64,000 nt of DNA from Candidatus Falkowbacteria bacterium HGW-Falkowbacteria-1 (GCA_002840305.1 PHAI01000002.1:266707-330706); one strand, 5' to 3'. Shown: positions 1-64,000, counted from the stretch's first letter. Program-made: numbers and translations. Notes: a model not told the origin generated them from the letters alone.

Positions 1-1553
1 GTAAATTCGCTACGATTAGAGATAGCATTGGCCATACTCTTTATTTCATCAGAAGCGGAAGCCCTGGCTATCACATACCTTCCATTAGCTGGAACTACAA
101 CACCCTTGGGATATATCCCATCACTAAGATTTCCTATTCTAATCATAAGCGAAGGGGTGGCGCTAGTTTTTGTTTTATATAATCTAACGCCGGCCTCTTC
201 TAGGTCAATGGAAAAAGTATTTGGATTGTATATCTCTATATAGTCATCGCTTAAAGTTGAATATACTTTACTAATCAGCAAATTGCTTCTTAAAACTTCA
301 AATGATTCAAGACGAAGAACTGATTCTTCTGGTTCTTTTTCTTCTATATTTTTTTCTAAAGAAACGACATCAACACTCAACTCCGAATTTGAACTATAAC
401 CTTGAACCGCGTAAGTTTTGTCAACTGTAACTAGGCTTTGCAATTTGCCAGACAAACCGCCAGAATTAACTACCTCGGAATTCTCTTTTTTGTCCAATAT
501 GGCGACAAAAGACGTAGAACTTTTTGCTAAAACATTTTCACTACCTTCCTGAACTTGCAGGGCTTGTTGATTTTCGACATTTTCCCTCATATCATCTAAA
601 TCAACGACCACTTCATCGCCTTTAGCAAAAACGGAGGTAATACCTTTAACAATTTTAGCGAGAGATGAAAAAGGGTTATTTATAAAACTCCACTTAAAAA
701 TCATGGCCACCTCAGGAACTCTGCCCCGCACTTCATCATCATTAAATTTGCTACTTATATCTATGTCAACCGTAACATCTTCTAGACTATCTTGCATAAA
801 CTGAGTTAGAGGAAAAAAGAAATATCTTTCATCTTCATATTCAAATCCCGAATTAAAACCGATTAGTTCCGGCAAAGGAATAACAGTCCCTTTATTTTTG
901 AAAATTTTGGAAAACTCTAAATCTTTAGACAAACAATCTCCGTTTTCCTTATTTTGAATACTATAATCATCGAATCCATCAGGCGTGATGTTTATAGCAT
1001 AAAAACGAGGGTCGTATTCCAGGCGAGACAAATCAAGCGGATTTAAAATATCAGCGCTTTCATATATTTTTTCTGTTAAACCAACACAAATCCACTCTCC
1101 ACTATTTGGCCCTTTTTGTTCCTTGAAATCAAAGTCATAAGCCAAATTACTATCAGCTAATTTCTTAGCTAACTGAGCAACCTTGACCCTTTGAACCTCA
1201 TTAAGATTTTTAGGGATTTTAGCCCCAATCAATTCCTCCCCATTGTTTTCATTCAAAAAATACTTAGCCGGAACCTTGATTAAACCATCAGGCAAAGCCT
1301 CCACTATGTAGTCGACACCATCTTCTTTGCCGACATAAATACCGACGTGTCCAGTATAAATATTTTTAATCATCTTGTTTTTAACAACAACCAATTCATC
1401 AGTATTATAACCATACAGATTACCATCGCTAGATGTTCTATAAAGCAGTGTTCCTATTGGCATTGCAAAAGCAAAACTAGCTAAAGAAAAATTCATAAGT
1501 AAAGCGCTAAAAAATAACGCCCACTTATGCTTTTTAAAAAAATTTAAAAGCAT
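1..1553 (-). CDS. Secreted multidomain protein, truncated by the window edge. It has an N-terminal hydrophobic leader, a permuted papain-like (NlpC/P60, YiiX-like) domain and a lamin-tail-domain-like segment.
   Basis: It is absent from the ORF track because it runs off the window. My hand translation starts at the ATG (complement of 1551-1553) and stays open to position 1. It reads MLLNFFKKHKWALFFSALLMNFSLASFAFA..GHVGIYVGKEDG..AYDFDFKEQKGPNSGEWICVGL. Near the edge it reads LLISKVYSTLSDDYIEIYNPNTFSIDLEEAGVRLY, which is LTD-like. Confidence 0.55.
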   Translation of the reverse strand, partial: MLLNFFKKHKWALFFSALLMNFSLASFAFAMPIGTLLYRTSSDGNLYGYNTDELVVVKNKMIKNIYTGHVGIYVGKEDGVDYIVEALPDGLIKVPAKYFLNENNGEELIGAKIPKNLNEVQRVKVAQLAKKLADSNLAYDFDFKEQKGPNSGEWICVGLTEKIYESADILNPLDLSRLEYDPRFYAINITPDGFDDYSIQNKENGDCLSKDLEFSKIFKNKGTVIPLPELIGFNSGFEYEDERYFFFPLTQFMQDSLEDVTVDIDISSKFNDDEVRGRVPEVAMIFKWSFINNPFSSLAKIVKGITSVFAKGDEVVVDLDDMRENVENQQALQVQEGSENVLAKSSTSFVAILDKKENSEVVNSGGLSGKLQSLVTVDKTYAVQGYSSNSELSVDVVSLEKNIEEKEPEESVLRLESFEVLRSNLLISKVYSTLSDDYIEIYNPNTFSIDLEEAGVRLYKTKTSATPSLMIRIGNLSDGIYPKGVVVPANGRYVIARASASDEIKSMANAISNRSEF

Positions 1554-1601
1554 AGCCCCAAAAAAATTAATTTGTATTTAAATCATGGCCAGAGCCATTC
1601 C

Positions 1602-2576
1602 CTATAAATAATACTCTTCCCACTCCTCATCGCTTATATCGGGAAAATCATAATCTCGGCTTGATTGCCTATTTAAAGTATCAGCAATTAAAAACTTGCT
1701 AAATTCATCAGTATTTTCATTTTGATAAAGACCATCCAAGAACATAAGCACCTCTTGATTATCATCTTCCATAATAAAATCAGACAAAATAAAAATTACT
1801 AAACGACGATTTTCAAAACCGGAATTAACATTTAAAAAAATATTTTCCAATACAGGCAGCACCTTCCCATGATCTAGGTCAAAACGGCCAATATCCCCGC
1901 CCAAAGACTTCAAAATTGTTCCTATTATTTTTTGATTATTTTCTTTAATAAGTAAATCTAAATAGTAACCACTCAAATTAGTGCCCAAAGAGCTTAAAAA
2001 ATTTATAGATTTTATTTTATTATTTCCATCTAAAATATTTTCCGAAATATTATTTTTCAAAATTTTAAGATAGCTATCGGATTCTAGATAATTATAAAAA
2101 GAAAAAATTAAAGCTTGTTTTATTTCCAAATCTTCATCGATATTTTCATTATCAATATAAAACTGAGTATCATTCAAGAAATCTTCTAAATAAATATTTT
2201 TATCAAGCGATTCTTCTATTACTTTTATTGACTCTAAGCGCCACCCTAAATTTTCTTCTTGATTAAAAATAGTATTTTTCAATTTTTCATAAACCTTTTT
2301 ATTGTCTATATTAGCCGTTATCTCTTGCTTGTAGCCCAACTGCTGATAAAAACAAACATCACGGCAAACTGGGTTTTTATAAATAGAAATGGCTAAACGA
2401 TTCATAGCTATAATTGATCTAATATTTTGAGGCCAAATTTTACACAAAGAACCATAAATACTAGAAATAAAAAAAATAATTAAAAAAATAGTCAACGAAC
2501 TAATTGATAAAATAAAAATTCTTTTTTTATTAAAAAACTTCTTAATTTTATTACTACTAAAAACAAAATTTTTCAT
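1602..2576 (-). CDS. Hypothetical protein with an N-terminal membrane anchor
   Basis: 324-aa ORF. A hydrophobic stretch (IFILSISSLTIFLIIFFISSIYG) lies near the N-terminus. No family was recognised. Confidence 0.5.
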   Translation of the reverse strand: MKNFVFSSNKIKKFFNKKRIFILSISSLTIFLIIFFISSIYGSLCKIWPQNIRSIIAMNRLAISIYKNPVCRDVCFYQQLGYKQEITANIDNKKVYEKLKNTIFNQEENLGWRLESIKVIEESLDKNIYLEDFLNDTQFYIDNENIDEDLEIKQALIFSFYNYLESDSYLKILKNNISENILDGNNKIKSINFLSSLGTNLSGYYLDLLIKENNQKIIGTILKSLGGDIGRFDLDHGKVLPVLENIFLNVNSGFENRRLVIFILSDFIMEDDNQEVLMFLDGLYQNENTDEFSKFLIADTLNRQSSRDYDFPDISDEEWEEYYL

Positions 2577-3004
2577 AGTTGAAATAAATTATTTGATAAA
2601 AAATTGATTAAAAAAATATGCCTTGAGGCGAACTTACTAAATTAAGTTATCACTAAAAAAGAAATCTAAAATAGTAATAAAAATGAATAAATCCGCCCAA
2701 ACGTTTACTTTTATTATTTTAATAATAAAAATTATTACTTCTCAAACGAAATCAAGGCAAGCATTACTTGTCTAAAATAACAAAAGAGCCCTTACAGCTC
2801 TTTAAATTAAAAATAAAAAATAACCAAACATAATGTTTAGTTATTATATAAAAATCTATCAAACGATATTACTAAGACGATAAATTAAACATTTTTTTGT
2901 AATAATCAGTGAACAGGTTGCTTTTTTCTGCTAAATTACTATTTTTTCCAACTGATTTCCACTGATCAACGGTTGTATATGTCTCACCAATTTTAAACTT
3001 TTCT

Positions 3005-3247
3005 TTAGTTTGATATTATTATTCCCGCTTCTTTATTAAGCTTGGACCTCAAATTATCCTTGTCTTGAGAATTTTCCAATGTATAATCCGGTTTTATATT
3101 TAACATGCCAAAATATCCATCCAACCTTTTATGCACGGCACTTATTCCTTCGGCTGCAATTTCTGTCTCTAAGCCGCCAAAAACTCTATCTTTTGCCTTC
3201 TCATGAATTGCCTTTTTAATTGTCTCAAAGTTTTTCATATCTTGCAA
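3005..3247 (-). CDS. Hypothetical small protein
   Basis: 80-aa ORF on the same strand as its neighbours. No motif was recognised. Confidence 0.35.
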   Translation of the reverse strand: MQDMKNFETIKKAIHEKAKDRVFGGLETEIAAEGISAVHKRLDGYFGMLNIKPDYTLENSQDKDNLRSKLNKEAGIIISN

Positions 3248-3304
3248 ATTAACGAAATTTATCCATTATAAACAAATATCAATTAAATAAAAAACAACCA
3301 CAAA

Positions 3305-3832
3305 TCAATCCATATGAATCAATCTATCTCTCTTGAATTTCTTTTTTTCACCAAAGATCGCGATGCCATGATGAAAATATTTTTTTCCGTCAACGCCAAC
3401 ATCGTGCCACCTTTTTTCTAATTCATCGCACGTCAAATAAGTGCGAACAAAAGAAAACGGATCTTCGAAAATTATTTTGTTTCTCGTATATCCAGCGGCC
3501 ACAACATAATGTCCATCATCCCAATCAGTCTCCCAGTCAACATCCTCCTTCTTAGTCCAGGCCTGTAATGCCAAAATTACAGGGATCTTCTTATTAAGAT
3601 AATCTTTAATATCTTTAATGGACATCTCTCTGGAGGTTGATTTCAAACCATATGCAGACACAGTTTCGACTATGCCCTCGATAGAAGTTCCATCTTCCGA
3701 CGTTTTAGTTCTTTTTATTATATACTCCTCTCTCACTTCTATACCGTAATAAGCCAATACTGCCTGAAGTGCCTTAGCACCACAATCATAACCATAAGTC
3801 TGACGAAGTTGTGGTAAGCCAATATTTTTCAT
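3305..3832 (-). CDS. Papain-like cysteine peptidase, C39-like domain protein
   Basis: An N-terminal Q..YGYDCG motif is the candidate catalytic Cys. A downstream DDGHYVVAAGY is the candidate His. The size and layout fit standalone C39-like peptidases. Confidence 0.6.
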   Translation of the reverse strand: MKNIGLPQLRQTYGYDCGAKALQAVLAYYGIEVREEYIIKRTKTSEDGTSIEGIVETVSAYGLKSTSREMSIKDIKDYLNKKIPVILALQAWTKKEDVDWETDWDDGHYVVAAGYTRNKIIFEDPFSFVRTYLTCDELEKRWHDVGVDGKKYFHHGIAIFGEKKKFKRDRLIHMD

Positions 3833-3857
3833 AAATTATAAGCATTATTTTCACTTA

Positions 3858-4262
3858 CTAAGAAATAATAATTTTTCTTATCTCTTCCAAATCATCCTTG
3901 AGGTCTTTTTTACCAATAAAATCCAACTTCATACCATCATCTTTGTAACGAGGAACAACATGAAAATGCAAATGAAAAACTTCCTGTCCAGCCTCTTTGC
4001 CAGAGTTATTAGCAATGTTCACAGCGTCAGCCCCCAATTTTTCTTTTACTAATTGGGCCATCTTTTTAGAAATTTTAATCAAATGAGACAAAATTTCATC
4101 TGGGCAATCAAGAATGTTTTCGAAATGTTCTTTTGGAATAATAAGTAAATGACCCTTAGACGCCGGGTTTATATTTAAAAAAACCTTAGCCACTTTATCT
4201 TGAAATATTTCTACACTCGGGATTTCCCCTTTAACAATTTTACAAAAAATACAATCTTTCAT
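3858..4262 (-). CDS. HIT family nucleotide hydrolase/transferase
   Basis: CIFCKI N-terminus and the histidine triad FHLHFHVVPR. Confidence 0.85.
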   Translation of the reverse strand: MKDCIFCKIVKGEIPSVEIFQDKVAKVFLNINPASKGHLLIIPKEHFENILDCPDEILSHLIKISKKMAQLVKEKLGADAVNIANNSGKEAGQEVFHLHFHVVPRYKDDGMKLDFIGKKDLKDDLEEIRKIIIS

Positions 4263-4277
4263 ATTTTAAAATTAATA

Positions 4278-4883
4278 TTATAATTCAATATTAGGTTCAA
4301 TTATCTTTTTAGCTTCATCACAACTATGTAAAATCCCGGAGCCATCATCAAATCCACTCCCGCAAGAATTTATAAACAAAAGCCAATCCCGACTCATCAT
4401 ATATGGATAAGTATCTCCACCAGTTTCACATAAATCAAAATCGGCCTTAAACTGTCCCAGCGATACATACCTTGGTTTATTTGGCAGTATAGTAACAACA
4501 TAAGAACTACCATCGCCCTCTTGATATTCAAAATCATAAACTATCTTATTGCCACCACTAAATTTACTAATCAACTCGTCGAAGTATCCTTCTTCATGAT
4601 AAGAACCACAATCTTCGGCTCTTTTTTCTAAGAGACTAGCACTATAATTGAAAGGCTCGGTGATTCTAGAAACAGTAATTGGCTCCCCGTCAGTAGTGTA
4701 ATATAGAGGACCCGACTTTGAGTTTTCTTCGGCTAGTTCTTTTAATGTATTTATACCGGAAATTCCTTTTTGTAAATCGGGCACAGAAGATGTTTGTTTC
4801 TTGGTATTGTTTTTCTGCCATAAATAAAAACCGCCAACAATAATGGCAATAATAACGAGACTTAATAATCCTTTTTTATTCAT
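4278..4883 (-). CDS. Hypothetical membrane-anchored/secreted protein
   Basis: 201-aa ORF with an N-terminal TM segment (LLSLVIIAIIVGGFYLW). No family was recognised. Confidence 0.5.
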   Translation of the reverse strand: MNKKGLLSLVIIAIIVGGFYLWQKNNTKKQTSSVPDLQKGISGINTLKELAEENSKSGPLYYTTDGEPITVSRITEPFNYSASLLEKRAEDCGSYHEEGYFDELISKFSGGNKIVYDFEYQEGDGSSYVVTILPNKPRYVSLGQFKADFDLCETGGDTYPYMMSRDWLLFINSCGSGFDDGSGILHSCDEAKKIIEPNIEL

Positions 4884-4968
4884 AAAGCTTTAAACTTGGC
4901 TAATTAATTAAAATTTGCCATTATTTAGCATAAAGAAAAGTACAAGGTCAAAACAAAAAAACAATTGA

Positions 4969-5199
4969 CTACTTGCTTAAATACTTAAAACGAGGCATTG
5001 ATATTCCATCAACCAACACATCTTCAAAAAACATATTTTTTGGTCTAACCCATAATGAGTTTTTGCCAAATTCTTTTGAATCATAAAGAGCCCTGTAAAC
5101 AACCAATTCCTCAAGACTTTCACTATGTCTTGCAACTCCAATAAGTTCATATTCGCCACCCTTAAAATGTTTATACTTACCCAATTTTATTTCTTTCAT
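4969..5199 (-). CDS. DUF1653 family protein
   Basis: The pattern YKHFKGGEYELIGVARHSESLEELVVYRALY..LWVRP is DUF1653-like. I moved the start to the internal MKEIKLGKY, because the longer ORF overlaps hisS. Confidence 0.65.
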   Translation of the reverse strand: MKEIKLGKYKHFKGGEYELIGVARHSESLEELVVYRALYDSKEFGKNSLWVRPKNMFFEDVLVDGISMPRFKYLSK

Positions 5200-5227
5200 A
5201 AAAAATAGTAAAAGATAAAAAGATAAA

Positions 5228-6514
5228 CTAAAAACTCCAAGAAACAATCTGTTCTTCCCCGCTTTTCATATCTTTTATCTTATAACACTTCTTAGCAAAT
5301 TCGTCTTCCCCAAAAATAACAATCTTGCCAACCCCTTTCTTGTTCGCATACTCCAAGGCCTTACCAATTTTTGTCACATCCAAACCCATTTCAACTTTTT
5401 CTCCTTTGGCTCTCAATTCTTTGGACAAAGAAAAACTTTGATTTATTAAACTCTCACTAAGCAGTGGTAAAAAATAAGTATTCTCATAGAGATTGGTTTT
5501 TGGTAAAATGTCCCAAGATTCCAAAAATATCCTAAAAGTCTCGTCTCCAATAGCGAAGCCAACCGCCGGAAAACTTTTGGAACCAAATATTTCGGCCAAG
5601 CCATTATATCTACCTCCCCCAAACATAGCCCTATTATTTTCAGGGTGATTATCAAATATTTCAAATATCAAACCATCATAATAATCAAAGCCCCTAATAA
5701 CCGAAGGAGAAAACAACAAATACTCTTGATACCCTAAATCAGAGAGTTGTTTTATTAAAGCTCTCATTTCTTTCACGCTTTCCTTATCTAACAATTCTGG
5801 CAATTTTTCAACTAAATCATCAATTGAATCAGCTCTCAAGAAGCTATCAATTCTGTTTGTGTCATCCATTTTTAAGCCCATGTCCATTACGGCTTTATAA
5901 AACTCTTCATCAGATAACTTTTCATATTTGTCCATTAACCTGGTCAAAGAAATTTTTTTATCTTCACCCAAATTTAAAAGATCGAAAAGATCATCTATCA
6001 GTTTTCGACTATTAATTTTTAAAACAAAAGAATTCTTGGGTGGATTAAAAATCAACATCAAATCTATAGCTAATTGAAGTGTTTCCAAGTCGGACAAAGT
6101 CCCATCCTCCCCAAAAATATCACAGTTTAATTGCCAGAACTCTCTATTTCTGCCTCTTTGTGGTCTTTCATTTCTAATAAAATTAGTAATAGAAAATAAT
6201 TTCAATGGCTTTGGACTAGAAGAATAAATTTTGGAAACTAATCTAGAGATACTAGGGGTCATCTCTGGTCTAATAGCTAAATCTCTACCAGCCTGGTCTT
6301 TAAACACCATTAGCTCTTTTATACCTATGTCTTCACCGGATTTAGCTCGATAAATGTCAGCATTCTCTAAAATCGGAGTTAAATATTGAGAAAATCCATA
6401 AGAAAGACAGATTTGTTTCCAATTAGAGAAAATATAATCTCTAATAAAAAACTCCTCTGGCAACCAATCCTTCGTTCCTTTAACTTCCTGATTTGATAAT
6501 ATTATTTTTTTCAT
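5228..6514 (-). CDS. hisS: Histidyl-tRNA synthetase
   Basis: GTKDWLPEE, LAIRPEMTPS (motif 2 region) and FGGGRYNGL (motif 3). 428 aa. Confidence 0.85.
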   Translation of the reverse strand: MKKIILSNQEVKGTKDWLPEEFFIRDYIFSNWKQICLSYGFSQYLTPILENADIYRAKSGEDIGIKELMVFKDQAGRDLAIRPEMTPSISRLVSKIYSSSPKPLKLFSITNFIRNERPQRGRNREFWQLNCDIFGEDGTLSDLETLQLAIDLMLIFNPPKNSFVLKINSRKLIDDLFDLLNLGEDKKISLTRLMDKYEKLSDEEFYKAVMDMGLKMDDTNRIDSFLRADSIDDLVEKLPELLDKESVKEMRALIKQLSDLGYQEYLLFSPSVIRGFDYYDGLIFEIFDNHPENNRAMFGGGRYNGLAEIFGSKSFPAVGFAIGDETFRIFLESWDILPKTNLYENTYFLPLLSESLINQSFSLSKELRAKGEKVEMGLDVTKIGKALEYANKKGVGKIVIFGEDEFAKKCYKIKDMKSGEEQIVSWSF

Positions 6515-6523
6515 AATTTTATT

Positions 6524-7249
6524 TTATATAATCATCTTGTCCTGCAATTTATTCTTAGCCAATATTTGAGCCTCTAATAAACTATCAAAAGTTCCGGCAT
6601 CAACCCAAGCACCGCTCACCATTGCCACATCCAACTCCTTTCTCTCCAAATAAACCTTGTTGACATCAGTTATCTCTAACTCTCCCCTAACTGATGGTTT
6701 TAAATTTTTAGCAATATTTACAACTTGATTATCATAAACATATAAGCCCGTTACGCAATAATTTGATTTCGGCTGTTTCGGTTTTTCTTCTATGGAAATT
6801 GCTTTAAAATTTTTATCAAACTCGACTACACCGAATCTCTCAGGATCTGGAACTTCTCTGGCAAAAATTTTGGCACCGCTTTTAAAATTTTTAATATCAT
6901 CACTAAAGTCATCTTCAAAAATATTGTCGCCCAAGATCATACAAACACTATCTTCATCTATAAAATTTTCTCCAATCAAAAAAGCCTGAGCCAAACCCTC
7001 TGGCTTGTCTTGAATTTCATAAGTAAACTTCACTCCGAACTCCCTTCCACTACCAAGCAGATTTAAATAATGTCCTGCTTGCTCTGGAGAAACAATGATT
7101 AAAATATCTTTAATGCCCGCCCTTATCAATGTATTTAGAGGATAATAGATCATTGGTCTGTTATAAACCGGTAAAAGCTGTTTGGATGTAACCTTGGTAC
7201 AAGGGCGAAGTCTGGTCGCACTTCCACCGGACAATATAATTCCTTTCAT
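6524..7249 (-). CDS. rfbA: Glucose-1-phosphate thymidylyltransferase (short form)
   Basis: [54 protein letters not shown] and [12 protein letters not shown] align closely to RmlA as I remember it. The C-terminal ~50 aa of E. coli RmlA are absent. Confidence 0.85.
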
Positions 7250-7258
7250 AAAATTTTA

Positions 7259-8179
7259 CTATTTATAATTTATTAAATATTCTTTGAGCGCTTCCTTCCA
7301 ATCACGAAGTGCTGGTAATTTTGAATTAGCTAAAACGGAATACTTCGGCCTCTTGGCTGGTCTTGGGAAAGCGTCCGAAGTAACAGGATTGACCCTGATA
7401 TTAATATTCTTTATTTTGAATAATTCTCTAGCAGCATCATACCAAATAGCCGGTTCGCTATTTCTAATATGATATATTCCAAAATCCTTCTTGTCATTTA
7501 AAATATCCCAAGTTTGACTAGCCAAATCGAAGGTATAAGTAAAACAACTAAGCTCTTCGTTAACAACGTTAATTTCTTGTCTGTCCTTGGCAATTTTTAA
7601 CATCAAATCGAAAAAGCTATCCTTAGACTCGTTTGACTTCCCTTTTGGTCCAAAAAGCTTGGAGGTTCTAATTATATAATATTTTAATTTTTTATCCTCT
7701 AGTTTTTTTAATTCTTCCTCGCCCAACAACTTTGATAAACCATACTTATTTACAGGGCAAGGAATATCATCTTCTTTAAACCCGCCTCTTTCCTTAAAAC
7801 TTAAAAGGCAATCATCGCCACAACCATCTTCTTCACAAATATCACCACCAAAAACATAATCAGAAGAATAATGAACTAAAACAGAGTTGTTCTTAATGGC
7901 TGCTTTGCCCAAAAATTTTAAAGTTTCACCATTAATTTTTTTTGCCAGCTTAAATTCATCTTCAAACTCTTCACATCGGTCAACAGCATTATATGAGGCA
8001 GTATTGATTATAATATCAGGTCTTATTCTTGAGATTTTAGGCACTATCGAATCATAATCCAACAAATCCAAGTCTTTTCTATTATAGGCAAAAACCTGAG
8101 TATCAGAAGAATCTCCAATAGTTTTTAACAATTGACCACCTAGATTGCCATCAGACCCTAAAATTAAAACTTTTTTCAT
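7259..8179 (-). CDS. rfbD: dTDP-4-dehydrorhamnose reductase
   Basis: Rossmann N-terminus VLILGSDGNLGGQL and a YGLSKLLGE catalytic YxxxK. It lies between rfbA and rfbB. Confidence 0.75.
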   Translation of the reverse strand: MKKVLILGSDGNLGGQLLKTIGDSSDTQVFAYNRKDLDLLDYDSIVPKISRIRPDIIINTASYNAVDRCEEFEDEFKLAKKINGETLKFLGKAAIKNNSVLVHYSSDYVFGGDICEEDGCGDDCLLSFKERGGFKEDDIPCPVNKYGLSKLLGEEELKKLEDKKLKYYIIRTSKLFGPKGKSNESKDSFFDLMLKIAKDRQEINVVNEELSCFTYTFDLASQTWDILNDKKDFGIYHIRNSEPAIWYDAARELFKIKNINIRVNPVTSDAFPRPAKRPKYSVLANSKLPALRDWKEALKEYLINYK

Positions 8180-8205
8180 AATTACAAAATTATCTTTATC
8201 GAAAA

Positions 8206-9180
8206 CTATTTATTGTTTTGAATTTTTTTCCACCAAACACTATTCTGCCTGTACCAATCTATTGTATTTTCTAACCCTTGAGAAAAACCTATTTCTGGTT
8301 CCCAGGCAAGCTCCTTTTTAGCTTTAGAAAAATCAATTGCATAACGAAGATCATGACCCAAACGATCTTCCACAAATTCTATCATATCTTCTCCCATGGA
8401 CAAAATGTCCAAAATTTTGTGAGTAATTTCTATATTTTTAATTTCATTGTTTCCCCCCAAACAATAAGTTTCACCTATCTTTCCTTTTTCAATAATCATT
8501 TTTACTCCTCGATTATGATCATCAACGTGTATCCAGTCACGAATGTTTTGACCATTTCCGTAAACCGGAACCTTTTTACCTTCAATTAAATTTATTATAA
8601 ACAAAGGGATAAGTTTTTCTGGAAATTGATAGGGTCCATAGTTATTAGAACAGTTTGATACCGTAATCGGCAAATTATAAGTATGAAAGTAGGCTCTGAC
8701 TAAATGATCGGCTGCCGCCTTGGAAGCACTATAGGGAGAGCGTGGATCATAGGGAGTTTTTTCGTTAAATTTCTCATCATCCAAATTCAAGGAGCCAAAA
8801 ACCTCATCAGTCGATATTTGATGAAATCTAATTCCTCCGTTATTTTTAGCCGCCTCCAAAAGCACTCTAGTGCCCTCTATATTAGTCTTTACAAAATCAG
8901 AACTATTTTTTATAGACCTATCAACATGGCTTTCGGCTGCAAAATTTACTATCAAATCAGTTTTCTTGACTAAACTATTCACTAAATCAAAATCACAAAT
9001 ATCACCTTGGACAAATTTATAGTTTGAATTATTAGAAATATCAACTAAATTATCTAAATTACCAGCGTAAGTTAGTTTGTCCAGATTTGTTATCTGATCA
9101 TTTGGCTCGTTTTTTAACCAATATCTAATAAAATTTGAGCCAATAAACCCAGCCCCTCCTGTTACTAAAATTTTTGACAT
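8206..9180 (-). CDS. rfbB: dTDP-glucose 4,6-dehydratase
   Basis: ILVTGGAGFIGSNF, a YSASKAAADHL catalytic motif and RDWIHVDDH. Confidence 0.9.
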   Translation of the reverse strand: MSKILVTGGAGFIGSNFIRYWLKNEPNDQITNLDKLTYAGNLDNLVDISNNSNYKFVQGDICDFDLVNSLVKKTDLIVNFAAESHVDRSIKNSSDFVKTNIEGTRVLLEAAKNNGGIRFHQISTDEVFGSLNLDDEKFNEKTPYDPRSPYSASKAAADHLVRAYFHTYNLPITVSNCSNNYGPYQFPEKLIPLFIINLIEGKKVPVYGNGQNIRDWIHVDDHNRGVKMIIEKGKIGETYCLGGNNEIKNIEITHKILDILSMGEDMIEFVEDRLGHDLRYAIDFSKAKKELAWEPEIGFSQGLENTIDWYRQNSVWWKKIQNNK

Positions 9181-9250
9181 AAACTATAAAAAAATATTAT
9201 ATAAACTCTGTAAACATTATATAATATTTATTTAATTTTTGAAAGCGTTT

Positions 9251-9290
9251 AAAAAATAAAAAACACTTATCGATAATAAGTGCTTTTTTT
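9251..9290. terminator. Bidirectional intrinsic terminator
   Basis: The hairpin cacttat-cgata-ataagtg (9264-9282) is flanked by an A-run upstream and a T-run downstream. Confidence 0.55.
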
Positions 9291-9330
9291 GTACAATTTG
9301 AACAAATATCAAAATTTTTTGAAATATTTA

Positions 9331-10800
9331 TTAAAAAAATCTAGCCAGCATTTCTTTTTTTCTATTATTCGACATTTTACTAAGATCACAATAGTTTGAA
9401 AATCTTTGTCTTAACTCTTTAAAATAGCTATATTTCTTTAAATCCTCTGGTCCAAAAACATCAATCATTTTTTTAAAACCGCTCTCCATTCTCTCTACAA
9501 GTGACAATAATTCCTTTCTGTCAAAAGACTTATTTAACAATTTTTGGCTTATTTTTTCACCAAATTCTTCAAAATCAGAAAAATTATCTATATTCAAGGG
9601 AAAAACAAGACTGCCTTTCAAGCCCGATGATTCCCGACCTATATAAAAATCAACCCTTTGAGCTTCAAGATTCTCTTTGCCCTCTTCGGCTAATTTGCCC
9701 AAAAGCAAATTAAATCTCTTTAGAATACTATTATACTGGCTCCTGCCACTAGTGCTCAAATCTTTGCTAATAGTTTCGAGGCTAGTTTTAAAAAAATGGA
9801 AATTTTTAATAAATCTATTATTATAATCATATCCTGGATTTTTATGATTATCCTCCTTTATTTCTTTGATGTCCTTATTTATATCTATTATAGTTTCCTT
9901 AATTTTTTGCTCTAACTTCTTATGAGCACTCTTTCTTTTGGCTCTCGGAATAAAACCAAGTTCTGGCGGATTATCTATTGCTCCATTCAAAAACTCAACA
10001 ACAGAAGAAAATTCAATTAGTGCCACCTCTCTATTAGCATTTACTACATTCTTTAACTCTCTCTTTAATTTCTGATAGTTTTCTGACTCAAAATTAATCT
10101 TAGCATTTTTAAAATCAAGCTCTGTAAAAATTATTTTATCATTATTAATTTCTATTTCCCTAGTCTTTTTCTCATCATCATGATCAATTTTGATCTTTCT
10201 GTCTCTAAAAACTTCATTTATTTTGCCATTGTTTACAGCCAAGAAAGAAGAAAAGGACTTTTCTAAATTATCAAAATAATCGAGAGTTCTAACCTCGGGG
10301 TTTTTTCGCAACAAACGAGAAGAGGCTTCGGTTAAAAAACTCAACTCCAAATTATCCTCAAAATTTTTTTCTATTTTATTTTTATGTTCTTCTGGTCTCC
10401 TAAGCTTTGTCTTATCTTCGAACCCCACTATGCTCACTATATTTAATTTTTTATCAAAATCTTTGTCATATTTTAAGGCATGAGAAAATTCATTCTTTAA
10501 AATTTTAAATAATTCCTCGTAACCATACTCTTCGGCTAAATCCAAAATGTCAGAATTAACAAAAACCTCTTCTATATTACTTTTATAAAAGCCAACGGGA
10601 TGTTTCTCTATTTTTGATCTGATTTCAAGAATAATTTTCTTTCTTTTTTTCAAAAAATCAGGATCACCCTCGTCAACAAATTCTAATAACTCATTATCCT
10701 TATCTTGACTCTCTGGATTGTCTTGTTTTTCTTCAATATTATTCTCCTCAATCTTTTTATTTAATTCTTGATTTTGATTTTGTCCTTCCAGCACACTCAT
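9331..10800 (-). CDS. Hypothetical Lys/Glu-rich protein
   Basis: 489-aa ORF that is highly charged. No motif was recognised. It sits between rfbB and rfbC. Confidence 0.5.
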   Translation of the reverse strand: MSVLEGQNQNQELNKKIEENNIEEKQDNPESQDKDNELLEFVDEGDPDFLKKRKKIILEIRSKIEKHPVGFYKSNIEEVFVNSDILDLAEEYGYEELFKILKNEFSHALKYDKDFDKKLNIVSIVGFEDKTKLRRPEEHKNKIEKNFEDNLELSFLTEASSRLLRKNPEVRTLDYFDNLEKSFSSFLAVNNGKINEVFRDRKIKIDHDDEKKTREIEINNDKIIFTELDFKNAKINFESENYQKLKRELKNVVNANREVALIEFSSVVEFLNGAIDNPPELGFIPRAKRKSAHKKLEQKIKETIIDINKDIKEIKEDNHKNPGYDYNNRFIKNFHFFKTSLETISKDLSTSGRSQYNSILKRFNLLLGKLAEEGKENLEAQRVDFYIGRESSGLKGSLVFPLNIDNFSDFEEFGEKISQKLLNKSFDRKELLSLVERMESGFKKMIDVFGPEDLKKYSYFKELRQRFSNYCDLSKMSNNRKKEMLARFF

Positions 10801-10874
10801 AATATTATTTTAAAATATAATTATAGAAAAATCACTGTTCACAATTAAAATTATATCACTTTTTGCGAAAAATG

Positions 10875-11324
10875 TCAAATTTTATAAGGAGAACTTTCAT
10901 CTTCCTCCCAACGAATCTCGTCAATTTCCTCATTTTTACCTTTTCCCCTGTAAAGCTTATCAGGAAAATTTAAACAATAAGCATTATTTTGACTTATACA
11001 TTTATAACCATGAACAACTCCAGGCGGCACAATTACTAATCTTGGATTATTTTCACCAACCTCAATTTTTAAATGTTCCCCATTTGTTATACTATTCTCT
11101 CTTCTGTCCCATAAATAAAGCTCGAAAACACCAGGACCAACAAAAACAAAGCAATCACTTTGATATTTATGTTCATGAGGGCCACGAATTACACCCGGTT
11201 TTGTTACACTAATATAAGCCATTTCCGCTTTATAACTTAACTCATCGGAACGATAAATTTCGCTAAGCCAACCACGATCATCTTCATACTTGTTGAGTTC
11301 TTTAATTATAAGATCCTTAATCAT
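10875..11324 (-). CDS. rfbC: dTDP-4-dehydrorhamnose 3,5-epimerase-like cupin
   Basis: The pattern DDRGWLSEIYR..GVIRGPHEH..VPPGVVHGY is RmlC-like. 149 aa. Confidence 0.7.
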   Translation of the reverse strand: MIKDLIIKELNKYEDDRGWLSEIYRSDELSYKAEMAYISVTKPGVIRGPHEHKYQSDCFVFVGPGVFELYLWDRRENSITNGEHLKIEVGENNPRLVIVPPGVVHGYKCISQNNAYCLNFPDKLYRGKGKNEEIDEIRWEEDESSPYKI

Positions 11325-11509
11325 AGTATAAAATTTAATTTTTATGATTTAATTATAACATTTGGCAGGCCTAAATACAACATCATAATCCTCTTGATTT
11401 ATTTTTACCGCTATGATATTATTTAAATCAGCCATCAAAGATATGGCTTTATTATAATTATTATTAAGGAATATCGCAAAAATTTTGACGAAATTACCTT
11501 TGTGCTAAT

Positions 11510-11785
11510 ATGAAAAAAAATATTCACCCAAAATATAACAAAGAGATAAAGGCGAGCTGTGCTTGTGGTCATTCTTTTGTTACTGGTTCTACTGAGGCAG
11601 AAATAAAAACTGAGCTTTGTTCTGCTTGCCATCCTTTTTATACTGGAAAGCAAAAATTAGTTGATACTGCTAATCGTGTTGGCAAATTTAAAGCTAAATT
11701 AGAGCTTAAAGATGATAGTAAAAAAGGAAAAAAAGCCAAGAGGGTTGCTAAGGACAGCAAAAAGAAAGAAGACAAAGACAAATAA
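11510..11785 (+). CDS. rpmE: Ribosomal protein L31 with a Lys-rich C-terminal extension
   Basis: MKKNIHPKY, and Cys pairs CACG / CSAC followed by HPFYTGKQK. Confidence 0.9.
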
Positions 11786-11841
11786 CAAAACAAAATATAA
11801 AATAAATAAAAGCTCTGAACAAGGGCTTTTATTATACAAAC

Positions 11842-12885
11842 ATGAAAAATTTTAATGAAATAAAGGAAAAATTTAAAAGCTTAGAGGAGAAAATGCTCGA
11901 CCCCAAAATAATCGCTGACAGCTCTCAACTAACAAAAATAAACAAAGAACATGCTAACTTAAAAAAGGCCCATGCTCTGATTTTGAGTTTGGAAAAAATA
12001 GAAAATGATATAAACGGCAATGAAGAAATAATAAATTCAGAAAACGACATAGAGTTGAAAAGAATGGCAGAAGAAGAACTAGAAAAACTAAACGAAGAAA
12101 AAAAAGAAATCGAAGAAAAATTAAATGAAGAATTATTCCCCGCTGATCCGAATGATAAAAAAAATGTAATTATTGAAATTAGAGCTGGCGCTGGTGGCGA
12201 CGAAGGCGCACTGTTTACAGCTGAACTATTTAGAATGTATGCCAAATTTGCTGAAAAAATGAATTGGAAAAGTGAAATGCTTAGTTCCAGCGTTATTGGA
12301 ATTGGTGGATACAAAGAAATTATTTTTTTTATCAAAGGAGAGGGCGCTTACGGCTGTCTAAAATATGAAGCCGGAACTCATCGCGTTCAAAGAGTACCAG
12401 AGACAGAAAAACAAGGACGTGTTCATACCTCCACCTCAACCGTTGTTGTTTTGCCTGAAGCTGAAGAAGTAGATATAAAAATAGAGGCCAATGATCTTCG
12501 AATAGATACATTCTGCTCTTCGGGGCCAGGAGGTCAAAGTGTTAACACTACTTACTCGGCAATTAGAATAACTCATATACCAACAAATACTGTTGTTAGT
12601 TGTCAAGACGAAAAATCGCAACATCAAAACAAAGAAAAAGCCATGCAAATCCTACGCTCCAGGTTGCTAGCTAAAGCAGAAGAGGAAAAAGCCATGAAAG
12701 ACTCACAAGAAAGAAAAAGCCAGATTGGTGGTGGTGATAGAAGCGATAAAATTAGAACCTACAACTTTCCTCAAGATAGAATAACCGACCATAGAGTAAA
12801 TAAATCATGGAGTAATACTAACAAAATAATGGAGGGCGAAATTGACGAAATAATAAAAGAATTAAAGAATCTAAATAAAAAATAA
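11842..12885 (+). CDS. prfA: Peptide chain release factor 1
   Basis: [14 protein letters not shown] motif and RVQRVPETE (an RF1-type PxT tripeptide). Confidence 0.9.
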
Positions 12886-12958
12886 AATCTTGTTTTATGC
12901 CGCTTTTTTTGAAAAAAAAGTCGGCGCAAAAAACAAAACCACATACAATCTTAAAAAA

Positions 12959-13837
12959 ATGACTATCAAGGAACACTTAAAACTTCTATACACGGAATTA
13001 AAAAAATCAAAAATTGAAAACCCCAGATTAGAGGCTGAATTAATAATTGAGAACATTCTAAAGGTAAACAAAAAATATTTAATACTAAACCCAAACAAAG
13101 AAATAAATAAAAACAACTTAAACAAAATAAAAAACCATCTAGAAAAAAGACTAAATCTTTATCCGATGGCTTATATAAAAAAAGAAAAATATTTTTACAA
13201 CTTAAAATTTTTCGTAAATAAAGATGTTTTAATTCCTCGCCCTGAAAGCGAATTGATTATTGACGAAATAATAAAAAAAACAAAAGATAATTCAGAGGCC
13301 ACTACGATCATGGACATTGGTACTGGTTCTGGATGTTTAATAATTAACCTAGCCAACATTTTATCCAAAAACAAAAAAATTGATTTCTACGGAATAGATA
13401 TTTGTCAAAAAGCTTTAAAAATAGCGGAAAAAAATGCCAAATTAAACAAAGCAGAAAAGAATGTAAAATTTATCCAAAGTGATTTACTTCAAAAAATAAT
13501 AGACAAGAAAATAAAATTAAAAGAAAAAATAATTATAACAGCCAATCTCCCATATTTAACCAAAGAAGAAATAAAAAATTCGCCCAGCATAAAGTTTGAA
13601 CCAGTAAAAGCTTTGGACGGCGGTAAGGACGGTTTAAGATATTACAAGAAAATATTAAGCCAAGTTAAAAAAATAAAAAATAAAAAAAACCATATAGAAA
13701 TCTACATGGAAATTAGTGATTGGCAAAATAAAGTATTAATTTTAGAAGTTAAAAATATTCTAAAAAACTACAAAGTTAAAATAAAAACAATCAAAGACTT
13801 AACAAAACAAAATAGATTAATATTGGTAAGTTTATAA
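12959..13837 (+). CDS. prmC: Release-factor glutamine N5-methyltransferase
   Basis: DIGTGSGCL SAM motif and NLPY (an NPPY variant). It lies directly after prfA. I chose the start at ATG 12959 (MTIKEHL) rather than TTG 12890. Confidence 0.8.
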   Translation: MTIKEHLKLLYTELKKSKIENPRLEAELIIENILKVNKKYLILNPNKEINKNNLNKIKNHLEKRLNLYPMAYIKKEKYFYNLKFFVNKDVLIPRPESELIIDEIIKKTKDNSEATTIMDIGTGSGCLIINLANILSKNKKIDFYGIDICQKALKIAEKNAKLNKAEKNVKFIQSDLLQKIIDKKIKLKEKIIITANLPYLTKEEIKNSPSIKFEPVKALDGGKDGLRYYKKILSQVKKIKNKKNHIEIYMEISDWQNKVLILEVKNILKNYKVKIKTIKDLTKQNRLILVSL

Positions 13838-13847
13838 TTTTTTAAAA

Positions 13848-13870
13848 AAGAGGCTTAAAATAAGCCTCTT
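13848..13870. terminator. Hairpin between convergent genes
   Basis: Perfect 10-bp stem aagaggctta / taagcctctt with loop aaa. Confidence 0.55.
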
Positions 13871-13877
13871 GCACAAA

Positions 13878-14312
13878 TTACTTTTCGTCAGAAAGCAAGG
13901 AAATGATTTGAAACTCTTTTTCATATCTCTTTAACTCTCCGCTTACCCTTTTTAACTCTTCAGAACAATCATACATTAGGTTCGGATAAGACATCTCCTT
14001 TTCGCTGATCATCGCCCTGTAATTTCTTTTAATTTTCTCTTCAGACAATTTACCAAAAGGCAAAACAAAATAGCCTAAAAGTACAAAAACAAAAAAAAGA
14101 ACACAAAGATAAGAGTGAACAGACTCAAGGTCGCCCAATCCCAAAAACGGCTGTTGTATATATGTTGAAACAAAAATGCCCAAAGAGAAAAGAAAAAGAA
14201 CAAAGAGCAACCATTGTCTAACTCTTTTACCCTCTTTTACTTCTCGCTCAGCTTCTTTCAATAATTTGGCGCGGAACTCTTCAACGCGCAACTCTTCAAC
14301 AACTATTTTCAT
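13878..14312 (-). CDS. Hypothetical membrane protein
   Basis: 144 aa with two central hydrophobic segments. Confidence 0.5.
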   Translation of the reverse strand: MKIVVEELRVEEFRAKLLKEAEREVKEGKRVRQWLLFVLFLFSLGIFVSTYIQQPFLGLGDLESVHSYLCVLFFVFVLLGYFVLPFGKLSEEKIKRNYRAMISEKEMSYPNLMYDCSEELKRVSGELKRYEKEFQIISLLSDEK

Positions 14313-14419
14313 AATACCTCTGATTTTAAAGTTGATACTAAGTTAATTAGCGAAACAGTTTAAAAAAAACAATTTTGCTAATCAACCTAATAAAAACGAA
14401 TTTTAAAGATCAACACCAC

Positions 14420-14448
14420 TTTATAGCATACTTTATATATAAAGTCAA
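14420..14448 (-). promoter_or_regulatory. Sigma70-type promoter
   Basis: On the minus strand: TTGACT, a 17-nt spacer, then TATAAA. Confidence 0.45.
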
Positions 14449-14454
14449 TATTGC

Positions 14455-15579
14455 CTAATATTTTACTTTTGTATTTTCATCTATAAAGTGAACCCAAGTT
14501 TTGCCAGAATTAAAAATAAACTCCTCTCCATTTTCATCATAATACCTGGTCCTTGAATTCTCATCATCTTTCTGCCAATAACCACTGTGACAAACGCCAT
14601 CGGAGCAAATCACTGCTGTATTTTTACTGATTAGTTTAATTTTAAGACGAAGCTCACTGTCTAAAATCTCCGTTTCTACAAACTGCAAAATAACATTGCT
14701 GGCAGAAATCTGATCTCCATTATTATCCAGATGTTTTTTACCGGCCAAATCTTTTAAATATAAATTTGCATTCAAATCATAATCCCAACTAATATCATAT
14801 TGTTTTTGTCCGTTTGAAATATCTATTTCAAAATTAGACAAAGCCAAATTAATACTTGGCAAGTCTTTGTCGTTTTTAAACTGCCAGGATTCGAATTTGG
14901 AATTTTCATAATTTCTATCTTTCAAATATTCTTTAATAAGGCCAAAATTGGCCAAAACATTGTGCGGAGCTAAATAATCTTGATAACGCCTAAAATAATC
15001 ACCATTATAAAATTCATTAAAATCTAATAGCTTCTCCTTGGAAATCCTAGCTAAGGCCTCTGGACTACCTCCACAATGAACAAGCATAGCCCCGTATTCT
15101 TTAGCTATATCTAAAAAATAAGGCCTAGCGCTACGAACTGGTCCAATTTCTAAATTGGGCTGCTCATCATTAACTGCAAAAAAAGCCAAATATCTATTTA
15201 TTCCCCCCTCCGCTGGAATATCATAAACCAATTCGGCTGAAGACAAGCCAAATGCCGGACGAGCATCTGGATGATTATCTATAACGGTCGCCACCAAAAA
15301 CGGAGAAATATCACTTTCACTTGGGACTTCTTTGCCGTCTATTAACCGATAAAAACAATTTAAGCAAGCATCATCAGACAAAATATTTTCTTCTTGCAAA
15401 GACTGCTCATCATTAAAAACCTCTTCCGAGCTATTTTTGACAAACAAAAACAAAAAAACTAAAACCAATAAGACAACAGGGGGAATTAAAAAATAAAAAA
15501 GCCTTTTTGGCTTACTCATTTTATTAATTTTATTGATTTCTTCGCCAATTCTTTTTTTAACAAAAATTATCTTAGACAT
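14455..15579 (-). CDS. DUF3048 domain protein (YerB-like)
   Basis: The pattern VIDNHPDARPAFGLSSAELVYDIPAEGGINRYLAFF..PVRSARPYF is characteristic of DUF3048. There is an N-terminal TM segment. Confidence 0.7.
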   Translation of the reverse strand: MSKIIFVKKRIGEEINKINKMSKPKRLFYFLIPPVVLLVLVFLFLFVKNSSEEVFNDEQSLQEENILSDDACLNCFYRLIDGKEVPSESDISPFLVATVIDNHPDARPAFGLSSAELVYDIPAEGGINRYLAFFAVNDEQPNLEIGPVRSARPYFLDIAKEYGAMLVHCGGSPEALARISKEKLLDFNEFYNGDYFRRYQDYLAPHNVLANFGLIKEYLKDRNYENSKFESWQFKNDKDLPSINLALSNFEIDISNGQKQYDISWDYDLNANLYLKDLAGKKHLDNNGDQISASNVILQFVETEILDSELRLKIKLISKNTAVICSDGVCHSGYWQKDDENSRTRYYDENGEEFIFNSGKTWVHFIDENTKVKY

Positions 15580-15585
15580 AAATTT

Positions 15586-16800
15586 CTAAAGTTTTTTTAT
15601 TTCTTCTAGTGTTTCTTTCGCGCATTTTTTCCAAGAAAAGTCTTTGGACCGATTAAGACCCTTGATAATCAATTCTTCTTTCTTGACCGAATCATTTAAA
15701 AGTAATTCTATTTTTGAAAGTAAATCATTAGAATCTAATCTTCTAAAAAATAAGACTGAATCAACTCCTATTTCTTTAAAAACTTCAATATCAGAAGCTA
15801 TTACTGGCACGCCACAAGCCATGGCTTGAAGCAAAGGGATACCAAAGCCTTCATGCAGAGAAGGAAAAATAAAAATTTCAGCTCCACTAAAAATATAAGG
15901 CATATCCTTCTCTTCCACCCAGCCGAGCATTATAACATCATTAAACAAATCTAATTCGGATATCATATATTTGAACTCATCATAACCAAAACCAATATTC
16001 CCAATGAGAACTAATTTCTTTTTACTCTCTTTATTTTTTTCTTTAAAGGAATGGAAAGCTTCAAGCAAAATATTTATATTTTTTTTCTTTTCTATTCGTC
16101 CGGCATACAAAAAAAATGATTGGTTTATACCATAGCTACTAAGAACTTCTTTAATTTTATCTTTATCTTCTATTTTCTGATATAAAGAGTTATTATAGCC
16201 ATTATAAACCATGGCTATTTTTTCACTTTTAATCTTATAAAAATTAAGTATTTCGTTTTTTGTAAAATTTGAAACTGTAATTATTTTTTTTGCTCTTTTT
16301 AAGGCAAATTTAGTTGACCAGTTTAAATAATCTGAAGACTCAAGTCTATATCTTCCATTGGTAAGGATTTTAATAAAAAATTTTATAATTCCCCTCGTTG
16401 AATCTGAGTCGAAAGAAACAACATCGCCACCATAAAGACGCTTGTCTCGCTTAAAGGCAATATCGTGAATGGTCGTTATAGTTTTTTTTGGGAAAAAAAA
16501 TGGAATAGCATGAGCCGGAACAAACAAAACATCAGGAGCGGAAAAAATCATCTCCAAACTTAATCTGCCTAATGTCCAAAAAAATTTAAAAGGCCAATTA
16601 AGAACTTTTATTTTTACATGTTTATTTTCTTCTAAATTTAAATCTTTTAAAAAATATTCCGACAAAGACTTATCGGAATATAAAATGTACTTGTTTTCTT
16701 TATCTATCTCAATTAGATTTTTAATCAAATAATAGGAGTACCATTCGGTCCCTGTTTTAAAATCTCTATTAGCTCTTGATGCATCTATCCCTATTTTCAT
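15586..16800 (-). CDS. Glycosyltransferase, GT-B fold (family 4-like)
   Basis: C-terminal EGFGIPLLQAMACGVPVIASD motif. Confidence 0.8.
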   Translation of the reverse strand: MKIGIDASRANRDFKTGTEWYSYYLIKNLIEIDKENKYILYSDKSLSEYFLKDLNLEENKHVKIKVLNWPFKFFWTLGRLSLEMIFSAPDVLFVPAHAIPFFFPKKTITTIHDIAFKRDKRLYGGDVVSFDSDSTRGIIKFFIKILTNGRYRLESSDYLNWSTKFALKRAKKIITVSNFTKNEILNFYKIKSEKIAMVYNGYNNSLYQKIEDKDKIKEVLSSYGINQSFFLYAGRIEKKKNINILLEAFHSFKEKNKESKKKLVLIGNIGFGYDEFKYMISELDLFNDVIMLGWVEEKDMPYIFSGAEIFIFPSLHEGFGIPLLQAMACGVPVIASDIEVFKEIGVDSVLFFRRLDSNDLLSKIELLLNDSVKKEELIIKGLNRSKDFSWKKCAKETLEEIKKL

Positions 16801-16835
16801 AAAAATAAAACATCGCTTGAATAAAAAAAGCGATG

Positions 16836-17849
16836 CTATTTAGTGGCCAGAATACTTCTTTTATAAGAATCCAAATTATCCAAAGCTATTCCGGTTCCCT
16901 TAGCGACGCAAAGAAGTGGATCGTCAGCAATATAAGCTGAAACTCCTAATGCTCTTGAAAAAAGTTGATCAATATTTTTGAGCAACGCCGTCCCTCCAGT
17001 CAAAACGATTCCCTTGTCTATTATATCAGCCACCAATTCTGGCGGAGTTTGTTGTAATATTTTTTTGGCAGTATTTAAAATTGTTTCTAATTCTCCAGAA
17101 ATGGCCGCAGTAACATCATTGCTATTAACTTCTACAGTTCGAGGAAGCCCACTGACACCATCTCTACCATTTATATCCATAACAAGTTTGTTGTCATCAT
17201 CTAAAAATAAAGCTGAACCAACTTTAATTTTCATTTCTTCAGCCGTTCTCTCTCCAATAACTAAATTATATTTTTTTCTAATATATTCTAAAATTGCTAA
17301 ATCCAATTTATTGCCACCGACCCTAACGGAAGTTGAAGAAACAACACCACCCAAAGATATAACGGCCATCTCAGAAGTCCCTCCACCGATATCAACGACC
17401 ATGTGACCATTGGCAGAGCTGATTGGAATATTGGCCCCAATAGCGGCCGCCACAGGCTCTTTAATGATATACGCAGCTTTGGCTCCAGCAGCAATCGTGG
17501 CTTCTATTACGGCCCTTCTTTCAGTTGATGAAATTCCAGCGGGAACAGCCACCATAACTTCTGGTCTAAAAATTCTAACCTTGCCTAAAGTTTTGTTTAT
17601 AAAATAACGAATCATGGCTTCGGTTGTGCGATAGTCAGCAATGACTCCATCTTTTAGCGGTTTCAAAGCTATGATAGTATCTGGTGTTCTGCCTAGCATA
17701 TCTTTAGCATCGTTTCCGACAGCCAAAATCTTGTTATCATCGATAGAAACAGCAACAACACTAGGTTCGTTAATAACCACGCCTCTTTTTGGCAAATAGA
17801 CCAAAGTATAGGTTGTGCCCAAATCAATTCCGATTCTTTTAGCAAACAT
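16836..17849 (-). CDS. mreB: Actin-like rod-shape protein MreB (orphan copy)
   Basis: IGIDLGTTYT, NEPSVVAV, VDIGGGTSE and VLTGGTALL. Confidence 0.85.
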   Translation of the reverse strand: MFAKRIGIDLGTTYTLVYLPKRGVVINEPSVVAVSIDDNKILAVGNDAKDMLGRTPDTIIALKPLKDGVIADYRTTEAMIRYFINKTLGKVRIFRPEVMVAVPAGISSTERRAVIEATIAAGAKAAYIIKEPVAAAIGANIPISSANGHMVVDIGGGTSEMAVISLGGVVSSTSVRVGGNKLDLAILEYIRKKYNLVIGERTAEEMKIKVGSALFLDDDNKLVMDINGRDGVSGLPRTVEVNSNDVTAAISGELETILNTAKKILQQTPPELVADIIDKGIVLTGGTALLKNIDQLFSRALGVSAYIADDPLLCVAKGTGIALDNLDSYKRSILATK

Positions 17850-17879
17850 AATTTTATTATCAGCTTTAAATATAAGTAT

Positions 17880-17908
17880 ATATTAGCTCTTAAGCTGTTT
17901 TTAGTCAA
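17880..17908 (-). promoter_or_regulatory. Sigma70-type promoter for mreB
   Basis: On the minus strand: TTGACT, a 17-nt spacer, then TAATAT. It lies between the RT stop and the mreB start. Confidence 0.45.
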
Positions 17909-17927
17909 TAGATTTTAATAAAAAACC

Positions 17928-18944
17928 TTATAATTCTCTAGTTTCTTCGCGATTCTTACTGTTTGCTAGCCTCAATATCATTAACTTCAATTTATAAGAA
18001 TTACCATGTTTAATTAACCCTAAATAAGAATTCAAAGAATCTTTTTTATTACTTTCTTTTAATTTATAAATCATTCTTCTTTTTGTTGATCTTCTTAAAA
18101 CTTTATACTCGGGAAAATTAATCCACCCCAAAAAATCAAGACCAGAAGAAACTGTTTTGACAAACGTTTTTTGAGGATGAATTTCTAATTTTAAATTTAA
18201 AAATAAAAATTCTTTAATCGGATTAATTTTATTCTCTAACCATTCCTTATTATCTGACATTATTACAAAATCATCGGCATAACGAATATAAAATTTGGCC
18301 TTAATTTTATGTTTTATAAATTGATCAAATATATTAAGATAAATATTGGCAAAAAGCTGAGAAGTGAGATTTCCCAATGGCAAACCCTTACCTTTTTTAA
18401 CTTGAAAGCTATAAATAATATTTTGCAAAAGACAAATAATATTTTCATCAGCAATATATTCATTTAAAATACCAAGCAATACTTGATGATCAATACTAGC
18501 AAAAAATTTTCTAATATCTCCTTTTAGCACCCAACAATTTTTGGTATTATTTTTACTAATTTTCAAAAAAAATTTATTAAATCTTGATACAGCTTTGTGC
18601 GTACCCTTATTTAAACGACAAGAATAACTATCAAATATAAAAATTTTATCGAAAAATGGATATAATTTACGATAAATAGCATGATGAAGTAATCGATCGC
18701 GAACATTAGCTTTATGAATATCTCTAATTTTTGGATCAAAAACTTTAAATGCCTTATAGCCACCGTGATTATATTTATGATATAATAGATCGTAATGTAA
18801 ATTTAAAAGATTGCCCATTAAGCTTATTCCAAACAATTGAACATCACGACGTCCACGCTTGCCATTTAGAAATTCGCCCCAAGCGCTTAACAAGTTATCT
18901 AAATCTATAATATCTTCAAATTTATGAGTCAATTTAATTTTCAT
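17928..18944 (-). CDS. DGR reverse transcriptase
   Basis: 338 aa. LPLGNLTSQLFANIYL is the DGR-typical [I/L]GxxxSQ motif. YIRYADDFVIM is the YxDD catalytic box. There is no maturase/endonuclease tail. It is adjacent to TR/VR. Confidence 0.9.
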   Translation of the reverse strand: MKIKLTHKFEDIIDLDNLLSAWGEFLNGKRGRRDVQLFGISLMGNLLNLHYDLLYHKYNHGGYKAFKVFDPKIRDIHKANVRDRLLHHAIYRKLYPFFDKIFIFDSYSCRLNKGTHKAVSRFNKFFLKISKNNTKNCWVLKGDIRKFFASIDHQVLLGILNEYIADENIICLLQNIIYSFQVKKGKGLPLGNLTSQLFANIYLNIFDQFIKHKIKAKFYIRYADDFVIMSDNKEWLENKINPIKEFLFLNLKLEIHPQKTFVKTVSSGLDFLGWINFPEYKVLRRSTKRRMIYKLKESNKKDSLNSYLGLIKHGNSYKLKLMILRLANSKNREETREL

Positions 18945-18957
18945 ACATCTAATTCTA

Positions 18958-18970
18958 CCCCCCCCCCCCC
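18958..18970. repeat. C13 (G13 on the minus strand) homopolymer
   Basis: I counted it directly: ccc at 18958-18960 plus ten c at 18961-18970. It lies between the RT start codon (18944) and the annotated avd start (19021). Confidence 0.95.
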
Positions 18971-19020
18971 TAAATTTACAACTAGCCCCACTCCTTCAAA
19001 AAAGCAAAGATACATATCTT

Positions 19021-19338
19021 TTGTGGTATTCTTATTTTAAAACATTACCCAAAGAACATCGTTTTAGTCTTGGTATTAAAATAGATAACCTTTTTGTAGA
19101 AATAATAGAATTTATTTCTGGAGCATTATATACAAACAAAGATGAAAAAATATTTTATATAAAAACTGCTATCAGAAAAAATGATGCTTTAAAATTACTA
19201 CTTTTAATTCTTTGGGAAACTAAATCAATAGATAATAAAAAATATTTAATGCTTTCCGAAAAAATCAATGAAATAGGTCGTATGCTCGGAGGTTGGGCTG
19301 GGCAAATTATAAAACAAAACTCCTCTATAAAAAAATAG
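19021..19338 (+). CDS. avd: Avd-like accessory variability determinant (four-helix bundle). The N-terminus is probably incomplete as annotated.
   Basis: LPKEHRFSLG..., a helical heptad character and a C-terminal EIGRMLGGWAGQ resemble Avd / 23S-IVS four-helix proteins. The only start is TTG. It lies on the opposite strand to RT, TR and VR. Confidence 0.7.
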   Translation: MWYSYFKTLPKEHRFSLGIKIDNLFVEIIEFISGALYTNKDEKIFYIKTAIRKNDALKLLLLILWETKSIDNKKYLMLSEKINEIGRMLGGWAGQIIKQNSSIKK

Positions 19339-19350
19339 AGGAGTTTTTTT
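19319..19350 (+). terminator. Intrinsic terminator after avd
   Basis: Stem actcctcta (19319-19327) pairs with tagaggagt (19336-19344). The loop is taaaaaaa and a T7 run follows. It abuts the TR boundary at 19351. Confidence 0.6.
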
Positions 19351-19484
19351 GAAACTTGCGAGAGCACAAAAGCAAACCCGTTATCACGATCCCACCTACT
19401 GCCAGAATTGTCATAGTTCGTATTCAGCCAGGAACCACTGCCATCGCGATTAGCGTTGAGCAATAAAGGATCGCCGTCAGAATT
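19351..19484 (-). repeat. DGR template repeat (TR)
   Basis: It is 134 nt and aligns without gaps to 19833-19966. It contains 28 adenines in the minus-strand sense. In frame it encodes NSDGDPLLLNANRDGSGSWLNTNYDNSGSRWDRDNGFAFVLSQV, which is AAY-rich. Confidence 0.9.
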
Positions 19485-19725
19485 ATGCAAAACACCGCCT
19501 ATTACACCGCCCTTTGAATACTCAAACAGGCTGAATATTATTCGGCATCATAATGCCATAGTGTTTTGCACCAAGTTTCGTTATATAGCATCAATATTTC
19601 ACTCTACCTACAGCCTTGGCCGAAGATATTCTCAAAATAATAACGCTCATCACAGTGGCCACCAACCTTGATCAATGACATATTCACTTTGACTGATTCT
19701 ATTTTAACATATTTACAAAATTTAT

Positions 19726-19764
19726 AAAAAAATAGCCTCGGCTTGCTTATGCAATCCGAGGCTA
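19726..19764 (-). terminator. Intrinsic terminator of the DGR target gene
   Basis: tagcctcgg (19733-19741) pairs with ccgaggcta (19756-19764), with an inner ttgc/gcaa pairing. On the minus strand a T7 run follows (A-run 19726-19732 on plus). Confidence 0.7.
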
Positions 19765-19765
19765 A

Positions 19766-19830
19766 AAATCAAAGGGCTAAAGGCCAAGACCTAAAGACTC
19801 AAAGAGTCAAAAAATCAAAAGACTAAGAAC
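19766..19830. repeat. Degenerate ~8-nt periodic repeat array
   Basis: The plus strand reads ggctaaag gccaagac ctaaagac tcaaagag tcaaaaaa tcaaaaga ctaagaac. It lies between the terminator hairpin and the target stop codon. Confidence 0.4.
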
Positions 19831-20443
19831 CCGAAACTTGCGAGAGCACAAAAGCAAACCCGCCACCACGAACCCACCTACTGCCAGAACCGCCACAGTC
19901 CGCATCCAGCCAGGAACCACTGCCATCGCGACCAGCGCTGAGCAATAAAGGATCGCCGTCAGAATCCTTAATAGGTTCGTGCATAACAACAATCCAATAT
20001 AAGCCCATAGCTTCAAGTTCTTTATCAGAGAATTTCTCCCTAAAAAGACAGGCCGCTTCGGCATTTGGTGTGGAAAGTTTGCGATTTTTAGCTTCTTTGC
20101 GGATGTTTTTAGTTATCCTATCGTTGTCGCTAAAAATCTCTCCCTTAAGGACAGCAATTTCATAAGTTACACCATTTGTTGGTTTAAAACTTTTTGAGCA
20201 TAAAATGCTCTTTGCATAATCACTGACGCGGAAGTCTTTACTTTCTAAACGTATAATCCACTGTTCGCCGGTTGCACCATCACTGGTAAGCGAAAAATAA
20301 ATTATACCATTTTCTTCACGCCATTTTTTTTCTGGCTCACTAACCAATGTTTCACCTCGTAAGAAACGAAGGGCACTTTCCATACCACCAAGTTTATTCA
20401 CAATGGCCTCAATTTGTCCTAAATTCAATTCTCCGTATTTCAT
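19823..20443 (-). CDS. DGR variable (target) protein, with a C-terminal CLec-like variable region and no signal peptide
   Basis: 206 aa. The C-terminus DSDGDPLLLSAGRDGSGSWLDADCGGSGSRWVRGGGFAFVLSQVSGS is encoded by the VR. The N-terminus MKYGELNLGQIEAIVNKLGG is hydrophilic. Confidence 0.85.
   Translation of the reverse strand: MKYGELNLGQIEAIVNKLGGMESALRFLRGETLVSEPEKKWREENGIIYFSLTSDGATGEQWIIRLESKDFRVSDYAKSILCSKSFKPTNGVTYEIAVLKGEIFSDNDRITKNIRKEAKNRKLSTPNAEAACLFREKFSDKELEAMGLYWIVVMHEPIKDSDGDPLLLSAGRDGSGSWLDADCGGSGSRWVRGGGFAFVLSQVSGS
19833..19966 (-). repeat. DGR variable repeat (VR)
   Basis: It has 15 mismatches to TR, and every one is at a TR adenine (14 A->G, 1 A->T). They affect 12 codons. 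The 3'-most 30 nt (19833-19862) are identical to TR. Confidence 0.9.
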
Positions 20444-20594
20444 AACAATAAGTATTTGCAGACTGTTTGTCTGTGTTTCTGCTGTCCGCAGTGGGAACTA
20501 TAACTATTATTAATTACAGCTAAAAAATAACTAAAAACATAATTATCTCTTAGCTGTAACTAATTTTTTGAGCTTTTCAAGGTACTAACTGCAT

Positions 20595-20623
20595 ATTATA
20601 TCATATTTGAAATATTTTGTCAA
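20595..20623 (-). promoter_or_regulatory. Consensus sigma70 promoter of the DGR target gene
   Basis: On the minus strand: cTATTGACA, a 17-nt spacer, then TATAAT (tgtcaa at 20618-20623, attata at 20595-20600). It predicts a leader of about 145 nt. Confidence 0.6.
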
Positions 20624-20629
20624 TAGCAA

Positions 20630-20655
20630 CAAAAAAACCAAGCTTGAAACTTGGT
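20630..20655 (-). terminator. Terminator of the ABC efflux operon
   Basis: Stem accaag / cttggt (20637-20642 / 20650-20655), followed by T7 on the minus strand. Confidence 0.55.
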
Positions 20656-20683
20656 GAGGAATATAGTAAATTTAACAATAAAA

Positions 20684-21946
20684 TTACTCCTTTCTCAAGG
20701 CATCAACTGGATTGAGTTTAGCTGCTTTTCTGGCCGGAAATATTCCAAAAATAATACCAAAAACAATAGCAAATACAATGGAAACAATAAAAGCTTTTAA
20801 TGGTAAAACTAGTTTCCAATCAAGACCAAAATAATTAGCCCCTAAATAAATTAAAAAAGAAAAAGCTACCCCCAAGATCATCCCTAAAAAAGCACCTATA
20901 AGGGTTATGAGAACCGATTCTGTCAAAAATTGCCTCATAATATCATCAAATTTTGCGCCGACCGCCTTTCTCAGCCCTATTTCGGGTGTTCTTTCGGAAA
21001 CTATGACATACATAACATTTAAAATTCCTACACCACCCACGAGCAAGGATATGGCAACAATTAAAAGCAGTAATATCGTTAATCCATCAGTTATGGTTTT
21101 GCTGGTATCTAACATTTCTTTCATGGTGGTGACTCTAAAATCATCTTTATCGGCATCTGAAATATTGTGATTATCTCTTAAAATATCAGTCATTATTTGT
21201 GCTGTTTCTTCCGCCATATTAGGGTTTTCTACCTGATGTACCATATACATATAATAATCTGTCCCCAGTATCTTCTTTTGCAAAGTTTTTATTGGTAAAA
21301 TTATTGCATCATCAAAACTAAATCCCATATTAGCACCTTTCTTTTTTAAAACTCCAACTACCTTATATTTACTCTTTTTAATAGTAATAATTTTATTTAT
21401 AGGATCCTGATCTTTAAAAATATCTTCGGCGGCATTACTACCCAAAACAACAACTTGAGATAAAGATTTGTCATCATCATCACTAAAAAAATACCCACTG
21501 GCGATTTCCGATTTATCAATTTCTATATAACTAGCACTAACCCCAAAAAGAAATCTTCCCTTAGACTCATTAGCGTAAGAAACCGTTTCTTGCCCCAAAA
21601 CAGCACCGTAGCCATCAATTACATTAGGGATTTTTTTTAAGTCCTCCAAGTCTCTTTCTTTCATGCTGGTTATTTGGGCGCCTCCCGCAACCGCCCTGGC
21701 GCTTTCCGTTTCAGCCTGCATTCCGGTTTTAGTATTTGGCACCCTTATCTCAGTTTGAACAATATTTGTACCAAAAGATTCTATTTGACCGATAATTAAA
21801 CTTCTTATTCCTTCTCCGGCTGAAAAAACAATTACAATGCTAGCTATACCAATAAGCATGCCCAAAACAGTGAGACCAGTTCTCATCTTGTTTTTAAGCA
21901 TCAACTTCAATGATAGTTTTGCAACTTCTATTATTCTCATAAACAA
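20684..21946 (-). CDS. ABC transporter permease, MacB/FtsX type
   Basis: N-terminal TM segment, a large extracytoplasmic domain and a C-terminal FtsX-like 3-TM module. It ends ARKAAKLNPVDALRKE. Confidence 0.85.
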   Translation of the reverse strand: MFMRIIEVAKLSLKLMLKNKMRTGLTVLGMLIGIASIVIVFSAGEGIRSLIIGQIESFGTNIVQTEIRVPNTKTGMQAETESARAVAGGAQITSMKERDLEDLKKIPNVIDGYGAVLGQETVSYANESKGRFLFGVSASYIEIDKSEIASGYFFSDDDDKSLSQVVVLGSNAAEDIFKDQDPINKIITIKKSKYKVVGVLKKKGANMGFSFDDAIILPIKTLQKKILGTDYYMYMVHQVENPNMAEETAQIMTDILRDNHNISDADKDDFRVTTMKEMLDTSKTITDGLTILLLLIVAISLLVGGVGILNVMYVIVSERTPEIGLRKAVGAKFDDIMRQFLTESVLITLIGAFLGMILGVAFSFLIYLGANYFGLDWKLVLPLKAFIVSIVFAIVFGIIFGIFPARKAAKLNPVDALRKE

Positions 21947-21956
21947 TAAAATCTAA

Positions 21957-23213
21957 TTACTCATAACTGAGAGCTTCAACCGGTTCTAATTTACTAGCTT
22001 TTTTGGCTGGATAAATACCAAAGATTAAACCAATCAAGGCCGAGACTGAAACTGCTAAAAATATTGAAAAAAAACTGACTTTGAAGCTCCAACTATAACC
22101 CAAATAAACAACAATGAGGGAAATAATCCAAGACAAAATAATTCCCAAAATTATACCAATTATTCCTCCTATTAAAGTTAAAAAGACTGCCTCCATTAAA
22201 AACTGTGTGGTTACGTTTTTATTTGATGCTCCTAATGCTTTTCTAAGACCAATTTCTCTAGTCCTCTCATTTACACTAATAAGCATAATATTCATAATCC
22301 CTACGCCACCAACAACAAGAGACAAGCTTGCCATCATAGCCAAAAAATAACGAAGAGCATCCGTTACCGTCCTCATTAAGTCCAAAAGTTCAGCGGCGGT
22401 TCTAACGGTAAAGTCGTCGCTGTCACCACTCTGATCACTTATACCATGACTATCTCTCAAAAAAATCTCTATTTCAGAAACAGCTTGATTAATATCAACC
22501 GATTCTTCTGTTTTAATGACCAACTTATTGAAATAATTTATAGCTAATATACTTTTTTGTACCGTTTTAGCTGGCAAAAAAATCATATCATCAACATTTT
22601 GGAAAAGAACTTGCCCTCTCTCTTCTATAACTCCAATAACCTCAAATATCCGATTTTTTAATTTAATTTTTTCTCCAATTGGATTTGTTTCTCCAAACAA
22701 TTCTTGTTTAACAGTATATCCAAGAACTACCACTTTGCTCAAATTATTGTCCTCTTCTCTGCTAAAGAATCTACCGCTTTCTAGGGAAGTCTTATTTAAA
22801 TCCAAATAAGAACTGCTAACGCCCTCCATATTAACTCCATAAGAATTTCCTCGCCAAGAAGCAATAGCAGAACTGGTAATTGAAGCAGACAAATATGAGA
22901 TACCAATTAGTTCTTGGTTACTTTCTAAAAGTTTTAGATCATTATCATCTAAAGATGTTACTACTATGCCCATGACAGATGTCGGTGGGCCACTATCATC
23001 TGACTTGCCAGGAGTAACAGCTATAAGATTGGTTCCAATGCCCTCTATCTGCCCCAGAATTAAACTCTGAGCTCCAGCACCAACAGATATTATTACAATA
23101 ACAGAAGCCACACCAATAATAATACCAAGCATAGTCAAAAAACTCCTGGCCTTATTGCTAGTCAAAGATCTTATCGATGTTTTAAATATTTGTTTTATAG
23201 AAAGAAAAATCAT
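21957..23213 (-). CDS. ABC transporter permease, MacB/FtsX type (second copy)
   Basis: Same architecture as the first copy. It ends AKKASKLEPVEALSYE. Confidence 0.85.
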   Translation of the reverse strand: MIFLSIKQIFKTSIRSLTSNKARSFLTMLGIIIGVASVIVIISVGAGAQSLILGQIEGIGTNLIAVTPGKSDDSGPPTSVMGIVVTSLDDNDLKLLESNQELIGISYLSASITSSAIASWRGNSYGVNMEGVSSSYLDLNKTSLESGRFFSREEDNNLSKVVVLGYTVKQELFGETNPIGEKIKLKNRIFEVIGVIEERGQVLFQNVDDMIFLPAKTVQKSILAINYFNKLVIKTEESVDINQAVSEIEIFLRDSHGISDQSGDSDDFTVRTAAELLDLMRTVTDALRYFLAMMASLSLVVGGVGIMNIMLISVNERTREIGLRKALGASNKNVTTQFLMEAVFLTLIGGIIGIILGIILSWIISLIVVYLGYSWSFKVSFFSIFLAVSVSALIGLIFGIYPAKKASKLEPVEALSYE

Positions 23214-23259
23214 AAAAGAAAAAATAAGTCATCTGTGCGGATATTAAAAGACTCAAAGA

Positions 23260-23973
23260 CTACTTCAAGGTCTCTCCGTTTGCTGCAAAACGTCTATTCT
23301 TTATATTCTCATCACTAACGATTATGCCATCTTTTATTCTAATAATTCTTTTGGCGTGTTCAGCAGTAAAAGTCTCGTGAGTTACTAAAATTATAGTATT
23401 GCCGGCATCGTTTAATTTTTGCAAAATCTCCATAACCTGAATACCAGATTTAGAATCTAAATTACCAGTTGGTTCGTCGGCGAATATAACAGAAGGCTTA
23501 TTAACCAAGGCCCTAGCAATGGCTACTCTTTGTTTTTCTCCTCCAGAAATTTGATTAGTATAATAATCAAGTCTATGACCGAGACCAACACTACGTAAAA
23601 CGTCACTCGCTCTTTCCTTCATATTTCTTTTATTATCGGAATAAGTAAGTGGTAAAATAACGTTATCCAAAACTGTTGTTTTAGGAAGTAGATTAAATGC
23701 TTGGAAAACAAAACCTATTTTTTTATTACGTAAGTCGGCCAACTTATCATCAGAAAGAGACGAAACATCCTTGTCTTCTAGTTTATAGATACCAGAGCTA
23801 GACCTATCTAAAAGCCCCAAAATATGCATCAGAGTTGATTTACCGGATCCAGACGGCCCCATAATAGAAACAAACTCTCCGAAATCAATATTAAAAGAAA
23901 CGCCATGGAGAACTTTGGTTGCTAATTCACCAGAACCATATTCTTTTTTTAAATTTTCAACCCTAATTAACAT
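23260..23973 (-). CDS. ABC transporter ATP-binding protein (MacB/LolD-like)
   Basis: Walker A GPSGSGKST, signature LSGGEKQRVAIARAL and Walker B VIFADEPTGNLD. Confidence 0.9.
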   Translation of the reverse strand: MLIRVENLKKEYGSGELATKVLHGVSFNIDFGEFVSIMGPSGSGKSTLMHILGLLDRSSSGIYKLEDKDVSSLSDDKLADLRNKKIGFVFQAFNLLPKTTVLDNVILPLTYSDNKRNMKERASDVLRSVGLGHRLDYYTNQISGGEKQRVAIARALVNKPSVIFADEPTGNLDSKSGIQVMEILQKLNDAGNTIILVTHETFTAEHAKRIIRIKDGIIVSDENIKNRRFAANGETLK

Positions 23974-23984
23974 AATCTTGTATT

Positions 23985-25898
23985 TTAATTGCCATTTTTA
24001 ATAGCAGTAATTATTTTATCACCCTCTTTTATGTCGCCAGAAATTATTTCATACATAGCCTGGTCACCACCCATACCAACTTCAACCTCAACTTCATTAA
24101 TCTTGGAACCACTTAAAACTCTTACAATTTTTTTGCCATCATCTTTTTCTATTATAGCTCTAAAAGGAACAGAAAAGACATCATTTTTTTCATTACTAGT
24201 AATAACAACATTAGCGGTCATACCAGCCTTAACTATTAAGTTGTTTTTTATTAATTCGTCTTCAGAAAAAACAACTTTAGTTTTATAGTAAATAATGTCG
24301 GAAATGGAAGTAGCGGCCGGCTCAATAAAATATACCTTACCAGAGACTTTGTTGTCAGAATTAAAAGCATCAAAACTTATTTCTGCTTCGTTACCAATTT
24401 TTATCTTAGAAATATCTGATTCGGAAATGAATAGTTCTACTTCGAAATCATTTTCAGTAAGCAAAACCATAAAAGGAACGCTATTTAAAACCTGTTCGCC
24501 TATTTCGTAATTTATTTTAACTACTTTACCGCTAATTGGTGCTTGCAACTTATTTTCTTCTATTTGTTTGTTTATAGCATCTAACGATGAGCTCGCCTGA
24601 TCAACTTGCGCCTGAACTAATTTAAGATCCTCGCTCCTAGCTGGTGATTTTAACTTATCTAGCTGTAGTTTATAAACTTCATAAGACTTTGAAGCTGAGT
24701 CAAACTTTGAATTAGCAAGAATCAACTGCTGATTACTACTAATTTTAAGCAAGGCAAAACTATCCTCTGCCGCCGAAATAGCGTCCGACAAAGCAATCTC
24801 GGCTTTGTAAACAGCGTCTTGAGCATTAGAAAAATTAATATCCTTGTTTAATATAGAGCTGTTTAAAGCAGATAAAGAATTTAAATTGGAACTAATGGCC
24901 GCATTGACCAAGCTAGTATGCGAACTAACGGAAGACTTAAAACTATCAAGAGATGCTTGCGGAAAAGATGATGAAATTATTGAATTCTCCAAAGCATTAA
25001 AGCAACTGTTTAGAGTCTTAAAAGCTTGACTCAAAAAACTAGACATACTACTAGCGGCTTGATTAGCTAAATTTTTTTCATAACTAACCCTTAAAAGTGC
25101 CAAGTCTAATTCAAGGCCAGAAACCATAGAAACTGCTAAATCATAATTCTTGCTTGTTTCATCCTTATAATAAGAATTTTTAACACTAAAAACCTCCTTT
25201 ACATCTTCATCGTCAACAATTCTCTTCACAGCGTCCAGGGCCGACTTACCAACCGTCAAATTATAGTCCAAAGAACTAACCAAAGAATTATAAGAATTAT
25301 TTACATTCTGTAAGCCAGTTTTTTCAGTATTAGATAAATTCAATCTAGCAGAATCAACTGCCTGTTTTATAGATAGTGGGTTTTCACTATTTGAAGATTT
25401 TAAATCACTCAAATTTTTTTCAGCTTGAGACAAGTTTTCACTAACAATTTTTTCACTTTGGTCTAGGTCTTTCTTGGCCGACTCATAAGCAAGCTTAGCT
25501 TGAGAAACCTGAGCTTCTAAAATTCTAACCTCCTCTATTGAAGCCCCCTTTACAAGTTTTTCTCTATTAGCGCTAGCTATATTTAAAGAAGCTAAGACTT
25601 CATCTTTTTTGATTAATAAGGAAGAATAATCAAGTTCTGCCAATATCTGACCACTATCAACCTCATCACCTATTGAAACATTTAGATTATTTAATCTTCC
25701 TGCTTGCATAAAATTCAAGTTTAACTCCTTGCTAGCACGAACAGCCCCAACCTCACTAACAGTTTGCACTAATTTCTGTTTTTTTAAATCAATAGTTACG
25801 TATTCGGTTTTATCCTTTTTCGATAAAACAAAAAATAAAACCACTAACAAAAAAGCGGCAATAGAAAATATTATAATAATTTTTTTCCTTTTCTTCAT
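23985..25898 (-). CDS. HlyD/MacA-like periplasmic adaptor with an unusually long Ser/Ala-rich coiled coil
   Basis: N-terminal TM segment, a lipoyl-like region (GQILAELD .. APISGKV) split by about 350 aa of coiled coil, and a C-terminal beta-barrel region. 637 aa. Confidence 0.7.
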   Translation of the reverse strand: MKKRKKIIIIFSIAAFLLVVLFFVLSKKDKTEYVTIDLKKQKLVQTVSEVGAVRASKELNLNFMQAGRLNNLNVSIGDEVDSGQILAELDYSSLLIKKDEVLASLNIASANREKLVKGASIEEVRILEAQVSQAKLAYESAKKDLDQSEKIVSENLSQAEKNLSDLKSSNSENPLSIKQAVDSARLNLSNTEKTGLQNVNNSYNSLVSSLDYNLTVGKSALDAVKRIVDDEDVKEVFSVKNSYYKDETSKNYDLAVSMVSGLELDLALLRVSYEKNLANQAASSMSSFLSQAFKTLNSCFNALENSIISSSFPQASLDSFKSSVSSHTSLVNAAISSNLNSLSALNSSILNKDINFSNAQDAVYKAEIALSDAISAAEDSFALLKISSNQQLILANSKFDSASKSYEVYKLQLDKLKSPARSEDLKLVQAQVDQASSSLDAINKQIEENKLQAPISGKVVKINYEIGEQVLNSVPFMVLLTENDFEVELFISESDISKIKIGNEAEISFDAFNSDNKVSGKVYFIEPAATSISDIIYYKTKVVFSEDELIKNNLIVKAGMTANVVITSNEKNDVFSVPFRAIIEKDDGKKIVRVLSGSKINEVEVEVGMGGDQAMYEIISGDIKEGDKIITAIKNGN

Positions 25899-25931
25899 AA
25901 AATATAAATAAAAAAATATAAAATATCAAAA

Positions 25932-26381
25932 CTAATCCATGATCAACAAATCTTCTGTCTCTTCATCATCTTTTTCATCATCTGCTGATAGAGATTCTCT
26001 TCTCATAACTCTCATTACCTTCCCAGAAAAAACATAAATATCAAATTCGTTTTTCATAAAATAGTAGTTGGCTCCCAATCCAACGCCCCTTGCCCTACCA
26101 TCTTCATCGCTTAAATCGGTAAAAATAAATATTTCGGCATTACTTATCTCTGAGTCAGATTTTATTCTTCTTATCAATTCTTGACCATCTATTTCTGGGA
26201 GAACCATATCTAAAATGATCGAATCTGGTTTAAACTTTCTAATTTTGCTTATCAATTCTTCAAGATCCTCCTTGGAATCACTAATATCAAGTTCAAAATC
26301 ATTGGAGGCAAAAATATCTCTCAAACCATACAAAATGTTCAAATCATCTTCAATTATAAATATTTTGTTTAAATTTTTCAT
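25932..26381 (-). CDS. Receiver-only response regulator with an acidic tail
   Basis: IFIIEDD, PDSIILDMVLPEIDG (phospho-acceptor Asp region) and a C-terminus DDEKDDEETEDLLIMD. I chose the start at MKNLNK. Confidence 0.7.
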   Translation of the reverse strand: MKNLNKIFIIEDDLNILYGLRDIFASNDFELDISDSKEDLEELISKIRKFKPDSIILDMVLPEIDGQELIRRIKSDSEISNAEIFIFTDLSDEDGRARGVGLGANYYFMKNEFDIYVFSGKVMRVMRRESLSADDEKDDEETEDLLIMD

Positions 26382-26459
26382 AATTTTATTCGCTTCGCCA
26401 TAACTATGTAAACACAAAATGTTTTCACATGGGCGAAGACTAAGAATTAAAAATAAAGC

Positions 26460-27443
26460 TTATTTCAATAAATTATTAATATTAAGTAGTCCATTTTGAG
26501 CACCATAAGAAGAAATAACCGAAGCTGCGTTTTTGGCTGCCAAGTTCATTGCTTTTTTATAGTCACCTTCAAACAATATAAAAAAGGCTGAAAAAGTAGA
26601 ATTAAAAGCATCTCCAACACCAGTAGTGTCAAGATGTTTTTTTTCTCTTACTACTTTCTGATGATAAAAATTTGAACCATCAAAAAAATAAGCCCCTTCC
26701 AAGCCATCGGTTATTACTAAATTTTTTGGCCCCAAACCTTTTATAAGTTTCAATAAATTATCAATATTACTCAAATATTTATTATTGTACTTTTTAAATC
26801 CTTTAGATTTCCTCACCAACTCCAAGGCTTCGTCTCTGTTCAACATTAAAATCTCAGTTTTATTAATAAACTTAGCAATTCTATCGGAACCATGAGATAT
26901 TTCTTGCAATCCAGGGTTCCAATAAACCTTTTTGTCCAAAGAAAACACCTTATTCAAGAACTTCAACCAATTTTTAGGCAAAGAAGTCAGATAAATTCTA
27001 TCGGTATTTTTTAATTTCTCAGTTTTTTTATTATCTATAGTTAGATTATCGTTAGATCCTCGATAAGTAAAAATTATTCTATCTTTTCCATTATTTAAGA
27101 CAAAAGAAAAACCTGAACCAATTTTTTTATCGATACTCAGCAAAGAATTATCAACCTTATTTTTTTTAAAATTTTCCAATATTTTAAGGCCCCTGTCATC
27201 GTCACCAAGGTTAACCATGCTTGCAACATTGAAACACAAATTAGATAAATTAACGGCCACATTAGCAGCTCCACCACCAAAAAGATTAAAAGATTTCTCG
27301 ACCTTAATCTTGGCCCCCTGTTCAAAAGCTAAAAGTTCTTGCTTCAAAAGGTCTTTTTTGTTTTTTAAAAGCACCCCATCTTTTGTATAGAAAACAATGT
27401 CTTCGGTCGCACCACCAATTGTAATAAAATCAAATTTTTTCAT
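26460..27443 (-). CDS. PfkB-family carbohydrate kinase
   Basis: GGGAANVAV and DTTGVGDAFNS motifs. Confidence 0.8.
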   Translation of the reverse strand: MKKFDFITIGGATEDIVFYTKDGVLLKNKKDLLKQELLAFEQGAKIKVEKSFNLFGGGAANVAVNLSNLCFNVASMVNLGDDDRGLKILENFKKNKVDNSLLSIDKKIGSGFSFVLNNGKDRIIFTYRGSNDNLTIDNKKTEKLKNTDRIYLTSLPKNWLKFLNKVFSLDKKVYWNPGLQEISHGSDRIAKFINKTEILMLNRDEALELVRKSKGFKKYNNKYLSNIDNLLKLIKGLGPKNLVITDGLEGAYFFDGSNFYHQKVVREKKHLDTTGVGDAFNSTFSAFFILFEGDYKKAMNLAAKNAASVISSYGAQNGLLNINNLLK

Positions 27444-27471
27444 AAATTTACTATAATTATAGCATAAAAAC

Positions 27472-27999
27472 CTATTTTAACAAAATAAATTTTTTATTTT
27501 TTTCGTTCTCAAGACCTAAAAAATAAAAAGAAAAAATTATGGCTAATAAAATAAAAATTAATTCCTTTAAAAAATTTAAAAATAAAAATCCATTGAACCA
27601 AGCAATGCCTTCTATTTTATCAGCAAACAAATATAAAATTAAATAAAGAAACAAATAATAAAAAAAACTAAAAAAGAATCCAATCGCTGCAAAAGAGTAA
27701 ATCGATCTGTTGGTAAAAAGATTAAGCAACAAGAAATTAACAATAAATATTGTAACCAAAATTACCAAAGAATAAATACCGAAAGGATAAAAAGAAAAAA
27801 TATCAAACAAAAAACCAACAAAAAAACCAATTAACAAACAAAAACGAAAATCATATATAATAAAAACATATATCAAGAAGAATAGAACAATATTAAAACT
27901 GGCGAAAAAATTATCCAAACCATTTATAAAAGATATTTGAAAAACAAAAAAAACCAAAGCCAAAAAAAATAATTTAAATATTTTCCAGAATTTCAACAT
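27472..27999 (-). CDS. mreD: Probable rod shape-determining protein MreD
   Basis: 175-aa polytopic membrane protein immediately after mreC. The call rests on position and topology only. Confidence 0.5.
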   Translation of the reverse strand: MLKFWKIFKLFFLALVFFVFQISFINGLDNFFASFNIVLFFLIYVFIIYDFRFCLLIGFFVGFLFDIFSFYPFGIYSLVILVTIFIVNFLLLNLFTNRSIYSFAAIGFFFSFFYYLFLYLILYLFADKIEGIAWFNGFLFLNFLKELIFILLAIIFSFYFLGLENEKNKKFILLK

Positions 28000-28002
28000 A
28001 TT

Positions 28003-28809
28003 TTAATCAGGCAAAATTATAGCCACTTCATTTAAATTTTTTAAGTCAAAAAAAGGTTCAACCACAATATCCTGCCAAATGTCATTTTCTTTTTTTTCAA
28101 TATTCACAACCTGCCCGACATATAGCCCTTTTGGAATATTTTTTTCTAAACCAGAAGTAAAGACGATATTACCAACCTCAACATCTTCGTTTTGAGCCAC
28201 AAAACTAAGAACTACCGATAAACCCAAATCGCCCTCTGCCAGACCAGAGCTATTACCATTATTATTCAAAGCTACTGCAAATTTGCAAAAACTATTATTA
28301 GATAAACATATCTTGGAATAATTTTGCTCGACTTCGATCACCTTCCCAACCAAAATGCCAAACTCATTCACAACGGCTAAGCCAGGTATTACCCCGTCTG
28401 CCTCACCCTTGTTTATAACTAAATTTTGGTTAGTACTGGAAAAATTTAATAAATTATCCTGCCAAACAATATCGGCCAAAAGATGATTATTGAAATTATT
28501 ATCTTCAAAAAAATTAAAAAAATTTCTTAATTGTTCATTTTCTTTCTTTAAAGAACTAAGCAAGGACAAGTCTGCTTTTTCCTGAGAAAGCGCAGACTCT
28601 AGCTCTTCTATCTTTTCGAGTAAAACTGTTTTGCTTTGATTTTTAGATAAAGTTTCGCCAGACTTCTTTCTAATCCTTGTAGTAAAAAAGTTGAAACCAT
28701 CACCGATAGCTTTGTTTATCGGATTAAGGAAACCAATAAAATTTAAAAAAATAAGCAGCCCAAACACTGCCAAAATTATTTTATATATTTTTTTATCTTG
28801 CTTAATCAT
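28003..28809 (-). CDS. mreC: Rod shape-determining protein MreC
   Basis: N-terminal TM segment, a coiled coil (LKKENEQLRNF) and a beta-rich C-terminus. It lies between mreB and mreD. Confidence 0.75.
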   Translation of the reverse strand: MIKQDKKIYKIILAVFGLLIFLNFIGFLNPINKAIGDGFNFFTTRIRKKSGETLSKNQSKTVLLEKIEELESALSQEKADLSLLSSLKKENEQLRNFFNFFEDNNFNNHLLADIVWQDNLLNFSSTNQNLVINKGEADGVIPGLAVVNEFGILVGKVIEVEQNYSKICLSNNSFCKFAVALNNNGNSSGLAEGDLGLSVVLSFVAQNEDVEVGNIVFTSGLEKNIPKGLYVGQVVNIEKKENDIWQDIVVEPFFDLKNLNEVAIILPD

Positions 28810-28821
28810 AAAAACTAAAAC

Positions 28822-29871
28822 TTATATGATAGAACTAACTTTTTTCAATAATTCGTCATTTGAAAAAAGCATTCCAGCTCCTCTAACCATGGCCGTCAAA
28901 GGATCTTCGACCACGACAACTGGTATTTTTGTGGCTTTGGCGATGAGTCTGTCTAGACCATAAAGCAGTGCGCCTCCACCACTCAAGTAAAGTCCATGCT
29001 CATAAATATCAGAAACTAATTCTGGCGGTGTTTCTTCTAATGTTAACTTAATATTATCTACTATCTTTATAATAGTTTTTTTGATTGCTTCTCTTACCTG
29101 AGAATCTGAAATAATTAAAGCAGTCGGCAAACCAGTGGCTAAATCGCGACCTCTTATTTCCATTTCCCTTTCCTCTTCGAAAGGCAAAACAGAGGCTAAA
29201 TTTATTTTTATTTTTTCTGCCAATTGTTCGCCAATCAAGATATTAAAATTATCCCTAATATAATCGGTAATATTGTTGTCTAGCTCGTTCCCAGCAAAGC
29301 GAAGCGACTTCCAAGAAACAACGCCCGCCAAAGAAATTACAGAGATATCAGTCGTCCCTCCCCCAATATCAACAATCATATTAGCTCTGGGGCTGTCGAC
29401 TGGAAGACCAGCCCCCAAGGCGGAAGCCATAACTTCTTCAACTAGATAAACTTTTCTAGCTCCGGCTGATTTAGCAGCATCTTCCACGGCCTTCTTTTCC
29501 ACCTCAGTAATATCTAAAGGTATCCCAATAATAACTCTAGGGCGAGGCATAAAAGAAAAATTTTCACTATGAACCTTGTTGATAAAATGCTTTAACATTT
29601 TCTCAGTTATTTCAAAATCGGATATAACTCCATCAACTAAAGGTTTGATAACCTGAATATGCGCAGGTGTTTTTCCGAGCATCTTTTTAGCTTCATGCCC
29701 AATCTCTAAAATCTCAGTTGTTTTATTATTTATAGCAACAACACTAGGCTCATTTATAATCAAACCTTTATTATTTACAAAAACTAAGGTATTTTTTGTC
29801 CCTAAATCAATAGCAATGTCATATCCCAAGCGACCAAAACCTCTAAAATTTCTAAATATTTTATTTAACAT
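28822..29871 (-). CDS. mreB: Rod shape-determining protein MreB (operon copy)
   Basis: IAIDLGTKNT, NEPSVVAI, VDIGGGTTD and YLSGGGALL. Confidence 0.85.
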   Translation of the reverse strand: MLNKIFRNFRGFGRLGYDIAIDLGTKNTLVFVNNKGLIINEPSVVAINNKTTEILEIGHEAKKMLGKTPAHIQVIKPLVDGVISDFEITEKMLKHFINKVHSENFSFMPRPRVIIGIPLDITEVEKKAVEDAAKSAGARKVYLVEEVMASALGAGLPVDSPRANMIVDIGGGTTDISVISLAGVVSWKSLRFAGNELDNNITDYIRDNFNILIGEQLAEKIKINLASVLPFEEEREMEIRGRDLATGLPTALIISDSQVREAIKKTIIKIVDNIKLTLEETPPELVSDIYEHGLYLSGGGALLYGLDRLIAKATKIPVVVVEDPLTAMVRGAGMLFSNDELLKKVSSII

Positions 29872-31102
29872 ATGATTTTAAGAAATTTAATAAATCGTTT
29901 TTATCAACCATGACTGGTTCTTTTTCTGATCTTTTTTTAATCTCAATTTGATTTAAATTAATATTTTTTTGACTAACAATCAAACGATAAGGACAACCAA
30001 TCAAATCGGCATCATTTAGTTTTTCTCCCAAACTGGAATCTTCGCGATCATCATATAAAACTTCAAAACCAGCAGAAACTAGTTCTTTATAAATCTTTTC
30101 GGCCTCCTCATTTTGCTTAAAGGATACTAAATGGATACTAAAAGGAGCGACAGATTTAGGCCAAATCATACCTTTTTCGTCATTATAAATCTCAACAATT
30201 GTGCCTAAAATTCTACTAGGACCAATACCGTAACAACCCATAATAACATCCTGGGTCTTACCGTCTTTATCCGAATAATTAAAGTTAAACGGTTTAGAAA
30301 ATTTAGTTCCCAACTTGAAAATGTTGCCAACTTCAACTGCTTTTTTTTCCTCCAAATCACTTGAGCCACATTCAGGACAATTTGTTTGCTCTTCTATTAT
30401 TTCTTTATTAATAGCTACTTTACATTTTTTACAGACATAAATCAAATCTTCACCAGCATTAGTCACGGTTTGAAATTCGTGAGAATATTTAGAAAAAGCT
30501 CCTCCAGAGGCATAAGTAATATGAGTAATATCACCCAAACCAAGCCTAGAATATATTTTAAAATAAGCTTCTTTTACTTTTTCATAATAAGAGTCTAAAT
30601 CTTCTTGAGAAACATGAAAAGAATATAGGTCTTTCATCAAAAATTCTCTACCCCTGATAAGTCCAGCTTTAGCTCTTTTTTCATTTCTAAATTTAGTTTG
30701 AATTTGATAAACAGCAAAAGGTAAATTTTTATAAGAAGTACAAAATCTCTGAGCTAGCGGTGTAACAATTTCTTCATGAGTCGCTCCCAATGCATACTCC
30801 TTTTCATCTGAACCAGTTAATTTAAATAAAGCGTCAAAGTTTGCCCAACGATCAGTAGTCTCCCAAACACTCTTGGGAGTAAGAGCCGGCATTAAAACTT
30901 CCTGTCCGCCAACAGCGTTTATTTCCTCTCTGATAATATTATTTATTTTGTTTAAAACCCTAAGGCCTAATGGTAAAAAAGTATAAATTCCAGCACCGAC
31001 TTTATCAATAAAACCAGCCCTAATTAAGGTCTGAGCATTAAAAGAAGTCTCGTCCTTAGGGGTGGTTTTACTTGTTTTTGTAAATAATATGGATTGTTTC
31101 AT
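29861..31102 (-). CDS. proS: Prolyl-tRNA synthetase, lacking the INS editing domain
   Basis: TPKDETSFNAQTLIRAGF, GREFLMKDLYSFH (motif 2), GCYGIGPSR (motif 3) and an anticodon-binding C-terminus. I chose the start at MKQSILF. Confidence 0.85.
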   Translation of the reverse strand: MKQSILFTKTSKTTPKDETSFNAQTLIRAGFIDKVGAGIYTFLPLGLRVLNKINNIIREEINAVGGQEVLMPALTPKSVWETTDRWANFDALFKLTGSDEKEYALGATHEEIVTPLAQRFCTSYKNLPFAVYQIQTKFRNEKRAKAGLIRGREFLMKDLYSFHVSQEDLDSYYEKVKEAYFKIYSRLGLGDITHITYASGGAFSKYSHEFQTVTNAGEDLIYVCKKCKVAINKEIIEEQTNCPECGSSDLEEKKAVEVGNIFKLGTKFSKPFNFNYSDKDGKTQDVIMGCYGIGPSRILGTIVEIYNDEKGMIWPKSVAPFSIHLVSFKQNEEAEKIYKELVSAGFEVLYDDREDSSLGEKLNDADLIGCPYRLIVSQKNINLNQIEIKKRSEKEPVMVDKNDLLNFLKSYVK

Positions 31103-31180
31103 AAATACATCAAAAAACCCAAACAATTCAAAGAATTATGGGTATTATAATAATATACAAAAAATAAGCTTTTGTAAATA

Positions 31181-31759
31181 CTAAGATTTCGACATTTTTT
31201 TAAGTGCTTCTTTGATTCTTGCACCAACATCAGATATTCTAGAATCGACTTGATTCAAAGCATCTCTGGCCTCAGAAATTGAATAACCAAGACTAATTAG
31301 AGCATTGATTTCATCACCACCAAACGACTTGTCAACTGACAAATCATAATCACCCATATTCTTAAGCAATTTATCTTTTAATTCCAAAACCAACCTCTCG
31401 GCCGTTTTTTTACCTATTCCGGATACCTTTACTAATAAAGCCGAATCTCCCCTAACAATTGATTCTTTAATATCGGAAATACTGGCTATAGACAAAACAT
31501 TCATGGCGGATTTCGGACCAACTCCAGAAACCGATAAAAGCATTTCAAAAAGATCTAATTCTTCTATTGATTTAAACCCATACAAATCGGAAGAGTCCTC
31601 TTTGACACTATGATAAGTATAAACCTCAATGTCAGTATTCTTCTTTGAATCATCATAAAAACTATCACCCACATAAACTTTGTAACCGATATTATTTACC
31701 AGCAAAATAACACTGCCTGATAATTTATTTAAAATTTTTCCCTTTAAAAAACTAATCAT
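31181..31759 (-). CDS. ruvA: Holliday junction branch-migration protein RuvA
   Basis: MISFLKGKI, GYKVYV, and HhH motifs GVGPKSA and GIGKKTAERL. Confidence 0.85.
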   Translation of the reverse strand: MISFLKGKILNKLSGSVILLVNNIGYKVYVGDSFYDDSKKNTDIEVYTYHSVKEDSSDLYGFKSIEELDLFEMLLSVSGVGPKSAMNVLSIASISDIKESIVRGDSALLVKVSGIGKKTAERLVLELKDKLLKNMGDYDLSVDKSFGGDEINALISLGYSISEARDALNQVDSRISDVGARIKEALKKMSKS

Positions 31760-31764
31760 AATTT

Positions 31765-33000
31765 TTATTTTATTTTTCTTCTTAAAACCGCTAGCTCCGG
31801 TATATTAAATTTACTTTTTACTTCCAAAACAATTTCCTGACCACCACCTCCGCCATGAGCTTCTAGAATTTCATTGCCTGATTTAAAATCAATTATTTTT
31901 TTAACATTAAATTTTATAATACTGTATTCTGGCAAAACTATTTCCACTAAATCGCCAACTTTAATAGTATTGTGCACTTTTATTTTTAAAATATTCGGAT
32001 TTCCGTTCTTCTTAACTGAGATAACTTGTCCACAAAATTCCCAATCAGAAATAAAATGAGAATCTGAGGTGTTTTGTTCGGCTTTATCTTCCAATAAAAA
32101 ACCATTAGTATAGCCCCTGTGAGTTACCTTGTTTAATAATTCTTTATATAAAAAATCTGCTTTTTTGGGATCGTTAATAGCCTTTTTATACATGGCAACG
32201 ATATTGGCCAGATAATAAATGCTCTTGGCTCTGCCTTCTATTTTTAAACTACTTACCCCAGCTTTTATTAAATCACCGACATGTCTAATTAAGCACAAAT
32301 CTTTGGAATTTAATAAATAAGTGCCATGTTCTTCTTCCACCAATTCTAATATATCTTCATGCCCCTTGGCCTTAATAAAAACATCATACTCCCAACGACA
32401 AGGCTGAACACAATCACCTAAATTGGCGCTACGACCCACAAAGTCTTTGGACAAAAAGCAACGTCCGGAATAAGACATGCACATCGCCCCATGAACAAAA
32501 TACTCTAACTCCATCTTCGGACAATGCTTATTAATTTCTTTGATTTCTTTTAGTGTCACTTCTCTGCCTAAGATTATTCTTTTTACTCCTTGTTTCTGCC
32601 AAAATTTAACCGCTTCATAATTAGTGCAATTAGCCTGGGTTGATAAATGAATATCAATTTTTGGACAAAGTCTTTTAATTAAAGAAATTAATCCTGGATC
32701 AGAAACGATTAAGGCGTCTGGTTTAATATTATTCAATTCCTTTAAATAAGGTTTAATCTTTTCTAAATGCTTATTGTGAGCAAAAATATTAACCGTAACA
32801 TAGACTCTTTTTTTATGTTCATGAGTCATCTTTATGGCCTCTTTTAAAGTCTTCAGATTAAAATCGTTAATTCTAACTCTCAAAGAAAAATCTGGAATAC
32901 CCAAATAAACAGCATCAGCGCCATAGGCAATTGCCGTTTTCATCTTTAAAATATTACCAGCCGGAGCTAATAATTCAATTTTTTTTCTATTTTTTACCAT
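31765..33000 (-). CDS. Peptidase U32 family protein
   Basis: ELLAPAGN, E..VHGAMCMSYSGRC and GRSANLGDCVQPCR, which are U32 signatures. Confidence 0.85.
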   Translation of the reverse strand: MVKNRKKIELLAPAGNILKMKTAIAYGADAVYLGIPDFSLRVRINDFNLKTLKEAIKMTHEHKKRVYVTVNIFAHNKHLEKIKPYLKELNNIKPDALIVSDPGLISLIKRLCPKIDIHLSTQANCTNYEAVKFWQKQGVKRIILGREVTLKEIKEINKHCPKMELEYFVHGAMCMSYSGRCFLSKDFVGRSANLGDCVQPCRWEYDVFIKAKGHEDILELVEEEHGTYLLNSKDLCLIRHVGDLIKAGVSSLKIEGRAKSIYYLANIVAMYKKAINDPKKADFLYKELLNKVTHRGYTNGFLLEDKAEQNTSDSHFISDWEFCGQVISVKKNGNPNILKIKVHNTIKVGDLVEIVLPEYSIIKFNVKKIIDFKSGNEILEAHGGGGGQEIVLEVKSKFNIPELAVLRRKIK

Positions 33001-33103
33001 ATTATACTAATAATATAACACATCTTTTTTGTTTTGTCATTCCCATTTCTACTATATAATTTGCTAAAAAACAAAAACTATTTTATAATACTTAAAAAAT
33101 AAT

Positions 33104-33373
33104 ATGATTGAAGAAAAAAAAGAGAATATAAGAAAAGAAAAAGAATCCAGAGAAATATGGTTATCAGTATCAGAATCAGCCAAAATGGCTGGAGTCGAAA
33201 GTAAGACCATCAGAAGGGCTATAAAAAATAGAAAAATAAAATATAAAGTAAACGGCAATCGATACGCCATCAAAATGGTATCTCTGATAAACTTTGCCAA
33301 AAGTTCTCCAAAATTAAGAAACAAATTTTATAGTTGTGGAATTGGACAATATACAGAAAATCTAAAACTATAA
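33104..33373 (+). CDS. Small helix-turn-helix DNA-binding protein (putative)
   Basis: WLSVSESAKMAGVESKTIRRAIKNRKI is HTH-like. I preferred it over the overlapping antisense 86-aa hydrophobic ORF. Confidence 0.4.
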   Translation: MIEEKKENIRKEKESREIWLSVSESAKMAGVESKTIRRAIKNRKIKYKVNGNRYAIKMVSLINFAKSSPKLRNKFYSCGIGQYTENLKL

Positions 33374-33409
33374 ATAAAAAATTCAATTTAAAGACAGTTC
33401 TCTCGGAAA

Positions 33410-33447
33410 TAAAAAAAAAGAACGAACCAGCAGGCTCGTTCTTTTTT
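33410..33447. terminator. Bidirectional terminator
   Basis: Stem aagaacga / tcgttctt (33418-33425 / 33436-33443), with an A-run before it and a T-run after it. Confidence 0.55.
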
Positions 33448-33461
33448 AATTCTTTCCTCTA

Positions 33462-33734
33462 TTATATAATAGCGTCTTTAGCAGCTTTTGATACTCTAAA
33501 TTTCACAACTTTCTTAGCTGGAATTTGAATCTGCTCACCTGTGGCAGGATTTCTGCCCATTCTAGCCTTACGATCAATCTTAACTAGTTTACCGAATCCA
33601 GGTAAAACAAATTGACCATCCTTTTTGACTGTTTTATAAGCCAAATCTGTTAACTTGTCCATGAAGCTAACAACATCCTTTTTACTTAAGCCTGTTTGTT
33701 CGGCTAAAGTAGTCATCAATTGAGCCTTTGTCAT
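33462..33734 (-). CDS. hup: HU family DNA-binding protein
   Basis: MTKAQLMTTLAEQTGLSKKD..GFGKLVKIDRKARMGRNPATGEQIQIPAKKVVKFRVSKA. Confidence 0.9.
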   Translation of the reverse strand: MTKAQLMTTLAEQTGLSKKDVVSFMDKLTDLAYKTVKKDGQFVLPGFGKLVKIDRKARMGRNPATGEQIQIPAKKVVKFRVSKAAKDAII

Positions 33735-33953
33735 AATTTTTAATTGGTTTTAAATAATTGAATTAATTAAAATCAATTGTTAAAAATTAATTATATTCTA
33801 ATAACTAATTGGAAAGAATTAATTATTATGCTTATATTATAGCATTTTTAAAAAATAAGGCAACATTAAGTCAATCTATTGATTTTTTAATTTATTTATT
33901 GTAAAATATCTAGAACAAAAACAAATGGAACTTTAAAAAGAAAGGAGCAGAAA

Positions 33954-34604
33954 ATGATAGCAAACAAAGAAATAAAAGGTGGTTTTAAAGGGGATAGATT
34001 TGTTGGTATCTTACCCAAAATAATCCCAGAATCAATATCAAAAAAATTTTGGAAAGTCAGCGATTTAAAAAAGAAAAGCGAGGTGCATTTCCTTCCTAGC
34101 GATTTATCCGGAGAAAGTGATGATATCTTTGTGGTTTGGTTAAATGGACTATCCATAGCTGAACAAATAGAGAAAACGGGAGGAACTATAAATGTCTACA
34201 GTGACGAACCAGAAAAAAAAGATTTTGGTTATAGAGCCAATAGATTTTGGCTTCAAGAAAAAAAAATAATAAGCGAAATAACACACAAAAAAAGTCTGGC
34301 CGGTTATTACTTAGTTAAAATTGGAAGTTCCGACACAAAAGACAACGGCTGGGAGGAACAAAATCGCCTCATTTCCGACAACTCATGGAGAAGAGCCGAA
34401 GCTAATGAAACTGGAGAAATATTACAAACCATATTTTCGATAACCGAACTTCGGTATTTTGAAAAAAAAATGCATATTTCTAAAAAAATAGGTGGAAAAA
34501 TTTTAGCTATCGGTAATTTTCAAAAAAATCGTGGCCTGGAGGTATGGTTTGGAAGCAAATATGCTTTCGAGCACGACACCGACATAATACTAATAAAAGT
34601 ATAA
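33954..34604 (+). CDS. Hypothetical protein
   Basis: 216-aa ORF. No motif was recognised. Confidence 0.45.
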   Translation: MIANKEIKGGFKGDRFVGILPKIIPESISKKFWKVSDLKKKSEVHFLPSDLSGESDDIFVVWLNGLSIAEQIEKTGGTINVYSDEPEKKDFGYRANRFWLQEKKIISEITHKKSLAGYYLVKIGSSDTKDNGWEEQNRLISDNSWRRAEANETGEILQTIFSITELRYFEKKMHISKKIGGKILAIGNFQKNRGLEVWFGSKYAFEHDTDIILIKV

Positions 34605-34637
34605 AAAAACACAACAAAAAGAGCAACTGCTCTTTTT

Positions 34638-35690
34638 TTATTGCTCTAATTCACTTTTATACTCTAATTCATAAATATGGAAAATAGTCGTTACCAAGGC
34701 AACAATAAGTGGTCCAATAACTACCCCCCAAAAACCAAAAATTATAACCCCGCCCATTATAGAAAATATTATAAAAATAGGATTCACTTCTGATCGACCT
34801 TTTATAATATAAGCCCTAATTAATTCATCAATGTTGCTCACAACCAACCAACACCAAGCAACAACAAAAACCCCTTGCCAAGGATCTCCCGACAAAACCA
34901 AATAAATAGCCACCGGAATATAAAAAATGGAAGAACCAATATATGGAATTAGAGACAAAAAGGCCATCACAACAAAAACAAATATAAAAGGCCACCCTAT
35001 AATCAAAAATCCAAGAGCCCCAATCAACCCCTGCGCCAAGGCTGTCACAAAGATAGAAATCAGCGTTACGCGCGAAACTTGTTTAAACTTTTTAATTAAT
35101 TCTAAATCATATTTATTCGGAAGTGGCGACCACAAAATCATTTTTTTCATCATTCTGTCACCATCAACAAAAAAGAAAAACATGGTTAAGAGTATTATCA
35201 CTAAAGAAAAAACAAAATTAGTAGTACCTTTTATAAAAACGGTGGCGCCATTCACTAGTAAATCACTGACATTTTTAGTCATATCAATGATTGTTTTCTT
35301 TATCTCCTCACTCCCCACCCCTGAAAGATTGAATCTGTCAAAAACCTGGTTCTGCAAAACGTCAGTTTTAGACAATATTTCGCTGACAGTATTAAACGCT
35401 ACTGGTGCTTTTTTGCCAGTATAAACAATTAAATTTATCACTGGAACTATTACCAAAAGCAACAACAAAAAACACATCAAAAATGAAGCTAGGTATTTTC
35501 TGTTAAAAAGAATACTCTTTAATTTATCATAAGGTCTATAAAAAACAGAAGATAAAACAGCTGCTATTATTATCTCAACCAAAAAAGGTCTAAATAATAT
35601 AAAAACCAAAAATAATGCTAAAAAAATTAAAAAAAACAAAAAAGCTTTATAATTTATTCTATCGCGCTTAGAATTCATAAACTTCTCCAT
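34638..35690 (-). CDS. AI-2E family transporter (PerM/UPF0118)
   Basis: Polytopic membrane protein of about 350 aa. The region LIGALGFLIIGWPFIFVFVVMAFLSLIPYIGS is typical of the family. Confidence 0.75.
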   Translation of the reverse strand: MEKFMNSKRDRINYKAFLFFLIFLALFLVFILFRPFLVEIIIAAVLSSVFYRPYDKLKSILFNRKYLASFLMCFLLLLLVIVPVINLIVYTGKKAPVAFNTVSEILSKTDVLQNQVFDRFNLSGVGSEEIKKTIIDMTKNVSDLLVNGATVFIKGTTNFVFSLVIILLTMFFFFVDGDRMMKKMILWSPLPNKYDLELIKKFKQVSRVTLISIFVTALAQGLIGALGFLIIGWPFIFVFVVMAFLSLIPYIGSSIFYIPVAIYLVLSGDPWQGVFVVAWCWLVVSNIDELIRAYIIKGRSEVNPIFIIFSIMGGVIIFGFWGVVIGPLIVALVTTIFHIYELEYKSELEQ

Positions 35691-37032
35691 ATTCTGGTAT
35701 GATAAAATTTGTCTTAATTTTTTTGGAAGCCTCTGTCTTAAGTTTTATATTCGCCTCTTCTTCTCCGTGAACCACAAAAATATACTGTGGTTTAGGACTC
35801 TTTATTTTTTTAAGCCACGACAAAAGAGCATCGTGATCAGCATGTGCAGAATAAGAATTAACTATGGACACTTTGGCTCTAACTGGAATGTTGACATTAT
35901 CAACAACAACAGTTTTGTGACCCGTTAGTAATTTCCTGCCCACAGAACCCTGGACCTGATAAGCGACCAACAAAACATGACTATTTGGATCATCTAAATT
36001 GAATTTTAAATGATACTGAATTCTTCCACCAACACACATTCCCCCGCCAGCTAAAATAATTTTTGGTGGTCTTAAATCATTTATAACTCTTGACTGTTGA
36101 GATGTTAAAGTAAATTCCAAACCTGGAAAATCAAACAAATCATCTCCGGAAACAATTAATTTTGTTGAATCTTTGTCATACAAATATTCATAATTTTTAT
36201 ATATTTCCGTAGCCTTAATAGCCAAGGGACTGTCTAAAAAAATAGGAACGTATGGAATTTTCTTATTCTCCACTAAATCGTTCAACTCATAGAGTATTTC
36301 TTGCACTTTTTCTAAAGCAAAAATAGGTATCATTAAGACCCCCTTCTTCTCTACACATTCAATGATGGCCTGTCTTATTTTCTTTATCCCCTCTTCCCTC
36401 GGCTCATGATTATAACCAGCATAAGTCGATTCTACAAAAACTAAATCAGCCCCATCAGCAAACTCTAAATCTTTTATAATTCTAGCCGGGGAATTACCAA
36501 GGTCACCAGAAAAAACAATCTTCTTCTCCGTTTTGCCTTCCTTTACCCAGATTTCGTAGAAACTAGACCCCAAAATATGACCAGAATTTTTAAGCCTAAC
36601 TCTTATATCGCTAGCCAACCTGAATTCTTCGTGATAAGGCAACTCTTTAAATAGTCTAGAAACAAGCATTACATCATCTTCAGAATAAAAAGGATTTACT
36701 CCGTGACTTAACGCTTCGGAAGAAATAATTTTCGCCGAATCAGCCAGCATTAACATAGTCAAATCCCTGGTAGCAGCTGTGCAATAAATTTTCCCTCTAA
36801 AACCATCCTTGTAAAGCTTTGGGATTCTTCCACAATGGTCAATATGAGCGTGAGACAAAAGAACAAAATCGATTTTACTTGCATCAAAAGCAAAATCATC
36901 AAAGTTTCTGCTAGAAACGAAACTTTCTCCTTGAAACATTCCGCAATCAAGCAAGAATTTTGTTTTTTCTGTTTCTATGAGAATACACGAACCAGTAACC
37001 TCTCGGCAAGCGCCGTGAAAAGATATTTTCAT
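35668..37032 (-). CDS. MBL-fold beta-CASP RNA-metabolising hydrolase
   Basis: LLSHAHIDHCG (HxHxDH) and a beta-CASP-like C-terminal half ending in SAHADHDAL and VHGE. Confidence 0.8.
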   Translation of the reverse strand: MKISFHGACREVTGSCILIETEKTKFLLDCGMFQGESFVSSRNFDDFAFDASKIDFVLLSHAHIDHCGRIPKLYKDGFRGKIYCTAATRDLTMLMLADSAKIISSEALSHGVNPFYSEDDVMLVSRLFKELPYHEEFRLASDIRVRLKNSGHILGSSFYEIWVKEGKTEKKIVFSGDLGNSPARIIKDLEFADGADLVFVESTYAGYNHEPREEGIKKIRQAIIECVEKKGVLMIPIFALEKVQEILYELNDLVENKKIPYVPIFLDSPLAIKATEIYKNYEYLYDKDSTKLIVSGDDLFDFPGLEFTLTSQQSRVINDLRPPKIILAGGGMCVGGRIQYHLKFNLDDPNSHVLLVAYQVQGSVGRKLLTGHKTVVVDNVNIPVRAKVSIVNSYSAHADHDALLSWLKKIKSPKPQYIFVVHGEEEANIKLKTEASKKIKTNFIIPEYGEVYEF

Positions 37033-37105
37033 AAAGAAATAAGTAAATTATTCTATAAATAATATAACATAAATATCAATAAAAAACTAACCAAACAAAA
37101 AAATT

Positions 37106-37138
37106 TCAAAAAAAGAAGATGTTTTTATTATCTTCTTT
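37106..37138 (-). terminator. Terminator after the dCMP deaminase gene
   Basis: Stem aaagaagat / atcttcttt (37112-37120 / 37130-37138), with a T-run on the minus strand. Confidence 0.55.
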
Positions 37139-37148
37139 CCGAATATAT

Positions 37149-37709
37149 TTATTTTTGACAACAATTGCCAGAAGAGCAACAATTGCCAGAAGAACCAGAA
37201 GAATAAGTTTCTTTGTCATCCAACAAATCACCCTTCGTCCAATCATCTGCCCAATCTTTTATTTTATGTTTTTTAAATTTGCCATCAACCCTGCTTACAA
37301 TTACTTCGTCCAAACCAGAATTAATAATCATCTTTTTACAAATAAAACAGGGGTAAGCGTCTATAGTCTGAACATCATTATCATCAACGACTTTTTCTGA
37401 ATATAAATACATCGTTCCTCCCAAAAGACTTACACCAGCTCTAGCTGAATTTATAATAGCATTTTGCTCGGCATGAACACTGCGACACATTTCGTATCTT
37501 TGACCAGACGGGATGTTTAATTCTGTTCTCAAACAATTTCCCCTTTCAAAACAATCCTTGGTCTTTCTGGGCGCACCATTATAACCAGTTGATATAATCT
37601 GATCATCTTTTACTATAATTGATCCGTGTCTAGCCCGAAAACAAGTTGATCTCTTGGAAATCTCCTTGGCTATATTCATATAATATTCAATCTTTGAAAT
37701 TCTGCTCAT
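37149..37709 (-). CDS. dCMP deaminase (ComEB-like) with a Cys-rich repeat tail
   Basis: VHAEQNAI and PCFICKKMI zinc ligands. The C-terminus is SSGSSGNCCSSGNCCQK. Confidence 0.85.
   Translation of the reverse strand: MSRISKIEYYMNIAKEISKRSTCFRARHGSIIVKDDQIISTGYNGAPRKTKDCFERGNCLRTELNIPSGQRYEMCRSVHAEQNAIINSARAGVSLLGGTMYLYSEKVVDDNDVQTIDAYPCFICKKMIINSGLDEVIVSRVDGKFKKHKIKDWADDWTKGDLLDDKETYSSGSSGNCCSSGNCCQK
37161..37196. repeat. Tandem 18-nt repeat (2 units) inside the dCMP deaminase 3' end
   Basis: acaattgccagaagagca followed by acaattgccagaagaacc. On the minus strand these encode (SSGNCC)x2. Confidence 0.9.
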
Positions 37710-37722
37710 ACTTTTTTATTTA

Positions 37723-38250
37723 TTATTTAAAATCTATTTTACCCTGTATATATTCTGGCGCACCTTTTTTTCTTTGTCTTGTCGCCTCGCCTCTTTTAGG
37801 TTCTCTCCCCTTGTCAGTCATACCCCTGACGGCTGTTGGCTCTTTTGACATTTGAGAATAACGAACAATATCTCCTCCACCTTTTATTAATTCCTCTGAC
37901 AGTTTAAAATTTATATCGCTCAGATAAGCATACTCATCTTTTGAGTATTCTGGATCGCCACTCTGCCTAAGCTCCTTTGCTCTTTGTAGCATTTCAAGTT
38001 CCCTCAACTTTGAGTCTATCTTTGTTCTATTTTTTTCATAATACTCCTCCATCTTCATTCTCTTCTTAATCTCACCAGCGGCCTTCCTAAAACAAGTCGA
38101 CCAATCTTCTGCATCCAAATCACCCAAATTATTTTTAATAGCAATTTTCACAGAATAAGAAAGTTCATATTTATTTTTTTTAATAAAAGATTCTGCGTCT
38201 TCTATGATTTTTTCAAGTTGTTTGTTATTTATAAAAAAGCCCTTGCTCAT
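37723..38250 (-). CDS. Hypothetical protein
   Basis: 175-aa charged ORF. No motif was recognised. Confidence 0.45.
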   Translation of the reverse strand: MSKGFFINNKQLEKIIEDAESFIKKNKYELSYSVKIAIKNNLGDLDAEDWSTCFRKAAGEIKKRMKMEEYYEKNRTKIDSKLRELEMLQRAKELRQSGDPEYSKDEYAYLSDINFKLSEELIKGGGDIVRYSQMSKEPTAVRGMTDKGREPKRGEATRQRKKGAPEYIQGKIDFK

Positions 38251-38312
38251 AAAATTAAATTAAATTAAATTTATAATATAATATTAACAACAAACAGAAC
38301 TCTTTTCAACCG

Positions 38313-38341
38313 TTGACAATAAAATGGCTCTATGTTATAGT
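38313..38341 (+). promoter_or_regulatory. Consensus sigma70 promoter
   Basis: TTGACA (38313-38318), a 17-nt spacer, then TATAGT (38336-38341). Confidence 0.6.
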
Positions 38342-38347
38342 ACTAAA

Positions 38348-38547
38348 TCAGCATCGTTTTAGTTCAAAGAGTGGAGAGCGCTCGTCGGCAGAACGCCGTC
38401 TTAAGCAAAGACCAAAAATCAAGGCCTAACCGCTAAAATTTGCGAAAATTGTGTTGGTTTTTAAGACAAAACCATAGACGGAAATCCCGCTTCGAAACGG
38501 AAAACATGGATGCTCGGGGGAATCTCAAATGATTCCCCCCTTTTTTT
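38348..38547 (+). ncRNA. Candidate structured small RNA or cis-leader of about 200 nt, class unresolved
   Basis: It is bounded by the promoter above and a strong terminator. The 5' AGCATCGTTTT (38350-38360) pairs with the 3' AAAAC-atg-GATGCT (38501-38514). Internal hairpins include CGGC-agaac-GCCG and GTCTT-aagca-AAGAC. There is no ORF. Confidence 0.4.
38516..38547 (+). terminator. Intrinsic terminator
   Basis: gggggaatc - tcaaat - gattccccc followed by T7. Confidence 0.75.
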
Positions 38548-38650
38548 AAAAAAACAAGCTTTCTTTTATCCTCCACTTATACTATAATATAAGTAGTATT
38601 GATAAAATATAACAAATTATAAGACACAAATTATCGCTAATTTTAAAAAT

Positions 38651-39364
38651 ATGATGAAAAAAAACAAAAAATATGGCTCCTTAACTATTGTGACAACAAT
38701 AATTTTAGTTTTAGGATTCTTAATTCTTTATTATCTTAGGCCAAACAACCAAAAAAAAGAAATCCCATTATCGCCCGAACAAACCGTCAATCTCTTTTAC
38801 GATCAGTGGATAGAAAATAAAACTGAAACAATAAATTCTGCTTCATACAAAGACAATAAGTATCTAAACGCGTTGGCAGAAGAAGAAATAAAAAGAACAA
38901 TTGAATCAACTGCCAATTCTGACAAAAAATTAGACCCAGTCCTTTGTGGACAAAATAAACCAGAAAATTTCTCTCTAGAATTAATAAACAAAAACAAAAG
39001 CAAATCTCAAATTATAGTAAGGACTGACCATTCTGGAGTCATAAAAGAAATACTAGTTGAATTAGTAAACGAAAACAATGTATGGCAAATAAACAAAATA
39101 GACTGCTCGATAGGAGAAAAAAACGATTTATCTTCTGAAGATCAACAGGCCATATCTGAATATTTTGCAAAAAATATTTCCGAACTCTCACCAGAAAAAG
39201 AAGTATTAGGAGGTAAATTTTATATAACATCACTCGACTTTATAGATGAAAATAATTTAATAATTGAATACGAAGACGGCCACATAGCATTAAGTGCCGA
39301 GGTTAATTTTCAGTATCTTGATTCAGAAAATATAGAGATAAATGAATTTAATATAATGAATTAA
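38651..39364 (+). CDS. Hypothetical membrane-anchored protein
   Basis: 237 aa with an N-terminal TM segment (LTIVTTIILVLGFLILYYL). Confidence 0.5.
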   Translation: MMKKNKKYGSLTIVTTIILVLGFLILYYLRPNNQKKEIPLSPEQTVNLFYDQWIENKTETINSASYKDNKYLNALAEEEIKRTIESTANSDKKLDPVLCGQNKPENFSLELINKNKSKSQIIVRTDHSGVIKEILVELVNENNVWQINKIDCSIGEKNDLSSEDQQAISEYFAKNISELSPEKEVLGGKFYITSLDFIDENNLIIEYEDGHIALSAEVNFQYLDSENIEINEFNIMN

Positions 39365-39390
39365 GAATTACAAAAAAACGGACTCAAAAC

Positions 39391-39421
39391 AAAAAAGACT
39401 AATTCCATGATTAGTCTTTTT
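39391..39421. terminator. Bidirectional terminator between convergent genes
   Basis: 10-bp stem aaagactaat / attagtcttt with loop tccatg. An A-run and a T-run flank it. Confidence 0.6.
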
Positions 39422-39440
39422 AAAAACTCATACAAAAATA

Positions 39441-40310
39441 TTAAGCAGCTAAAGCGAAATCCCTATTGTAGATCTCGACGAAACGATCTAAAATTATTTG
39501 ACTTTTTTCATATAGAGGATGCTCTTTTTCCATTTTTTGAAGAAATGGAATTATAACATCTTTGATTACTGGAGAATATTTTTTTAATAACTTAGATTTT
39601 TTTGGTCCATCATTTAAAAGATGGTTTTTAGAAGTATTATTTAATAGATCAGCGCATTTTATTACACCGACACCATAATCACTAAGCTCTAATAAACTCT
39701 GGAAATAATCTTTATACATTTTGTTTTTAATAAGCTGTCTTTTTTCTAAAGAAATTTCCTCTTCACAAGAGTCTATCAGGGAGTCAAAGTCTGGTTTCGA
39801 CAAACGACGAACTCTTTCAGCGACTGGAGAACCAAAGTTATCTCTTATTTCTAAAAAGGCTATTTCTCTAATTTCCTCAGAGAACTTATTGACAAAACTT
39901 TGCAAACTAAGAATATTATGGGTATTAACAAAAAAATTGTTCTTCTCAACATAGAAAGCAAATAATCTTTCTGACTGGTCCTCCAAAGAATCATGGAGTA
40001 ATGCTGTTATAATTAAATCCCTATCATAAATTTTAAAATTTTCAACAATACTGCTGGCAACCTCCACTGGATGATTAATGTAAGCTTTTCCATCAGGCTG
40101 AACTTGGTCTTCGTGAATTTCCTGAGCCAAAGAAAATGCTTTACTTATAAGATTGAAGTCATCTAAAGAAAAGTTATCCTCAATTAAACTTAAAAATTTT
40201 TTTGACATCTCAAGTTCTTTAAGTTCCATTGGTCTTTTTATGTCAACGCTCTCTGGGTCTAATTCTTCTACATCGGAACTAAAAAAATTTGATTCTTTTA
40301 TCTCACTCAT
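39441..40310 (-). CDS. HD-domain protein, RelA/SpoT-hydrolase-like (possible small alarmone hydrolase)
   Basis: YINHPVEVA..ITALLHDSLED is the HD signature of the SpoT/Mesh1-type hydrolase domain. No synthetase domain is present. Confidence 0.55.
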   Translation of the reverse strand: MSEIKESNFFSSDVEELDPESVDIKRPMELKELEMSKKFLSLIEDNFSLDDFNLISKAFSLAQEIHEDQVQPDGKAYINHPVEVASSIVENFKIYDRDLIITALLHDSLEDQSERLFAFYVEKNNFFVNTHNILSLQSFVNKFSEEIREIAFLEIRDNFGSPVAERVRRLSKPDFDSLIDSCEEEISLEKRQLIKNKMYKDYFQSLLELSDYGVGVIKCADLLNNTSKNHLLNDGPKKSKLLKKYSPVIKDVIIPFLQKMEKEHPLYEKSQIILDRFVEIYNRDFALAA

Positions 40311-40321
40311 AAATTTATAAA

Positions 40322-41716
40322 TTAAAAATCAGCATTTTTTGGAGTACGAGGAAACGGAATCACATCTCTAATGTTGGCCATACCAGACAAATACATAATA
40401 GCCCTTTCAAAACCCAAGCCAAAACCAGCATGTTTAATTGAACCATATTTCCGAAGATCCATATACCACCAATAATCCTCCTCTGACAAACCCATCTCTT
40501 TTATTCTATTTTTTAAAACATCATATCTCTCTTCCCTTTGACTACCGCCTATAATTTCCCCTATCCCGGGAACCAACAAATCCATAGCAGCAACTGTTTT
40601 CCCGTCATCATTTTGACGCATATAAAAAGCTTTAATATCTCTTGGGTAGTCACTTATAAAAACTGGTTTCCCGTAAATTTTTTCACTTATATATCTCTCG
40701 TGTTCAGTTTGTAGGTCCATTCCCCATTCAACCGGAAAATTAAATTTTTCACCGCTCTTCTTAAGTAAATCTATAGCTTCAGTATAGGTTATTCTAGCAA
40801 AATCTGAACTTAAAATATTATTTAAACGGTCCAATAACGACGTATCTATAAATTTATTAAAAAACTCCATTTCCTCGGGAAGCTCTCTCAAAATATAAGT
40901 AATTAGATATTTCATCATTTTTTCCGCCAAATCCATATCATCTTTAAGCTCGGCAAAAGCCATCTCAGGCTCAACCATCCAAAATTCACAAGCATGACGA
41001 GTAGTATTTGAATTTTCGGCTCTAAAAGTAGGTCCAAAAGTATACACTCTATTTAAACCAGCAATCATAGCTTCAGCTTCTAACTGACCGCTTACAGTTA
41101 ATCCTGTTTTTTTGGAAAAAAAATCTTGTTTATAATCAATTTCACCTTTCTCATTTTTAGGAATGTTTTTATCCAAATCAAAAGTTGTAACAGCAAACAT
41201 TTCCCCGGCTCCCTCGCAATCACTGCCAGAAATTATTGGAGTATGCGCATAAAAAAAACCTTCTTCTTGAAAAAACTTATGAATAGCGTAGCTCAAAACG
41301 GATCTTAAACGAAAAACGGCCGAAAAAGTATTGCTACGCCCGCGCAAGTGAGCTATTTCTCGCAAAAATTCAAAACTATGTTTCTTTTTTTGTAAGGGAT
41401 AGTCAACTGACGCTAAATTTAAAATTTTAATACTTTCAGCTTTAAGCTCAAAAGATTGGCCGGCAGCAGGAGATTCGACTAAAGTACCTTCAACCTCCAA
41501 GGAAGAGCCAATAGTTATTTTCTCAACTTCTTCAAAATTTGACAATTTATTATCAAAAACGATTTGCAAACCCTTAAAAAAAGTACCATCGTTTATTTCA
41601 ATAAAACCAAAATCCTTGGACGTTCTAAGTGTCCTAACCCAGGCCCCTAATTTTATCTGCTTGTTTAAATAATCACCAGGCTGGCGATATAAACTTTTAA
41701 TTGAAATGTATCTCAT
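40322..41716 (-). CDS. asnS: Asparaginyl-tRNA synthetase
   Basis: It is near-colinear with E. coli AsnRS as I remember it: [39 protein letters not shown] and [24 protein letters not shown]. Confidence 0.93.
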
Positions 41717-41809
41717 ATAAAAAATAAAAAATAATCTATTATAACAATATATAATACTTGATAAATTTTAGCAATAAACAAGCTTTCTTGACCCACAACG
41801 CCCGCGTAT

Positions 41810-42376
41810 CTAGAGTACGCTTCTTTTTAAATGAAAAATGTATAAAGCGCTACTGAAGCAAAGTGTCGCAATTATAATAAACAAAGCCTGAAAACCAAAA
41901 AAAGTGACTAAACCACCGCCAACTATAGCTCCCAAAGCTGTTGTAAAATAATTAGTTGATTCCCATGCTCCCCATTGTGTCCCAGATTTATGACCATCAA
42001 TATGTTTAGAAAACACAGCGTCAAACGCTGGCGAATAAATCGCCTCACCAAGACCAATGATTGCCTGAACTATAAACAAAAAAACAATAGAATTAACCCA
42101 AAAATACAACAAGAAACCAGTGCCCATTATTAAATACCCTCCTACAATAATCAGTTCATTTTCTTTTATTTTGTCGCTATACTTTCCAGATATCAACGTT
42201 GTCAGACCGGCTACGAAGGCAAAAATACCTCCAGCGATACTAGCATCCATCAAATCCCCCCCTACCTTTTCTACAAATAAAGCATAAATAGGTCCTAACA
42301 TAGCTCCGGCCATAAGTATCATGGCATTAGTTAAAAGCAATATGCGTAGGGCTTTATTAAAAAATATTCCTTTCAT
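41810..42376 (-). CDS. Half-size (6-TM) MFS-like membrane protein
   Basis: 188 aa with six hydrophobic segments and a GKYSDK loop that resembles the MFS motif A region. Confidence 0.45.
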   Translation of the reverse strand: MKGIFFNKALRILLLTNAMILMAGAMLGPIYALFVEKVGGDLMDASIAGGIFAFVAGLTTLISGKYSDKIKENELIIVGGYLIMGTGFLLYFWVNSIVFLFIVQAIIGLGEAIYSPAFDAVFSKHIDGHKSGTQWGAWESTNYFTTALGAIVGGGLVTFFGFQALFIIIATLCFSSALYIFHLKRSVL

Positions 42377-42471
42377 ATTTTATTTTAAATATAATTATAA
42401 TCAATTTATCAAAAAATCATTACTCTACATTCTAATATTTTTATACGCATTATGCAAGAATAGACATTATT

Positions 42472-43770
42472 CTAAGTATTTTCATTGTAAAAATCCTTGA
42501 AACCGTTCAAATAAGACAGCGACAAAATAAAAAATAAAACCAGCAAACCAAAGGGCAGGCTCCATAACCAATGATCAAAAATCATAAATATAAAAATTCC
42601 CAAGAATAAAGAAAAATTAATAAAATAATAAGGCCCTTTGGCAGATTTCATAAAGGAATGCCCTAAAAACCAAACAAAAAAAATAAAACCCCAAATACCT
42701 ATTTCTGACAAAACAAGTAAAAAGACATTATGAACCGGCTGAGCTTGATAAGATTTTAAATCTGGATTTAAACTCAAAAGTTTTTGATGATAGGCGCCGT
42801 ATCCAACCCCCAACCATAAATTGCTTTTTATAATATCGCTTGAACTATAAATTTGTTCGACTCTTTCACTGTTTGAAATAATCTCCAACCTAGAATTAAG
42901 ATTAAAACGATTTAAAATAAAAGGTTTAAAAATTGTAAAAAATAAAATCAGAAAAAATAACGAAAAAGAGAATATTGGTAAGTATTTTTTTAAATTTTCT
43001 TTCTTGTTTTCAAATAGTAACAATATAAAGATTAAAAACATTGATAAAACAAAGGCCATCCAAGCGCTCCGAGAAAAAGAGGTTAAAAGTGACAAAAGCA
43101 AGATAAAATAAACTGAATATAAAATAATTTTCTGCCAAAATTTAAATTTGAACTTAAAAACAAGTAACAAACAAAAAATCAAAGCAAAAAAAACCAAGGC
43201 CGCAAAAATATTAGGATGATCCTGCCCTCCATAAGAACGAACCAAGCGACCAAAATCGCCCTCCAAAACTGAAACACCTAAAACAGAAGGATCGTGAACT
43301 GATATTCCTAGATATTTATTAGAAAAAGTTTTTTGAATAAAAAATTGGCCCAAACCAATAATTGATTGCAAAAAAATACTGAAAATAAAAATAACTATTA
43401 GCTTTTTAAAATTAAACTTAAAATTTAGAACTATAAAAAACAATGCAATTGCTAACAAAAATAAAAAGTATCTAAAAAGAGACAAGTCGAAGAAAGAGGA
43501 AACAAAAATAGAAACAAAAATAAATAGATCTAAGCCTATTAAAACCAAATAATGCTTAGGTATATCAAAATCTGACGAAATTTTTCTATATTTAAAAAAA
43601 TAAAGAAAAAAAACAACCACTAAAATTGCTAAAATTAAATAATTTAGAAAAATAGCAATTTCGTTATAATTTGTTTCTGCCGAAAATAAAATATATTTAG
43701 TCTGAAACGGCAAAACGAAAACAAAAATATAAAACAAATATTCAATTATTTTTTCGATTTTATTTTTCAT
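42472..43770 (-). CDS. O-antigen ligase/polymerase-like (Wzy_C) membrane protein
   Basis: About 12 TM segments and a large loop with SFSRSAWMAF and HNVFLLVLSEIG, typical of O-antigen ligase family proteins. Confidence 0.65.
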   Translation of the reverse strand: MKNKIEKIIEYLFYIFVFVLPFQTKYILFSAETNYNEIAIFLNYLILAILVVVFFLYFFKYRKISSDFDIPKHYLVLIGLDLFIFVSIFVSSFFDLSLFRYFLFLLAIALFFIVLNFKFNFKKLIVIFIFSIFLQSIIGLGQFFIQKTFSNKYLGISVHDPSVLGVSVLEGDFGRLVRSYGGQDHPNIFAALVFFALIFCLLLVFKFKFKFWQKIILYSVYFILLLSLLTSFSRSAWMAFVLSMFLIFILLLFENKKENLKKYLPIFSFSLFFLILFFTIFKPFILNRFNLNSRLEIISNSERVEQIYSSSDIIKSNLWLGVGYGAYHQKLLSLNPDLKSYQAQPVHNVFLLVLSEIGIWGFIFFVWFLGHSFMKSAKGPYYFINFSLFLGIFIFMIFDHWLWSLPFGLLVLFFILSLSYLNGFKDFYNENT

Positions 43771-44732
43771 AAAAACTTTTCTAAGGATTTTTTGAATCTA
43801 TCTATAAACTCAGGTCTTTTATCTTCTAAAAATAATTTTATAATATTGTTCTCAAACACAACTCCACTCGACCGCCCTCTTTTTTCCTTTAAACTTTTAG
43901 GCATTATTTTTAATTGTATTTTTTTAGATATTTTTTCTACCCAATTACTTCCATCCCCCTTGTCATTCCCGCACCCCCCCTTGTCATCTCGACCGAGCCC
44001 GCCGTAGAAGGGCGAGCGGAGAGATCCGTTTCTTTTGTCATTCCCGCCATAGGAATAGGAATCCCATATTTTCAAGTTTGGCAAGTAATTTTCAACCCAC
44101 TTATTTTCCATTTTAAATCTATCAAATATTTTATTTTTATTTACCAAAACCTCCAAGCCAACAATCCAGTAAACAAAATAAAAATCGTCTTGGTTGTATA
44201 AATATTTTTCCAAATTCAAACTATCTTCACTAATATAAAAACTAAGACAAATTTTATCCTTTTTTGTTTTTTTATTAGGTCTAATATTCAAAAACTTAGC
44301 AAAAAATACGCAAAAAAAACGAGTCAAAAAAATCTTATTTTTAGAACTAATGATAAATAAATCAATATCTCCATTATCTTTTAAATTGTGACTACTAATT
44401 ATATTGGAAACGGCCACGCCTTTAACAAAGGGCAAAAAAGATATTAACTGAGAAAATCTCTTGGCTATTTTTACTTTTCTCTTAAAATAATTGTACTTTT
44501 TAAATCGCTCTCCGACAATTTCTTCCCTGCCAGATAAAAAATAAAAACCATTTTTAATTTTTACCTTATCGTTCATTGATTCTAAAATGTCTGATAATTC
44601 AGCCAAGTCTATTTTAACGCTTAAATACTTATATATTTCGAATAGAGTTAATGGTTGATTAAATAAATCAAAAAACACCATGGTTTTAATAATGGCCGAT
44701 TTCAATTCTTCTGATTTTATCTGATTATTCAT
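43767..44732 (-). CDS. Hypothetical protein carrying an in-frame GC-rich repeat insertion
   Basis: The ORF is continuous through the GC-rich block. NGDIDLFIIS hints at a nucleotidyltransferase fold, but the evidence is weak. I chose the start at MNNQIKSEE. Confidence 0.45.
   Translation of the reverse strand: MNNQIKSEELKSAIIKTMVFFDLFNQPLTLFEIYKYLSVKIDLAELSDILESMNDKVKIKNGFYFLSGREEIVGERFKKYNYFKRKVKIAKRFSQLISFLPFVKGVAVSNIISSHNLKDNGDIDLFIISSKNKIFLTRFFCVFFAKFLNIRPNKKTKKDKICLSFYISEDSLNLEKYLYNQDDFYFVYWIVGLEVLVNKNKIFDRFKMENKWVENYLPNLKIWDSYSYGGNDKRNGSLRSPFYGGLGRDDKGGCGNDKGDGSNWVEKISKKIQLKIMPKSLKEKRGRSSGVVFENNIIKLFLEDKRPEFIDRFKKSLEKFL
43951..44066. repeat. GC-rich short-repeat block (three degenerate units starting TTGTCAT...)
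   Basis: tgtcattcccgc occurs at 43961-43972 and again at 44036-44047. A ttgtcatctcgaccgagc..gcggagagatc unit lies at 43981-44025. The local GC is far above the flanking sequence. Confidence 0.7.
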
Positions 44733-44739
44733 GTTTGCT

Positions 44740-45831
44740 TTACTCAACGCCCGGTCTATCAATTTCCAACACCTCCACCTCACTCTTACCATCACCTATG
44801 CGAGCAATATCTTTGTCTATTTTTTTAAACTCTTTGTAGGCGCTGTTATAATGGTTAACCGATGTCGACATGCTACCTCCAAGTTTTTTCATAAAATCTT
44901 CATAGGAAAGCAAATGTCTACCCAAACTTTCTACATTTTTTCTAATATTTTTTGCACCTTCTTCTATTTGCATCGCCCTAAGGCCTTGCAAAATTGTCTG
45001 GAGATAAGCCGCAAAAGTTGTTGGTGAAACTATTATTACTTTTCTCTCATTATAAGCATAATCAATTAAGCTTCTAGTGTTAACTTTGACCGCACCAACT
45101 TCATTTATAAGCAAATCGTAATAAATGGCTTCGGCCGGTATGAACATCAAGGCAAAATTCATGGTCCCCTCTTTCACTTTTATATACTTTGAGGTTTCAT
45201 CTATTCTTTTTTTTAAATCATTTCTAAATTCTTTTTCCAGGACCAATTTTCTATCGGAGTTATCCTCATTTACTATTCGATTATAATTATCCAAAGAAAA
45301 TTTAGCATCAACAGGAATTAGTCCATCTTTGGTTATAATAACGGCATCAACTATACCACCATCTTCAAACGGATATTGAAGTTTATAGGCCGTTGGTGGC
45401 AAAATATTTTCCAAAACCAATTTCAGCCCTGCTTCACCCAAATTGCCCCTCTTTTTTTGATTAGTCAAAACTTTTTCTAAATTATTTAATTGCTCAGAAA
45501 AACCAATTACCTGCTTATTAGTTTCGTCTAGTTTGGTCAATTTTTCTGTGATCTGAGAGATTAATTTAGCCGATTGCCCTGTTATGCCCTGCACCATCTG
45601 AGCCGATTTGCTCATACTTTCCTGACTGACACGATTAGTTTCACTTAATTTTCTGTCTAATTCTTGGCGAAGAGAATCATTTTGTCTGCTAAGTTCACTT
45701 ATTTTTTCAAATAAAACCAAAAGTTTGTCATCAGAATCTTTGTTGGCACTATTTTTAAAAAATAAATAAATTAGCCCAGCCATTAAAAGAACTAGCAGAA
45801 TTAATAAAAAAATTATTGAAAAATTTAACAT
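44740..45831 (-). CDS. rmuC: DNA recombination protein RmuC
   Basis: N-terminal TM segment, a long coiled coil and a C-terminal nuclease-like core (VDAKFSL..FALMFIPAEAIY). Confidence 0.8.
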   Translation of the reverse strand: MLNFSIIFLLILLVLLMAGLIYLFFKNSANKDSDDKLLVLFEKISELSRQNDSLRQELDRKLSETNRVSQESMSKSAQMVQGITGQSAKLISQITEKLTKLDETNKQVIGFSEQLNNLEKVLTNQKKRGNLGEAGLKLVLENILPPTAYKLQYPFEDGGIVDAVIITKDGLIPVDAKFSLDNYNRIVNEDNSDRKLVLEKEFRNDLKKRIDETSKYIKVKEGTMNFALMFIPAEAIYYDLLINEVGAVKVNTRSLIDYAYNERKVIIVSPTTFAAYLQTILQGLRAMQIEEGAKNIRKNVESLGRHLLSYEDFMKKLGGSMSTSVNHYNSAYKEFKKIDKDIARIGDGKSEVEVLEIDRPGVE

Positions 45832-45938
45832 ATTAATTATTATTTATTATTATCTCCCTTTATCTTAACAAAAAATGACAAATAAAACAAAATAGGCCTC
45901 TCGACCTATTTTGAAAACTATTTAACGTTTAAATAAAT

Positions 45939-48494
45939 TTAAATAAAAGTAACACTAGAGACCATATCGTCGCTATTCTTAAATCGCATTATTCTGACAC
46001 CTTGAGTATCTCTTCCTAGCTCATTAACTGATTTAAACGGCAACCTGATAACTTGACCCTTGTCAGAGATAATAATTAAATCCTTGCCCTCCATAGAATC
46101 TTTGTTTAGGACAAAAGCATTACTAATTTTTCCAGTTTTGTCAGTAACCTTGGCAGTCCTGATACCACTACCTCCACGACCTTGGGTTTTGTATAAACTC
46201 AAATCAGTTCTTTTGCCGAAACCCTTATCCATAATAGTAGTTATCTGATAGCTCCTCTTTACTTCTTTGTCGGTCTTAATAATACCCATTCCAACCACTA
46301 TGTCATTTCCTTTTAATTTTATTCCTCTCACACCAGAGGCATTTCTGCCCATGTCGCGAACTTCTGTTTCTTTGAATCTTATGGCTTGACCGTTGGTTGT
46401 TATCAAACTGATATGATCAGATCCAGACGTTGGTTTACACCAAATAAGGCGATCATTGTTTTTTATTTTTATAGCTATCAAGCCGCTACGACGAACATTA
46501 GAGAAAGCATCGGTTTTCACTTTTTTAACCAACCCCTTCTCAGTAGCAAAAAACAAATAACTATAATTTGCAATTTTATCTAAGGGTAAAATAGATGTCA
46601 CTTTTTCACCGTTTATTAATTGTAAAAAATTAACAATCGGAGTTCCCTTGGCAGTTCTTGAAGATTGTGGTATTTCATGAGCCTTTAACTGAAAAGTTCT
46701 ACCTTTAGTAGTAAAGAATAAAATATCATTATGAGTTTGGGTAATGAACATAAACTCGACAGAATCTTCTTCTTTTGTTGTGAGCCCGATAACACCCTTT
46801 CCTCCTCTGGCCTGAACCTTGAATGTATCTGGCTCCAACCTCTTGATGTAACCGTCTCTAGTCATCATTACCATAGTATCTTCATTTGGAATAAGATCTT
46901 CAATGTTAAAATTCTTTACACCATGAGAAACGACCTGCGTTCTTCTATCGTCACCGAATTTTTCTGCTAATTCATTTATTTCATCTTTTATAATTAATCT
47001 CATTTTAGCTTTAGAGCTTAATATGGCCTCTAATTCCTTTATCAATTTCAACTTCTCCTTTAATTCATCTTCTATTTTAATTTTCTCCAAATTAGCCAAA
47101 CTCTGCAACTTCATCTCCAATATAGCAACGGACTGCTTCTCTGAGAGTTCAAATTTCTTTATCAAATTATTTCTAGCGTCTTCTCTATCGGACGAAGCTT
47201 TAATGGTCTTAATAACTGCATCAATATTATTTAAAGCTATCATTAACCCCTCTAAAATATGAGCTCTGTCTTTGGCCTTATTTAATTCAAACTCTGCTCT
47301 CCTGCGCACAACTGATTCTCGATGCTTTATATATTCTTCCAAAACCATTTTTAGAGTCAATACTTTTGGTTGAATGCCTCCAACTAAGGCCAAAATATTG
47401 ACATGAAAAGTGGTTTGCAAAGAAGTGTTTTTATACAAACTATTTAAAATCTTCTTAGGATAAGAGTCCTTCTTTAAATCAATTGCGACACGAACGCCGT
47501 CTTTATCTGATTCATCTCTAAGACCTTTAACTCCTTCCAATTTTTTATCTTTAACCAAATCAGCAATTTTTTCTACCAACGTCGCCTTATTTACTTGATA
47601 AGGCAACTCACTGATAATTATTTGAAAATTACCATTTTTATCTTCTTTAATATCAGCTCTACCCCTGATAACTATACCGCCCTTACCAGTAGCATAGGCG
47701 TTTAAAATATCTCTTTTGTCATAAATTATGCCTCCCGTAGGAAAATCTGGACCTTTAACAAACTCCATCAAGTCTTCAACTGTCGCTTCTGGATTATCTA
47801 TCAAATGATTTATGGCCGAAATTAATTCTCTTAAATTGTGTGGAGGAATATTAGTGGACATTCCAACGGCGATTCCCATACCACCATTCAACAAAAGATT
47901 TGGTAGTTTGGCCGGCAAAAACTGTGGCTCTTTTTGTGAACCATCATAATTAGGAGAAAAATCAACCGTATCTTTATCAATATCAAATAACATCTCTTCG
48001 GAAATAGCTGATAATTTTGCCTCGGTATAACGCATGGCAGCGGCACTGTCTCCATCCATTGAACCAAAGTTTCCCTGTCCTCTAACTAGTGGATATCTCA
48101 TAGAAAAATCTTGAGCCATCCTAACCATTGAATCATAAACAGCAGAATCTCCATGAGGATGATATTTACCCAAAACTTCTCCGACTACAGTGGCCGATTT
48201 TCTAAATTTGGCCGAGGCCCTAAGACCGATATCCCACATAGCATACAATATACGCCTGTGAACCGGTTTTAAGCCATCTCTAACATCCGGCAAAGCACGC
48301 GAGACTATCACGCTCATAGCATAGTCCAAATAAGAACTACTCATTTCAGAAGTTATAGATTGATCCAATACTAAACCATATTCAGTTTGACGACGTTCAC
48401 CAACAAGCCCCGTTACTTGGTTCTCCTGGTTTTCATCCTCTCCCCCTACCGTGGCCTTAGCATCACTAGATTCATTTTTATTTTTTTTATCCAT
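45939..48494 (-). CDS. gyrA: DNA gyrase subunit A
   Basis: [31 protein letters not shown] and AAAMRYTEA (active-site Tyr), plus C-terminal beta-pinwheel repeats. Confidence 0.95.
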
Positions 48495-48546
48495 AAAGCT
48501 ATTTAAAATAATCTTATAAATTTTTTACTGATTCGGAAGTTTAATT

Positions 48547-49002
48547 TTATTCCAATTTTCCTTCCAGCTCTTCAATCCTTTTTTTTAAATTGTTTATATT
48601 TTCTTCACTCTCTCCCAATGCATCTTTTTGAATGCTTTCATCTAATTCTTTTTTATCGTTTATACTTTTTTCTTCTTCTATTTTTTCGCTAACTGCCTTC
48701 TCCATTATTAGACCCAACACAGAAGAAGTAGCACTAATATTATTCTCATCTATTTTGCTATCCATAAGAACAGAAAATTCTTCCAAAGTTTTATCCAAGT
48801 CATCTTTGGCAGTATCTTTGATAGTAAAAAGATCAAGACTACTTCCCTCGGCAGCTTTGCTATTAGCAAAGAAAATGTCATTAAAATCAGAAATCCAAAT
48901 AAAAAAAACAGCCAAAGTTGCAACGACAACAAAAATCATTAACCAAAATCTCTTGTCTTTTTTCTTTATAACATTTTTAAATTTTTCAAAATTCTCTAAC
49001 AT
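48547..49002 (-). CDS. Hypothetical membrane-anchored coiled-coil protein
   Basis: 151 aa with an N-terminal TM segment (FWLMIFVVVATLAVFFIW). Confidence 0.45.
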   Translation of the reverse strand: MLENFEKFKNVIKKKDKRFWLMIFVVVATLAVFFIWISDFNDIFFANSKAAEGSSLDLFTIKDTAKDDLDKTLEEFSVLMDSKIDENNISATSSVLGLIMEKAVSEKIEEEKSINDKKELDESIQKDALGESEENINNLKKRIEELEGKLE

Positions 49003-49041
49003 ATAAAAAACAAAAATAAACTTTTTAAGTACTCCAAAAAA

Positions 49042-49653
49042 TTATTCTTTATAACCATCTAAATTAACATCATATAGAATTTGTTCGGCTATTAAACGAT
49101 AAGCGATGGTTTCGCTTTTGTCGAACCAAATAGAGATTTCTCTTTCTGCCTCTTCTGGTAAATCAGAACAATGAACTAAATTTCTGACTGCTCTTTGATC
49201 TAAGTTGGACAATTCATAAGAATCAAGCGTAAAGTCGCCCCTAATTGTTCCAACATCAGAAGTTGTCGGTTCTGTTCCACCGACGATTTTTTTAACAATA
49301 GCTATTGCTTGGTTGCCTTCAAAAATCATTGGAACTATCGGACCACAAGTCATGAATTTAACTAAAGCTCCAATAATATCTCTTCCGTATTCAACAGCCT
49401 CTTTTTCTATTGGTAAACCAGCTTTTTGACGATTATCAACAACCATTTGTCCCTTTTTTAAAAACCACTCCTCGTCCTTATTGTAATGCTTCCAGCACTG
49501 ATCTTCAGTGGCCATAATCATTTTTAAGGCTACCATTTTTAAACCTGTTCTCTCAATTCTCTTTATAGTCTCCCCTATTAAAGACCTTTGGATAGCATCT
49601 GGTTTTAGAATAACAAACGTTCTTTGTTTTTTAGGATTTTCGTTCATAAACAA
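49042..49653 (-). CDS. ndk: Nucleoside diphosphate kinase (long form with an insertion)
   Basis: TFVILKPDAIQR, GTIRGDF and NLVHCSD (active-site His). Confidence 0.8.
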   Translation of the reverse strand: MFMNENPKKQRTFVILKPDAIQRSLIGETIKRIERTGLKMVALKMIMATEDQCWKHYNKDEEWFLKKGQMVVDNRQKAGLPIEKEAVEYGRDIIGALVKFMTCGPIVPMIFEGNQAIAIVKKIVGGTEPTTSDVGTIRGDFTLDSYELSNLDQRAVRNLVHCSDLPEEAEREISIWFDKSETIAYRLIAEQILYDVNLDGYKE

Positions 49654-49762
49654 AATTTAAAGCAAATTTAAATACTGAAAATCTTTTATTTTTAATTTTT
49701 AAAAAAAATAAAACAAAATTCTTAAAAAATCAAAAACAAAAGAACAAATATTTAAACCCGAC

Positions 49763-50413
49763 TTATTTTATATTATTAAAAATTATTAACTTCATATCTT
49801 CACTAGGCAAATCTCTCTTGCTGATTTTTAATTTTTCCTCAAAATTTGGAGCTATGCCTATCTCTTTGATAAATTTATCTATACCATCAATATCTATTTT
49901 TGAGCCTTCAGTCTTGTAATGCATAGGAATGACAATTCTCGGCTCAATCTGAGATATCGCCTCCACGGCTTTTTTGGCATCTAAAGTATATCTTCCTCCT
50001 ACTGGTATAAACAAAATATCAATACCTCCTATTTTCTCGAGCTGTTTATTGTCTAAAGCGTCACCCAAATCACCTAGATGAGCCAAACTTATACCCTCAA
50101 TGTCAAAACGAAAAATAATATTCTCGCCTCTCTCGGTGCCTTTTTTTTCATCATGGTAAGATTTAATTCCTTCAATAATTACACCTTTAATGTCATACTC
50201 ACCAGCACAATCTACAACAAAAGGCTTTCCTCGAAGAGCTGAAACATTAGCATGGTCTGGATGACTATGACTAACAGAAACTATATCAGCTTCAACGTTT
50301 GGCACTTTTAAACCAACCGAAGAATCAAAAGGATCAGTAATAAGCGAAACATTTTCACCGTTTATTTTTTCCTCTATCTTAAAGCAAGAATGACCGAAGT
50401 AATTTATTATCAT
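49763..50413 (-). CDS. MBL-fold metal-dependent hydrolase (UPF0173-like)
   Basis: YFGHSCF, VSHSHPDH and a length of about 216 aa. Confidence 0.75.
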   Translation of the reverse strand: MIINYFGHSCFKIEEKINGENVSLITDPFDSSVGLKVPNVEADIVSVSHSHPDHANVSALRGKPFVVDCAGEYDIKGVIIEGIKSYHDEKKGTERGENIIFRFDIEGISLAHLGDLGDALDNKQLEKIGGIDILFIPVGGRYTLDAKKAVEAISQIEPRIVIPMHYKTEGSKIDIDGIDKFIKEIGIAPNFEEKLKISKRDLPSEDMKLIIFNNIK

Positions 50414-50543
50414 AAAAAAGCAATATTAATTTTTATATTCTTTACCCTAATAAAACATACAAAAAGCTAATTTCTTAGCTTTTTAATACTCATTCATCTA
50501 CCCTTATAATAGCAAAATTTAATTTTAAGGTCAACATATATAA

Positions 50544-50575
50544 ATAAAAAACCCGTTGTTTTGTAACAACGGGTT
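50544..50575 (-). terminator. Terminator of the 385-aa island gene
   Basis: 11-bp stem aacccgttgtt / aacaacgggtt with loop ttgt and a T-run on the minus strand. Confidence 0.7.
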
Positions 50576-50595
50576 GTAAAAATTGCGCTAAATTC

Positions 50596-51753
50596 TCAAT
50601 TAGTATCAGAGGTTATTACCCCTTGACGAATTGTGAATTTTCCTTTTTGACGACGAGATACTGGTAATTCCGCTATAAAAAAGCGGTTAGTATTCGTCGT
50701 GCCTGCTGGCCTGTACATAAAAGATACATTACCGGCTGGCAAGGAAAAAGCTGTGTATCGCTCAGATGCAATCAAGGCTCGTTCGTTCTTATCTGAAAAA
50801 ACGCGACTACCAACTTCGTCCATTGTAGCCCCCCAGAAAAATTCTAATCCGGGAGACACAAATGTCCTCAAGAAAATAGTCTTTTTTCTACCAGAACCAA
50901 AGACTGTGTTATCCTTTGATCCCAATATTCCAGACAAGTCTTGAGGGACAACAGTGAGTATTACTCCGCTGCTGTCAACCGAAGCTCTTAATTTTTTTCT
51001 GGTTCCATCTTGGTTCCAGACTTGAACCCAACCATAATTAGGAATTTTTATTTCAAAGTCGAAATCATAATTCCCTGGTTCAGGCGCCTCTACAACTTTT
51101 GCGTTAACACTTTTAAGAGTGCCCTCAATGTTAACAGCCTCGCCACCTTCCACTAAAAATTTTGCATCACCCAAAGAAATAAACATTGGATAATTGATTT
51201 TAGTTTTCAAGGTGACTCTAGGAAGAGGACGAAGACCTAAGGCTTTGTCGGTTAACTCAAACTTTAAACTATGCCCAACATCGCCAGCGTTTTTATCAAG
51301 TAACTGTTCGGCTCCTAATAATTGGCCGGAAACAATTTTTGAAATTTGTTGTCCGCCATCGTTATAGGTGACCATAAACGCCAAGTGCAAAGCTTCTGTT
51401 GGTTTACTGGCAACAGGTTTCTTGTCTTTTTTATAGGTAAAATATATAACCTGCGCTGGAAAAGAAATCTCTGCATCAGCAGATTTCATTTCGTAACCGC
51501 TTGCCGAAGCAACGGGCACTGCCCAAATTCTCTCCTTCAAAAGGCTTTTATAAACGCCACTGTTTAGCGGCATAATTGTCAAATCCTTTATTCTAGAGCT
51601 GTTAGTCACTGTGATAAAAGCACTTGCGCCTCCGGCCGGCTTGTCGGTTCTAAACCAAGGATTCTGCGTCCACTCCTGAGCTTTAAGCTCAGAAAAGCAC
51701 ATTGCCACCATTAATATGGTTGGCACCAATAAGTAACGAAACATCTTTTTCAT
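50596..51753 (-). CDS. Hypothetical secreted beta-rich protein (island gene 1)
   Basis: A signal-peptide-like N-terminus MKKMFRYLLVPTILMVAMCFSELKAQE. No family was recognised. Its GC is higher than the flanks. Confidence 0.55.
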   Translation of the reverse strand: MKKMFRYLLVPTILMVAMCFSELKAQEWTQNPWFRTDKPAGGASAFITVTNSSRIKDLTIMPLNSGVYKSLLKERIWAVPVASASGYEMKSADAEISFPAQVIYFTYKKDKKPVASKPTEALHLAFMVTYNDGGQQISKIVSGQLLGAEQLLDKNAGDVGHSLKFELTDKALGLRPLPRVTLKTKINYPMFISLGDAKFLVEGGEAVNIEGTLKSVNAKVVEAPEPGNYDFDFEIKIPNYGWVQVWNQDGTRKKLRASVDSSGVILTVVPQDLSGILGSKDNTVFGSGRKKTIFLRTFVSPGLEFFWGATMDEVGSRVFSDKNERALIASERYTAFSLPAGNVSFMYRPAGTTNTNRFFIAELPVSRRQKGKFTIRQGVITSDTN

Positions 51754-51858
51754 GATCTTCTTATTTTTAAGTTAAACATTCATTTTCCTTCAAAAATATA
51801 TTGTTTGCAATACTGCGCTTGCAATACCACAAAATGTCAAAGTTCTAACAAACATATA

Positions 51859-51887
51859 ACTATATCACATATAAAAAAATTTGTCAA
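51859..51887 (-). promoter_or_regulatory. Consensus sigma70 promoter of island gene 1
   Basis: On the minus strand: gTATTGACA, a 17-nt spacer, then TATAGT. Confidence 0.6.
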
Positions 51888-51949
51888 TACCCTGACAAAC
51901 GCCCAACAAAAAAGAAGAAGGTAACCGATTTTTAATTTACAAAAAATTA

Positions 51950-51988
51950 AAAAAAATAAAAAAGGCAGTGGATTTGTTCCTCTGCCTT
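51950..51988 (-). terminator. Terminator of island gene 2
   Basis: Stem aaggcag / ctgcctt (51962-51968 / 51982-51988), followed by a long T-run on the minus strand. Confidence 0.55.
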
Positions 51989-52010
51989 ATTGTGAAATTT
52001 TTTTTGCCCT

Positions 52011-52472
52011 TTAGAAAGGCGACTCTTCTTCGTCTCCGAATAGGCCACCACCTTCAACCGCACCAGTTGTGTCAGCTACTTGAACAGAAATCGATTTTAA
52101 ACTATCAATTTCATGTTTCAGCCTTTTCTGCTCAGCCTCTATTTTGGAGGCTCGAGAATTGGCATAACCTGCACTGCGAACTGCCTTGTCGGCTTTGATA
52201 GCAACGCTGTCGACTCTTTTGTTTAGGTTGATAATCTCCTGAAAAATTTCAGGAATTTTAACCGTATCAATAACTGTCACAGTACTGTCAACCACCACAA
52301 GAGCGTTATTGACGCGAACAACAGTGTTGTTAACACCCATGATTTGGTCAAACAGCATTTTGTTTCCTGTTTCAACTCGATTTCCCAAATTGGAAATTCC
52401 AACAAATAAAACAATGCCTACTATAAGGGACAGGGCTATAGCGCCAATGCCCAGCACACGGTCTGTGTTCAT
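52011..52472 (-). CDS. Hypothetical membrane-anchored coiled-coil protein (island gene 2)
   Basis: 153 aa with an N-terminal TM segment (LGIGAIALSLIVGIVLFVGI) and an acidic tail. GGAGG lies 7 nt upstream of the ATG. Confidence 0.55.
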   Translation of the reverse strand: MNTDRVLGIGAIALSLIVGIVLFVGISNLGNRVETGNKMLFDQIMGVNNTVVRVNNALVVVDSTVTVIDTVKIPEIFQEIINLNKRVDSVAIKADKAVRSAGYANSRASKIEAEQKRLKHEIDSLKSISVQVADTTGAVEGGGLFGDEEESPF

Positions 52473-52521
52473 GATTTATCCTCCATTTTTAAGTTACTAT
52501 TAATAAAACAACTAACCAAAT

Positions 52522-52550
52522 ATATTAGCATACAAAAAAAAATTTGTCAA
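52522..52550 (-). promoter_or_regulatory. Consensus sigma70 promoter of island gene 2
   Basis: On the minus strand: cTATTGACA, a 17-nt spacer, then TAATAT. The -35 box overlaps the stop codon of island gene 3. Confidence 0.55.
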
Positions 52551-52963
52551 TAGCCAGACCTAAGTCTCTTCATTTCCGTAAAAACGCTATCTTGCACTGA
52601 CAACAAGTGGCTATAAACAGCTTGCAATACCCCGTCGTACTCATTCAATCTTTTTATGACTTTAGCACTCTTCCTTTTTTCTTCTTCCAATGAGATGCTT
52701 ATTTTACTGTTCTGTTTTTCTAAGCTTTCTATTCTACTCAACATCTCTTCTTTGTTGAAGTCACTCTTGGGCCTAGAGACAAGAACGGGCTCTCCCTTTT
52801 TAACTTTATGCACAACAGGGACAAAAGGCTCTACTTTCTTAATACCATCAAGCTTGGCATAGAAAGCGCTCGATTCATCGTTCATCTTATTCATTTTAAG
52901 AACAAGAAAGACCACAAAAACAGTGGCCAGAACAAAAAAAATAGTTAAAAGACTCTTTTTCAT
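52547..52963 (-). CDS. Hypothetical membrane-anchored coiled-coil protein (island gene 3)
   Basis: 138 aa with an N-terminal TM segment (LLTIFFVLATVFVVFLVL). Confidence 0.5.
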   Translation of the reverse strand: MKKSLLTIFFVLATVFVVFLVLKMNKMNDESSAFYAKLDGIKKVEPFVPVVHKVKKGEPVLVSRPKSDFNKEEMLSRIESLEKQNSKISISLEEEKRKSAKVIKRLNEYDGVLQAVYSHLLSVQDSVFTEMKRLRSGY

Positions 52964-53035
52964 GATATATAGTGTTTTTAGTTTTTAATGTGCAAAATAA
53001 ATACAAAAAAAATTGTATTTTTAAAAAATCTTTTT

Positions 53036-53064
53036 ATTGTACAATAAAAAAAATATAATGTCAA
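53036..53064 (-). promoter_or_regulatory. Consensus-like promoter of island gene 3
   Basis: On the minus strand: cTATTGACA, a 17-nt spacer, then TACAAT. Confidence 0.55.
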
Positions 53065-53080
53065 TAGTGACTATTGACAT
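53058..53080. repeat. 23-bp perfect palindrome containing both -35 boxes of a divergent promoter pair
   Basis: atgtcaatagt-g-actattgacat, read directly from the sequence. Confidence 0.95.
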
Positions 53081-53102
53081 AAATAATATAATATGCTATA
53101 AT
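53074..53102 (+). promoter_or_regulatory. Perfect consensus sigma70 promoter of island gene 4
   Basis: TTGACA (53074-53079), a 17-nt spacer, then TATAAT (53097-53102). Confidence 0.65.
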
Positions 53103-53232
53103 CCAAAGTTAGTACAAAAGGTTACTATAAATTGATCATTGAAAAACAATTAAAATTTCCAGTGAGATTAAAACTCGCTTTTTATTTTACTAGAAATTTT
53201 AATTAAATTATGTACCTAAAAAAACAGAAATC

Positions 53233-53784
53233 ATGGGAGAAATCAAAAAAATTACGCCTCTCGACTACATTTATGAGGGAGAAGAAATGGTTGGTGTAAA
53301 AACCACCGAATATGGCGAACTACGAATAAGCTATTGGGAAGAAAAGGAGATTCGCTCTTTTGACAATGTTGAATTCAAAATCCCGTCCATGTTTGGAAAA
53401 TTTATGAAATTCGTGCCAGAAAGAGTTCGTCTCTGGAAAAATGGCGAATTTCAAAAAATGTTGCCCCACTGGATGTACGGAGTTTTTGTAAAAGGAGTTG
53501 AAAAGGATGTCTTGGTAACGAGATGCTACTACCACTCCGACCCCAGCAAAACATCAGAGAACCTTCCATTTGGACAAACAGTTGTTGGTTCGCTAGAAAT
53601 GAAATTTTCCACAAACACTAAGACTGGTGAAAAAAAATTAATTTTAAATTTTGTCTACGGTGGTTCCCGAGAAAAAGCTCAAAAAAGAGTTATAATCGAC
53701 GGTAAGCCGGACGAAACAAAACCAAATTTTCAAATAACAGTCCCCGGCTCTGGTGGAAAAAAAATAACGGTTGTTAATATTTAA
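53233..53784 (+). CDS. Hypothetical soluble protein (island gene 4)
   Basis: 183-aa ORF with no TM segment or signal peptide. No family was recognised. Confidence 0.5.
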   Translation: MGEIKKITPLDYIYEGEEMVGVKTTEYGELRISYWEEKEIRSFDNVEFKIPSMFGKFMKFVPERVRLWKNGEFQKMLPHWMYGVFVKGVEKDVLVTRCYYHSDPSKTSENLPFGQTVVGSLEMKFSTNTKTGEKKLILNFVYGGSREKAQKRVIIDGKPDETKPNFQITVPGSGGKKITVVNI

Positions 53785-53807
53785 AAACAACCGTTAAAAA
53801 AACCTAT

Positions 53808-53838
53808 AAGCAGCAAAGAACATCTTGCTGCTTTTTTT
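53808..53838 (+). terminator. Terminator (probably bidirectional) between island gene 4 and glyQS
   Basis: Stem aagcagcaa / ttgctgctt with an 8-nt loop, followed by T7. Confidence 0.65.
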
Positions 53839-55231
53839 ATTTTTCTATTTTATCTTTAAAATAAGAAACTAAATTTTTTATATCTATTCTTTCTTGTACC
53901 ATAGTATCTCTGTCTCTAATTGTAACGCTTTCATTTTCTAAACTGTCAAAATCAACAGTTAAACAATAAGGCGTACCTATTTCATCTTGGCGACGATATC
54001 TCTTACCAATATTACCATTATCATCAAATTCGCATTTCCAAATTAATTTTAATTCATCAAAAATATCTTTAGCTTTTTTAACCAATTCTGGTTTATTTTT
54101 AAGCAATGGGAAAATGGCTATTTTAATAGGGGCCAATTTAGGTGAAATTTTCAAAACAATTCTAGCGCCATCGCCTTCGCCTTCCTCGGTATAAGCTTCA
54201 GACAAAATGGCCAAAAATGTTCTTCCTACCCCGGCTGAAGTTTCTACTATATGAGGAACGAACTTTTCACCGCTTGTTACATCAAAATAAGACAAATCTT
54301 GACCAGAATGTTTGCTATGTTGACTCAAATCATAATCACCACGAGCATGAACGCCTTCTAATTCCTTAAAACCAAAAGGATAATTGTATTCAATATCATA
54401 AGCCTCTTTAGCATAAAAAACTAAATTTTCATGTTTGTGCCATTTTAAATTCTTCTCTTTAATACCCAGGTCCAAATAAAACTTCCAGCGTGTTTCCTTC
54501 CACTCATTATAATACTTCTCTTGGGTATCCGGTTTGATAAAGTATTGCATTTCCATTTGTTCAAATTCGCGAGTTCTAAAAATGAACTGTCTGGCAGTTA
54601 TTTCGTTCCTAAAAGCTTTGCCAATTTGAGCGATACCAAAAGGAACCTTTACTCTAGCGGAATCCAAAACATTTTTATAATTTACATAAATCCCCTGACA
54701 AGTTTCTCCCCTAAGATAAGTTGGCTCCTTACTCCAGTCACCAGTAAAGTTTCCTAGATTTGATTGAACCAATAAATTAAATTTTTTACCAGGAGTAAAA
54801 TCCTTGGCGCCACAATTTGGACATTTTATTTTATCTTTATTCTTATCAAAAATTTCATTAATTTCATCTTCGCTCATCTTTTCATCGGCAAAAATACCAG
54901 CATCCTCAAGTAGCGAGTCTAGCCTTAAGCGAGAATGACATTTTTTACATTCGGTTAACGGGTCAGAAAAGCCTTTGACGTGCCCAGAGGCTTCCCATAT
55001 TTTAGGACTCATAAAAATGGCCGAATCAAGACCAACTACATCATCACGAAACTGAGTCATGGCCCTCCACCAGGCATTTTTAATATTATTCGCCAATTCA
55101 ACACCATAGGGGCCAAGATCATAAACAGCTGAAAAGCCGTCATAAATTTCTGAGGACGGAAAAACAAAGCCCCTTCTTTTACATAAAGAAACAATTTTTT
55201 CCATTTTATTATCTTGATTTTTGTTTGTCAT
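53837..55231 (-). CDS. glyQS: Glycyl-tRNA synthetase (dimeric class II type)
   Basis: IVSLCKRRGFVFPSSEIYDG, GLRGETCQGIYVNY-like motif 2 and SAGVGRTFLAIL motif 3. I chose the start at MTNKNQ (55231), which avoids overlap with argS. Confidence 0.88.
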   Translation of the reverse strand: MTNKNQDNKMEKIVSLCKRRGFVFPSSEIYDGFSAVYDLGPYGVELANNIKNAWWRAMTQFRDDVVGLDSAIFMSPKIWEASGHVKGFSDPLTECKKCHSRLRLDSLLEDAGIFADEKMSEDEINEIFDKNKDKIKCPNCGAKDFTPGKKFNLLVQSNLGNFTGDWSKEPTYLRGETCQGIYVNYKNVLDSARVKVPFGIAQIGKAFRNEITARQFIFRTREFEQMEMQYFIKPDTQEKYYNEWKETRWKFYLDLGIKEKNLKWHKHENLVFYAKEAYDIEYNYPFGFKELEGVHARGDYDLSQHSKHSGQDLSYFDVTSGEKFVPHIVETSAGVGRTFLAILSEAYTEEGEGDGARIVLKISPKLAPIKIAIFPLLKNKPELVKKAKDIFDELKLIWKCEFDDNGNIGKRYRRQDEIGTPYCLTVDFDSLENESVTIRDRDTMVQERIDIKNLVSYFKDKIEK

Positions 55232-55236
55232 ATGTT

Positions 55237-56904
55237 TCAAATTTCCTCTAAACTCTCTATGCCCAAAAGTTTTAAAGCATTTTCTAATAATAAAGAGCAA
55301 GAGTATATAAAAATTAATCTAGCCTTTTTTAAATTATCCTCTGTCTGCAAAATATTAATTTTCTGATAATAATCATTAAATAGTTTGGCAAAATCAAAAA
55401 GATACTTAGCAATCTCACTAGGGTCATTGTCTTGCCCTGTCTTATAAACAATATCAGAATATTTAGCCATTTCCAAGGCTATCTTTTTTTCTATATCACT
55501 TTGCAATAAATCAAGACTGTATTCAACGCTCTCCGCAAAGTCAGCTTTTCTCAAGATGCTCTTCATCCTAACCAAGGTATATAAAATATACAGTGCACTA
55601 TAACCATCAAATCTTAAAGCCTCTTCTATATTGAAAGTTATCGTTTTGTTAGCGCCAACTTTTAACATCTCAAATTTTAAAATAGCCACGGCTAATTTTT
55701 GACAATTATTTTTTATTTTTTTATCGTCCCAGTCTTCATGCCTCTTTTTACTCTCTAATATTAGCTTATCAAAAATTTGATCAAAAAGATCTTTAAGCAA
55801 CACAACTTTGCCAGAACGAGAAGACATCATACCCTCTGGAAGTTTAACGAAATCATAAGCTAAATGAGTAAAATCATTTTTATAACCAGCTAACTCCAAA
55901 ATTTTAAACAATTGCTTAAAATGGAGACTCTGCCGAACATCAACTACAATAAAAGATTTTTTCAAGTCAGGAAAATCTTGATCCTTCTTTTCGGCTAGTG
56001 CTAAATCAGCTACGGCATACAAAGATGTCCCGTCGCTTCTAACGACTGGCAAAACACCCAACCCATATTCTTCCAAATCAGCAATTATGGCGCCTTGACT
56101 CTTTTTAAATATTCCCTTCTTTAAAAAATCGTCAACAATTTCTACTCCCCTCTTGGTAAAATCACTTTCAAAATAAGTTTTATAAAAATTTATATCCAAA
56201 AGAGAATAAATATCTTCAAATTCTTTCATGCTCAAATCCCTAGTCTTTTTCCACAAATCATAGTTTTCACCATCTTCCTTTTCTATCTCTATCATTATCT
56301 GACTAATTTCTTCTTTCAAGTCTGGATTCTTGTCAATCTCTGACACGGACCAAGCATAACACTGGCCTATATTTTGACTGTAATTTTGCTTATAAGCCCA
56401 AACTGTTTTGGCAGTGTTTATACCTAAATCATTAATGAAAGATACCGGATAAGAATCGAAACCGTTGGCCTTAGAAATTTTAACCAAAGAATCACCGAAG
56501 ACAATATTTCTCAAATGACCAATGTGAATTTCTTTATGAGTATTGGCGTTCGAATATTCAAAAATAATTTTTTGATTTTGGCCATCCTGATTATACCCTA
56601 AATCATTCTTATTATTTAAGACGTAAGAAATGGTTTCATTAAACAAAAACTTTTTATCAAGAAAAAAATTGAGATAAGGGCCGCTTGCTTCTATCTTTTC
56701 AAAAATAAAATTCAATTCATTATCATTTAAAATCTTCTCCCTAAAATCGTTTGCCAATTCCTGCACGTTTATTTTTCTTTCCTTGGACAAAGAAAAAAGA
56801 GGCAAAGAAATATCGCCCATTTCACTATTTGGTGGATAAGCAAAAATATCAATATTAATTTTCAATTTTTTGCCTATTAGTTGTTTTATTTCCTTCAAAA
56901 TCAT
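55237..56904 (-). CDS. argS: Arginyl-tRNA synthetase
   Basis: SNANTHKEIHIGHLRN (HIGH) and MSSRSGKVV (a KMSK-like motif). 555 aa. Confidence 0.9.
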   Translation of the reverse strand: MILKEIKQLIGKKLKINIDIFAYPPNSEMGDISLPLFSLSKERKINVQELANDFREKILNDNELNFIFEKIEASGPYLNFFLDKKFLFNETISYVLNNKNDLGYNQDGQNQKIIFEYSNANTHKEIHIGHLRNIVFGDSLVKISKANGFDSYPVSFINDLGINTAKTVWAYKQNYSQNIGQCYAWSVSEIDKNPDLKEEISQIMIEIEKEDGENYDLWKKTRDLSMKEFEDIYSLLDINFYKTYFESDFTKRGVEIVDDFLKKGIFKKSQGAIIADLEEYGLGVLPVVRSDGTSLYAVADLALAEKKDQDFPDLKKSFIVVDVRQSLHFKQLFKILELAGYKNDFTHLAYDFVKLPEGMMSSRSGKVVLLKDLFDQIFDKLILESKKRHEDWDDKKIKNNCQKLAVAILKFEMLKVGANKTITFNIEEALRFDGYSALYILYTLVRMKSILRKADFAESVEYSLDLLQSDIEKKIALEMAKYSDIVYKTGQDNDPSEIAKYLFDFAKLFNDYYQKINILQTEDNLKKARLIFIYSCSLLLENALKLLGIESLEEI

Positions 56905-57099
56905 AAAGACTATTCAATTAGTGCTAACAAAATTGTATATTATTTGAAACGTTTTGTCTACACTGGCCATCTTTATTTTTCCCGCTTATACACCCTCTTA
57001 AAAGCAAGGGCCAACAACATGGTTTTTATGTTGTATATTTTTAAAAATATGTTATAATTTATATATAATGAAAATATTTAAAAATTAAAATTTAAAACT

Positions 57100-58110
57100 A
57101 TGGTCTCTTATAGAACGATTTTAAAACAAGCCTGGAGAATTTCCTGGAAAAATAAATTTCTATGGTTTTTCGGGTTTTTTGCTTCCCTTATTAGCTTTGG
57201 TGCTGAGTTTAAAATTATCTCCAGATCAATAAGTCAAGAAACTGGCTTCAAAATGTTAAACAATATCGGCATGTTTATAAAGACTGGTATTTTTTCCAAA
57301 AATGCTCTAAACAATGCTCTCGAATTAATAAAAACAGACCTAGGCTCATTTTTAGCCTTAATCTTATTTTTACTTTTAATCTTGGCCGTTTTCTTGTTCT
57401 TTGTTTGGTTGGCTACTGTTTCCCAAATATCTATTATTGACGCTGTTAAAAAGATAACAAAAAACGTCAAGGAAAAAATAACAATAAAAAATCAACTAAA
57501 CAAAGCCAACGCAAAATTTTGGCCAGTTCTATGGATGAATCTAATCATGAGTGTAATGATAAATGGAATAACTCTTTTGATCAGTATTTTGTTGATATTT
57601 ATACTGCTTCAAAATAAACCAATCTTCCTCTTTCTATACGGAATCATCTTTATTGCCTTTATTCCAATAATCTTATTCCTATCTTTTATAATTAAATATT
57701 CTATCGCCTACGTAGTAATTGACGGCAAGAGCTTTTCATCAGCCCTAAAAAAGGGTTGGAAATTATTTAGAGACAACTGGTTGATAAGCATAGAAATGGC
57801 GATAACATTGTTTTTTATAAACATCGTGGCCATGTTAGCAGTTTCAACCTTAGCATTTTTAGGTCTAATATTTATAATAGGGATAGCCATGACTTCTACT
57901 ATTTTTATTATTTCTTCGCAAATTATTTTCTGGTTCTTGATAACTATTGCAATTCTACTTGCTGTAGCAATAATGATTGTAGGTGGGTCAATAATTAACA
58001 CCTTCCAAATAAGCACCTGGACGGATTTATTTATAAAGTTAAAAGAAAATAAAGTTAGTGGTAAATTAGAAAGAATTTTCTCCGAAGGAAATACCCCAAA
58101 TAAACTATAA
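57100..58110 (+). CDS. Hypothetical polytopic membrane protein
   Basis: 336 aa with about 6-7 TM segments. Its stop lies 3 nt before the start of the ATPase gene. Confidence 0.55.
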   Translation: MVSYRTILKQAWRISWKNKFLWFFGFFASLISFGAEFKIISRSISQETGFKMLNNIGMFIKTGIFSKNALNNALELIKTDLGSFLALILFLLLILAVFLFFVWLATVSQISIIDAVKKITKNVKEKITIKNQLNKANAKFWPVLWMNLIMSVMINGITLLISILLIFILLQNKPIFLFLYGIIFIAFIPIILFLSFIIKYSIAYVVIDGKSFSSALKKGWKLFRDNWLISIEMAITLFFINIVAMLAVSTLAFLGLIFIIGIAMTSTIFIISSQIIFWFLITIAILLAVAIMIVGGSIINTFQISTWTDLFIKLKENKVSGKLERIFSEGNTPNKL

Positions 58111-58113
58111 AAT

Positions 58114-61100
58114 ATGAGTGGATTCAATTCAATTTCCAGTTTGTTAAACAAGGATGAGGAGGCAAATGAAGACAGTGCGCAAGGCAAATTTGCGGTCAAA
58201 CAAAAGGAAATAGAACTAAAAGAAGTGGAAAGACAAACTCAGACCAAGGCTTCGACCTTGGGTCTTTCTTATGTTGATTTGTTTGCCTTTCCGGTGAGCC
58301 CAGAAGCTATTGCTCTAATACCAGAAGAAGAGGCCGAAAAAGAAAAACTTGTTTGTTTTTATTACGATGGTGAAAATATAAGAGTAGGAACGACCAGGCC
58401 AGAAAATCCAAAAATAAAAGAAATGGAAGAATATTTAAACAAAACCTACTTTACAACAAGCAAGGCATATTTGATATCCGAAAATAGTTTTAAATGCGCC
58501 ATGGATGTTTACAAGACAATACCAAAGGTAAGCAAAGTAACTGGTGGCGTGGAGATAAAAGAAGAAGACCTAGAAAGATTTAAATCGGATATCAAGGATT
58601 ATAAAAGTTTAAACGAAAAAATAAACACTGTTAATATATCCGAAGTTGTAACACTCGTATTGGCAACAGCTTTAAAAGTTGGTTCCAGTGATATCCATAT
58701 TGAATCTGAAGAGAATGGAATAGTTGTAAGACTCAGGATTGACGGCGTCTTACAAGAAGCTGCTACGATCGACAAAATCAAATGGAAAAGAATAATATCC
58801 CGCATGAAAATACTGGCTGGAGTAAAAATAAACATAGAAGACAAGCCACAAGATGGTAGATATTCTATTTTTTTAAAAAATGAAAGAGTTGATGTTAGGT
58901 CTTCCTTCTTGCCGACCTCTTATGGCGAAAGCGTGGTTATGAGACTTTTAAAATCAAGCTCAGTTGGATTATCATTTGAGGATTTAGGTATTATGCCCCA
59001 GGCCTACGAAATATTAAAAAAGGAAATTGAAAAACCAAATGGCTTAATTCTTACAACTGGTCCGACTGGAAGCGGAAAAACAACCACTCTTTATGCTATT
59101 TTAAACAAGTTAAACCAACCAGGAACAAAAATTATAACCTTGGAAGATCCAATAGAATACCAACTAGAGGGTGTAAACCAAAGTCAAATAAACGCCAAAA
59201 AGGGCTATACTTTTGCCAACGGTCTAAGATCAATACTTAGACAAGATCCGGACATAGTTATGATTGGCGAAACTAGAGACCTGGAAACAGCTGAAATTTC
59301 AGTTCAAGCCAGTTTAACTGGACACTTAGTTTTATCAACACTACACACCAACGATTCTGCCGGAGTAATACCTCGCTTAATTGACATGGGAATAAAACCG
59401 TATTTTCTTGTCCCCTCTATAAACGCCGTGATAGGACAAAGATTGATTAGAAAAGTTTGCCCTAAATGTAGGGAGGTACATCAATTAAATGAAGATGAAG
59501 AATTATTAGTAAAAAAAATATTAGGAGTAATATCTCCTAAATCAGGGCTAAGCATCCCAACGACACTACCATCTTTATACAAAGCTGGGGCTGGTTGCGA
59601 ACATTGTAACGGTCTAGGATATAAAGGAAGAATCGGTATCTACGAAGTATTTACCATGGACGATAAATTAAAGCAATTAACCATAGACAATGCTCCATCT
59701 TTTAAAATACTACAACAAGCTATAGAAAATGGAATGATAACCATGCTTCAAGACGGAATACTTAAGTCATTAAAAGGATTAACCACCTTAGAAGAAGTTT
59801 ATAGGGTCATCGGAGACTTTGATTATGTCAACGAATTGTATGACGTAGCTATTTCAAAAACAATGGGAAGAGGAATCAAAATTAAAGCAGAAGATTTAGA
59901 AAAAGCAAAAAATTTAATAAAACAACCAGAGTCTATACAAGGACTAATGAGAGAGGTGCCAACCAAAGAAATAATAGGAATCTTGATGTCCTTGGCTATA
60001 AAAAGTGATGCCGGAGATCTTCACGTTGAACCAACGGAAAAAAATGTAAAGATTCGTTTTAGAATAGACGGAGTTTTGCACGATATATTTGAATTACCAA
60101 AGGATAATTATCTCCCACTTTTGGGTGAAATTAAAATATTAATTGGAGTAGAGACTAATGTCAAAAAATCAACCATAGATGGGCGCTTTACTATTTTTAT
60201 GCCAGATTCAAAACTTGATTGTCGTGTTTCTATTATATCTGGGGGTTTTGGAGAAACAGTGGTAATAAGATTACTAACTGGAGCCGGAGAAGCTTTGGAT
60301 GTAGAAAAATTGGGCTTATCAAAATATGCTTTGCCAGTTCTTAAGAGGTCAATGGTCAAAACCAGGGGAATACTTTTAACTACTGGTCCGACAGGAAGTG
60401 GTAAAACAACAACATTGTATAGCGTATTAAAAACAATAAACACCCCCGACGTTAAAATAATAACCGTTGAAGATCCGATAGAGTACCAAATGGAAGGAAT
60501 TATTCAAACTCAAATTGACAGTGAGGGTGGATACACCTTTGCAGCCGCCATGAGATCGCTGCTTAGACAAAACCCAAACATCATGATGATTGGAGAAATA
60601 AGGGACAAGGAAACGGCTGAGATAGCAATTGAGGCTGCTCTTACTGGACACTTAGTTCTGTCAACTATCCATACCAACAGTGCGGCTGGCGCTGTTTCTC
60701 GTTTTTCCGGCTTAGGTGTTGAAAGACAAATGCTAGCCAACGCTCTAGAATGCTCCATCGGACAAAGATTGGTTAGAAAAATATGCCCATTCTGCGAAAA
60801 AGAAGAGTTAGTCTTGGACGATATAAAACTAGCTGAAATAAAAAACATATTAGACAGTATAAAAAACCCAGATGTCATAATTCCAAGTCAAATGAAATTC
60901 TACAGAGGCAAAGGCTGCGACAAATGTAATAATATAGGTTATAAAGGCAGACTTGGATTATACGAAGCACTAGAAGTAAGCGACGATGTAAGAAAAATAA
61001 TAAACACTGAATCAGCTAGCGATAAAGAAATCGAAGAGGCGGCCATCAAAAATGGCATGGTAAGCGTTATCCAAGATGGAGTGTTAAAAGCTTTGGAAGG

Positions 61101-61140
61101 ATTAACAACAATCGACGAAGTGTTTAGAGTTGCTAAGTAA
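58114..61140 (+). CDS. Tandem-fused double PilB/GspE-type secretion/pilus ATPase
   Basis: Module 1 (aa 1-567) has an N-terminal GspE_N-like domain. It also has Walker A GPTGSGKTTT (nt 59059-59082), DPDIVMIGETRD, TGHLVLSTLHTN and CPKC..CEHC. Module 2 (aa 568-1008) repeats all of these: GPTGSGKTTT (nt 60385-60408), NPNIMMIGEIRD, TGHLVLSTIHTN and CPFC..CDKC. Confidence 0.85.
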   Translation: MSGFNSISSLLNKDEEANEDSAQGKFAVKQKEIELKEVERQTQTKASTLGLSYVDLFAFPVSPEAIALIPEEEAEKEKLVCFYYDGENIRVGTTRPENPKIKEMEEYLNKTYFTTSKAYLISENSFKCAMDVYKTIPKVSKVTGGVEIKEEDLERFKSDIKDYKSLNEKINTVNISEVVTLVLATALKVGSSDIHIESEENGIVVRLRIDGVLQEAATIDKIKWKRIISRMKILAGVKINIEDKPQDGRYSIFLKNERVDVRSSFLPTSYGESVVMRLLKSSSVGLSFEDLGIMPQAYEILKKEIEKPNGLILTTGPTGSGKTTTLYAILNKLNQPGTKIITLEDPIEYQLEGVNQSQINAKKGYTFANGLRSILRQDPDIVMIGETRDLETAEISVQASLTGHLVLSTLHTNDSAGVIPRLIDMGIKPYFLVPSINAVIGQRLIRKVCPKCREVHQLNEDEELLVKKILGVISPKSGLSIPTTLPSLYKAGAGCEHCNGLGYKGRIGIYEVFTMDDKLKQLTIDNAPSFKILQQAIENGMITMLQDGILKSLKGLTTLEEVYRVIGDFDYVNELYDVAISKTMGRGIKIKAEDLEKAKNLIKQPESIQGLMREVPTKEIIGILMSLAIKSDAGDLHVEPTEKNVKIRFRIDGVLHDIFELPKDNYLPLLGEIKILIGVETNVKKSTIDGRFTIFMPDSKLDCRVSIISGGFGETVVIRLLTGAGEALDVEKLGLSKYALPVLKRSMVKTRGILLTTGPTGSGKTTTLYSVLKTINTPDVKIITVEDPIEYQMEGIIQTQIDSEGGYTFAAAMRSLLRQNPNIMMIGEIRDKETAEIAIEAALTGHLVLSTIHTNSAAGAVSRFSGLGVERQMLANALECSIGQRLVRKICPFCEKEELVLDDIKLAEIKNILDSIKNPDVIIPSQMKFYRGKGCDKCNNIGYKGRLGLYEALEVSDDVRKIINTESASDKEIEEAAIKNGMVSVIQDGVLKALEGLTTIDEVFRVAK

Positions 61141-61168
61141 AATATAGCCCTTAATTTAAAACAAAAAT

Positions 61169-61750
61169 ATGATAGATAAAAAATTTATTAGCGCCTTAAG
61201 GAAAAACTATTTAGAAAAAAACAGTCAAAGAAGACAAATAATCAGCTCTTCTAATATTGTTCTAAATAATTCCAAAAAGGCGATATTCGCTCTTCACCGA
61301 CAAGACTTTGACTTAGCTGAAAATAACATGAAAGAGTCTGAAAATATAATCAAAAAAATTGAAAAAAGTTTTGGAGCAGACAGAGTGAAGGAAGAGGGCG
61401 CATATTTAGCATCCTTGGAAGAATATACTGAAGCAAAACTATTCTTACAATTTTTAAAAACAGGCAAAATATCAAAAATAAAAGAACTAAATATACCCTC
61501 AGAAGCTTATATCGGCGGTCTTTGTGACTTAAGCGGAGAGCTCATAAGAAAAGCTACCAACGAGGCTATAAACAAAAACTTCCAAGAAATAAAAAAAATA
61601 AAAGAAATTATTAATGACATTCTAAATGAATTAATAGATTTTGACGTTATCGGTTATATGAGAACAAAATATGACCAAGCAAGAGGAAACCTAAAAAAAA
61701 TAGAACAAATGGACTACGAAATAAGCTTGAGAGAAAATTTTAAGAAATAA
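61169..61750 (+). CDS. Translin-family-like protein (tentative)
   Basis: The helical 193-aa protein has YIGGLCDLSGELIRKA and MRTKYDQARGNLKKIE, which resemble the prokaryotic translin-like family. The call is from memory only. Confidence 0.4.
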   Translation: MIDKKFISALRKNYLEKNSQRRQIISSSNIVLNNSKKAIFALHRQDFDLAENNMKESENIIKKIEKSFGADRVKEEGAYLASLEEYTEAKLFLQFLKTGKISKIKELNIPSEAYIGGLCDLSGELIRKATNEAINKNFQEIKKIKEIINDILNELIDFDVIGYMRTKYDQARGNLKKIEQMDYEISLRENFKK

Positions 61751-61764
61751 TAAAAAAAGATAAA

Positions 61765-62253
61765 ATGAGACTAGCTATAATATCTGATATACATGACAAC
61801 CTGGCCAATGTTGGCCTTTTTTTAAAAATAATAGAAAACGATAACATAGAAAAGATAATTTGTTGTGGGGATGTTTGCAATTCTGAAACCTTAGAATACC
61901 TAAGTAAGAATTTTATCAAAGAAATAATCTTGATTAGAGGAAACATGGAAATATACAAAGAAGACGAAACGGCTAATTACAAAAATATAAACTATTTGGG
62001 AAGATATGGAAATATAAATTTAGATAATATTGAAATAGGAATTTGCCACGAACCATTATTTATGAACAATCTACTACAAGAAAACAAAAAACTAAACTTT
62101 ATTTTTTATGGACATACTCACAAACCATGGATATCAATGAGAGAAAATGCCACACTAATAAACCCTGGAACACTAAGCGGCGTTTTTCAAAAAGCAAGTT
62201 TTGCTATTTTTGACACTAAGACGAAAGATATAAAATTAAAAATACTACAATAA
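61765..62253 (+). CDS. YfcE/MJ0936-type metallophosphoesterase
   Basis: AIISDIHDN, CCGD, RGNME and GHTHKP. Confidence 0.8.
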   Translation: MRLAIISDIHDNLANVGLFLKIIENDNIEKIICCGDVCNSETLEYLSKNFIKEIILIRGNMEIYKEDETANYKNINYLGRYGNINLDNIEIGICHEPLFMNNLLQENKKLNFIFYGHTHKPWISMRENATLINPGTLSGVFQKASFAIFDTKTKDIKLKILQ

Positions 62254-62303
62254 ATATAAAAAACCCGTCCCCGCCTATTCAAGGCTCCGGTGTAATAAAA
62301 AAT

Positions 62304-63077
62304 ATGGAAACATTTAAAAAAACAGCCCTTAAGGCCGCAGAACTATCAGCAAAAAAATTAATAAATATATACAACAACTTTGAAAGATCAAGTATAAAAA
62401 TGAAATCGTCACATGAAATAATTACTAGCGCCGACCTGCTGTCAGAAAAAATAATCATCTCTGAAATCAAAAAAAATTTTCCAAAACATCACATATTATC
62501 CGAAGAAACGGGAGATAATAATAAAAAATCTGATTACCTTTGGATAATAGATCCAATAGACGGCACTACTAATTTTTCAATGAAAAATCCTCTCTGGGCC
62601 ATTTCTATAGCCTTGGCCTATAAAAACGAGATTATCCTAGGGGTAGTTTTCGCCCCTATTCTTAAAGAGGTTTACGTTGCGCAAAAAAATAAGGGATCTT
62701 TTCTGAACAATAAGAAAATTAAAGTCTCCAAAATTAAAGGAGAAAAAGTTTTGAACACTTTTTGTCATGGAAGTAAAACTGAAAACATAAAAAAGGCTAT
62801 AAAATACTACAACAAACAAAAATTAAACAATTTTGATTGCCGTCAACTCGGTAGCGCTTCAATTGAATTAGCCTATGTTGCTTGCGGAAGAATAGAATCA
62901 ATAACAATCCCTGGGGCGCATTCTTGGGATGTCGCGGCTGGAGCTCTAATCGTAAAAGAGGCTAACGGAAAAGTAAGCGACTTTAAAAATAAAAACTGGG
63001 ATCTATCCAGTAAAGACATAATAGCTTCAAACGGCTTAGTGCATCAACAAATTATTGACACCGTCAAAAATCTTTAA
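62304..63077 (+). CDS. Inositol monophosphatase family protein
   Basis: EETG, WIIDPIDGTTNF and WDVAAG motifs. Confidence 0.85.
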   Translation: METFKKTALKAAELSAKKLINIYNNFERSSIKMKSSHEIITSADLLSEKIIISEIKKNFPKHHILSEETGDNNKKSDYLWIIDPIDGTTNFSMKNPLWAISIALAYKNEIILGVVFAPILKEVYVAQKNKGSFLNNKKIKVSKIKGEKVLNTFCHGSKTENIKKAIKYYNKQKLNNFDCRQLGSASIELAYVACGRIESITIPGAHSWDVAAGALIVKEANGKVSDFKNKNWDLSSKDIIASNGLVHQQIIDTVKNL

Positions 63078-63091
63078 CAAAAAATAATCGA

Positions 63092-63907
63092 CTATAAGTC
63101 GATTATTTTTTTTATCTCTGATATTTTTTTTCTAGTTTCTTCTTCTGCGTTTCTCATTATGGCTTGAAAAACATCTTTGCTGAAATAAGTTCTTATTCCA
63201 GAATCTTTGGAAAAATTAGAAGAATCTGGATTTATAACCACATCAGAATCTTTTAATGTATTTTTGCTTAAATTAAACAAGGTTATTTCTATGGATCTCA
63301 TAATAACTTTAGAAAAATCTAGCTGTTTATGAAAAAGGCGATACTCATTATAAAGATCAACAGAGATAACAACATCGGCTCCCATTTTTCTAACAACATC
63401 ATCGGGAACGGGATTACTCATCCCTCCATCAACCAAAAATTTATCTTTAAACTTCAACGGAGAAAAAGCCAATGGTATAGAAATGCTAGCCCTAACTGCT
63501 GTTGCCAGGTCACCTTCGTTGAAAATAAAAGAAGACCCAGAAACCAAATCAGTAGAAATTATAGATAAAGGAATTTTTAAATCGCTAAAGCTAGATTTCA
63601 CAAATAGCTTTCTAAAATCATTTTCAAATGTTTTCCCGCTCAAAAAACCATCATTGAAACTAAGATCCCTTAAATAAGAGTATTTTTTTTCTTGTTGTTT
63701 TAAGAAATCGTCCGAAGTTTTTTTAATATCTTTAAAAAGACAATAATGAGCCCCAACCAATGATCCCACGCTACTTCCGGCCACAAAATCGATTGGTATG
63801 TCATTCTCCAACAAAACTTTTATTACCCCAATATGAGCGGACCCCCTAAAACCACCGCTACCCAAGGCTAAACCAACTTTTTTTCTTTTTTTATTATTGC
63901 TTTTCAT
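63092..63907 (-). CDS. Patatin-like phospholipase
   Basis: GSGGFRG oxyanion motif, the GSSVGS nucleophile elbow and DGG (catalytic Asp). Confidence 0.85.
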   Translation of the reverse strand: MKSNNKKRKKVGLALGSGGFRGSAHIGVIKVLLENDIPIDFVAGSSVGSLVGAHYCLFKDIKKTSDDFLKQQEKKYSYLRDLSFNDGFLSGKTFENDFRKLFVKSSFSDLKIPLSIISTDLVSGSSFIFNEGDLATAVRASISIPLAFSPLKFKDKFLVDGGMSNPVPDDVVRKMGADVVISVDLYNEYRLFHKQLDFSKVIMRSIEITLFNLSKNTLKDSDVVINPDSSNFSKDSGIRTYFSKDVFQAIMRNAEEETRKKISEIKKIIDL

Positions 63908-63913
63908 AATAAC

Positions 63914-64000
63914 TTATTTATTAAATACTTCCTTAAGATATTTACCAGTATACCCTTTTTTGGCCTTAATGATATCAACTGGAGTCCCACAGGCAACTAG
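63914..64000 (-). CDS. uvrA: Excinuclease ABC subunit A, C-terminal tail only (5' part outside the window)
   Basis: My hand translation gives LVACGTPVDIIKAKKGYTGKYLKEVFNK*, which matches the conserved UvrA C-terminus (GTPE...SYTGxYLK). Confidence 0.6.
   Translation of the reverse strand, partial: LVACGTPVDIIKAKKGYTGKYLKEVFNK

What the first reader, a model, noticed from the sequence alone, without database searches (positions are those of the whole stretch)
58114..61140. Two complete PilB/GspE secretion-ATPase modules are fused in a single 1008-aa polypeptide
Module 1 (aa 1-567, nt 58114-59814) looks like a full-length PilB. It has a GspE_N-like N-terminus, an N2 domain, Walker A, an Asp box, Walker B, a His box and a tetracysteine motif.

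Module 2 (aa 568-1008, nt 59815-61137) repeats the N2 domain and the ATPase domain with every catalytic motif intact. These are GPTGSGKTTT, NPNIMMIGEIRD, TGHLVLSTIHTN and CPFC..CDKC.

The halves are clearly diverged, about half identical by eye. This is therefore an old fusion, not an assembly duplication.

These ATPases work as hexamers. A covalent dimer would assemble as a trimer of dimers with two non-equivalent subunit classes, hard-wiring the 2-fold asymmetry seen in PilB hexamer structures.

I am not aware of a described tandem-fused PilB/GspE. No pilC, pilT, pilM or pilin genes are adjacent.
Basis: partly seen in the sequence, partly recalled or inferred. Interest (0 to 1): 0.65.

Follow-up and report, generated by a model that had tools for sequence, protein, structure and literature searches.

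The report
Naturally fused double PilB-type motor ATPase
A candidate-phyla-radiation bacterium (Falkowbacteria) encodes a pilus-motor-type ATPase in which two complete, apparently active motor units are fused into one 1008-residue protein; the fusion is real, conserved in at least 80 species and has arisen more than once, and I found no paper describing it, so it could serve to test how these ring motors fire.

Summary
Window 58114-61140 (+) is one uninterrupted 1008-aa ORF with two complete PilB/GspE-type modules (N2 domain plus ATPase domain), 44% identical to each other. Only module 1 has an N-terminal GspE_N/MshEN-like domain.

It is not an assembly artefact. Three independent assemblies give the identical gene, and 80 species-level genomes (Falkowbacteria and other Patescibacteria) carry a 1003-1018-aa ortholog. 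All catalytic motifs are invariant or nearly so in both modules, and both cores are under strong purifying selection (dN/dS 0.02-0.10).

More distant tandems (38-48% identity) occur in Parcubacteria/Paceibacterota. Three other lineages duplicated independently, each with module 1 sister to its own module 2.

The gene is never next to pil genes. In Falkowbacteria it always follows a 336-aa polytopic membrane protein, which also precedes the closest single-module relatives.

Most likely it forms a three-chain pseudo-hexameric ring. The oligomeric state and the cellular role (pilus assembly or DNA uptake) are inferred, not shown.

It is a new variant of a known kind. I found no description of it in the searchable literature. 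Interest is moderate.

The parts
57040..57069 (+). Promoter-like site (TTTAAA-18-TATAAT) in the 195-nt divergent intergenic region upstream of the membrane-protein gene. It is a candidate operon promoter only.
   Evidence: Consensus scan and sequence. Not evidence of function.
57100..58110 (+). 336-aa polytopic, all-helical membrane protein (weak DUF7544-like). It is the conserved upstream partner, and its stop codon lies 3 nt before the ATPase ATG.
   Evidence: A homolog sits immediately upstream in 83/83 loci at 30-67% identity. Homologs (27-33% identical to TM336) also sit directly upstream of single-module relatives in 17/17 metagenome loci that include upstream DNA. Pfam gives only DUF7544 at E 9e-4, below the cutoff. 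The family has 294 hits; those that carry an organism name are nearly all Patescibacteria. The AF2 model has pLDDT 84 and pTM 0.80 and finds no PDB fold match. The 3-nt gap is read.
58114..61140 (+). Tandem PilB/GspE-type ATPase, 1008 aa plus stop codon, in a single ORF.
58258..58512 (+). N1 domain (GspE_N / MshEN-type fold, aa 49-133). It is present only in module 1 and lacks the c-di-GMP-binding motif.
   Evidence: Pfam MshEN matches aa 49-103 at 24.3 bits against a cutoff of 23.1. AF2 shows an alpha/beta domain with pLDDT 83-90. Neither the strict nor the relaxed MshEN 24-residue motif is found (motif taken from PMC5013675).
58636..58968 (+). Module 1 N2 domain (aa 175-285), with invariant arginines R249, R262 and R277.
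   Evidence: By sequence offset these arginines correspond to PilB-Gm R257, R271 and R286, described in PMC5424180.
58996..59811 (+). Module 1 C-terminal ATPase domain (aa 295-566). It carries Walker A (316-323), Asp box (341-349), Walker B GE (385-386), His box (402-413) and the tetracysteine motif (449, 452, 495, 498).
   Evidence: Motifs are invariant or nearly invariant in 81 distinct orthologs and in 117 database homologs.
59812..59961 (+). Inter-module junction and linker (aa 567-616). The first half is strongly conserved (GnFDYvneLYDiviSqTiGRGiKi) and the second half is variable. It is homologous to the N1-N2 linker of module 1.
   Evidence: There is one indel column across 81 orthologs, and no conserved internal Met (M584 is I in the consensus).
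59962..60294 (+). Module 2 N2 domain (aa 617-727), with invariant arginines R691, R704 and R719.
60331..61137 (+). Module 2 C-terminal ATPase domain (aa 740-1008). It carries Walker A (758-765), Asp box (783-791), the 'RQNPN' signature plus Walker B GE (818-828), His box (844-855) and the tetracysteine motif (891, 894, 935, 938).
61169..61750 (+). Translin-family protein (193 aa) starting 28 nt downstream, with no terminator-like site between. It may be co-transcribed. Whether it belongs to the system is uncertain.
   Evidence: Pfam Translin E 1e-21. It lies downstream in 79/83 loci. General synteny in this lineage could explain the conservation.

Best explanation
The gene encodes a natural covalent tandem of two catalytically competent extension-type (PilB/GspE-like) secretion-ATPase modules.

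It belongs to a Patescibacteria lineage of 'orphan' PilB-like ATPases. These lie outside pil operons, in housekeeping neighbourhoods. In different organisms the lineage exists as N1-less singles (about 415-440 aa), N1-bearing singles (about 550-590 aa) or tandems (about 1000 aa).

Shown here:
- The fusion is real.
- It is conserved across at least 80 species.
- Both modules keep all ATP-binding, hydrolysis, arginine-finger, pore-loop and zinc-motif residues.
- Both modules are under strong purifying selection.
- Module 2 lacks the N1 domain and evolves somewhat faster.

Inferred:
- Three chains assemble into one pseudo-hexameric ring (m1-m2)3. It would have six working sites but only three N1 domains, two alternating classes of subunit interface, and at most 3-fold symmetry.
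- The ring docks on the membrane and converts ATP turnover into movements of a membrane platform. This would assemble a type IV filament (a pilus, or a competence pseudopilus for DNA uptake).
- In Falkowbacteria the translationally coupled upstream polytopic membrane protein is the likely membrane anchor or partner.
- A three-chain ring would match a trimeric, internally duplicated platform protein of the PilC/GspF type (PulF is reported as a trimer, PMC10790770).
For: Reality of the fusion:
- Single ORF with two modules.
- Identical gene in three independent assemblies.
- Orthologs of 1003-1018 aa in 83/83 loci from 80 species genomes.
- More than 120 clusters at 90% identity, and 13-14 clusters at 50% identity reaching 38% identity, found in Parcubacteria/Paceibacterota.

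Both modules look functional:
- Walker A Lys, Asp-box Glu, Walker B Glu, His-box histidines, three N2D arginines, pore-loop D/E and all eight cysteines are invariant in both modules. Their roles are taken from PMC5424180.
- dN/dS is 0.02-0.10 for both cores.
- Each module superposes on PilB/PilF cores with TM 0.93. The closest PDB sequences are PilB, GspE and PilF.

Recurrence and origin:
- Independent tandem duplications occurred in P0126, P0129 and P0137, with module 1 sister to its own module 2 in 190-200 of 200 bootstraps. This argues that the fused state is repeatedly advantageous.
- The m2-specific 'RQNPN' signature is shared by Falkowbacteria and several Paceibacterota tandems.

Membrane partner:
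- Present immediately upstream in 83/83 tandem loci.
- Present upstream of single-module relatives in 17/17 loci that include upstream DNA.
- Its stop codon is 3 nt from the ATPase start.

Link to type IV filaments:
- P0169, the only full-length single-module protein with the m2 signature, sits next to a modular type IV pilin gene.
- Falkowbacteria are reported to encode modular type IV pilins (PMC8179133).
- Type IV pilus components are reported as widespread in CPR bacteria (PMC6744442).
Against: - Oligomeric state is not tested. The AF2 monomer has pTM 0.47, so the relative placement of the two modules is unknown.
- No pilC, pilM, pilT, pilD or pilin gene lies near the tandem gene in the window or in any of the related loci scanned (gene tables for the distant tandems).
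- I could not establish whether the same genomes also carry a canonical pilB/pilT/pilC set. The third protein search did not answer this.
- Taken singly, neither module reaches the NCBIfam equivalog cutoffs: m1 scores 482 and m2 394 against 676 for PilB, and m1 495 and m2 432 against 630 for GspE. The whole-protein 'pass' only reflects adding two modules.
- The membrane partner has no PilC/GspF similarity and no PDB fold match.
- The partner is absent from the Paceibacterota tandem loci, where a DHH-family protein is upstream instead. Its conservation within Falkowbacteria could therefore partly reflect general synteny.
- Monophyly of module 2 has only 66% NJ bootstrap support and could be inflated by long-branch attraction.
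Confidence: 0.55

Rival explanations
1. The tandem ATPase and the upstream DUF7544-like polytopic membrane protein form a separate two-component membrane machine. It would not be a type IV pilus motor. It might drive DNA or nucleotide uptake, or secretion, without pilins or a PilC platform.
For: - The gene is never adjacent to pil genes.
- The membrane-protein/ATPase pair is strictly conserved, even where the membrane protein is only about 30% identical, and it is also present in single-module relatives.
- The two genes are translationally coupled.
- Relatives sit among DNA-metabolism genes: DHH phosphoesterase, PolA, PolX, RuvB and RuvC.
- One N1-less relative is followed by a ComEA-like HHH_3 protein.
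- A Translin-family gene lies downstream here.
- Per-module scores are below the PilB and GspE equivalog cutoffs.
Against: - The pore-loop acidic residues and all other features of extension ATPases that act on PilC-type platforms are retained.
- P0169, a relative carrying the m2 signature, is next to a pilin gene.
- CPR genomes are small and highly syntenic, so adjacency to housekeeping or DNA-repair genes is weak evidence.
- The membrane partner is missing from the Paceibacterota tandem loci.
Confidence: 0.25
2. Six chains assemble into two stacked homohexameric rings, one made of module 1 and one of module 2, as in type II AAA+ proteins such as p97, NSF and ClpB. The alternative is one mixed ring.
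For: - The roughly 50-residue linker (aa 567-616) is long enough for many geometries.
- Only module 1 has the N1 domain, so a distinct membrane-proximal ring is conceivable.
- The AF2 monomer gives no constraint, with pTM 0.47.
Against: - In PilB-type hexamers the N2D of one chain packs on the CTD of its neighbour as a rigid 'packing unit', and the ring faces the platform with one side (PMC5424180).
- No stacked PilT-like rings appear among the PDB matches.
- Module 2 keeps the pore-loop and platform-facing residues. That would be pointless in a distal ring.
- This argument is an inference and has not been tested.
Confidence: 0.12
3. One module is a regulatory or structural pseudo-subunit. The protein would then work as a ring with only three active sites.
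For: - Module 2 evolves faster: mean pairwise identity is 45% against 52% for module 1.
- Module 2 carries a lineage-specific D-to-N change just before Walker B.
- In an unrelated tandem from a non-CPR organism (P0137), module 1 has lost the Walker A lysine. Degeneration of one module is therefore possible in this architecture.
Against: - In the window protein and 81 orthologs, every catalytic and sensor residue is invariant in both modules.
- dN/dS is equally low in both cores.
Confidence: 0.07
4. It is an assembly or annotation artefact: two adjacent pilB genes wrongly joined, or a collapsed duplication.
For: None was found. The possibility is raised only because the source is a metagenome-assembled genome.
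Against: - Identical gene in three assemblies made by different pipelines.
- 83/83 orthologous loci have one uninterrupted ORF.
- The halves are only 44% identical.
- The junction residues are conserved.
- Purifying selection acts across the junction.
Confidence: 0.01

Closest known systems
PilB, the type IVa pilus extension ATPase (Geobacter metallireducens 5TSG/5TSH/6OLJ; Myxococcus 3JC8; Thermus PilF core 5IT5/5OIU)
   Same: - Each module has the same N2D plus CTD fold (TM 0.93, 43-44% identity).
- Each module has Walker A, Asp box, atypical Walker B, His box, N2D arginines, pore-loop acidic residues and a tetracysteine zinc motif.
- Module 1 has an N1 domain.
   Different: - There are two modules in one chain, whereas all solved chains are single-module.
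- The second module has no N1 domain.
- The gene is not in a pil operon.
- Per-module scores are below the PilB equivalog cutoff.
- A homohexamer can be C2-symmetric. An (m1-m2)3 ring cannot.
GspE/EpsE, the type II secretion ATPase (Vibrio 1P9R, 4KSR, 4PHT)
   Same: It gives the best NCBIfam model score (TIGR02533), and shares the domain order and zinc motif.
   Different: - No gspF/L/M or secretin context is present.
- Patescibacteria are reported to lack an outer-membrane secretin (PMC6744442).
- Each module scores below the GspE cutoff.
PilT4 C3 'OCOCOC' hexamers (6OJY, 6OK2) and other C3 states of PilT-like ATPases
   Same: These rings have alternating open and closed interfaces, in effect a trimer of dimers. 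That is the symmetry a covalent dimer would impose (listed; discussed in PMC6858323 and PMC5424180).
   Different: - There the alternation is conformational, within a homohexamer of a retraction ATPase. Here it would be genetically fixed in an extension-type ATPase.
- No PilT signature (AIRNLIRE) is present.
Thermus thermophilus PilF (6F8L, 913 aa)
   Same: It is a long PilB-family protein produced by internal domain duplication.
   Different: PilF multiplies only its N-terminal GSPII-type domains and has one ATPase core (own knowledge; the match to 6F8L covers chain residues 378-884 only). The present protein duplicates the whole N2D plus ATPase core.
PilC/GspF platform proteins (internal duplication; PulF reported as a trimer, PMC10790770)
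   Same: They follow the same evolutionary logic: a tandem-duplicated protomer whose trimer presents six pseudo-equivalent units. A three-chain ATPase ring would match such a platform one-to-one.
   Different: It is a different protein family. No PilC homolog was found near the gene, and the stoichiometric match is conjecture.
Natural and engineered tandem ring ATPases (p97/NSF/ClpB two-ring AAA+; covalently linked ClpX) - from own knowledge
   Same: They have several ATPase modules in one polypeptide. Linked subunits allow site-specific inactivation to dissect how the ring fires.
   Different: They belong to a different ATPase clade. In type II AAA+ proteins the modules stack in separate rings rather than alternating within one ring.

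Membership tests
PilT/VirB11-like secretion ATPases (Pfam T2SSE, PF00437) | Walker A, Asp box, atypical Walker B (hhhhGE) and His box in an N2D plus CTD core | tested here: met
   Pfam T2SSE matches in two stretches at E 3e-229. All four motifs are present in both modules and are invariant or nearly so in 81 orthologs and 117 homologs. Fold match has TM 0.93.
Extension-type PilB/GspE subfamily | N-terminal GspE_N/MshEN-type N1 domain | tested here: met
   Module 1 only: Pfam MshEN matches aa 49-103 at 24.3 bits against a cutoff of 23.1, and AF2 shows a folded alpha/beta domain at aa 50-133. Module 2 has no N1 domain.
Extension-type PilB/GspE subfamily | Tetracysteine zinc-binding motif in the CTD | tested here: met
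   C449, C452, C495 and C498, and C891, C894, C935 and C938, are invariant in 117 homologs. Metal binding itself was not tested.
PilB (TIGR02538 equivalog) / GspE (TIGR02533 equivalog) | Score above NCBI's curated equivalog cutoff | tested here: not met
   The whole protein passes (865 and 917 bits) only because two modules add up. Taken singly, m1 scores 482 (PilB) and 495 (GspE) and m2 scores 394 (PilB) and 432 (GspE), against cutoffs of 676 (PilB) and 630 (GspE). Single-module CPR relatives also fall below the cutoffs.
PilB / GspE as part of a type IV pilus or type II secretion gene set | Genomic association with platform (PilC/GspF), PilM/GspL, pilins or prepilin peptidase | tested here: not met
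   No such gene is present in the 64-kb window. No prepilin motif was found in any of the 91 loci held at that point (L001-L091), and no pil gene appears in the gene tables of the loci for which called genes were available. Presence elsewhere in the genome could not be tested (one search was uninformative).
PilB / GspE | Hexameric ring that acts on the platform protein | not testable with these tools
   Only a monomer model was possible, with pTM 0.47. No multimer prediction or coordinates were available.
PilT/PilU retraction ATPases (TIGR01420) | Score above the subfamily cutoff, no N1 domain, about 350 aa, AIRNLIRE-type C-terminal motif | tested here: not met
   The modules score 175 and 156 bits against a cutoff of 319. 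No AIRNLIRE-like motif is present. The modules are 43-44% identical to PilB cores and 26-27% identical to PilT.
ComGA competence ATPase (NF041000) | Score above the equivalog cutoff | tested here: not met
   The modules score 248 and 230 bits against a cutoff of 300. A role in DNA uptake is not excluded by this result.
MshE-type c-di-GMP-binding ATPases | Tandem 24-residue motif RLGxx(L/V/I)(L/V/I)xxG(L/V/I)(L/V/I)xxxxLxxxLxxQ in the N-terminal domain (PMC5013675) | tested here: not met
   Neither the strict motif nor the paper's relaxed motif occurs anywhere in the protein.

The most novel reading that the evidence does not exclude
The tandem motor and its conserved DUF7544-like polytopic membrane partner form a previously unrecognised, PilC-independent membrane machine. 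It would be specific to Patescibacteria, for example for uptake of DNA or nucleotides from the host. Its genetically fixed (AB)3 ring would run an obligate 3-fold alternating catalytic cycle, unlike the C2 rotary cycle proposed for canonical PilB.
Probability: 0.15. Interest if true: 0.8.

Novelty: new variant of a known kind. Interest (0 to 1): 0.5.

Why it matters
PilB/PilT-type motors power type IV pili, type II secretion, competence pili and archaella.

How the six sites fire (C2 rotary, or C3/C6 states) is still debated, as is how a hexamer couples to a dimeric or trimeric platform (PMC5424180, PMC6858323, PMC10790770).

A natural, conserved covalent dimer fixes two non-equivalent subunit classes in the ring and forbids strict C2 symmetry. 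It also allows module-specific Walker mutations without artificial linkers. It is therefore a ready-made test object for the firing-order question.

That the fusion evolved at least three or four times suggests that halving the number of chains, or differentiating alternate subunits, is advantageous.

It also marks a Patescibacteria-specific 'orphan' PilB lineage with an uncharacterised membrane partner. This is relevant to how these ultra-small episymbionts attach to hosts or take up DNA.

Tried and rejected
- Assembly artefact or missed frameshift: rejected.
- Conserved internal start that would make module 2 a separate product: rejected. M584 is not conserved and is I in the consensus.
- Inter-module geometry from AlphaFold2: not obtainable. 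The monomer has pTM 0.47, and no coordinates or multimer mode were available.
- Identity of the membrane partner:
  - Pfam gives only a sub-threshold DUF7544 match.
  - Foldseek against the PDB gives nothing significant; the best hit is E 0.11 to choline-transporter-like proteins, TM about 0.3.
  - It is therefore not filed under any known family and is not PilC-like.
- Whether the same genome has a canonical pilB/pilT/pilC:
  - A tblastn of both modules and a prepilin regex on the window found nothing.
  - A prepilin regex on all loci gave only UvrA false positives.
  - The third and last large protein search, using the N-terminal half of P0169, returned mostly about 430-aa N1-less Patescibacteria ATPases. 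None was on a contig that carries a tandem gene. The question remains unresolved.
- Single ancient origin for all tandems: rejected for P0126, P0129 and P0137.
  - For the main family it is only moderately supported, by 133/200 NJ bootstraps plus the RQNPN signature.
  - Long-branch attraction is not excluded, because only neighbour-joining was available.
- c-di-GMP regulation through MshEN: rejected because the motif is absent.
- PilT-type retraction role: rejected.
- Literature searches for any described tandem or fused PilB/GspE found none.


Full report
**1. Observation**

Window 58114-61140 (+) is one uninterrupted ORF of 1008 codons.

Pfam T2SSE matches it in two stretches (E 3e-229). 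A marginal MshEN/T2SSE_N match covers aa 49-103. NCBIfam GspE and PilB models also match twice.

BLASTP of aa 1-567 against aa 568-1008 aligns aa 139-565 with aa 580-1006 at 44% identity and 69% similarity, E 2e-130.

An AlphaFold2 model built on 117 homologs has mean pLDDT 82.4. It shows six folded units:
- N1D, aa 50-133.
- N2D, aa 175-285.
- CTD, aa 295-566.
- A partly helical linker, aa 567-616.
- A second N2D, aa 617-727.
- A second CTD, aa 740-1007.

Its pTM is only 0.47, so the relative position of the modules is undetermined. Foldseek places each module on PilB/PilF cores with TM 0.93 and 43-44% identity. PilT and DotB are far behind. By sequence, the nearest solved chains are PilB, GspE/EpsE and PilF. 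All of them are single-module.

**2. Not an artefact, and not rare**

The identical protein is on record as a hypothetical protein of Candidatus Falkowbacteria bacterium HGW-Falkowbacteria-1. It is encoded on three independently assembled contigs.

- The large protein database holds more than 120 clusters (at 90% identity) of 1003-1012-aa full-length homologs at 65-90% identity.
- A scan of one genome per species found 163 relatives. The best 80 loci are all Patescibacteria/Falkowbacteria MAGs, although many record titles are mislabelled 'uncultured Gammaproteobacteria'. Every one carries a single ORF of 1003-1018 aa.
- The junction is itself conserved: aa 555-590 read G.TSLeEvYRViGnFDYvneLYDiviSqTiGRGiKi, with one indel column in 81 orthologs (invariant Y563, G567, Y571, L575, Y576, S581 and G587).
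- There is no conserved internal start codon.

An exhaustive search of representatives clustered at 50% identity found 13-14 tandem clusters down to 38% identity. Members carry Parcubacteria and Paceibacterota names, for example KKU82539.1 annotated 'General secretory pathway protein E'.

**3. Both modules look active**

The following are invariant or nearly so in both modules, in 81 distinct orthologs and 117 database homologs:
- The Walker A lysine.
- The Asp-box glutamate that coordinates Mg.
- The Walker B glutamate.
- Both His-box histidines and the preceding threonine.
- The three N2D arginines.
- The pore-loop D/E pair.
- All eight zinc-motif cysteines.

Their roles are those described for Geobacter PilB (PMC5424180).

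The distant tandems also keep these residues. The exception is P0137, an unrelated non-CPR protein whose module 1 has lost the Walker A lysine.

dN/dS is 0.02-0.10 for both cores, and about 0.03 in the least saturated pairs. Module 2 is somewhat more divergent, with mean pairwise identity 45% against 52% for module 1.

**4. Evolutionary history**

I built a neighbour-joining tree of 180 N2D+CTD cores.

- Module 2 of the main family forms a clade that excludes every module 1 in 133 of 200 bootstraps. The only 'single' proteins consistently inside that clade are fragments of tandems.
- Module 1 sequences sit among single-module Patescibacteria PilB-like proteins.
- A derived D-to-N change ('RQNPN' instead of 'RQDPD' just before Walker B) marks 19/25 module 2 sequences, 0/25 module 1 sequences and 3/121 singles. 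Two of those three singles are tandem fragments.

This supports one old fusion shared by Falkowbacteria and part of the Paceibacterota. The bootstrap support is moderate, and long-branch attraction cannot be excluded with the method available.

In three other proteins (P0126, P0129, P0137) module 1 is sister to its own module 2 in 190-200 of 200 bootstraps. In P0129 the halves are 71% identical. The tandem state has therefore arisen at least three or four times.

**5. Genomic context**

Nothing in the 64-kb window resembles another PilB/PilT or a prepilin. No prepilin motif occurs in any of the 91 loci held at that point.

In Falkowbacteria the ATPase gene always follows a 336-aa polytopic membrane-protein gene. 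This holds in 83/83 loci, at 30-67% identity. The membrane-protein stop codon lies 3 nt before the ATPase ATG. A promoter-like site lies upstream of the pair, and no terminator-like site lies between them or before the downstream Translin-family gene.

The closest single-module relative of Falkowbacteria module 1 is P0136 (584 aa, Parcubacteria). It is preceded by a homolog of that membrane protein (31% identity, E 5e-31). In a JGI metagenome scan, all 17 loci with P0136-like single ATPases and upstream DNA show the same pair. The pairing is therefore older than, or independent of, the fusion.

About the membrane protein:
- Hits that carry an organism name are nearly all Patescibacteria (294 hits in all).
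- It matches only DUF7544, below threshold.
- It is predicted with confidence as an all-helical bundle (pLDDT 84, pTM 0.80).
- It has no significant PDB fold match. It is not PilC-like.

Other members of the lineage lie in a different but recurrent context, TsaE <- -> DHH-family protein -> ATPase, with PolA, PolX, RuvB or RuvC nearby. These members are the single P0141 and the tandems P0276, P0122, P0129 and P0126.

A 413-aa N1-less relative is TsaE-adjacent and is followed by a ComEA-like HHH_3 protein.

P0169 is the only full-length single with the module 2 signature. It sits next to a modular type IV pilin gene (N_methyl + Laminin_G_3).

**6. Mechanism**

Shown: this is a conserved fused pair of complete, selectively maintained and apparently catalytic PilB-type modules with one N1 domain.

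Inferred: three chains form one pseudo-hexameric ring.

This follows from the way PilB-type rings are built. The N2D of one subunit packs on the CTD of the next as a rigid unit, 'six beads on a string' (PMC5424180). It also follows from module 2 retaining its pore-loop and inter-unit sensor residues.

In an alternating ring the subunit opposite m1 is m2, so strict C2 symmetry is impossible and C3 is the maximum. The alternating open/closed C3 pattern is known for PilT4 (6ojy and 6ok2; PMC6858323). PilB has been captured in the C2 CCOCCO state (6olj).

The tandem ring therefore has two options. It may run a 3-fold alternating cycle. Or it may run a pseudo-C2 rotary cycle in which intra-chain and inter-chain interfaces must each open and close. 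The latter is compatible with both modules being fully equipped.

Three chains with three N1 domains would fit a trimeric, internally duplicated platform such as PulF (PMC10790770). This is conjecture.

The cellular role is most likely type IV filament assembly, for a pilus or for DNA uptake. The reasons are family membership, the pilin-adjacent relative, reported Falkowbacteria pilins (PMC8179133) and the ubiquity of type IV pili in CPR bacteria (PMC6744442).

However, the orphan position, the dedicated membrane partner and the sub-cutoff per-module scores leave room for a distinct machine.

**7. Comparison and membership**

The protein is a member of the PilT/VirB11-like (T2SSE) superfamily, and of its extension-type PilB/GspE branch. 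It has an N1 domain and a zinc motif, and it is much closer to PilB than to PilT.

It should not be filed as an equivalog of PilB, GspE, TfpB or ComGA. Each module alone scores below every curated cutoff, and the defining gene context is absent.

It is not MshE-like, because it has no c-di-GMP motif. It is not PilT-like.

**8. Novelty and score**

The sequences are in public databases under generic names. I found no paper that mentions a tandem or fused PilB/GspE, and no tandem chain is in the PDB.

I rate it a new variant of a known kind, of moderate interest (0.5). It is not a new fold or a new chemistry. It is a natural linked-dimer motor that makes the symmetry and firing-order question directly testable. 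It also flags an uncharacterised membrane partner in episymbiotic bacteria.

The main gaps are the oligomeric state and whether the host genomes also carry a canonical pil gene set.

Noticed in passing
window 17928-20443 (- strand): This looks like a textbook diversity-generating retroelement. A reverse transcriptase lies at 17928-18944 (Pfam RVT_1, E 2e-25). A 133-nt template repeat lies at 19351-19483, and its variable copy lies at 19833-19965 inside the 3' end of the ORF 19823-20443. The two copies differ at 14 positions, and every difference falls on an adenine of the template copy (13 A-to-G, 1 A-to-T).
   Followed up: yes
window 61169-61750 (+): A Translin-family protein (Pfam E 1e-21) lies 28 nt downstream of the ATPase and is conserved there in 79/83 loci. 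To my knowledge Translin is mainly a eukaryotic and archaeal nucleic-acid-binding family, so a conserved bacterial copy is unusual.
   Followed up: partly
L089 8001-11144 (protein P0137, GCA_964384625.1): A 1047-aa protein from a non-CPR genome (neighbours include an ECF sigma factor, a sulfatase and BatA) carries precomputed Pfam hits to T2SSF (the PilC/GspF platform family), then a T2SSE module with a dead Walker A (GSGTT), then an intact T2SSE module. Platform, pseudo-ATPase and ATPase would thus be in one chain.
   Followed up: partly
L085 3226-6213 (protein P0129): This tandem ATPase has halves that are 71% identical and are sisters in 200/200 bootstraps. It is either a recent, independent duplication or gene conversion between the modules.
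   Followed up: partly
L084, L086, L087, L091, L114, L121 (relatives outside Falkowbacteria): There is a recurrent context TsaE <- -> DHH-family phosphoesterase (about 380 aa) -> PilB-like ATPase (single or tandem), with PolA, PolX, RuvB or RuvC nearby. In L121 an N1-less 413-aa ATPase is followed by a ComEA-like HHH_3 + LTD protein. This may hint at a link to DNA uptake or processing.
   Followed up: partly
L120 763-3348 (protein P0169 and its neighbour): P0169 is the only full-length single-module ATPase with the module-2 'RQNPN' signature. It lies directly upstream of a modular type IV pilin (N_methyl + Laminin_G_3). It may represent the donor lineage of module 2.
   Followed up: partly
loci L005, L008-L010 and many others: Dozens of these genomes are evidently Patescibacteria (same synteny, 62-82% identical tandem ATPase). 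Their records are nevertheless titled 'uncultured Gammaproteobacteria bacterium', one is titled 'Planctomycetota' and one 'Saccharimonadales'. These are probably taxonomic mislabels in the public records.
   Followed up: no
proteins P0466-P0557: Patescibacteria also have a large class of about 415-460-aa GspE/PulE-family proteins that lack the N1 domain. How they relate to canonical operon-encoded PilB was not worked out.
   Followed up: no
window 50596-53784: Four ORFs upstream of the aminoacyl-tRNA synthetase genes have no Pfam family (385, 153, 138 and 183 aa; two have an N-terminal hydrophobic stretch and only weak coiled-coil-type Pfam hits). They are poorly conserved even among close relatives, being detected in 4-10 of 83 loci.
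   Followed up: no
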